DNA of 27,228 nt. Origin: Methanosarcinaceae archaeon (GTDB lineage: Archaea; Halobacteriota; Methanosarcinia; Methanosarcinales; Methanosarcinaceae). The number at the start of each line of letters is the position of its first letter. Positions within the stretch are counted from its first letter, which is position 1. A model generated the notes under the pieces. The model ran no database searches. It was not told the DNA's origin and saw nothing but the letters and a program-made list of their open reading frames with translations. Shown here one piece after another: positions 1 through 27,228 of the stretch. Location of the stretch: positions 1-27,228 of the forward strand of contig JAUWBW010000001.1 in assembly GCA_030609665.1 (NCBI GenBank), in the 5' to 3' direction. Position numbers and translations under genes: made by a program.

Positions 1-64
1 TTCTGATCTCCTTATGTCCAGCTCCTGCCACTTGCACTCGAAAAAGGCTATCTTTCTTTCATTT

Positions 65-724
65 TTATATGTATTTAAGTTCTGGCACACCATCTTTCAA
101 TATCACATAAGAGGTACTATCAATGAAATCGCCGCAATTTATTAATTTATCCAGAATAACCGGAACATGGGTATGACCCATGACTACATAATCTAAATTA
201 TGAGTGAGAGCATATTGATTAGCTTCTTTGTGAGTCGCAATAATAAGAGGGTGTGGCTCATCGTTACGCGATAGTAGTTGACTTGGCTTTTTAAAAAAAC
301 GTTGATAAATATAAGGAAATTTTAAGACTAACCACCCATATGAAAAGCTTCCCAACCGCTGTATTAGATCAAAATTCCAGCCATGACAAAAATATATACC
401 TTCTTTTTCAATAGATTCTGCCATTGAAACATTATATTCCCTATAATTTTTCCATAATTTCATAAGATTGTAATCATGATTTCCAGGTATTATTGTGGTA
501 TGCACTTCTGCAGCCGTTTGCTTAAGATCAGACATTACATCTTTAAAATGCGGTTTTACTGTGTTTAATATTTTATCATATGGATATCTCCATAGATCAA
601 AAATATCACCGCATAAAATAAGTTCATCTGCATCTTCCCTTGCAATGTTAAAAAATTCTTCTATTTTAGGATAATTTGTACACTCATAACCAATATGCAT
701 GTCTGATGCGCAATAAATTTTCAT
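65..724 (-). CDS. Calcineurin-like metallophosphoesterase
   Basis: All five motifs are present: SDMH, GDIFD, GNHD, HG, GHTH. ATG at 724 (MKIYCASDMH) follows a G-rich SD-like run; the ORF track starts at 745. Confidence 0.85.
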   Translation of the reverse strand: MKIYCASDMHIGYECTNYPKIEEFFNIAREDADELILCGDIFDLWRYPYDKILNTVKPHFKDVMSDLKQTAAEVHTTIIPGNHDYNLMKLWKNYREYNVSMAESIEKEGIYFCHGWNFDLIQRLGSFSYGWLVLKFPYIYQRFFKKPSQLLSRNDEPHPLIIATHKEANQYALTHNLDYVVMGHTHVPVILDKLINCGDFIDSTSYVILKDGVPELKYI

Positions 725-1039
725 AAAACCCCCCACTATGATCATTGTTAAAGATAATTAAAGTTCTTTCTTTACTACATATATTCATTCCCCTGTTTTC
801 CTATATTATTTTGAAATATTTAATTTTATAGCAAAATGGAACTCCAATTGAAGATATATATGATGATATAAAATGGGAAGATTTGATGAGATTGAAAAGG
901 GATCTTGAAAAGCCATTGGATGGGAGTTTTTATTGTGAGAATACTTATGGGATGATGGGTGGGATGGATATTTGATGGGATTTTTGAATTGAAGTGATGA
1001 TGTAAGAGCAGTCTCTGGTCTCGAACTGCATTATGGAAG

Positions 1040-1545
1040 TGTTGGGCATGGTCGGATGCGTAATATATATGTCAACATATTGTACAATCTTTTTTTGTTA
1101 GTAATTCTGGACTCTTGCAGTAAGTGAACATAAAATCCATCTGGACACCCCTAAAAAAGTTGGTTCACAATATCCGAAAATGCTTGAACCTTGGGGAGTT
1201 TATCTTTGAATCTTGACAGTACTTGATATTTCCATGTTTTTCGCATGGACTTAAAATGAATAAACTTTTGATGAATTAATTTACCATATTTATCAAATCT
1301 GCTTTCCGTTAAGAGTATATGGAGATGAGGATAAAAGCCCATATCTTTGGAAAATGGATGTATGATAACAATAACACCTGTGAGCAAACGACCATTTCTG
1401 TGCTTGTACGAAATAATGTCGTTAATTGCTACAATTGCTGCATCCATCAAAACCTTTAGTAAAAAACGATCTTGTTTAACAAACCCCCAAAGAACATCTG
1501 GAATTGTGAGGATCCAGAATGATGGTGAGCAACATTTTTGAGAGA
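1040..1545 (-). mobile_element. Degenerate IS91-family (HUH/Y2) transposase remnant
   Basis: The ORF at 1151..1450 carries GVIVIIHPFSKDMGFYPHLHILLT (HUH motif). Upstream, VAHHH and ILTIPDVLW lie in different frames. After the stop at 1151, GFYVH and IVQYVDIYITHPTMP (resembling the YxxRYxxHP catalytic-Tyr region) lie in shifted frames. Confidence 0.7.
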
Positions 1546-1641
1546 TTTAGCCCATTTTTCAGATATATTTATATATTATTATATGATAATTCTATTATAG
1601 AATTATAAAATTATGCAATAATATTATGAGTTGATTTTTAA

Positions 1642-1818
1642 ATGACTTCGATTGCGATAGACGAAGATGATAAACAGTACATAGAAAAACTTAGAAAGGA
1701 TGCACCCACTGGAAAGGTTCTAAATATTAAGCAAACAGCCCACTGCGTATTGGGGTTTATTAAAAAAAATGAAAACGAATATATGATATATATGAATAAT
1801 CAACGGAAAGATTTATGA
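1642..1818 (+). CDS. Small 58-aa protein, possibly ribbon-helix-helix-like (not in ORF track)
   Basis: Hand translation: MTSIAIDEDDKQYIEKLRKDAPTGKVLNIKQTAHCVLGFIKKNENEYMIYMNNQRKDL*. An SD-like GAGTTGA lies upstream and the stop is 3 nt before the next ORF's GTG. The N-terminal strand-helix pattern is RHH-like (inference). Confidence 0.5.
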   Translation: MTSIAIDEDDKQYIEKLRKDAPTGKVLNIKQTAHCVLGFIKKNENEYMIYMNNQRKDL

Positions 1819-1845
1819 GTAGTGATATCTACAAGGGGGGACAAG

Positions 1846-2247
1846 ATGAATTTTACGAACGAAAATGAATTCATAGAATTAAAAAAATCTATTATGGATA
1901 TTTCTAATGGATTATTAAATGATAATCGAAATATTCGTTTAGAGAACTTAAAAGTTCTAAGAAAGATTACCATTAAAATAGAATTGATGAATATCGCAAA
2001 AAAGTGGGACCATAGTGATATTATTCCGATTTTATACATATTGAGGAATTTGGTTAATGATTTATATATTAATCTTGGAACCGATTCTTCACATGATTTC
2101 CCTGCCGAAAGCATTTCAAATGGATATTGTGAAAACTTAGGAAAATTCATCAAATCGTCATTCAATAAAGATAGTGAATCTATTGAAGGATTATACGAGA
2201 CGATTAAGCAATATTATACCAACCTTATGTTAGTTGAATCCGAGTGA
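1846..2247 (+). CDS. Hypothetical alpha-helical protein
   Basis: Open frame 1822..2247. ATG at 1846 follows GGGGGG. The stop overlaps the next gene's GTG (GTGA at 2244-2247). No family recognised. Confidence 0.65.
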   Translation: MNFTNENEFIELKKSIMDISNGLLNDNRNIRLENLKVLRKITIKIELMNIAKKWDHSDIIPILYILRNLVNDLYINLGTDSSHDFPAESISNGYCENLGKFIKSSFNKDSESIEGLYETIKQYYTNLMLVESE

Positions 2248-2900
2248 TTTTTATGAAATTAAAATTAAATGAATCATTTAATAGTACTAAAAAGCGGGTT
2301 AATGAACTAAATAAAAGATCAAATGAATATTTTAGAGACCCTGGCTGTGTCAAGCAATGTACTAAAGCGCATCGAAGTGGCATTCTAAGTTCGCATTACA
2401 TTGATTTTGACAATATGACAATTGATCCCTTTAAAGCAGAGGATATCGTTCTTTTGTATTCTTATAAGATAAATGAAATTATTGAGAAACACCCCGTTGA
2501 TTTTTTGGCATTTATTGAAAAAGCAGATGGAGGAACTACCGGGACACTTAAAATGTCAATAGCAATCTCCATTAAAACCAAGATTCCAAACATTTCATTA
2601 AGAATGGGAAAAGAACTGGCACGTGAAAAATTGAAAATGCCTTATGACATGAACAGTCGGAAAGGTTTAAAGTATATTTTAATTACTGATCATATTTCAA
2701 GCGGGCAGGAAGTTTTGAAATCAATCAAAGTAATTGAAGAAAATGGGGGCAAGGTCACTGACTTAATAACTTATACATCAGAAAGTCATATTGATGTTGA
2801 AGAAATAGAAACCATTGGGATTAACTTTCACACCATTAAAACTGACTTAGACCTTAAAAGCGTAGGAATTTCCTTTGAACCAATTGCAATTGTAGCTTGA
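2244..2900 (+). CDS. Divergent type I phosphoribosyltransferase (PyrE/OPRT-like)
   Basis: SGILSSHYID resembles the OPRT SGxxSxYYID motif. YILITDHISSGQEV is a variant PRPP-binding loop, followed by IKVIEENGGKV. The start could be GTG 2244 or ATG 2253. Confidence 0.75.
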   Translation: MIFMKLKLNESFNSTKKRVNELNKRSNEYFRDPGCVKQCTKAHRSGILSSHYIDFDNMTIDPFKAEDIVLLYSYKINEIIEKHPVDFLAFIEKADGGTTGTLKMSIAISIKTKIPNISLRMGKELAREKLKMPYDMNSRKGLKYILITDHISSGQEVLKSIKVIEENGGKVTDLITYTSESHIDVEEIETIGINFHTIKTDLDLKSVGISFEPIAIVA

Positions 2901-2917
2901 AAAATGGGTAGGATGGA

Positions 2918-3613
2918 ATGGTTTTTCAAATAAATTTAGATTGGGTAGTTGAACTTACCCCTGATAATAAAGGAGAGCACACAATTAAGATTCATGTCAG
3001 TAACCCCTCTGATATGAATCCTGCAAAATCCAATTACTACCACATATTTTTAAATGAAATGAATGTTTCCACAAATTCAGCAAAAATGATTTTTAACAAT
3101 ACATCAATAGAACCCATTAAAGAGGACTATTTTCTTGAAGATAATCACATTAGAATTGATTTTGATAAATTTGATAAAGATTATAAGTTAGATTTTAGTT
3201 CCCGAAAATCGTTTGATTTAGAAATTAATTTCAGTCAACACCCGACAATAAAAAAACATCATGGAATTAAAGATGTAAATGTGGATTTTAGTACTCATTT
3301 AGATTCAGCTTCCTCTAAATTGACATTCATTTTACCACGGAGAAATAGGTTGTTAAAATTTTTCCGGCATAAAATATTGCAAAAAGATGATGAATATCCT
3401 TACACTATAATCCCATATAATGGTGAGCCTACAATTGAACCAGATGAAAAAGGATATCTAAAATTAATTTATACTTCTAGAAGCGACATAATAAGTCCAT
3501 TTGGATTTATGTTTCGTGAGTCAAATATAAGTACAATGTTTTATAGTTTTATTTCTGGGATTTCAATAGGATTAATAGCTAATTATCTTTTTGATTTATT
3601 GCGGGGAAAGTAA
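2918..3613 (+). CDS. Hypothetical protein with a C-terminal transmembrane anchor
   Basis: 231-aa ORF with an SD-like GGGTAGGA. The body is rich in beta-strand-like segments and the C-terminus is hydrophobic (MFYSFISGISIGLIANYLFDLL) followed by RGK. Confidence 0.7.
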   Translation: MVFQINLDWVVELTPDNKGEHTIKIHVSNPSDMNPAKSNYYHIFLNEMNVSTNSAKMIFNNTSIEPIKEDYFLEDNHIRIDFDKFDKDYKLDFSSRKSFDLEINFSQHPTIKKHHGIKDVNVDFSTHLDSASSKLTFILPRRNRLLKFFRHKILQKDDEYPYTIIPYNGEPTIEPDEKGYLKLIYTSRSDIISPFGFMFRESNISTMFYSFISGISIGLIANYLFDLLRGK

Positions 3614-3647
3614 CATTCATTTTTTCGAAGTTAAAATTGCATCCCAA

Positions 3648-3787
3648 GTCAGTGGAGCAACATAGAGTGACTCTCTTGTAATGGGATGAACCTACTCCGG
3701 CATTACTCCGGTTTTCAGGGAACCGTCAGCAATCCAGTTGAGCAATTCAAGAGCTCTTTTGAGATCATCGATCTTTTTTGCTTTTGC
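3648..3787 (-). pseudogene. Duplicated 3' fragment of the GH15 gene (direct repeat of 6070..6209)
   Basis: Manual alignment gives 127/140 identical nt with no gaps. A CAG-to-TAG nonsense change lies at 3692-3694. Confidence 0.9.
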
Positions 3788-4184
3788 AGCACTATTCCAA
3801 TGGAAATGGTGTCTAACTCTGTATTTTCGCACTTTCCGCAGGTATATTTTAAAAACAAATCTTTTTCTTAAATATATAATCATGTCGCATGATTGCTGTT
3901 TTCGAAATATGTGTGCAAATGGTTCAGAATGATGCATGTCTATTATCTACCGAAGTTGGCAAATTGTATGCTTAAACAGTATCTCCTCAACATTGAATGA
4001 GTGGGTGTTATCATCTCGCCATGATTTTTATGTATATACAATACAAATATAATATTTCAGAAATGTACAAAATAGCTATCAGGAAAAATTATTGAATTTT
4101 TGCAGTCACCTGCGGAAAGTGAAATTTTCAAAAGATAAAGTTATATCAAAGACATTTCATAGATAAAATGGGGAAAACATTCGT

Positions 4185-4808
4185 ATGAAATTCTACGATA
4201 TTTCATTGCCAATAGCGGAAGGAATGATAGTATATCCTGAGAACCCGCAGCCTTCGATCGTCAGATATGCATCCATCCCCAGAGATAAAGTGAATGAATC
4301 GATAATAACCATCGGGAGCCATACAGGTACACATGTGGACTCCAGGTTACACATTAAGAATAATGCCGAAGGTGCAGAGGCTTTGCCATTGGATAGTTTT
4401 TTTGGAAAATGCAAGGTGTTCGATCTGACCCACAGTGATAGGGAGATACACAGTGAGGATCTTAGTGGTTATGAAATTGAAAAAGGGAACATAATACTCT
4501 TAAAAACCAGGAACTCTGTACTGGGATACAGGGAATTCAGAAAGGATTTCGTGCACCTGAAACTGGATGCTGCACAATACCTTGTAAAAGCAGGGATCAA
4601 AACACTTGGCTTTGACTACTTGAGTGTGAAAAAATTTGGCGGGGACGACGAGGTTCACGAGCTACTCATCAATAACCTGACCCTGTTCGAGGGTCTCGAT
4701 CTGGCTGATGTGCCAGAAGGAGAATATACATTCATAGGCGTTCCTCTGCGCATAAATACCGACGGAGCACCCGCAAGAGCCATACTTGTTCAGGGTCAGA
4801 TAGAGTGA
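4185..4808 (+). CDS. Cyclase-family metal-dependent hydrolase (kynurenine formamidase-like)
   Basis: HTGTHVD signature, LGFDYLSV, FEGLDL and C-terminal DGAPARA. Confidence 0.9.
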   Translation: MKFYDISLPIAEGMIVYPENPQPSIVRYASIPRDKVNESIITIGSHTGTHVDSRLHIKNNAEGAEALPLDSFFGKCKVFDLTHSDREIHSEDLSGYEIEKGNIILLKTRNSVLGYREFRKDFVHLKLDAAQYLVKAGIKTLGFDYLSVKKFGGDDEVHELLINNLTLFEGLDLADVPEGEYTFIGVPLRINTDGAPARAILVQGQIE

Positions 4809-5731
4809 ATCCTGCTGGTCTTCCTCTCGTTAGCGATATATTCGTCACTGCCATATGGATGTCCGCCAAAGCCATGGCGCATTATGGCTATTGCCCGGGC
4901 CGCATCGTTGTCTTCCTTTCTTGACCTGAAAAGTTCCATCACAGATTGGGTAATTACCGGGATTGGGATCTGCTTTTCTATCGCCTCCTCAACAAGCCAG
5001 TTGACCTCACCCATATCCTCAACATAGCTGGGAACGTCTCTTATATCCTTGAGATCACCCAGACCCTTCTCCATGAGCTCCACAAGCCAGCCCCTGATAA
5101 CGGAACCATAGGACCAATTATGGAAAATGTCACGCATATCCAGATCAAAGTCATTCCGGAGCAGAAGCTCGACCCCCTCGCCAATGGCTTGCAACATCCC
5201 GAATTCGATCCCATTGTGCACAAGTTTCACAAAATGCCCGCTTCCGGGCGCTCCTGTGTACAGATAACCACCTTCAACAGCCAGGAGCTTTAAGATCGGC
5301 TCGCATATCTTATTGGCTTCAGGTTTTCCACCTACCATAAAACAGGCTCCATAACGGGCTCCATCGATCCCACCGCTGGTACCGCAATCAATAAAATGGA
5401 TTCCCATCTTCAACATCTCAGATTCTCTCCTGATAGAATCCTTATAGTAAGAGTTCCCGCCATCTAGGATCACGTCTCCCTTATCCAGATAAGGCACCAA
5501 CTCATCCAGGACCTTATCAATAGTTGGTCCTGCCGGAAGTGAAAGAAAGATCGACCTGGGATGTTCCAAAGAACTTATGAACTCATCATATCCCTCTACC
5601 ACCTTTACGCCTTTCTCTGTGAATTCAGGCTTTGGCCCCCTCGCTTTTCCAACCACAAATATCCCTTTTTCAACACATTGAAGAGCAATATTTCCCCCCA
5701 TCTTACCAAGACCAATAATTCCAAGTTCCAT
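4796..5731 (-). CDS. gnd: 6-phosphogluconate dehydrogenase (decarboxylating), short YqeC/GndA type
   Basis: GLGKMG Rossmann motif, ILDGGNS, DCGTSGG, GSGHFVKLVHNGIEFG and RHGFGGH. At 311 aa it lacks the long C-terminal domain. Confidence 0.9.
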   Translation of the reverse strand: MELGIIGLGKMGGNIALQCVEKGIFVVGKARGPKPEFTEKGVKVVEGYDEFISSLEHPRSIFLSLPAGPTIDKVLDELVPYLDKGDVILDGGNSYYKDSIRRESEMLKMGIHFIDCGTSGGIDGARYGACFMVGGKPEANKICEPILKLLAVEGGYLYTGAPGSGHFVKLVHNGIEFGMLQAIGEGVELLLRNDFDLDMRDIFHNWSYGSVIRGWLVELMEKGLGDLKDIRDVPSYVEDMGEVNWLVEEAIEKQIPIPVITQSVMELFRSRKEDNDAARAIAIMRHGFGGHPYGSDEYIANERKTSRIHSI

Positions 5732-5816
5732 ATAATCACAACTCCCCTACTCCTACACCTAATAAACAAAAAATCCGAGGCCGTAAAAATCACTCCACAG
5801 CCCCATAACACATCAT

Positions 5817-5924
5817 TCAATCCTTGTGTATATCATCCTGGTGCTTTTCAAACTCTTCCTTCGAGGAAAAGGTCGTATTACACATTTTGCACACGAACTC
5901 ACTTTCCTCAGCCTTTTCATCCAT
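5817..5924 (-). CDS. 35-aa C2H2 zinc-finger microprotein (not in ORF track)
   Basis: Hand translation: MDEKAEESEFVCKMCNTTFSSKEEFEKHQDDIHKD*. The pattern is F-x-C-x2-C-x3-F-x5-F-x2-H-x4-H. A perfect GGAGGTGA SD lies 4 nt upstream of the ATG. Confidence 0.8.
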   Translation of the reverse strand: MDEKAEESEFVCKMCNTTFSSKEEFEKHQDDIHKD

Positions 5925-5987
5925 TATCTCACCTCCCACACTTATAGATCAAAAATAAATTTGAAATTGAACATTACTTCAAACCAG

Positions 5988-7973
5988 TCATCCGGTTCCT
6001 GAAATATCCAGATCCGCTCTTTTTTCCACATATCTTGTGATCACGTCCACAAACTCTGCATGACTCCAGGTCAGTGGAGCAACAGAGAGTGACTCTCCTG
6101 TAATGGGATGAACCTGCTCCGGCATTACCCCGGTTTCCAGGGAGCAGTCAGCAACCCAGTTGATCAATTCAAGAGCTCTTTTCAGATCATTAATCTTTTT
6201 CGCTTTTGCTATGTACCACTTCGCAAGCCACAGAGTACATATCAGCCAGGGGTTTCCTGTGGCTTCGTTTGTCAGCCTGTGATAATTGTCATTCTCATAT
6301 CTCGCGATCCCACCTTTACCCCCAACCCAGAGTCGCTCTTCCACATTCTTCATTGTCCTGACCACACGCGGATCGTCAGCCGGGAGTACATCGAAATCAA
6401 AGATCCCATATACACTGCTGTCAACCGTCCTGTCGATCTTCTTTTGACTTATATCGCCTCCTTCATACTGTATGCTCCTCAGAAAAACGCCATTTTCATT
6501 GTCAAAGAGCTCATTTATGAGCACCTCTTTGAGATCATTATATCTGTTTCGGCACATCTCGCAGGTTATTTTATCACTTAATAGATCTCCAAGGTGCCTT
6601 GCCGAAACCAGCCCGGCGTAGACTGCTGATGTTGTAAAAGTAAAAATTCCCCTTCTCTCTTCCCACAGGTCATAACTTTCCACAGGAACCCCATTTGGGT
6701 AACGATAATCATTCATGAAAAATACTGCCTTCTTCACCAACGGCTCATAGAGTTCCTGAACAAACTCGATATCATTGGTTGCCAGATAATACTTCCAAAG
6801 AGCATAAAGTACCAACCCTGTCTCATCTTCCTGGATCGGAAGAGATGGTCTGCCATATTCGACCCAGGGGTGCCAGCTGCTCCCCAATGTCTTATCAGGA
6901 TTATACTTGTGGAGCATACATCCTGTCCACCAGAGCACATCCTTGCAAAATGTAAAGAATGGTTTCGCAAATTCAGGATATCCTGCATCTATCATAGCAA
7001 TGGCAACAAGAGCCCCATCCCTGGACCACATGTAACTGTACGTATCCTTGTTGAACTGCCTGTTGTCTGAATCATTTGCTGCAATGATGGCACCTCCTTT
7101 ATCCGTCTGGGTCTTTATGATCAACAGCGACCTTTTGTAGAGATTTACAAGTCCGGGGTCAAGGTTTGAAAGGTCGACAGTAGTTTGGCTGGCCCAGGAT
7201 CTCTGGGAAGCTTCAGTACCCTTTAATAGACTTTCAGGCCCCATGTCCATGACGCGATCATTTAGCTCATAGACATCATTGAAGTCTTTTCCTGTAGTCA
7301 TATAATAGTAAACGACCCTCGACGAGTTACCCGGGACTTGCAGGTGAACACCAACCGTTGAATCTATAGAACCCTGTGCCACCGGGTTTTTTGAAAGGAC
7401 CCCGTCTTCTGCATCCCTGAATGTCCCTTCGTAACCCTCGCCTTCTGACTGGCCAATGGCATAGTCGTCAATGTCACTGGTTATTCCCTCTTTCTTATTT
7501 GCTCTTAGTAGACCGATCAGGAAATACCTGGCTCTCTTGTAATGTATTATCACATTGTGATCCATCTGGTAAACTGCCGTATCCCCGATCCCATCGCCGT
7601 AAAGGTGGAAATCGTGGTTAAAGAATACACGGATCTCTCTTTTATCATTCCGGGTATTTCTTACAGTAATCCTTCTGAGAAATATGTTGGCCTCACAATC
7701 AACATTCTCCTCAAAGTTTAACTCAATACCAAGATCGCTGTTTATGGCCAGATTATCAGTTGCAAGCGTATCGTTCTTATAAGCAGGTCTCCTTTCCCAC
7801 TCCGATTCATTAACCCACGAAAGCCTGCCATCGGCATACACACCTATCTTCTGGGCGTGTCCGACCAGATGATTCTCCTGGCCAACATAGGGATAATAGA
7901 TATCCCGTACCTGAAACCATTTGTCGATATTGATCAACAAAGACTGATTACCCAGAGCAATATGTCGAGTCAT
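5988..7973 (-). CDS. Glycoside hydrolase family 15 (glucoamylase/trehalase-like)
   Basis: Y(M)WSRDG, IQEDETG, DLWEE (catalytic acid region), PEQV and LTWSHA. ATG at 7973 follows an AGGGGG SD; the ORF track's 8009 start overlaps the upstream gene. Confidence 0.9.
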   Translation of the reverse strand: MTRHIALGNQSLLINIDKWFQVRDIYYPYVGQENHLVGHAQKIGVYADGRLSWVNESEWERRPAYKNDTLATDNLAINSDLGIELNFEENVDCEANIFLRRITVRNTRNDKREIRVFFNHDFHLYGDGIGDTAVYQMDHNVIIHYKRARYFLIGLLRANKKEGITSDIDDYAIGQSEGEGYEGTFRDAEDGVLSKNPVAQGSIDSTVGVHLQVPGNSSRVVYYYMTTGKDFNDVYELNDRVMDMGPESLLKGTEASQRSWASQTTVDLSNLDPGLVNLYKRSLLIIKTQTDKGGAIIAANDSDNRQFNKDTYSYMWSRDGALVAIAMIDAGYPEFAKPFFTFCKDVLWWTGCMLHKYNPDKTLGSSWHPWVEYGRPSLPIQEDETGLVLYALWKYYLATNDIEFVQELYEPLVKKAVFFMNDYRYPNGVPVESYDLWEERRGIFTFTTSAVYAGLVSARHLGDLLSDKITCEMCRNRYNDLKEVLINELFDNENGVFLRSIQYEGGDISQKKIDRTVDSSVYGIFDFDVLPADDPRVVRTMKNVEERLWVGGKGGIARYENDNYHRLTNEATGNPWLICTLWLAKWYIAKAKKINDLKRALELINWVADCSLETGVMPEQVHPITGESLSVAPLTWSHAEFVDVITRYVEKRADLDISGTG

Positions 7974-7998
7974 GTTTCCCCCTATAGATTGTTTGACC

Positions 7999-9066
7999 TC
8001 AAAATTCAATTACCACTTTTATATTTTCACGCATGGAAGAGAGTGCTTCATGTATCTTTTCCGGCGGATACCTGGCTGTTATCAGTTTTGCGAGCAGCCC
8101 TTCCCATCTCGCTTCAGCCGCCAGCAGATCAACTATACCCTGCTCAAAGTCTCTCCTGTGAGCGTTAACAATTCCCACCACAGTTTTGTTGCCCAGCACA
8201 AGACCCTGATTAAAACAATCACTGCATATCTCAATATGCTTGTCGCCACCTGTAACCGATGCAAGTACAACAACCGCATTTGTTCCTGCGACCATTATTG
8301 CATGCATAGCAACACTTGAACTACCGGTCTCCTCAATTACAATATCGACCTGCCTGCCAATCTCATGCGGAATATCATGCAGGCTGGTTTTTTTTGCATT
8401 AAAGTGGATGATACCCAATTCCGAGAATATCTCATCCTTATACGCATTATCAGACGTATCCACAGAAATGACTTCCAGTCCTCGAAGCCTGAGGATCATG
8501 GCAGTGATAAGACCGAGAGATCCCGTGCCGGTTACCAGTGCAATTTCCGGCTCCCATTTCATTCTTTTTTGTACAGTAAAAACTGTTCTTACTGCCTTCT
8601 CAGCAACGCTCGCAGGTTCCAGAAGAACTCCCAGGTCCCCAAGACTTTGTGGAACCTTTACCAAAAAACGTTCCTCTTCTGCATAGTACTCTGAAAGAAA
8701 ACCATGTTTTCCTTTGATCCCCCGTTCAGTGTAATCCCCCTTAAGACACATATCATACTCTCCGGCCTGACAATTGATACAGTCATCAGGCCTCCTTACT
8801 GTAGCAACAACCATATCCCCACGTTTGAATGCTTTCACTTCTGCTCCCACCCCGACAACCTCTCCCAGCGACTCATGACCAAAGATCAGCATTTTTTCAT
8901 CTTCAGGCGGTACCCCGTAGGAACCTTCGTTGATCTCTTTGTCTGTTCCATCAAGCCCGACCAATTTTACCTTCACCAAAACCTGGGTAGCAGTAACAAC
9001 AGGAGTGTCCACATCTATCATCCGGGCACTGCCCTTATTTTTTGGAACAACTGCGATCGCTTTCAT
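7999..9066 (-). CDS. Zn-dependent MDR-family glucose 1-dehydrogenase-like protein
   Basis: GLDGTD, GHE (catalytic Zn), CINCQAGEYDMC, ERGIKG, EPAS and GTGSLG resemble archaeal glucose dehydrogenases. The likely start is MKAIAVV at 9066. Confidence 0.8.
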   Translation of the reverse strand: MKAIAVVPKNKGSARMIDVDTPVVTATQVLVKVKLVGLDGTDKEINEGSYGVPPEDEKMLIFGHESLGEVVGVGAEVKAFKRGDMVVATVRRPDDCINCQAGEYDMCLKGDYTERGIKGKHGFLSEYYAEEERFLVKVPQSLGDLGVLLEPASVAEKAVRTVFTVQKRMKWEPEIALVTGTGSLGLITAMILRLRGLEVISVDTSDNAYKDEIFSELGIIHFNAKKTSLHDIPHEIGRQVDIVIEETGSSSVAMHAIMVAGTNAVVVLASVTGGDKHIEICSDCFNQGLVLGNKTVVGIVNAHRRDFEQGIVDLLAAEARWEGLLAKLITARYPPEKIHEALSSMRENIKVVIEF

Positions 9067-9118
9067 ATGATCAGATCCGGATATTTCTGCGATTGAGACC
9101 AATAAACGTAGGTCATTC

Positions 9119-10546
9119 TCAATGGAAATGTTCAAGACTATGATGATAATGTGCAACCGGCATCAGTGAATAGAATGCCCTTGTCACAACCTCGCTCAAT
9201 GACGGATGGATATCCATGCCACCCATGATGGGTTCTGCACTCTGCAGTGGAATGTACATCAGAGGAATGATCTGATGAATAAGGATCGAGGCATGTGGAC
9301 CTATTATATGTGCCCCAAAGATCTTGTAAGTATCCGATTCCACAATGACCTTTACAAAATAATCCTTTACATCCATTGCCTGTCCTTTGGCAGTGTCCTC
9401 ATATCGCTGGAAGCCTATGAGCACATTATCCTCCCCATACCTTCCAATGGCTTCCCTTTCCCTCAACTCCACGCTTGCAATTTCAGGATATGAAAAAACT
9501 GCATGCGGTACTGCATGATAATCTACCTTAACATTTTTCTTCAAGATCGCATTGTAGTAAACTATAGTTGATTCATAGTTTGCCACATGTTTGAAAAGAT
9601 ATTTCCCGTTGGCATCCCCAAATGCCCAGATGTTTGGCTGTGAAGTTTCAAGATATTCATTTGTCACGATCCAGCCCTTGCTATCAGTTTCTATATCTCC
9701 CTTTCCGGGATGCAGTATGTCTGAGTTTGACCCCCTTCCTGTAGCAATAAGAATTTTCTCTGCAACCACTTCGATCTCTTCTCCGCTATTCCTGTCCTTT
9801 GCAACAACCTTTTTCTTTCCATCATCGGTCATCCGGACCTCAATTACTTCATGATCCGTGATCAGGTTCAGATTCGGATATCCTGACATTACTTTCTTTG
9901 CCAGTTCTGAAACCTCCGGTTCCTCTTCAGGAATGAACTGGGGATTTCTCCCGATGATAGTTACGTCAGAACCCATTGCAGAAAAAAAATGACCATACTC
10001 TGCTGCTATGTAACCCCCGCCTATGATGGCAATACTTTCCGGGAGTTCTGTCATATCAAGTACAGTATCACTTGTGAGATATTGAATCTCATCTAATCCT
10101 TTTACAGGTGGTAATATGGTTTTTGAGCCCGTACATAAAAATATCATATTTGATATGATGGTCTCATTGCCCACCTTCAATGTATAAGGAGCAACAAATT
10201 CCGCCACTTCAGGATAGTAATCTACGTTCTCATTGCTGGAAAGTCCCTCACGGATCATATATATATCCTTTGATATGTGAGTTCTCATCCTATCCATTAC
10301 AGCCTTAAAACCAGTGTTCTTTATTTCCACATCAATGCCAAATTTCGATGCAGTCCCTATTTCCCTGATAAGTTCTGCAGGATAAAATAATAATTTGGAT
10401 GGTATGCATCCTCTTGTAAGGCATATCCCCCCGGGTTCGTCCTTATCGATAACTGCGATCTTTATATCAGGATTTGCGTTTATCATTGCCTCTACAATAA
10501 TCATTGCAGAACCGGTACCTACTACGATCAGATCGTAATCTTTCAA
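9119..10546 (-). CDS. Class I pyridine nucleotide-disulfide oxidoreductase (dihydrolipoamide dehydrogenase/mycothione reductase-like)
   Basis: VGTGS FAD motif, redox-active CLTRGC-IPSK, IIGGGYIAAE, AFGD and C-terminal HPSLSE. TTG start follows a GGGGTGA SD. Confidence 0.9.
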   Translation of the reverse strand: MKDYDLIVVGTGSAMIIVEAMINANPDIKIAVIDKDEPGGICLTRGCIPSKLLFYPAELIREIGTASKFGIDVEIKNTGFKAVMDRMRTHISKDIYMIREGLSSNENVDYYPEVAEFVAPYTLKVGNETIISNMIFLCTGSKTILPPVKGLDEIQYLTSDTVLDMTELPESIAIIGGGYIAAEYGHFFSAMGSDVTIIGRNPQFIPEEEPEVSELAKKVMSGYPNLNLITDHEVIEVRMTDDGKKKVVAKDRNSGEEIEVVAEKILIATGRGSNSDILHPGKGDIETDSKGWIVTNEYLETSQPNIWAFGDANGKYLFKHVANYESTIVYYNAILKKNVKVDYHAVPHAVFSYPEIASVELREREAIGRYGEDNVLIGFQRYEDTAKGQAMDVKDYFVKVIVESDTYKIFGAHIIGPHASILIHQIIPLMYIPLQSAEPIMGGMDIHPSLSEVVTRAFYSLMPVAHYHHSLEHFH

Positions 10547-10769
10547 CTGATCACCCCACTATTCCCAGTATGAAATTGACCTCACTGTTTTTAAGATTTT
10601 CTGTGAATATTATGATCAAGTGATCTTTGTCACAATGTGCATGGGTGTTCCACCGAAAACTCCAATAACACCTCTAAACCCCACCACAAACACCTATATA
10701 TGCCATGACAACATTCATTTTGATTAGTGGGTATTTCCTATAATCAGTGGGAGCAGGAAGTGATATCTT

Positions 10770-11369
10770 ATGGTATTGGGGACTCAAAGAGATTTGGAAA
10801 CAGGCACCTCTATCAAGGAAATTGAGAATGAGATGCGGGTCAGCGAGGTCATGACCAAAAAAGTGTTTGCTTTAGATGTAGGAGCGAACGCTGCCGAAAT
10901 TGCCGAGGAAATGACCAAAAACAATATTTCAAGTATTGTCGTCACAAAGAACGGCGATGCTGTAGGGATCATAACCGAGCGCGATATTGTCAGGAAAGTG
11001 GTGGCAGGGGAAAAAGAATCAGGCAAGATATCTGCCAGTGAGATCATGTCCTCCCCCCTTATGACAATAAGACCTTCAACTAACATAATAGACGCTGCTA
11101 GGATTATGCTCAAGCACGATATCCGTAGGCTTGTCATCAAAGTGAACGGCAGTCCTTCCGGGATTGTTACGGACAAGGACCTGCTCATGATAGCTCCCGG
11201 TCTTAACACCATTTTAGAAAGCCTTATTGAAATGAGCAATGAACAAAACATTCCACGAACGCCGGAACTCGAAAGGGGAATATGCGAATACTGCGGCGCG
11301 GCTGGTGAAAACGTCATGCTCGTAAATGGGTTGATGCTGTGTGAATCCTGTAAGGATTCAGAGAGTTAA
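10770..11369 (+). CDS. CBS-pair protein with a C-terminal Zn ribbon
   Basis: Two CBS motifs (VSEVMT...GIITERD; SEIMS...GIVTDKD) followed by CEYC-x14-CESC. Confidence 0.88.
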   Translation: MVLGTQRDLETGTSIKEIENEMRVSEVMTKKVFALDVGANAAEIAEEMTKNNISSIVVTKNGDAVGIITERDIVRKVVAGEKESGKISASEIMSSPLMTIRPSTNIIDAARIMLKHDIRRLVIKVNGSPSGIVTDKDLLMIAPGLNTILESLIEMSNEQNIPRTPELERGICEYCGAAGENVMLVNGLMLCESCKDSES

Positions 11370-11459
11370 TACATCTGATGGATCAATCAATTTTTCCAGA
11401 TATGAAACCATACGATTATCGAACCCGCAACAATGGACATACAACAAAGGAGTAGACAC

Positions 11460-12260
11460 ATGATCGTTGAAGAAATTATGTCAAAAGAACCTGTATGCGT
11501 AAAAAATAGTGATTTTATCACTCATGCAAGACAGCAGATGCGCGACCATTATTTACGCGGACTTCCTGTGGTCGATGGATCGAACAGGGTAGTCGGCATC
11601 CTGACAGACCAGGATATACTTAACATTACATCCACCAGATCCAATGTGACAGTTGGAGGATATGCACGTGAGTGTCCCACGATCACTCCGGATATGGATA
11701 TAATAAGATCTGCTCACCTTTTGGTAGAAGCAAAGCAGGGCAGAGTTCCTGTAGTTGTATCAACAAGTGATAAAACATGTATCGGGATCTTGAGCGATGT
11801 GGATATCCTGAAAAATATCCATCCTACAAAAAAGTCCCCAAAAACAGTTGGAGATATCATGACGACCAATATTTTGACATGCCATCCGGATGACAGTATT
11901 GCAAAAGTCTGGTTACAAATGATCGAATACAATTATACCGGCTTGCCTGTAGTGTCTCACAAGAACGAAATGATGGGGATCATAACAAGAAGAGATGTTA
12001 TAAGATCCGGATACGCAAGAACCGGATCAAGTGACTCACACGGCACAAGACCCGGCGATTCTACAAAGGTCGAGAAAGTCATGTCTACCCCAACATATAC
12101 AATATCACATGGCACACCAATCTCAAAAGCTATAGAGATGATGCTCCACTACGATACCGGAAGGGTCAGTGTTGTTAATGGAAAAGAATTGGTAGGGATC
12201 GTAGACAGGCGGGATGTCTTGCGGGCTTGTCTGGTTGGTACAGGCTTCGAAGTGATGTAA
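11460..12260 (+). CDS. Four-CBS-domain protein
   Basis: Repeated IM[ST]...LPVV...GI(L/I)T motifs. ATG at 11460 follows AGGAG; the alternative start is 11433. Confidence 0.88.
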   Translation: MIVEEIMSKEPVCVKNSDFITHARQQMRDHYLRGLPVVDGSNRVVGILTDQDILNITSTRSNVTVGGYARECPTITPDMDIIRSAHLLVEAKQGRVPVVVSTSDKTCIGILSDVDILKNIHPTKKSPKTVGDIMTTNILTCHPDDSIAKVWLQMIEYNYTGLPVVSHKNEMMGIITRRDVIRSGYARTGSSDSHGTRPGDSTKVEKVMSTPTYTISHGTPISKAIEMMLHYDTGRVSVVNGKELVGIVDRRDVLRACLVGTGFEVM

Positions 12261-12387
12261 TGCGCGTATCAGGATTTTTCAATAACCAAACACTTATTAC
12301 CAAATCAGTCTTTACTATCAATTGTAGGGAGGCTTGAATGGTAGCAATATTTTATAAGACGATACCTAAAATTTTAATCATATTTCC

Positions 12388-12465
12388 AATAGAAGATTTC
12401 AATAGAAGATTTCAATAGAAATCTTCGATAGAAATCTTCGATAGAAATTTTTGATAGAAAATTTC
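12388..12465 (+). repeat. Degenerate 13-bp tandem repeat x6 with internal inverted symmetry
   Basis: Units: AATAGAAGATTTC x2, AATAGAAATCTTC, GATAGAAATCTTC, GATAGAAATTTTT, GATAGAAAATTTC. GAAGATTTC is the reverse complement of GAAATCTTC. Confidence 0.9.
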
Positions 12466-12483
12466 GACAGTTTGGTGGTCTAA

Positions 12484-13485
12484 TTGAATACACGAAACAA
12501 AAAATTCAGAATTGAAGAAGAGAAGATGAAAGTGCAGGAAAAACTGAATGCCAATGACAAAACCATTCAGAGAAACGACGCAAAAATGTTAAGCACTACA
12601 GGCACAATGGACGTCGGACCTGTCAATTTCAAAGCCAAAATATCGGAACACGAAGGAGATATCATGTCAGTTGCTACTAAAGACGTGGTCACTGTCCCTC
12701 CGACAACAACGATAATGGGTGCAATAAAGACAATGACAAACAAAGGATTCAGGCGTGTCCCGATTACCGATGCTGGCACGAACCGCCTTGAAGGAGTGGT
12801 CACATCCGTTGATATTGTCGACTTTTTGGGTGGAGGAAGTAAGAACCTGCTTGTCGAAAAACGGTTCAAGGGCAACCTCCTTGCAGCTATCAATGCAGAT
12901 GTTCGAGAGATAATGCGCCATAATGTTTCACACCTGAAAGAAGATTCGAATATCTCAGATGCACTTAAAATAATGAGTGAAGAGAAAACCGGTGGTCTTC
13001 CCATATTAAGCGGGGACGGTCGAGTCCGTGCTATCTGCACGGAAAAAGATTTTGTCAAACTTGTTGCAGGCATACATGCCAACAAATCAGTTGGAGCGTA
13101 TATGAGCAAAAAGGTAAAAACCGCTCCATCGAATACAACAATTTTCAATTCTGCAAAGATCATGGTAAATGAAGGGTTCAGGAGACTTCCTGTTGTGACG
13201 GACAGTATACTCATTGGAGTGATCACTGCTTCTGATATTATGAATTTCATGGGAAGCGGGAATGCATTCAATAAACTCGTAACAGGAAACATCCACGAAG
13301 CATTCGATGCCCCGATAAGTTCACTTATCTCAAAGGATGTTGTGTGGGCATCGTCCGATCTGGATATCGGAGAGGCAGCAGCAATTATGATCGAGAAAAG
13401 TGTTGGTTCCATTCCAATAATTGATGATGGGATCCTTTGCGGCATACTCACAGAGCGCGATATCCTGCGTTCGATAACAGAATAG
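12484..13485 (+). CDS. Four-CBS-domain protein
   Basis: FRRVPIT...GVVTSVDI, LPIL, FRRLPVV...GVITASDI and IPII...GILTERD. The start is uncertain (TTG 12484, ATG 12526 or later). Confidence 0.88.
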   Translation: MNTRNKKFRIEEEKMKVQEKLNANDKTIQRNDAKMLSTTGTMDVGPVNFKAKISEHEGDIMSVATKDVVTVPPTTTIMGAIKTMTNKGFRRVPITDAGTNRLEGVVTSVDIVDFLGGGSKNLLVEKRFKGNLLAAINADVREIMRHNVSHLKEDSNISDALKIMSEEKTGGLPILSGDGRVRAICTEKDFVKLVAGIHANKSVGAYMSKKVKTAPSNTTIFNSAKIMVNEGFRRLPVVTDSILIGVITASDIMNFMGSGNAFNKLVTGNIHEAFDAPISSLISKDVVWASSDLDIGEAAAIMIEKSVGSIPIIDDGILCGILTERDILRSITE

Positions 13486-13600
13486 ACCAATAAATTTTCG
13501 TCCAGATACAGAGATGATAACTTATTGAAACAACTTTTACCCTGATTATAATTATAAGTGTAATTATAATGCAATGCAAAACACAAAAAGGAGGGTCAGA

Positions 13601-14437
13601 ATGAATGTGGAAGATATTATGAGTTCCCCGGTATATGTCATTGCACCGGATGAACCCCTATCTCGTGCAAGGAAGTTGATGTTAAAACACAAGATCGGTT
13701 CTATTGTTGTTGTTAACGATGATGGTATGATTGGTATTGTCACCAAATCCGATCTGGGAAAGCGAATGGCACAGGCAGAGCCTATATGGAGGAGACGTCC
13801 AATTGACAAGGTTCCTATAAATCTGGTGATGACGGAATCTCCGATAACGATCTATCCAGAGGCTTCGATCAGACAAGCTGTTGATCTTATGCTTGAAAAT
13901 AACATAAACAACCTCCCTGTTATGAAAAACTCTGTTGTTGGTATCGTGACAAAAAAAGATATTGTCAGATACGTATCAGAGCAGTCATTCGATACAAAAG
14001 TTTCCGATCTGATGAGCGAAGATATCATATCAGTTCATAGGCATCACACGATCAACCATGTCATAGATGAAATGGAGAAAAATAAGATCAACAAGGTCAT
14101 TGTCATAGATGACGCTGAAGAGGGTGTCGGTATCATCTCTACAACAAACCTCGCACTTAGCGCTATGACTGATAATGAAGGTAAACTTTCAACTAAGAGC
14201 ATCAAAATGGCAAGAAAGCCAAAACAGGGTGGTGAGAAGATATATCGTTACATAAAAGAAGTACCACTAGTTGCAGAAGATATTATGTCTGGACCGATTG
14301 TGACAATCGCCAGTGATGATACGGTCGCTAATGCGGCGAATATCATGATCAAAGAGAATATCACGGCACTGCCTGTCGAACAGGATAATGAGATTGTCGG
14401 GATGATCAGCAGAAGCGATGTTATTAGAGCAGTATAG
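13601..14437 (+). CDS. Four-CBS-domain protein
   Basis: [19 protein letters not shown]...GIVTKKD and LPVE...GMISRSD. ATG follows GGAGGG. Confidence 0.9.
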
Positions 14438-14484
14438 AAATTAAATATATTAAGAAATATTTTTGGATGTAAGAGGTGATAACT

Positions 14485-15261
14485 ATGCAAATCAAAGATA
14501 TAATGGTGCAGCCACATACCATTGATAAGGCAGATACGATATCCCATGCACTTGACATGATGGATAAAAAAAATACGCGCCGTCTGCTTGTTAAGCATGC
14601 TGGTGATATGGTAGGTGTCCTGACAATGAGAAATATTACTAAAGAGCTCGGAACACGAAAAAAAGGGGCTAAACCTGCATCATCCCTTCACGTTGCGACA
14701 GCCGTATCTGACAATTATGTTAAGGTATTGCCTGACATAGATATCAACGATGTCATCACACTGATGAAGAAAAACAATGGCGTGATCATGGTCAGTGAGA
14801 ATGACGAGATTGTTGGATGGGTGACTCCAAAAGAGCTGATGAAAAGCAACCATTTTGGTGGATACGCAGCAGAAGTTATGCAAAAAGACCCTATTGTCGC
14901 AAGCCCTGGTGACCGTGTGAGCCATATCAGACACCTGATCCTTGATAACGACATTGGAAGATTGCCTGTTGTGGAGAATGGGAAACTTGTCGGAATCGTT
15001 ACAGAAAAGGACGTTGCAAAAGCAATGCGTGCCTTTAGGGATGTTGTTTCAGGAAACAAACAGGATTCCCGCATCAAGAACCTCATTGTAGAGGACATAA
15101 TGACAAGAGGTGTGAAAACAGCATATTCGAACACTTCGGTATCCGATGTTGTCAAGATGATGATCGAGGAGAACATTAGTGGCGTGCCTGTGCTTAACCT
15201 CGAAGATGATATGGTAGGGTTCATCACAAGAAGATGTGTTGTCGATGCAATGGTGGAATGA
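14485..15261 (+). CDS. Four-CBS-domain protein
   Basis: MQIKDIM, RLPVV...GIVTEKD and VPVL...GFITRR. SD is GAGGTGAT. Confidence 0.9.
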
Positions 15262-15381
15262 AATTGAACGAGTTGATCCTTGCTGACGCCCGGATTAACT
15301 CACCATATATTTACAAATATATACTATTAAAAGTGAGATCGTGCTGTCATAGGTGGAGAAACAGCACTCACTTTCCAAGTC

Positions 15382-16554
15382 ATGAACGCCAGATCAGATA
15401 CTGCGGATATTGAATTGGATATTGAAGGTGCGGCAGGGTATCTTAACCTGCCGCGATCCAGACTCGAGGGACTGCTGGACAGGCGAATACTATTACAAAA
15501 TTGGGGCGAATACCAACAATTGTTCCGGTTCGATAAGAGTGTTTCAAAGATCGAGCACGGGAGTGTATTGTACCAAAAGGACGGCTCGTTCGAGTTGATA
15601 CGGGGGTTTCCCAAGATACAGAGGGCAATGCTTCTTGGTCCTGCGCTCAAAAACCATTTCTCAAAGATCAAAACAGTAGTCGTCGAAGAAAAGATGAACG
15701 GCTATAACGTGCGTGTGGCTGATATTGACGGGAGAATTGTAGCATTTACACGCGGCGGACTTGTCTGCCCTTATTCAACCGAGCGCGCAAGACATCTTTT
15801 GGGACGTGATTTTTTCGACGACCATCCAGACCTTGTCCTATGCGGGGAGATGGCAGGTCCCGATAATCCTTATGTCCCAAAGGACATCTACGGCATAAAT
15901 TCTCTTGACTTTTTCGCGTTTGATATCAGGCACAAGGGCAGTGGCACACCATATCTCTTACACGATCGCAGGAAACTTGCGGATGAATATGGATTTAGCC
16001 AGGTGACATTCTTTGGTGAGTTTTCGCTTGATGATGCGCCGGATGAGATTGCAGGTATTATCAGGAAACTTGGAAAAATACAACACGAGGGTGTTGTTAT
16101 CAAAGATCCGCAGATGAAACTCGATCCAATAAAATATACATGTTCCCAGAGTAACTGTGCTGACCTTCGGCATGCCTTCAAATTTTATAACGACATTGGG
16201 CGGGACTATTTCTTCTCAAGGGTCGTACGCGAAGGATTCCAGTCGGTTGAGTGGAATGAAAGCGAAGCTGAACTGCAAAAACGTTGCCTGCAACTTGGGG
16301 AAAGTATACTGCGACCTATGATCGAGTCAATAAAACAGGTGAAGGATGGCACACGTATTGCCGATGATGTGCAGATACGGGTCAAAGACCTTGGCACTAT
16401 TTCCACATATCAGGACTATCTCCGAAGGCTTGGTGTGGATGCTGTTTTTAGTGAACCGGAGATTGTAGGGGATGAATATCTCGTGAAGATCAAAAAACTC
16501 AACCAGAGCACCAATGATAAAACGGAGTCGATGTGCAAAGGTGAGTTGTGGTAA
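15382..16554 (+). CDS. ATP-dependent RNA ligase, archaeal Rnl3 family
   Basis: Nucleotidyltransferase motif I EEKMNGYNVR, motif III LCGE, IIIa FFAFD and IV EGVVIK. The 390-aa length fits the family. Confidence 0.9.
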   Translation: MNARSDTADIELDIEGAAGYLNLPRSRLEGLLDRRILLQNWGEYQQLFRFDKSVSKIEHGSVLYQKDGSFELIRGFPKIQRAMLLGPALKNHFSKIKTVVVEEKMNGYNVRVADIDGRIVAFTRGGLVCPYSTERARHLLGRDFFDDHPDLVLCGEMAGPDNPYVPKDIYGINSLDFFAFDIRHKGSGTPYLLHDRRKLADEYGFSQVTFFGEFSLDDAPDEIAGIIRKLGKIQHEGVVIKDPQMKLDPIKYTCSQSNCADLRHAFKFYNDIGRDYFFSRVVREGFQSVEWNESEAELQKRCLQLGESILRPMIESIKQVKDGTRIADDVQIRVKDLGTISTYQDYLRRLGVDAVFSEPEIVGDEYLVKIKKLNQSTNDKTESMCKGELW

Positions 16555-16679
16555 ATACAAGAAAATCTTCGCTAACGCTCAGATTTACTTGCACTATATA
16601 TTCATAAAATATATACTATCAAAAAGACATATATCACAAAACGAGCATTCGAATACCCATAATATATAATGGTGCAATA

Positions 16680-17717
16680 ATGACAAAAATAGCGATTATC
16701 GGAAGTGAACAGAGTGGTCGGACAACGCTTGCTTCAAAACTGGGTAAGAAGGGAGAGGTAGCAGACATCACAATGTATGACTTTGCCAAAAGCGGCAAAG
16801 TGCTCACTACAATTGATGCAAACGGATATCCAAAGGCAGTCAAACCGCTGATAACAGCCCTTAACCTTTCAGATATCGCACTCTTGTGTATTCCCCCGAC
16901 TGGTCTTGATGCATCTGCAGGCGAATGTATTGTTGCACTTGACCTTCTGGGTTACAAACACGGGATCATCGTGCTTACCAAATCGGACACATCATACCCT
17001 CATGCTATCGATGAACTGAAAGGAAATATCAAAAAGATAACCTCAGGTACAGCACTTGAGAACTGGGAATACATGTCCATATCCACAACGTCATTCGAAG
17101 GTATGGAAGAACTGAAGGAGATGATATTTTCCATCAGTGATATGGTAGACGCGGAACTTGCACAATTGAATGAGTTACCAAAACGTGTTGTGATAGACCA
17201 GTTCTTCAATGTGACAGGTATTGGATGTGTGGTTCTTGGTGTGGTTTCGCAGGGTACGATCAATGCAAAGGACAAGACAGGCATATTCCCGCTCAAAAAG
17301 AACATTGAGATACGTTCTATACAGCTGCATGATGTGGATGCGAAAAGTGCACCAACGGGTTCGAGGGTAGGACTGGCACTTAAAAATATCCAGTCAAAGG
17401 AACTTGAGAGAGGGTTTGTGATATCTGATGAAGAAGATGTTGCAGAAGATATGATACTCGAATGCACGCTTTCACAGTTCTCAAAAGGATTTGCCGTGGG
17501 TGATATGCTGCATATCTTTACAGGACTTCAGTCTGCACCGATGCGTATTGAAAAAATCACAATCGATAGTTCGGATGTAGATGCGGCGGCACCTGCAAGT
17601 ATGTGTATTGTCTCACTTTCCGGCACAAAAGAAATTGCATACAGCAAGACGGACCGGTTCGTACTTGCCAATCTGGATGAAAAACAGAGATTTGTAGGAT
17701 ACGGTTTTTGTCAGTGA
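16680..17717 (+). CDS. SelB/EF-Tu-like translational GTPase homologue (archaeal SelB-like)
   Basis: Variant G1 GSEQSGRTT, G3 DANG, G4 TKSD, and domain II IDQFFNVTGIGCVVLG...G..V...IRSIQ.H...RVGLAL. Confidence 0.85.
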   Translation: MTKIAIIGSEQSGRTTLASKLGKKGEVADITMYDFAKSGKVLTTIDANGYPKAVKPLITALNLSDIALLCIPPTGLDASAGECIVALDLLGYKHGIIVLTKSDTSYPHAIDELKGNIKKITSGTALENWEYMSISTTSFEGMEELKEMIFSISDMVDAELAQLNELPKRVVIDQFFNVTGIGCVVLGVVSQGTINAKDKTGIFPLKKNIEIRSIQLHDVDAKSAPTGSRVGLALKNIQSKELERGFVISDEEDVAEDMILECTLSQFSKGFAVGDMLHIFTGLQSAPMRIEKITIDSSDVDAAAPASMCIVSLSGTKEIAYSKTDRFVLANLDEKQRFVGYGFCQ

Positions 17718-17746
17718 TCTTGCCAATGACGGCTTGGTCCTTAACA

Positions 17747-18283
17747 TTACTGCCTTGGTTTGAGTGATTTGAAACCATCGACCAATGTGGGCCTTTTTAT
17801 GGATTTTGTTACTGAAGTAACTTCAGGCATATCTATCATGGTCGGCTGTTGCGTCGGGGAATGATTATGATCGTCTATTGTGCGAGTGGGTTTGAATCCG
17901 GGTTTGAATCCGGGTTTGAATCCGGATTCAAATGCCGGTTCAAATTTTTCGTGAACAGCTGTTCTCTCTTTTGAAAGCTCTTCCTGCCCCACTTTTTTGC
18001 CAATTCCTTTTTTGGATAAACCTGAATGTATGTCACGCTCTTTGGATCTTACACCATCATCTCTTCCTCTTGAATAATAAGCTTTCACAAATTCTTCCAG
18101 ACCGCGTTCACTGGCAAATTTGTCTAGATGGGAAAACCTCTCGGTGACCCATCCAAGTTCAGAGTGTTTGTGATAGCCCACCTCAAATCCAAGCTTGTAG
18201 GCTTCTTTTGCAACCTCTGATCTTTCAGATTCACTGATGGTCTTTTTCTTGCCCTTGTCTTCCTTTTTGAACAGACTTACCAT
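17747..18283 (-). CDS. Hypothetical protein co-oriented with the KaiC-like ATPase
   Basis: 178-aa ORF starting 15 nt after the ATPase stop. It contains AYKLGFEVG and YSRGRDDG motifs and a GFKP repeat. Confidence 0.75.
   Translation of the reverse strand: MVSLFKKEDKGKKKTISESERSEVAKEAYKLGFEVGYHKHSELGWVTERFSHLDKFASERGLEEFVKAYYSRGRDDGVRSKERDIHSGLSKKGIGKKVGQEELSKERTAVHEKFEPAFESGFKPGFKPGFKPTRTIDDHNHSPTQQPTMIDMPEVTSVTKSIKRPTLVDGFKSLKPRQ
17888..17923 (+). repeat. 12-bp perfect tandem repeat x3 (coding, GFKP)
   Basis: GGGTTTGAATCC x3 inside the minus-strand ORF; the unit length preserves the frame. Confidence 0.95.
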
Positions 18284-18298
18284 TCTCTAACCCGACCA

Positions 18299-19042
18299 TC
18301 AATCCAGATAATCCACTACTTTTATTCCTTTTTCAGTGAAATGCACACCACGCATGTTACAGTCGTGCTTGGTTCCGCGCATTTTGATAACCTGTAGTGC
18401 ACGTGTCATGGTCTTATCATAAAGGAAATTGTGCAGGAAAACCACACCATGTGAAGCGAACTGCTCTGTTGTATATGAATTCGGATCTGTCATTTCAGAT
18501 AGTAGGATCGTAGTACATCCCAGTCTCTTGAGGTTTCGTATAAACCTGCTCATCTCTTTTTCTTCCAAAGATAGATCCTTTGTTGTAAAACGTATTGCAG
18601 ATACTGAATCGATCACAAGTCTTTTGATATTGTATTCTGCAACGTAGCCTGCTATTTCCTTGAACACCACAGCAGGAGACGGAGCTTCCCCTTCTACCGA
18701 TGTGTGTCCTACCTCATAGTCCGGGGTGATCACTTCATGGAGTTCATCCATGTACCCATATTCCATCCTTGGACCAAGATCTGCAAAAAGGAGCTTTTTC
18801 ATTTTGATAAGTGTCGGCACATTCATTGCATAGTTCGACATGTCATCAATGATATTCTGCGGACTTTCGAGCAAAGTGACATATAAACCCACTTCACCAA
18901 GTGCAGCACCATGTGCTAAAAACTGAACTCCAAATGTCGTTTTTCCACTGCCCGGTGGACCGCTGACAAGATATATCCTCTCCTCCAACAGTCCGCCCTG
19001 AACCAGTTCATCGAATCCTTCAATGCCAGTTGGTATTCTCAT
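18299..19042 (-). CDS. RAD55/KaiC-like single-domain RecA-fold ATPase
   Basis: RIPTGIEGFD, Walker A GPPGSGKT, Walker B LVIDS and LQVIKMRGTKH. Confidence 0.92.
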   Translation of the reverse strand: MRIPTGIEGFDELVQGGLLEERIYLVSGPPGSGKTTFGVQFLAHGAALGEVGLYVTLLESPQNIIDDMSNYAMNVPTLIKMKKLLFADLGPRMEYGYMDELHEVITPDYEVGHTSVEGEAPSPAVVFKEIAGYVAEYNIKRLVIDSVSAIRFTTKDLSLEEKEMSRFIRNLKRLGCTTILLSEMTDPNSYTTEQFASHGVVFLHNFLYDKTMTRALQVIKMRGTKHDCNMRGVHFTEKGIKVVDYLD

Positions 19043-19070
19043 AGTACAACCTCGCCTTAAATAATAGATA

Positions 19071-19156
19071 TTAATTAATTAATTAATTAAATTAAATATC
19101 AGCTATAACATACTTTAATCCATCGATTCATATAACAATTAATCCATCGATTGATT
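19071..19156. promoter_or_regulatory. Divergent promoter region with a (TTAA)n run and paired operator-like boxes
   Basis: (TTAA)x5 at 19071-19090. TTAATCCATCGATT at 19115-19128 and 19139-19152. Near-palindrome AATC-C-ATCGAT-T-GATT at 19141-19156. Confidence 0.5.
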
Positions 19157-19203
19157 ATTATAAAATGTGTCCGAATGCTATAAACAATCAGCGAGTGATA
19201 ATA

Positions 19204-20076
19204 ATGATCAATATAGCAATTCCAAAAGGCAGTTTAGAGGAACAGACACTCCTGCTGTTCAAGCAGGCAGATCTTGAGATCAAGAAGACTGAACGTGAGT
19301 ACAATCCAAAAGTCAATGACCCAAGGATCAATAAGGTTAAGATCCTGCGCCCGCAGGAGATCCCAAAATATATCGATGAAGGATATTTTGACCTCGGGAT
19401 ATCAGGGCGTGATTGGGTGGTTGAATCCAATTCCGATGTGGTCGAGGTTGCCGATATGCCTTACAGCAAACAGGGTGCAGGTATTGTGAAGATCGTGATT
19501 GCTGTGCCGCAGGACAGCGATATAAAGAGCGCAGCCGATATTAAACCGGAGAGCAGGGTTACGACCGAGTATCCAAATATCACAAAAGCATTCTTTGAGA
19601 ATCTCGGCATTCCGATCGATATGCATTTTTCCTATGGCGCAACCGAAGCGAAGGTACCTGACCTCATGGATGTTGTAGTTGACCTGACAGAAACAGGGTC
19701 AACGCTTCGCAAGAACGGTCTTAAGATCGTGGATGTGATGATGGAATCCTCATCAAAACTCATTGCAAATAAGGACAGCTGGGCTGATCCCGTAAAGCGT
19801 CAGGAGATCGAGGAGATCAAAACACTGCTGCTCGCTGTTATCGAGGCGCGCGGCAAGGTGCTCATTGATATGAATGTGCCTGCCGATAAACTGGATGCTG
19901 TGATAGATGCACTGCCTTCCATGAAACATCCGACCGTGTCCCAGTTGTACAAATCGGATTACTACGCGGTTGAGACTGTTATTAGCAAGAATGATATTAA
20001 TATCCTCATCCCGAAACTCAAGAATCTTGGAGCAGAGGATATTATTGAGATGGAGATATCAAAGATAGTACATTAA
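19204..20076 (+). CDS. hisG: ATP phosphoribosyltransferase, long form
   Basis: IAIPKGSL, LRPQEIP, DLGISGRD, VTTEYP, GATEAK, VDLTETGSTLRKN and a C-terminal regulatory domain (GAEDIIE). Confidence 0.93.
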   Translation: MINIAIPKGSLEEQTLLLFKQADLEIKKTEREYNPKVNDPRINKVKILRPQEIPKYIDEGYFDLGISGRDWVVESNSDVVEVADMPYSKQGAGIVKIVIAVPQDSDIKSAADIKPESRVTTEYPNITKAFFENLGIPIDMHFSYGATEAKVPDLMDVVVDLTETGSTLRKNGLKIVDVMMESSSKLIANKDSWADPVKRQEIEEIKTLLLAVIEARGKVLIDMNVPADKLDAVIDALPSMKHPTVSQLYKSDYYAVETVISKNDINILIPKLKNLGAEDIIEMEISKIVH

Positions 20077-20098
20077 CGCTTGAATTTTTCTTCGACGC

Positions 20099-21136
20099 AT
20101 GAGCAAAACATCGGGCAACCGGTTTCGTATTGGCATTACAGAATTTCTCTGGTCAGTGAAACTGTTTGCTGCATCCGCTATTGTAGCGTGTATGTTCAGC
20201 ATTGCCGTGTATGTGGTTATGACGATATTTGCCGAGCCTGAGCCCGTTAGTACTGCTATTGCTGCAACTGCATCAGCTGCCATGGCAAAGGTTGAGGTGG
20301 GAGCCAGATACATTAGCCCGATGTGGTCTATTTTTGTGTTTAATACGATTGCTTTTTTTACAGCATCTGTTGGCACCGGATTTTTATCATATATACACAA
20401 CGTTTTTAGCGGGGAATTTTCCTTTCGCTCAAAACACAGGATATATGCTACCATATCCATCAAGATCGATAAGCTGTTCACTGTATTTTATAGACACATA
20501 CGGCGCACTGCCTCGATATTCGACCCCGGGTTCTCTGAAATTAATATCGAAAATAAAACTGACGAAAATACTCATCAGGATGATGAAACATCATCTGTAT
20601 GGGATCTCTGCGGATACACCAGGGATGATTACCGAATGTTCGCATACATCCTGCCCTACACTGTACCGGTATTGATACTTGTGATAAACGGCATGCTTCT
20701 TGGGGTCTTGCTTGCGTTCTTCATATTCAATGGCGCAATGTCGGGATACGAGATCATGGGATTGCAAGGCATAGTCATTGGGGTTTTCTACACGCTTTCG
20801 TACTTTGTTTTTTCCATCCTGCCGCATGGCATTATCGAACTGCCTGTGTTGTTCCTGGCAGCGTCACTCGGATACAAGTTCGCATACGTGCAGTCGAAGG
20901 CTGTCGTTGATGATGGTTTTTTTCTGGGTGATGACATAGAGAGCATAAACAAGGATGTTTCACGCATCAATTCGATAACTACGATGTATCTTAGGTCAAG
21001 ATACTTGTGGAGTGTGTTTGGGGTCGCGATTGGGCTGCTGCTTGTTGCTGCGTATATTGAGATATATGTGACACCGTGGGTTGTGGAATATGTTATGGTT
21101 GTTGTTGAAAGGATGTTGAACGGTGGGTTTGTTTAA
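20099..21136 (+). CDS. SpoIIM (stage II sporulation protein M)-family membrane protein
   Basis: Multiple hydrophobic segments, IFVFNT, ILPHGIIELP signature and AAYIEIYVTP. Confidence 0.82.
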   Translation: MSKTSGNRFRIGITEFLWSVKLFAASAIVACMFSIAVYVVMTIFAEPEPVSTAIAATASAAMAKVEVGARYISPMWSIFVFNTIAFFTASVGTGFLSYIHNVFSGEFSFRSKHRIYATISIKIDKLFTVFYRHIRRTASIFDPGFSEINIENKTDENTHQDDETSSVWDLCGYTRDDYRMFAYILPYTVPVLILVINGMLLGVLLAFFIFNGAMSGYEIMGLQGIVIGVFYTLSYFVFSILPHGIIELPVLFLAASLGYKFAYVQSKAVVDDGFFLGDDIESINKDVSRINSITTMYLRSRYLWSVFGVAIGLLLVAAYIEIYVTPWVVEYVMVVVERMLNGGFV

Positions 21137-21160
21137 CTGTTTTAAACAAAATGTAACAAC

Positions 21161-21235
21161 GCCGAATAAGAAAGAGCGATTACTCGCCCTCCCTCTTCTA
21201 AGAACCGGACTTGCGACTTTCATCACATCCGGCCC
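21161..21235 (-). ncRNA. Group II intron remnant: domains V and VI only
   Basis: Minus strand GGGCCGGAUGUGAU-GAAA-GUCGC-AA-GUCCGGUUC is a 34-nt D5 (9 bp, 2-nt bulge, 5 bp, GAAA loop; 21202-21235). It is followed by a D6 stem AGGGCGA-GUAA-UCGCUCU with a bulged A 7 nt from the inferred 3' end at 21161. Confidence 0.9.
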
Positions 21236-21435
21236 ATGCCTTTTTTGGTGTAACTGTTAAAGCCATTGTGCACCATTTTACGACCACATATGGGGCATTG
21301 AGGTGGGTTTTTCTTGCGAAAAATATCGTTTTCAGTATATTCATATTCATTGCCAAAATCACCGAAAATCTTCAGAAGGAGTGGGGTTTCGGAAAAATTA
21401 CCAAATGTAGTGTTTACTGTTACCATAAATGTCAT
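21236..21435 (-). mobile_element. N-terminal fragment of a probable archaeal transposase with a CxxC knuckle
   Basis: FRKKNPPQCPICGRKMVHNGFN resembles N-termini of methanogen IS transposases (family not assigned). The ORF ends abruptly inside the intron D5. Confidence 0.55.
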
Positions 21436-21498
21436 AGATACTATAATTACTTTATGCTTTATATAAATATGTATTTACTGTGATGTTATTGCCATTTT

Positions 21499-21894
21499 TT
21501 ACTGCATAACTGGATTATGGGACTGTGCCTGTTGATGTATACCGGAGAGTCGGCTTGTCCATTGATGATAATACCCATATACCCGGCACAGCGCAGTGCC
21601 CCACCAGCCGTTGCAGTGGCTGTCGTTCCAGGTGCCTGTGAGCGGGCTTTTGGCACAGACCGAGAAGTTGACGCAGTTGGTGGCGGGTGCGCCGGTCAGG
21701 GAGCCGTTCATGATGGCAAGCAGGTTGTCAGGGGAGAGGGGGTCGCAGCCGGGCGGGTTCTCGTGGTAGAGGTAGTGGGCTGCCAGGCCTTTGCCACCCA
21801 TGAACTTGCAGAGTAGGGTAGCAGGTATATTTTCACATTTGACTTTTTTATTGGATAAATCAATTCTTATTATAGTGGAAGATATCATAAGCAT
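21499..21894 (-). pseudogene. Aldehyde:ferredoxin oxidoreductase (AOR-family) N-terminal fragment
   Basis: IIRIDLS, FMGGKGLAA, DPLSPDNLL and KSPLTG..DSH..GWWG. After a frameshift near 21588 the shifted frame gives AGYMGIIINGQADSPVYI, and homology stops near 21533. Confidence 0.88.
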
Positions 21895-22051
21895 CTTTTT
21901 CTCAGAATTTGGTATATATATTTGTTAAACATTCTAATAAATTATGATGGCATGTAGCGCAATTATTATAAGTGATTACACATGATTTAGAATTAATATT
22001 AATAGGAAATGAAATTAAATTTTGCATCTGAATCATTACAGGGTGGTATAA

Positions 22052-24568
22052 ATGGAAATTATAAAAAAAACACTTGTGGTATTAATCTTATGGTCATTGA
22101 TTGTGGGAACAGTACCTATATCGGTATTAGCACAGCAAAACAGTCTTGATAACCAAATATTTGAATATAAAGAACCAAGTCTCTCCGAAGGTGTTGAATA
22201 TGTGCCAGGGGAATTTATTGTCCAGTTTAAACCTGGGGTTTCAAACGAAAAAATTGCCAGTATTAATTCCAGACATGGGACTTCAGTAAAATATACCAGT
22301 CCTTATGCCAGATTTAAGATATTACACATTCCAAAGGGCAAATCTGTCCCGGATATGGTTGAAATATATAGCAAGAACCCGAATGTGGAATATGTCGTGA
22401 CAAACTCTATTGCCCATGCATTTATGTCACCAAATGATCCCTTGTACCACTATCAATGGCATCTTGATGATTCTTCTTCGCCAAATCCTTATGGAGGTAC
22501 AAACGGGGGAGGGATCAATATTGAACCAGCCTGGGATATTTCTAACGGAACTGGTGTTGTAATAGCGGTTCTGGATACGGGTGTAGCATATGAAAACTAT
22601 GGATTTTGGTATCAGAAAGCCCCAGACCTGGCCAATACGCATTTTGTAGCTGGCTGGGACTTTGTCAATAATGACGCCCACCCCAATGATGACAATTCTC
22701 ATGGGACCCATGTAACAGGGACCATTGCCCAGAGCACCAACAATGGAATAGGGGTTGCAGGAGTTGCCTTTAATTGCTCAATAATGCCTGTAAAGGTTCT
22801 AAATAAAAAAGGATCTGGAACGTTAGACCAATTAGTAGATGGAATCTATTTTGCAACCGATAATGGTGCAGATGTTATCAGCATGAGTCTGGGCTGGCCG
22901 CCTGGATATGATCCAGGTCAACCTTTAAAAGATGCACTTGATTATGCATATATTAACGGAGTTACGATTATCAGTGCCTCAGGTAATGATGCTGCCAGCC
23001 AACTCTGTTATCCGGCTGCATATGGAAAATGTATCGCTGTGGGTGCTACCAGATTTGATGAGACAAGAGCCAGCTATTCAAATTATGGCGATGCTCTGGA
23101 TATCATGGCACCAGGCGGTGATTTATCAGTAGACCAAAATGGAGATGGTTATGGCGATGGTGTCCTCCAAAATACATTTAATCCAAATACTAATAATCCA
23201 CGTGATTTTAATTACTGGTTCTTCTCGGGCACTTCCATGGCCACACCACATGTTTCAGGGGTTGCCGCTTTGTTGATCGCTAATGGAGTAACCGGACCTG
23301 ACAATGTAAGAGAAGCACTTTTATCAACAGCAGAAGACAAAGGTGATCCAGGTTGGGATACCCAGTATGGATGGGGCATTGTGGATGCTTATGCAGCTTT
23401 GCAATGGTCAGCAACACCCAATAATCCACCAGTAGCAAATGATCAATCAGTAACAATAGATGAGGATACAACTGCAGCTATTACCTTAACTGCAACTGAC
23501 CCGGATGGTGATACATTGACATATTTAATCCTTTCCGGCCCTTCAAATGGAGTATTAACAGGCACAGCACCGACTTTGACCTACACACCCAATGCCGATT
23601 ATAATGGGGCAGATAGTTTTGCATTCAAGGCAAATGATGGAACAGCAAATAGCAACATAGCTACCGTGAACATTACTGTTAATCCTGTGAACGATCTGCC
23701 AGTTGCCGATGACCAATTGGTAACCACGGAAGAGAATACACCTGTGGCTATTACGTTGACTGCAACTGACCCGGATGGTGATACATTGACATATTCAATC
23801 CTTTCCGGCCCTTCAAATGGAGTATTAACAGGCACAGCACCGACTTTGACCTACACACCTAATGCCGATTATAATGGGGCAGATAGTTTTGCATTCAAGG
23901 TAAATGATGAAACAACAGATAGCAACATAGCTACCGTGAACATTACTGTTAATCCTGTGAACGATCCGCCAGTTGCCGATGACCAATTGGTGACCACGGA
24001 TGAGGATACAACTGCAGCTATTACCTTAACTGCAACTGACCCGGATGGTGATACATTGACATATTCAATCCTTTCCGGCCCTTCAAATGGAGTATTAACA
24101 GGCACAGCACCGACTTTGACCTACACACCCAATGCCGATTATAATGGGGCAGATAGTTTTACATTCAAGGTAAATGATGGAACAGCAGATAGCAACACAG
24201 CTACCGTGAACATCACGGTTACTGAAGCGCCCACATCACCGAACATGCATATTAACAGCATCGATATGGATCTAGTTTCACGTTACCGGGGATGGATATA
24301 TTATGCAACAACAACTGTTACGATTGTAGATAATGGTGACCATTCTGTAGAAGGGGCAACAGTGTGCGGACATTGGGAAGACGCAACAACAGACAGCGAT
24401 GTGGGAATGACTGATGCTTCCGGGCAAGTAACATTACAATCAAATTACTTGTGGAAACCACCAAGTGGGACGACATTCACCTTTGTTGTGGATGATGTAG
24501 TGAAAGATGGATGGATTTACGACAATTCGGCCAATGTCGAAACAAGTGACAGTATATCTGTAAATTGA
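22052..24568 (+). CDS. Secreted S8 subtilisin-like serine protease with three tandem Ig-like (Big_9/cadherin-like) repeats
   Basis: Signal peptide (LVVLILWSLIVGTVPISVLAQ), prodomain, and catalytic D (VLDTG), H (HGTHV), N (SGND) and S (GTSMATPHV). Three 90-aa repeats and a C-terminal beta domain follow. Confidence 0.95.
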   Translation: MEIIKKTLVVLILWSLIVGTVPISVLAQQNSLDNQIFEYKEPSLSEGVEYVPGEFIVQFKPGVSNEKIASINSRHGTSVKYTSPYARFKILHIPKGKSVPDMVEIYSKNPNVEYVVTNSIAHAFMSPNDPLYHYQWHLDDSSSPNPYGGTNGGGINIEPAWDISNGTGVVIAVLDTGVAYENYGFWYQKAPDLANTHFVAGWDFVNNDAHPNDDNSHGTHVTGTIAQSTNNGIGVAGVAFNCSIMPVKVLNKKGSGTLDQLVDGIYFATDNGADVISMSLGWPPGYDPGQPLKDALDYAYINGVTIISASGNDAASQLCYPAAYGKCIAVGATRFDETRASYSNYGDALDIMAPGGDLSVDQNGDGYGDGVLQNTFNPNTNNPRDFNYWFFSGTSMATPHVSGVAALLIANGVTGPDNVREALLSTAEDKGDPGWDTQYGWGIVDAYAALQWSATPNNPPVANDQSVTIDEDTTAAITLTATDPDGDTLTYLILSGPSNGVLTGTAPTLTYTPNADYNGADSFAFKANDGTANSNIATVNITVNPVNDLPVADDQLVTTEENTPVAITLTATDPDGDTLTYSILSGPSNGVLTGTAPTLTYTPNADYNGADSFAFKVNDETTDSNIATVNITVNPVNDPPVADDQLVTTDEDTTAAITLTATDPDGDTLTYSILSGPSNGVLTGTAPTLTYTPNADYNGADSFTFKVNDGTADSNTATVNITVTEAPTSPNMHINSIDMDLVSRYRGWIYYATTTVTIVDNGDHSVEGATVCGHWEDATTDSDVGMTDASGQVTLQSNYLWKPPSGTTFTFVVDDVVKDGWIYDNSANVETSDSISVN
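23426..24235 (+). repeat. 270-bp tandem coding repeat x3
   Basis: Units start at 23426, 23696 and 23966, with long identical DNA stretches (e.g. TGCAACTGACCCGGATGGTGATACATTGACATATT). Confidence 0.95.
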
Positions 24569-24593
24569 GTGTGATTTAACTAAAATAAAAACC

Positions 24594-24630
24594 GTAGGCG
24601 CCCATTCCGGGCGCTACACATCTTTTTTTT
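24594..24630 (+). terminator. Hairpin plus T-tract after the S8 gene
   Basis: GTAG-GCGCCC-ATTCC-GGGCGC-TAC followed by an 8-T run. It lies between convergent genes. Confidence 0.6.
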
Positions 24631-24643
24631 CAAGGCCTGACGA

Positions 24644-25581
24644 TCAATATCCCACTTCAATGTCCTTCCCGAAAATATCACTCAAATCAGAATCCAACCC
24701 TGACTTCAATTCCTCAACTTCATCATTTAACCGTGCAAGTTCCTTCTTCTCGACATCCAGTTTCTGTCCAGTAGAATCCATCATATTTCGGCATTCAGAT
24801 ATCCTATCTTCAATCTGTGTTTTCTCCCTATAAACAGTAAGTCCCTCCAACTCCCCCAGCACCCCCGCAAGTTCCAAAGAATATCCCTCCCTTTGGCTTT
24901 TAAGCCTCAAAAGGATATCAGTCCCCACCAACCTATCGATCTGCTCAAGAGTCTTGTTCATCTTCTGCTGTTTAAGACCCAGACTCCCATCCTCCACACG
25001 CGCTTTCATTTCAGTCAGGAACCGAGCGATATCTGTTTCAAGCGCAGACACCGGCTCATCCTTCAATATCTTCAGACACCTCCTGCTCTCAGCAGACATA
25101 ATATGCCGCCCGCTCCCATCCTGTTTCTCCATCCTGGAAAGAGCCTTGGACAGCTGAGCAAACAAACCCGCCAGGTTCGAATCAATACCAGAAATCTGCT
25201 CCTTAAGGGTTCGGGCCTGCTCTTCCAGTTCCCGTGCCCTTATAAACTCATCACCCGCCTCAACCTCTTCCAGCTTCGCCTCCTCAGAGCCCAGTTCAAC
25301 CTTCAGTGTCTCGTATTTGCCAGTGAGGTTATTGATATTCTTCTGCCTTACCGGAATCTGCTGCTGCATCTGCCTGATGAGTTCGATATCCTCGGGCAGT
25401 TTATCATATGCCTCCAGTTCATCCTTCACTTCATTGATTGGGGCGACAAGCTCATCCAGCAGGACATCCAGGTGTTTCAGCCCGCCCAGGATATCCTTAT
25501 ATTCCTCAGGAAAAAGGGCCTTCACATACTGCTGGCTCTTGACAGCGTTCTCAAGGCAGGTCTTCAACACAGATTTGGCAT
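24644..25581 (-). pseudogene. 5'-truncated coiled-coil protein gene
   Basis: Long heptad, E/K/L-rich frame from DAKSVLK onward. The frame upstream of about 25582 is simply the antisense of S8 coding sequence, so the native start is missing. Confidence 0.7.
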
Positions 25582-26720
25582 CCAGGTGGAGATACAAATG
25601 TAGATCAAAACGGGGATGGTTATTTCGATGAAGTCCTTCAGCAGACCCATGATGGCAGAGACTACACAAATTTCGGGTATTACTTCTACCAGGGTACCTC
25701 TATGGCAACTCCCCATGTGGCAGGAGTGGCTGCATTGTTGATATCAGATGGTGTCACCGATCCTGATGATGTCAGGAAAGCCATGGAGTCTACGGCTGGG
25801 GTATAGTGGATGCTTATGCTGCACTGCAATTCGGACAGGATCCTATGTCACCGGTTGCTGATGCAGGATCAGATCAAACTTTGAACGATGCAGACAACGA
25901 TAAGGAAGAAGCAGTGGCTTTGGATGCTTCGGCTTCCTACGATCCAGATGGTAACATAGTTACATATGAGTGGAAAGAAGGTGATGAAGTATTAGGAAAT
26001 ACTGAAGAGATAACTTATAATTTCACTATTGGAACGCACAATGTAACTTTGACCGTTACAGATGACGAGAACTTAATAAGCACTGATGAAGTGATAATAA
26101 CAGTAGAACCCAATCAGGCTCCAATAGCGGATGCAGGTCTGGATCAAACAGTTTTGGTAAATGAAATGATGACACTCGATGGATCTGGTTCCTCGGATCT
26201 TGGTGGAACGATCGTTTCCTATGAATGGAATTTCGGTGATGGAACAACTTTAACAGGTCAAACAGTAGATCACACCTACTCGACTGCCGAAAGCTACACA
26301 GTTACCCTAACTGTGACAGACAATGGAGGAGCAACCAGTAGCGATACAACATTAGTTACGGTAACAAAAGAACCAATTATAGAAGAACCTACTAACCTTA
26401 TGTATATCGACAGTATAGAAATGTCATCGGATAACAAGACTGCCGGAAGAAATACATTTACATTTGCTCTTGCAACTGTGACCGTTGTTAATAGCACTGG
26501 AGAGCCTGTTCCGAATGCAGTAGTAAGCGGATCATGGAGTGTCTCTACTTCGGATAGCGATATCGGTACAACAGATGATTTCGGAGTGGTCACTGTACAA
26601 TCAGATAATATTAAAGGTCTTGAAGGTACGTTTACTTTTACAGTAACTGACGTTGTGCTGTCAGGCTTGGAATATGATATCACTGCAGAAGACTTTGGCA
26701 GTATAACTGTTCCTGCTTGA
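25582..26720 (+). pseudogene. Second S8 protease paralogue, 5'-truncated and frameshifted, with two PKD domains and a C-terminal domain
   Basis: From 25582: PGGDTNVDQNGDGYFDEVLQQT...GTSMATPHVAGVAALL...ESTA. The frame then shifts at 25791-25797 to GWGIVDAYAALQF. PKD motifs follow (PVADAG, YDPDG, YEWNFGDG, YTVTLTVTD). Confidence 0.9.
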
Positions 26721-26734
26721 AAATCAGAAATTAT

Positions 26735-26770
26735 GGCGTCCGATCCGGTCGCCAAACCTTTTTTTGTTTT
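26735..26770 (+). terminator. Hairpin plus T-tract after the PKD-containing frame
   Basis: GGCG-T-CCG-ATC-CGG-T-CGCC followed by T-rich runs. It lies between convergent genes. Confidence 0.5.
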
Positions 26771-26772
26771 TG

Positions 26773-27228
26773 TTATCGCTTTTTAAATTCCGCAACACCG
26801 CGCGCTACATTATTAAGCAGCTTCGCAGCGACCTCTTGAGATGGCCATGCACCCAGACCACAATCAGGCCCAACATACTTGATACGATCGCCAAACATTG
26901 AATACGCGTTCTCAAGCCGTTTTGTTACAACTTCAGGAGTTTCCATATCCGTAACGATCTCCAACAGGCGCGCAGGCTCTTTCCAGACATTGGTATTGTA
27001 CTTTTCATTGAGCACTGCCGCGAGGTTGAAGATATCCGTGCGCGCAACCCCGATACGCAGGAACGAATCCGAATCCTCCAATATCTTCCTGTCGATCAGG
27101 TCGAGATACGAAGGATTGGCTGCCGATTCCACTCCTATGACGCTGATGGTGGGAGTGTCGCATGCAAGTTTGTAGTGTAGGGGTGAGTGCAGGTGTATCT
27201 CAACATCCGCGCCGTGTTTGCTTGCCGA
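26773..27228 (-). CDS. Cobalamin-independent methionine synthase (MetE C-terminal/core-like), partial; continues beyond the window
   Basis: The frame is open to the window end: ...EIHLHSP...IGVES...IGV...ETPE...KRLE...VGPDCGLG. Confidence 0.8.
   Translation of the reverse strand, partial: SASKHGADVEIHLHSPLHYKLACDTPTISVIGVESAANPSYLDLIDRKILEDSDSFLRIGVARTDIFNLAAVLNEKYNTNVWKEPARLLEIVTDMETPEVVTKRLENAYSMFGDRIKYVGPDCGLGAWPSQEVAAKLLNNVARGVAEFKKR

Follow-up and report, generated by a model that had tools for sequence, protein, structure and literature searches.

The window analysed here is a stretch of 27,228 nt of the Methanosarcinaceae archaeon contig JAUWBW010000001.1 (assembly GCA_030609665.1, positions 1-27,228, forward strand). 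ORF calling on the window placed four intact ORFs, all in one orientation, between positions 1642 and 3613. We refer to this group as the cassette, and its genes and flanking features are the following.

1151-1450, minus strand: remnant of an IS91-family (Y2-type) transposase on the left flank (Pfam PF04986, Y2_Tnp)
1568-1641, plus strand: AT-rich putative promoter/operator, read from the sequence
1642-1818, plus strand: ORF1, 58 aa, regulator slot of the cassette
1846-2247, plus strand: ORF2, 133 aa, with an alternative GTG start at 1822
2253-2900, plus strand: ORF3 (PRTase), 215 aa, with an alternative GTG start at 2244
2918-3613, plus strand: ORF4, 231 aa
3614-3643, plus strand: junction where the cassette homology ends, about 10 nt of it matching the start of the lost PyrF-like gene
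3644-3787, plus strand: duplicated fragment of 144 bp, a copy of the 3' end of a GH15 glucoamylase gene

The cassette was identical in three independent read-set assemblies. The spacing given in a first-pass annotation of this DNA (3 nt, a GTGA overlap and 17 nt) was reproduced when the GTG starts were used, and gene calls on identical contigs preferred ATG 1846 for ORF2 and ATG 2253 for ORF3. Inspection of the sequence revealed plausible ribosome-binding sites for the window ORFs. When compared with a second archaeal genome, all four ORFs showed 45-65% amino-acid identity and the window genes had pN values (0.23-0.33) below pS (0.58-0.81), indicating purifying selection on all four. Since the ORFs are conserved with pN below pS, we consider all of them, including the 58-aa ORF1, to be the genuine, tightly packed genes that had been proposed. 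The GC content of the cassette was 0.302, versus 0.435 for positions 4185-27228. The claimed contrast with the surroundings thus holds, but the figure of 22-27% that accompanied it is somewhat below the 0.27-0.34 measured in 400-nt windows. This low GC and the absence of the cassette from the nine other genomes of the genus support the view that the unit is foreign.

The 99-aa ORF at 1151-1450 matched Y2_Tnp with an E value of 6.9e-6 over profile positions 1-66 of 183, in support of the IS91 remnant reported beside the cassette; elsewhere in the genome it had only short weak DNA matches. The duplication scar described on the right was also confirmed, positions 3644-3787 being 90% identical to positions 6066-6209 of the window, at the 3' end of the GH15 gene. 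Alignment by blastn matched window positions 1601-3634 with positions 9351-11363 of a related locus, L001, in which a decarboxylase gene begins at 11354. This fifth, PyrF-like gene has been lost from the window copy at the rearrangement junction. The homology with L001 starts upstream of ORF1, at 1601, and the upstream region is intact. This region contains a TATA-like TTTATATA at 1568-1575, and a ATAATATTAT element upstream of the cassette is common to the window and L001. Inverted repeats upstream of ORF1 that could form an operator were indistinguishable from chance in such AT-rich DNA, so that 1568-1641 is proposed only as a putative promoter/operator. An upstream Metallophos gene was considered as part of the cassette and rejected: the window and L001 proteins are unrelated despite their shared position, the L001 copy has host-like GC and lies inside another operon, and the gene tables examined for the other loci contained none.

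The full cassette comprises five genes encoding, in order, a small regulator, a helical protein, a PRTase, a tail-anchored beta-sandwich protein and a PyrF-like decarboxylase. The same order was found in about 17 independent archaeal and bacterial loci, a sample skewed to one subgroup because the search used the narrower TDHCTTG subset of PRTases, and the special PyrF-like decarboxylase was the last gene in 14 of the 17. The carriers were Methanosarcinales, Methanophagales, Thermodesulfobacteriota, Terriglobia, Desulfobacca and metagenomes. Start/stop overlaps between genes 2 and 3 and between genes 4 and 5 occurred in many loci. Profiles of ORF2, the PRTase and ORF4 each matched the same three of 284 genomes from the order of the host, which, with the recurring gene order, bears out the suggestion that the genes are inherited as a unit; the cassette was also present in two of a further 400 genomes drawn from the phylum. 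We conclude that the window region was acquired horizontally and represents a five-gene operon truncated at its 3' end, and that this operon moves horizontally between archaea and bacteria, often into defence islands. At L035 the special subfamily is replaced by a canonical type-2 OMP decarboxylase; together with L037, this locus suggests that partial gene sets can persist. In the order searched, damaged copies included, besides the window copy without gene 5, L001 with a frameshift in gene 4, a solo decarboxylase with a stop (G246) and a fragment only (G045). The idea of phage, plasmid or virus cargo gained no support, as the cassette was not found on sequenced plasmids or phages by tblastn or on IMG/VR contigs in two scans. 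As had been anticipated, no description of the cassette was found in Pfam, NCBIfam, PADLOC, PDB or the literature searched, and the operon is undescribed in these sources.

The first gene of the complete operon is a small, interchangeable DNA-binding protein, the slot being occupied in other loci by a small wHTH or MerR protein. ORF1 shares 45% identity with the product of the L001 first gene, a protein of 53 aa (pN 0.27, pS 0.81). The ribbon-helix-helix fold (CopG/Arc/MetJ) initially attributed to it gained no support, as no match was found in Pfam, NCBIfam, PDB profiles or Atlas, and ORF1 is a putative regulator by positional equivalence with the wHTH/MerR genes only.

ORF3 consists of a PRT domain only (215 aa), with no fused HTH or output domain. 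Its family profile matched orotate phosphoribosyltransferase (OPRT) structures in PDB, the best being human and bacterial OPRTs (E 7.9e-10), but ORF3 itself scored only 23.5 bits against TIGR00336 (cut-off 106.8) and 29.9 bits against NF010382 (cut-off 208). The description of ORF3 as PyrE-like is thus valid at the level of the superfamily and fails at that of the family. In the tree, the branch between the cassette PRTases and canonical PyrE was about 5 substitutions per site long, the SH-aLRT was 100 on both sides, and wider sampling left this split unchanged. A type I PRTase is recognised by four hydrophobic and two acidic residues followed by an xxTTGxT phosphate loop. The corresponding region of ORF3 is ILITDHISSGQE, and the clade motif is TDHxTTGxE. 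Thr replaces the first acidic residue, so that the canonical DD reads TD in the cassette PRTases; the second Asp remains, as does the S/T-S/T-Gly loop, and an extra His and Glu are invariant. This pattern was conserved in about 45 family representatives; at E < 1e-10 the family numbered roughly 100. Several OPRT enzyme features persist in the family as well: the basic hood residue, a lysine at the position of Y72/K73, a flexible loop that is basic (R117, K128), the Asp that binds ribose, and the phosphate loop. From these profile matches and the tree, ORF3 appears to be an OPRT-derived type I PRTase of a distinct clade. A housekeeping PyrE identity was rejected, given the scores below the family cut-offs, the separate clade and the canonical PyrE located elsewhere in the host genome (contig C140, 169 bits); this agrees with the early doubt about a housekeeping OPRT role, and annotation of ORF3 as 'orotate phosphoribosyltransferase' should be avoided. 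The sister clade, which is the nearest non-cassette one, includes a TIR-PRTase fusion, and the wider clade an Mrr_cat-PRTase adjoining a Shedu-type gene. The non-canonical superclade also holds non-catalytic sensors (TrmB-fused, GfcR-like); these TrmB-fused relatives, among them P0088, belong to a different branch from ORF3.

The decarboxylase encoded by the fifth gene scored 42 bits against the PyrF family model (cut-off 208) and carries an invariant YDHQKxGTDIP motif, with DHQKxGTD where PyrF has DxKxxD. Its best PDB match was the OMP decarboxylase (OMPDC) of M. thermautotrophicus (E 6e-14), with the phosphate-gripper and Asp/Lys residues aligned; equivalents of D20, K42, D70, D75, Q185 and R203 of that enzyme are retained in the subfamily, which shows 53% identity between archaea and bacteria. 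No copy of this decarboxylase was found in the genome of the window, whose assembly is 74% complete, and a housekeeping PyrF is present in most relatives. The remark that no pyrimidine-pathway genes lie nearby is correct for the window, because this copy has lost gene 5, but does not apply to the complete cassette, which has its own PyrF-like decarboxylase. Judging from their sequences, OPRT and OMPDC thus each appear to gain a distinct subfamily with systematically altered catalytic motifs.

The AlphaFold2 model of ORF2 (pLDDT 86.7, pTM 0.83) contains six helices, consistent with the helical protein first predicted. No meaningful match to this fold was obtained with Foldseek against PDB and AFDB (E >= 0.5), with VIA-align run wide or in an Atlas shape search, and searches by sequence gave no meaningful match either. 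A CheA-P1-like fold was considered and rejected, since its Z score of 7.0 (VIA) is below the meaningful level for helical bundles. The family is present in every full cassette and has a conserved NL(G/A)TD(S/A)SF loop. ORF2 is thus modelled as a six-helix bundle of a new family.

The AlphaFold2 model of ORF4 (pLDDT 79.6, pTM 0.75) shows a beta-sandwich over residues 1-201 followed by a C-terminal helix at 204-228. The proposed membrane anchor is in part upheld: this helix is probably a tail anchor and is TM-like in archaeal homologues (KD hydrophobicity 2.0-2.8), but its hydrophobicity is marginal in the window (1.53), as it also is in bacterial copies. Foldseek matched the model with ribophorin I (AFDB, E 7.7e-9, TM 0.54) and with the N-domain of M1 aminopeptidase (PDB, E 6e-6 to about 1e-5), and an Atlas feature search also listed Ribophorin_I. 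Like ribophorin I and DUF2207-type proteins, ORF4 is predicted to have a beta-sandwich and then a single C-terminal transmembrane helix; it differs from them in lacking sequence similarity (7-14% identity) and an oligosaccharyltransferase context, and the TM scores of only about 0.45-0.55 denote a resemblance at fold level only. A pore or effector found no support in the model, in which the ribophorin-like beta-sandwich bears just one tail helix. In place of the membrane effector initially envisaged, the beta-sandwich fold with its tail anchor suggests a scaffold.

Several of the homologous loci lie among genes for defence or conflict. The neighbours include McrBC, integrase, WYL, HerA-like and BrxD-like genes in Desulfobacca acetoxidans (L041), a type IIG restriction-modification gene (L039), methyltransferases and HNH (L045), AbiEii (L035) and PIN toxin-antitoxin pairs (L029 and L033), while L031 and L043 are surrounded by housekeeping genes. 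The PADLOC comparison suggested with the first-pass annotation was run with PADLOC-DB v2.0.0: no model matched any of the four window proteins or the L041 decarboxylase. NCBIfam 2026 antiphage models likewise gave zero matches for the window proteins, and no known defence system was recognised with either collection. The defence or conflict role proposed for the cassette finds some backing in the restriction, Abi and toxin-antitoxin genes around several loci, but gene context is all that supports it.

We tentatively read the complete operon as a repressor-controlled two-enzyme module that would work at the membrane to make a pyrimidine-type nucleotide of a non-canonical kind, with biological conflict as its probable use, a reading that we find plausible if a little short of probable. 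Protein 1 would hold the operon repressed. The PRTase would couple PRPP with a carboxylated pyrimidine-like base to give an OMP-like nucleotide, and from this the partner decarboxylase would produce a pyrimidine nucleoside 5'-monophosphate that is non-canonical or simply additional. Two further proteins, the helical one, whose translation is coupled to that of the PRTase, and the tail-anchored one, in turn coupled to the decarboxylase, would gate the enzyme pair or else assemble or tether it at the membrane. The product may serve in biological conflict, either as a nucleotide analogue directed against viruses or as a signal. A copy without the decarboxylase, such as that of the window, would probably be crippled or reliant on host PyrF. 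With regard to the 'nucleotide-consuming or -sensing' function first suggested, the obligate decarboxylase partner makes catalysis more likely than sensing alone. A conflict role for the product is suggested by how patchily the cassette is distributed, by its neighbours in defence islands and by the TIR fusion among the sister PRTases, an argument by association that draws on a handful of loci. The Thr in the PRPP motif and the DHQKxGTD of the decarboxylase mean that either enzyme could be inactive or perform other chemistry, and the frequent damage among copies in the order searched could mean a decaying selfish or costly element rather than one in use.

Concerning the window copy itself, it may be an inactive leftover of a degraded mobile island, useless to the cell, which we take as a serious possibility although distinctly short of probable. 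The deletion at the scar of a gene present in 14 of 17 loci, the transposase remnant and duplicated gene fragment on the flanks and the damage seen in related copies of the order all point in this direction, whereas the copy still has four unbroken ORFs preceded by plausible ribosome-binding sites, the upstream region is intact and homologous to that of L001, three independent read-set assemblies agree and host PyrF could stand in for gene 5. The window copy is thus truncated and possibly inactive. For the operon as a whole, we judge it rather unlikely that it is a metabolic accessory with no conflict role, that is, a mobile membrane-associated alternative UMP synthase or a device for salvage or detoxification of an orotate-like environmental base, with ORF2 and ORF4 merely assembling the enzymes near the membrane, where orotate is made or imported. 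Both enzymes keep most of the PyrE and PyrF substrate-binding residues, L035 has a canonical type-2 OMP decarboxylase and two loci have housekeeping neighbours; against this, carriers already own a canonical PyrE (169 bits) and most relatives a housekeeping PyrF, the cassette is very rare and patchy, the systematic motif changes (TDH...E; DHQKxGTD) speak against plain orotate-to-UMP chemistry, and restriction, Abi, toxin-antitoxin or integrase genes frequently adjoin. A module in which the PRTase-like protein is a non-catalytic sensor of PRPP, nucleotide or sugar phosphate controlling its partners, with the decarboxylase-like protein as ligand binder, is quite improbable: the OPRT-derived superclade does hold GfcR-type TrmB-HTH fusions and the PRPP-motif DD is TD, but the basic flexible loop and pyrophosphate-position lysine are kept, unlike in GfcR, ORF3 has no fused output domain, and the pairing is strict with a highly conserved OMPDC-like enzyme retaining its phosphate gripper and Asp/Lys network.

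Returning to the two-enzyme module, its boldest form would be a new immune or antagonistic system in which a derepressed, dedicated PyrE-like/PyrF-like pair, which two novel proteins would assemble at the membrane, makes a non-canonical pyrimidine nucleotide acting as viral poison or alarm signal. We consider this form doubtful. If true, archaea and bacteria would share a 'chemical defence' of a biosynthetic kind, derived from duplicated enzymes of the UMP pathway. Nucleotide-based immunity is known from viperins, CBASS and Thoeris, beside which a modified nucleotide as product would place a new biosynthetic logic. The system is directly testable, because the cultured Desulfobacca acetoxidans, with a complete genome, has an intact copy (CP002629.1, about 1,030,390-1,033,560), which encodes a MerR protein and proteins of 132, 221, 234 and 240 aa; G075 also carries an intact cassette. 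For the window itself the message is modest, its copy being truncated.

PyrE and PyrF, orotate phosphoribosyltransferase and OMP decarboxylase, are the last two enzymes of UMP synthesis and are fused as UMP synthase in eukaryotes. The cassette resembles them in that ORF3 appears OPRT-derived and gene 5 OMPDC-derived, and in that the pair travels together, like two consecutive pathway steps. It differs in that both enzymes are far below the family cut-offs with altered motifs (TDHxTTGxE; DHQKxGTD), the PRTase forms a separate clade (SH-aLRT 100), two unknown proteins and an own regulator are added, and the cassette has a low GC content, occurs rarely and patchily and is carried besides a housekeeping PyrE. 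ShosTA and PsyrTA consist of a PRTase toxin with a DprA-like antitoxin, and PRTase-type retrons of a reverse transcriptase and an ncRNA. Like them, the cassette is a small accessory operon, frequently located in defence islands, that encodes a protein of the type I PRTase fold; a published study documents PRTase domains in retron PRTase effectors and in ShosT/PsyrT-type systems (10.1101/2022.05.11.491447). The cassette, in contrast, has no reverse transcriptase, ncRNA or DprA-like antitoxin: no Pfam or PADLOC match to DprA or RT was found in any locus gene table, and PADLOC models of PRTase retrons and ShosTA/PsyrTA had no match among cassette proteins. Its partners are instead a PyrF-like enzyme, a helical protein and a tail-anchored beta-sandwich protein. 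GfcR, PurR and PyrR are PRTase-fold regulators. GfcR is a proven non-catalytic sugar-phosphate sensor (PMC10838023). As in these regulators, an OPRT- or PRT-derived domain has apparently been recruited outside housekeeping in the cassette, and TrmB-fused relatives fall in the same superclade. ORF3 nevertheless differs from them in having no fused DNA- or RNA-binding domain and retains a basic loop of catalytic type, absent from GfcR; DNA binding in the cassette falls to a separate, interchangeable first gene.

The first-pass annotation had placed four co-oriented open reading frames at 1642-3613, between an IS91-type remnant on the left and a duplicated fragment on the right, and had proposed a defence/conflict or nucleotide-sensing cassette. 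ORF listing, family matching and DNA comparison confirmed this layout:

1642-1818, + strand: ORF1, 58 aa (table-11 ORF listing)
1822-2247, + strand: ORF2 (ORF listing); ATG 1846 in gene calls, 133 aa
2244-2900, + strand: ORF3, the PRTase (ORF listing); ATG 2253 in gene calls, 215 aa
2918-3613, + strand: ORF4 (table-11 ORF listing)

The starts at ATG 1846 and ATG 2253 are those called on three short identical contigs assembled from other read sets, and a G-rich ribosome-binding site lies ahead of ATG 1846. The low GC noted in the first pass was recovered (0.302 for the cassette versus 0.435 for 4185-27228), but the contrast had been somewhat exaggerated. The GC3 of the cassette genes is 0.22-0.32, versus 0.46 in the neighbouring cyclase gene, and low GC persists from the left contig end up to about 4100. 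A 99-aa fragment that matches Y2 (IS91-type) transposases occupies the left flank; on the other side, 3644-3787 duplicates the 3' end of the GH15 gene (6066-6209) at 90% identity. A calcineurin-like phosphoesterase gene of low GC (0.325) at the contig edge (65-745, - strand) weakly matched NCBIfam models of antiphage phosphoesterases as well as the PADLOC candidate PDC-S10 (E 1.4e-4), and may be part of the same foreign island.

The same four genes were found in identical order in a 'Candidatus Methanoperedens' MAG (locus L001, genome G102). The proteins share 45-65% amino-acid identity with those of the window, window positions 1601-3634 are 67% identical at the DNA level, and for every cassette gene, including the 58-aa ORF1, pN (0.23-0.33) was well under pS (0.58-0.81). 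The four genes are real and belong together. When 284 genomes of the order were searched with separate family profiles for PRTase, ORF4 and ORF2, each matched exactly G000, G075 and G102. The cassette was present in 0 of 9 other genomes of the window genus, and the PRTase in only two more genomes among 400 sampled from the phylum. The PRTase family is bigger than word-based searches imply: an exhaustive profile search returned 107 cluster representatives at E < 1e-10, of which 37 reached E < 1e-30. Searches of plasmids, phages and IMG/VR contigs gave no match to the cassette, and a full-text literature search found no paper describing it. The operon is strictly co-inherited, horizontally mobile and undescribed.

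The complete cassette, as found elsewhere, has five genes whose order is fixed: first a small DNA-binding protein, then the ORF2 family, the PRTase and the ORF4 family, and finally an OMPdecase-family gene. The loci examined were archaeal (L029 in G075; L033, L038 and L073 in Methanophagales; L074 in G452), bacterial (L039, Thermodesulfobacteriota MAG; L040, Terriglobia MAG; L041, Desulfobacca acetoxidans) and metagenomic (L031, L035, L043, L045, L055, L057, L061, L063). The first slot is interchangeable: the window and L001 have a protein of 53-58 aa there, other archaea a wHTH protein and bacteria a MerR protein. Stop/start overlaps are frequent between genes 2 and 3 and between genes 4 and 5. 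Of about 17 independent loci with sufficient flanking sequence, 14 have a special decarboxylase subfamily next to the PRTase. The window does not, L035 has a canonical type-2 enzyme instead, and L037 has a solo PRTase. At L037 (6001-6705, Nanohaloarchaea MAG DAOVKX010000015.1) the family PRTase (TDH motif, 226 bits) stands without ORF2, ORF4 or decarboxylase partners. The PRTase of L055 (5950-6828) carries an extra C-terminal extension of ~80 aa, charged and helical-looking, and no separate ORF4 gene precedes the decarboxylase, so that L055 may represent a variant architecture. On a metagenomic fragment (L002), an HD-domain, dGTPase-like gene (1135-1533, - strand) is convergent with a shortened ORF4 homologue.

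Homology between the window and L001 stops at 3634, ~10 nt past the start of the L001 decarboxylase gene, and the duplicated GH15 fragment directly follows. The window cassette is a 3'-truncated copy. No copy of the decarboxylase subfamily was found elsewhere in the window's genome (74% complete). Among the 284 genomes, strong decarboxylase scores were confined to the two cassette carriers (384-388 bits) and to copies in G246 and G045, housekeeping PyrF scoring 80-100 bits. The G246 copy (L069, G246:C467) is solo with an internal TAA stop and the G045 copy (L070, G045:C23) is a C-terminal fragment, other cassette genes not being nearby in either case, which suggests repeated cassette decay in Methanosarcinales. 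The closest relative appears likewise damaged: in L001 (G102:C79) a frameshift within an A-rich run (11086-11107) splits the ORF4 homologue, which could be a pseudogene or an artefact of assembly.

Sequence profiles placed ORF3 in the OPRT branch of type I PRTases. It is not the housekeeping PyrE: the genome encodes a separate canonical PyrE (169 bits), and cassette PRTases and PyrE separate in a tree with full support. Fusions to TIR, Mrr_cat or TrmB-HTH domains occur among more distant relatives. With the tree rooted, the TIR fusions form the sister group of the cassette clade (SH-aLRT 92), and the TrmB (GfcR-like) fusions branch off more distantly. P0066 (L076, 104-1324; 406 aa) has an N-terminal TIR domain, and P0152 (338 aa) a Mrr_cat restriction-endonuclease domain, its gene adjoining an SduA_C (Shedu-type) gene; such fusions are candidate stand-alone conflict proteins.

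Several cassettes have defence-type neighbours. In D. acetoxidans the intact cassette comes after an integrase within a dense defence-type island (CP002629.1, 1,024,127-1,040,831). On one side of it is a McrBC-type system (AAA_5/McrB-McrC pair), and on the other are genes for a WYL-WCX regulator, an ARPP-1-domain protein, a PLD-like (ZacB/DrmC-like) protein, and BrxD-like and HerA/DUF87 ATPases; the island also has an HTH_17 gene with the tyrosine integrase. Cassettes adjoin a type IIG restriction-modification enzyme at L039, two methyltransferases, an HNH gene and an AAA_5 gene at L045, an AbiEii gene at L035, and PIN toxin-antitoxin pairs at L029 and L033. Neighbours at L031 and L043 are ordinary.

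ORF2 was modelled with confidence as a six-helix bundle (pLDDT 86.7), with the invariant Thr-Asp of its motif NL(G/A)TD(S/A)SF in the loop following helix 4; sequence and structure searches gave no meaningful match. The ORF4 model (pLDDT 79.6) is a beta-sandwich followed by a C-terminal helix of 25 residues, resembling ribophorin I and the N-domains of M1 aminopeptidases (TM about 0.45-0.55). Most archaeal homologues have a clearly hydrophobic tail; in the window copy and in bacterial ones the hydrophobicity of the tail is marginal. Across loci, ORF2 and ORF4 (about 17-30% identity) evolve much faster than the PRTase (about 35%) and the decarboxylase (53%, archaeal versus bacterial copies).

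We propose that the PRTase and then the decarboxylase probably act on an orotate-like base to yield a pyrimidine-type nucleotide, that ORF2 and ORF4 probably assemble or tether the two enzymes at the membrane, and that ORF1 probably represses the operon. Gene context and the TIR-fused sister group suggest, tentatively, a role in conflict. Independently of function, there is an appreciable minority chance that the window copy is an inactive relic. A purely metabolic role is a rival to the conflict reading and somewhat less likely. A role as a sensor is improbable; it is kept alive by GfcR, a documented non-catalytic sensor derived from OPRT (PMC10838023). 

Both enzymes of the cassette have altered motifs. 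Usual type I PRTases carry two acidic residues followed by an xxTTGxT phosphate loop, replaced in the cassette family by the signature (I/L/V)3-T-D-H-x-(S/T)-(S/T)-G-x-E. The family retains the hood Arg/Lys, a Lys at the pyrophosphate-contact position, the basic loop (R117, K128), the ribose Asp and the phosphate loop, which makes catalysis plausible. The decarboxylase, with conserved blocks GIIPACDV, YDHQKxGTDIP, GGEMTH, GIGKGQGGD and IVGR, scored 42 bits against the PyrF model (cut-off 208) and forms a distinct subfamily. Aligned to M. thermautotrophicus OMPDC, it retains the phosphate gripper and Asp/Lys residues, whereas the DxK(72)xxD loop is remodelled.

Follow-up and report, generated by a model that had tools for sequence, protein, structure and literature searches.

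In the window, by which we mean the whole 27,228-nucleotide stretch analysed here, a 35-residue protein with a single classical C2H2 zinc finger is encoded directly behind a gene for a glucoamylase-like enzyme of glycoside hydrolase family 15 (GH15). The host is an uncultured archaeon of the methylotrophic-methanogen family Methanosarcinaceae, and comparison across that family suggests that GH15 and the finger have been inherited, lost and apparently transferred together. We consider it probable that the function of the finger is tied to this GH15 paralogue. Our best explanation overall, which we hold tentatively, is that the finger is a GH15-dedicated accessory or regulatory protein and the last cistron of the GH15 unit. 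The gene is already known and its association with GH15 is the new part, so that we regard the pairing as a well-founded lead rather than a discovery. The features needed for the argument are as follows.

5817..5924, minus strand: coding sequence of the C2H2 microprotein (35 aa, single classical finger, stop included; supported by Pfam, the structure model and orthologues)
5929..5936, minus strand: Shine-Dalgarno (SD) sequence GGAGGTGA, perfect, with a 4-nt spacer to the finger ATG at 5924
5766..5805, minus strand: terminator-like hairpin of 13 pairs (5805..5776) followed by T6, 11 nt past the finger stop
5988..8009, minus strand: GH15 glucoamylase-like gene, the invariant upstream partner (Pfam Glyco_hydro_15; NCBIfam oligosaccharide amylase below cut-off)
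7999..9156, minus strand: glucose dehydrogenase-type MDR gene (gdh; Glu_dehyd_C), found with the pair only in the genera g1 and g14
9119..10546, minus strand: dihydrolipoyl dehydrogenase-type class-I flavoprotein disulfide reductase gene (lpd; NCBIfam NF004947, 775 bits)
4796..5731, minus strand: NAD+-dependent 6-phosphogluconate dehydrogenase-like gene (gnd; gnd_rel, TIGR00872)

The finger frame runs on the minus strand from an ATG at 5924..5922 through 35 codons to a stop at 5819..5817. The first-pass annotation had described a perfect SD followed by a classical C2H2 reading frame in 5817-5936, a range that corresponds to the finger coding sequence plus its SD, and had placed the finger in the gap between the GH15 and gnd-like genes; both descriptions hold, with everything on the minus strand. 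It had also called the gene hidden and too short for the ORF track. The frame is indeed too short for a track with a 60-aa cut-off, but an identical 35-aa protein is already among the NCBI-sourced gene calls, and orthologues from Methanosalsum zhilinae (WP_013898355.1), Methanohalobium evestigatum (WP_013193714.1) and Methanolobus vulcani (SDG09211.1) are annotated, as is a C2H2 finger of Ca. Methanoperedens (WP_241763358.1). The names given in NCBI and JGI are 'C2H2-type zinc finger protein' or 'uncharacterized C2H2 Zn-finger protein'. Our literature search returned no paper on this finger family or on the GH15-finger pairing.

The ATG at 5924 can be taken as the finger start, because the frame upstream of it is closed in other genera and because orthologues in g7 (L033-L038), where the finger ORF has no ATG, begin with GTG or TTG behind a G-rich SD. 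A GTG at 5939 was considered as an alternative start and rejected: the extension it opens runs through the SD, and other genera do not keep it. We likewise set aside a plus-strand ORF of 128 aa (5561..5947), which overlaps both the finger coding sequence and the 5' end of the minus-strand gnd-like gene, two supported genes. Past the finger stop, the terminator-like site at 5805..5776 is the strongest of its kind within 4700-10900, a hairpin and T-run of similar kind occurs in same-genus loci, and it probably marks the end of the transcription unit. From its position the finger is probably the last cistron of an lpd-gdh-GH15 unit, with gnd transcribed separately. We infer that the finger is co-transcribed with GH15 and translated from its own strong SD.

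That the finger ORF is a real, translated gene is close to certain. Orthologues from two same-genus genomes are 86% and 80% identical to the window protein and those from other genera 31-58%. In an alignment of 17 sequences M1, both Cys, F19 and both His are invariant, M17 and T18 are nearly so (the window finger carries T instead of M at position 17), and the helix keeps the pattern [ST]-[KR]-x-[ED]-[FY]-[ED]-[KR]-H. Nei-Gojobori dN/dS is 0.07-0.3 in pairs with unsaturated synonymous sites, the one exception being a near-identical pair at 0.5, a value that comes from four substitutions; between genera, synonymous sites are saturated and the finger motif is retained. Nearly all orthologues have a G-rich SD (GGGAGGTGA or a variant) 5-9 nt before the start, weaker in Methanosalsum. 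The syntenic homologues are thus under purifying selection, and the first-pass proposal does not meet the fate that it had set for itself should conserved homologues fail to appear. One might still ask whether so small a frame, with a marginal Pfam score, could be a chance ORF or a conserved non-coding element rather than a protein. The comparative data effectively refute this reading, to which we give almost no credence: selection acts at the codon level, SD and frame are conserved while the start codon changes, zinc ligands and core residues are invariant in the 17 orthologues, and the strict classical pattern arose in 0 of 300 Markov-1 shuffles (it occurs once in the six frames of the window). 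An Rfam scan of the finger region also matched no family, and a known RNA element at this locus was accordingly dropped as a candidate.

By every feature testable here, in sequence and in predicted structure, the protein belongs to the classical C2H2 family, and we predict with high confidence that it is a zinc-binding finger of that type. Its ligand residues C12, C15, H28 and H33 follow the pattern C-x2-C-x12-H-x4-H, within the classical C-x2-4-C-x12-H-x3-5-H, and the three hydrophobic core positions are occupied by F10, F19 and F25, which are F/Y, F and F/Y throughout the orthologues. Pfam PF00096 (zf-C2H2) scores 26.0 bits against a gathering cut-off of 25.2, a marginal pass by 0.8 bits. 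In a six-frame search of the genome the finger scored 25.3 bits to zf-C2H2 and was the sole C2H2 match above cut-off in this 1.77-Mb, 74%-complete bin. A profile of the finger family run against the PDB recovered fingers of ZBTB20, CTCF, ADR1 and BCL11A (E 6e-10 to 1e-4). AlphaFold2, given the 17-sequence alignment, predicts strands at 10-12 and 17-19 and a helix at 22-33, that is, a beta-beta-alpha fold, with core pLDDT 88-90; the nine N-terminal residues are of low confidence (block mean about 59), and we read them as a disordered tail. The top Foldseek matches in the PDB are all classical fingers (BCL11A, CTCF, Tramtrack, WT1), superposing at about 0.9-1.1 Å over 25-27 residues, with E-values above 0.1 that are uninformative for a domain of only 27 residues. 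Related models do not fit: zf-met (19.7 against a cut-off of 21.2 bits) and zf-C2H2_jaz (19.0 against 22.6) stay below threshold, no model in the NCBIfam scan fits the microprotein, and a C4 site built from a C(P)XCG pair is absent, since the finger has one CxxC and two His and no CPXCG. The first-pass description of a single 'eukaryote-style' classical finger is therefore borne out by Pfam, profile and predicted fold alike.

In gene position and in phyletic distribution the finger is closely tied to one GH15 clade. In g1, g14, g6, g5, g3 and g7 its gene follows immediately on the 3' side of GH15, in the same orientation and mostly after a gap of 33-66 nt. The GH15 paralogues of the family fall into at least four clades (at least 63%, 42-44%, 39-41% and 28-32% identical to the window enzyme), and the finger goes with one of them. 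We searched 161 family genomes, one sample that includes several incomplete bins, with both GH15 and finger queries. A GH15 orthologue at 63% identity or more occurs in 20 of the 161, and all 20 have a finger match, one of them (G108) frameshifted. Of the 141 genomes without the orthologue only two have a finger match, G156, where it lies beside a GH15 remnant, and G258, where it is a 24-aa fragment. Of the 20 carriers, 18 have GH15 and finger side by side on one strand; in the remaining two, both genes lie at contig ends (G004) or the finger and the GH15 orthologue are on different contigs (G114). The other three paralogue clades are without a finger. In a maximum-likelihood tree the finger-linked GH15s form one clade (support 99/100) apart from the paralogues. 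We define the GH15-linked C2H2 microprotein group by core motif, size and position: the core F-x-C-x2-C-x-M-T-F ... E-[YF]-[ED]-[KR]-H, in a protein of under 50 aa encoded immediately 3' of the orthologous GH15 and on its strand, is shared by the window locus and 17 of the 19 other carriers.

In four genomes (M. zhilinae, M. evestigatum and two of g7) GH15 and finger form a unit of their own, with flanking genes that are divergent or convergent. Sampling 401 genomes of the phylum, we also met the arrangement outside the family: in G302, which belongs to another family, a finger comes after a GH15 that is 74% identical and that falls inside the linked clade of the Methanosarcinaceae in the tree (support 96/91). 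This is consistent with transfer of GH15 and finger as a unit, a mis-binned contig being the alternative. At this locus (L092, G302:C43; also L093, G598:C22) two C2H2 microprotein genes lie tail-to-tail, at 1324-1419 on the plus and 1480-1590 on the minus strand, one of the GH15-linked type and the other a 'type B' that resembles the Methanoperedens proteins, and they adjoin the 74%-identical GH15 and a 72%-identical cyclase-family gene. Here too the arrangement suggests lateral transfer or a mis-binned contig.

It is conceivable that the finger serves the cell in a way that has nothing to do with GH15 and shares its transcription unit only as a passenger. The finger frame remains intact beside a decayed GH15 in three genomes (with multiple stops in G152 and G265, and only the remnant in G156), finger and enzyme are unlinked in G114, and metagenomes hold many unrelated C2H2 microprotein clusters. 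Conversely, G108 (L041/L069) has its frameshifted finger next to a GH15 that seems intact except for one TAA reported within the match. Judging from these frames, the module is decaying in part of g7, and the one-sided losses imply that GH15 and finger are not strictly interdependent. These cases carry little weight, since a 35-codon finger is a mutational target about 19 times smaller than GH15. Against hitch-hiking stand the co-occurrence in 20 of 20 genomes with one paralogue clade only, the near absence of the finger without that clade, and an adjacency that has persisted across at least seven genera with saturated synonymous sites and through an apparent inter-family transfer; we therefore think this explanation quite unlikely. 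In the ESM Atlas we find many clusters of C2H2 microproteins of 32-60 aa. A protein homology search with the 40-aa GTG-start frame gave only three close clusters, and four microprotein representatives were among the best 150 matches of a profile search dominated by long multi-finger proteins, which is a hint of a narrow family and not a census.

The other genes around the finger are less constant than GH15. In the window's genus lpd heads the co-oriented run, and lpd-gdh accompany the GH15-finger pair only in g1 and g14. The gnd-like gene, downstream of the terminator-like site, adjoins the finger only in the same two genera and is probably a separate unit. The longest-ORF calls overlap between GH15 and gdh (7999-8009) and between gdh and lpd (9119-9156). 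Orthologues align only from GH15 residues 6-13 and from gdh residue 23-24, so that the true starts of both are probably internal, at an ATG near 7973 in the case of GH15, and the genes close together without an overlap. The disulfide oxidoreductase that precedes GH15 in g3 and part of g7 is also of class I but differs from that of the window (27-30% identity); in g3 it comes after an aldehyde dehydrogenase and a TPP enzyme, and in g5 and g6 the GH15-finger locus has no such enzyme. We therefore rejected lpd, gdh and gnd as conserved partners, as they are missing at the locus in Methanosalsum, Methanohalobium and part of g7. The first-pass annotation had linked the finger to the disulfide reductase and had named Gdh and Gnd as further candidates for pull-downs. 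The link to Gdh and Gnd is not supported, since these genes are absent where GH15 and finger stand alone and GH15 is the invariant partner. The reductase link is not supported either, the enzyme not being a constant partner; a class-I flavoprotein disulfide reductase does recur near the pair in four of seven genera and next to a Methanoperedens paralogue.

This recurrence matters for another explanation, in which the finger would act as a zinc/thiol redox switch in concert with the flavoprotein disulfide reductase, as had first been suggested: an oxidised Cys pair would release zinc, and the finger would signal to the reductase or be reset by it, perhaps together with a CxxC of GH15. Two subfamilies of class-I pyridine-nucleotide disulfide oxidoreductase precede GH15 in g1, g14, g3 and part of g7. 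Of two finger paralogues in Ca. Methanoperedens, one precedes an lpd homologue (66% identity) and the other a DAO-type FAD oxidoreductase. The linked GH15 clade, moreover, has cysteines of its own: C364 is present in 11 of 11 of its members, C483-x2-C486 in 9 of 11 and C486 in 11 of 11, and each of these is found in 0 of the 12 paralogues sampled. But several g7 genomes, Methanosalsum and Methanohalobium keep the pair with no reductase at the locus, two g7 genomes keep the finger with a GH15 that lacks the CxxC, and the Methanoperedens proteins belong to a separate finger subfamily. The theme of redox flavoproteins is thus, from gene neighbourhoods, a recurrent and not a constant feature, and we doubt strongly that the finger is such a switch. 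The clade-specific cysteines could form a metal or disulfide site in GH15, a protein whose predicted model has a pLDDT of 88 and a pTM of 0.91; a W-W-x-G-C motif is also present in the linked clade. The genome of the window has four GH15 matches (G000, contigs C224, C76, C74 and C141), and at least four paralogue clades are a marked expansion, given that these organisms do not use sugars for growth. The Methanoperedens paralogues are 33 aa each (G121:C5; L067 at 9093-9197 and L068 at 8481-8627), each with a GGAGGTGA-type SD (one GGGAAGTGA), and their lpd locus also encodes a PHB-depolymerase-like hydrolase, an enoyl-CoA hydratase and a DUF255 thioredoxin-domain protein.

How might a single small finger serve one hydrolase? 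In our proposal the 35-aa protein would comprise a disordered nine-residue tail and one zinc-binding beta-beta-alpha C2H2 finger, and would be encoded by the last cistron of a transcription unit in which one GH15 paralogue is the constant element. The finger would then act in trans as a zinc-stabilised binding module dedicated to the GH15 enzyme or its pathway, and would control the stability, activity or assembly of GH15 through protein-protein contact during alpha-glucan/glycogen mobilisation. We infer protein contact as the mechanism only tentatively, and think it less likely that the finger is a conventional sequence-specific DNA-binding factor. A protein-contact module is favoured by a pairing that is with one enzyme paralogue and not with a promoter architecture, by a finger without conserved basic flanks or a phosphate-contact residue, by the acidic tail in two genera and by the very strong SD. 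There is precedent for such a role, as eukaryotes have single C2H2 fingers that bind proteins and Methanosarcina has small enzyme-modulating proteins. Chain Bk of PDB 9qf4, part of a very large assembly and 64 aa long, is a 'C2H2-type domain-containing protein' that the finger matches weakly (E 0.008); it may be a precedent for a small C2H2 subunit of a complex.

But it is also possible, if rather unlikely in our judgement, that the finger is a nucleic-acid-binding regulator, a single DNA- or RNA-binding finger encoded in cis and autoregulating the GH15 unit or its mRNA. Adjacency and co-occurrence would fit a cis-encoded transcriptional or post-transcriptional regulator too, the C2H2 fold most often binds nucleic acids, and the best matches in sequence and fold are DNA-binding fingers. 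A single finger of an archaeal virus, AFV1p06, does bind DNA (PMC3541406). Among the orthologues several have Lys-rich tails and a basic stretch between the histidines, K/R is conserved at helix positions 1 and 6, and there is a weak likeness to the dsRNA-binding zf-met and JAZ types, with scores that, as noted, fall below the cut-offs. On the other hand, one finger reads only 3-4 bp and normally requires conserved basic flanks, and the N-terminal tails are not conserved, ranging in net charge from -5 to +2 and being strongly acidic in g1 and g7. The residue before the conserved Phe is not basic, the family having M-T-F in place of [KR]-x-F and thus being without the usual phosphate-contact residue, and the very strong SD would suggest abundant rather than regulator-level synthesis. 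The hallmarks of sequence-specific DNA-binding C2H2 factors (tandem fingers or basic flanks, phosphate contacts) are therefore absent from its sequence features.

The first-pass annotation had argued against standard DNA binding from the acidic helix of the window protein. That acidity turns out to be a weak guide to function, as it is lineage-specific: net charge is -6 in the window finger and -5 to +6 in orthologues, and the stretch between the histidines is acidic only in the window's genus and basic in most others. Helix positions 2, 3 and 5 are mostly acidic, which speaks against a standard DNA reader, and the conserved K/E pattern of the helix may only stabilise it.

We also considered a more specific form of the accessory reading, in which the distinct, cysteine-bearing GH15 clade would have the finger as its own zinc-finger subunit or switch, and the finger would gate the breakdown of glycogen/alpha-glucan in methylotrophic methanogens by zinc or thiol-redox state, in some lineages with the adjacent flavoprotein disulfide reductase. 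We think this improbable as a whole. If it proved true, prokaryotes would have their first demonstrated case of a classical C2H2 finger dedicated to an enzyme as its partner.

Classical C2H2 fingers are signature DNA readers of eukaryotes. To our knowledge archaea have few counterparts, nearly all of them uncharacterised, and the one case that has been studied comes from a virus. Compared with the eukaryotic fingers of the TFIIIA/Zif268 type (PF00096), the window protein has the same ligand spacing, the same three core positions and the same predicted beta-beta-alpha fold, but its one finger, in a chain of 35 residues, stands free where those come in tandem arrays; it has neither a TGEKP-type linker nor the usual basic phosphate-contact residues, and its gene follows that of a glycoside hydrolase in an archaeal operon. 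Like Ros/MucR it has a prokaryotic Cys2His2 coordination, but the spacing and size of that family do not fit. Ros has a shorter Cys-to-His spacer and a globular domain of about 58 residues with a different topology, and it binds DNA. The annotated orthologues from M. zhilinae, M. evestigatum and M. vulcani are 31-45% identical to the window finger, keep the ligands, M-T-F and E-[YF]-E-[KR]-H, and follow an orthologous GH15; they differ from it in tails and net charge.

Guillière et al. 2013 determined the structure of the single-finger DNA-binding protein AFV1p06 of an archaeal virus, and pointed to about 20 uncharacterised C2H2 proteins of Euryarchaeota as a sister group (PMC3541406). AFV1p06 and this sister group are, like the window protein, small and archaeal with one classical-type finger and disordered termini, and the sister group shares with it the lack of a downstream extension. 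By its description (PMC3541406), AFV1p06 instead has Glu as fourth ligand and an extension of loop, helix and third strand, whereas the window protein ends two residues past H33; and AFV1p06 is viral and binds DNA, whereas the GH15-linked family is chromosomal. Among cellular proteins, the haloarchaeal C(P)XCG proteins (HVO_2753, HVO_0758, Brz) and the small proteins of Methanosarcina mazei likewise have under 70 aa and one zinc site, with regulatory or adaptor roles where these are known (PMC6562870, PMC10716476). Those proteins, however, are C4 zinc ribbons or knuckles with CPXCG, and the window protein is a C2H2 beta-beta-alpha finger without it.

The GH15-finger family offers a clean and testable system, with a finger of 35 residues, an obvious candidate partner and carriers among cultured methanogens (Methanosalsum zhilinae, Methanohalobium evestigatum and Methanolobus vulcani). 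Its binding target would show what a free-standing classical finger does in archaea, and could expose a new control point in the use of glycogen by methanogens.

Two further parts of the window deserve mention. Upstream of the reductase gene, positions 10770-15261 hold a co-oriented run of ORFs that is divergent from the lpd-gdh-GH15 unit and is conserved with that unit in another genome (G002, L070), with CBS-domain matches in 10770-11369 and 11433-12260 and three mutually similar ORFs (12484-13485, 13574-14437 and 14476-15261; 23-29%). At the other end, positions 1-4000 have a GC content of 31-32% against 40-49% elsewhere in the window, and the ORFs at 2244-2900 and 2918-3613 have no significant Pfam match, the only hit being a sub-threshold one at E 0.08; from its composition this segment may be foreign or mobile.
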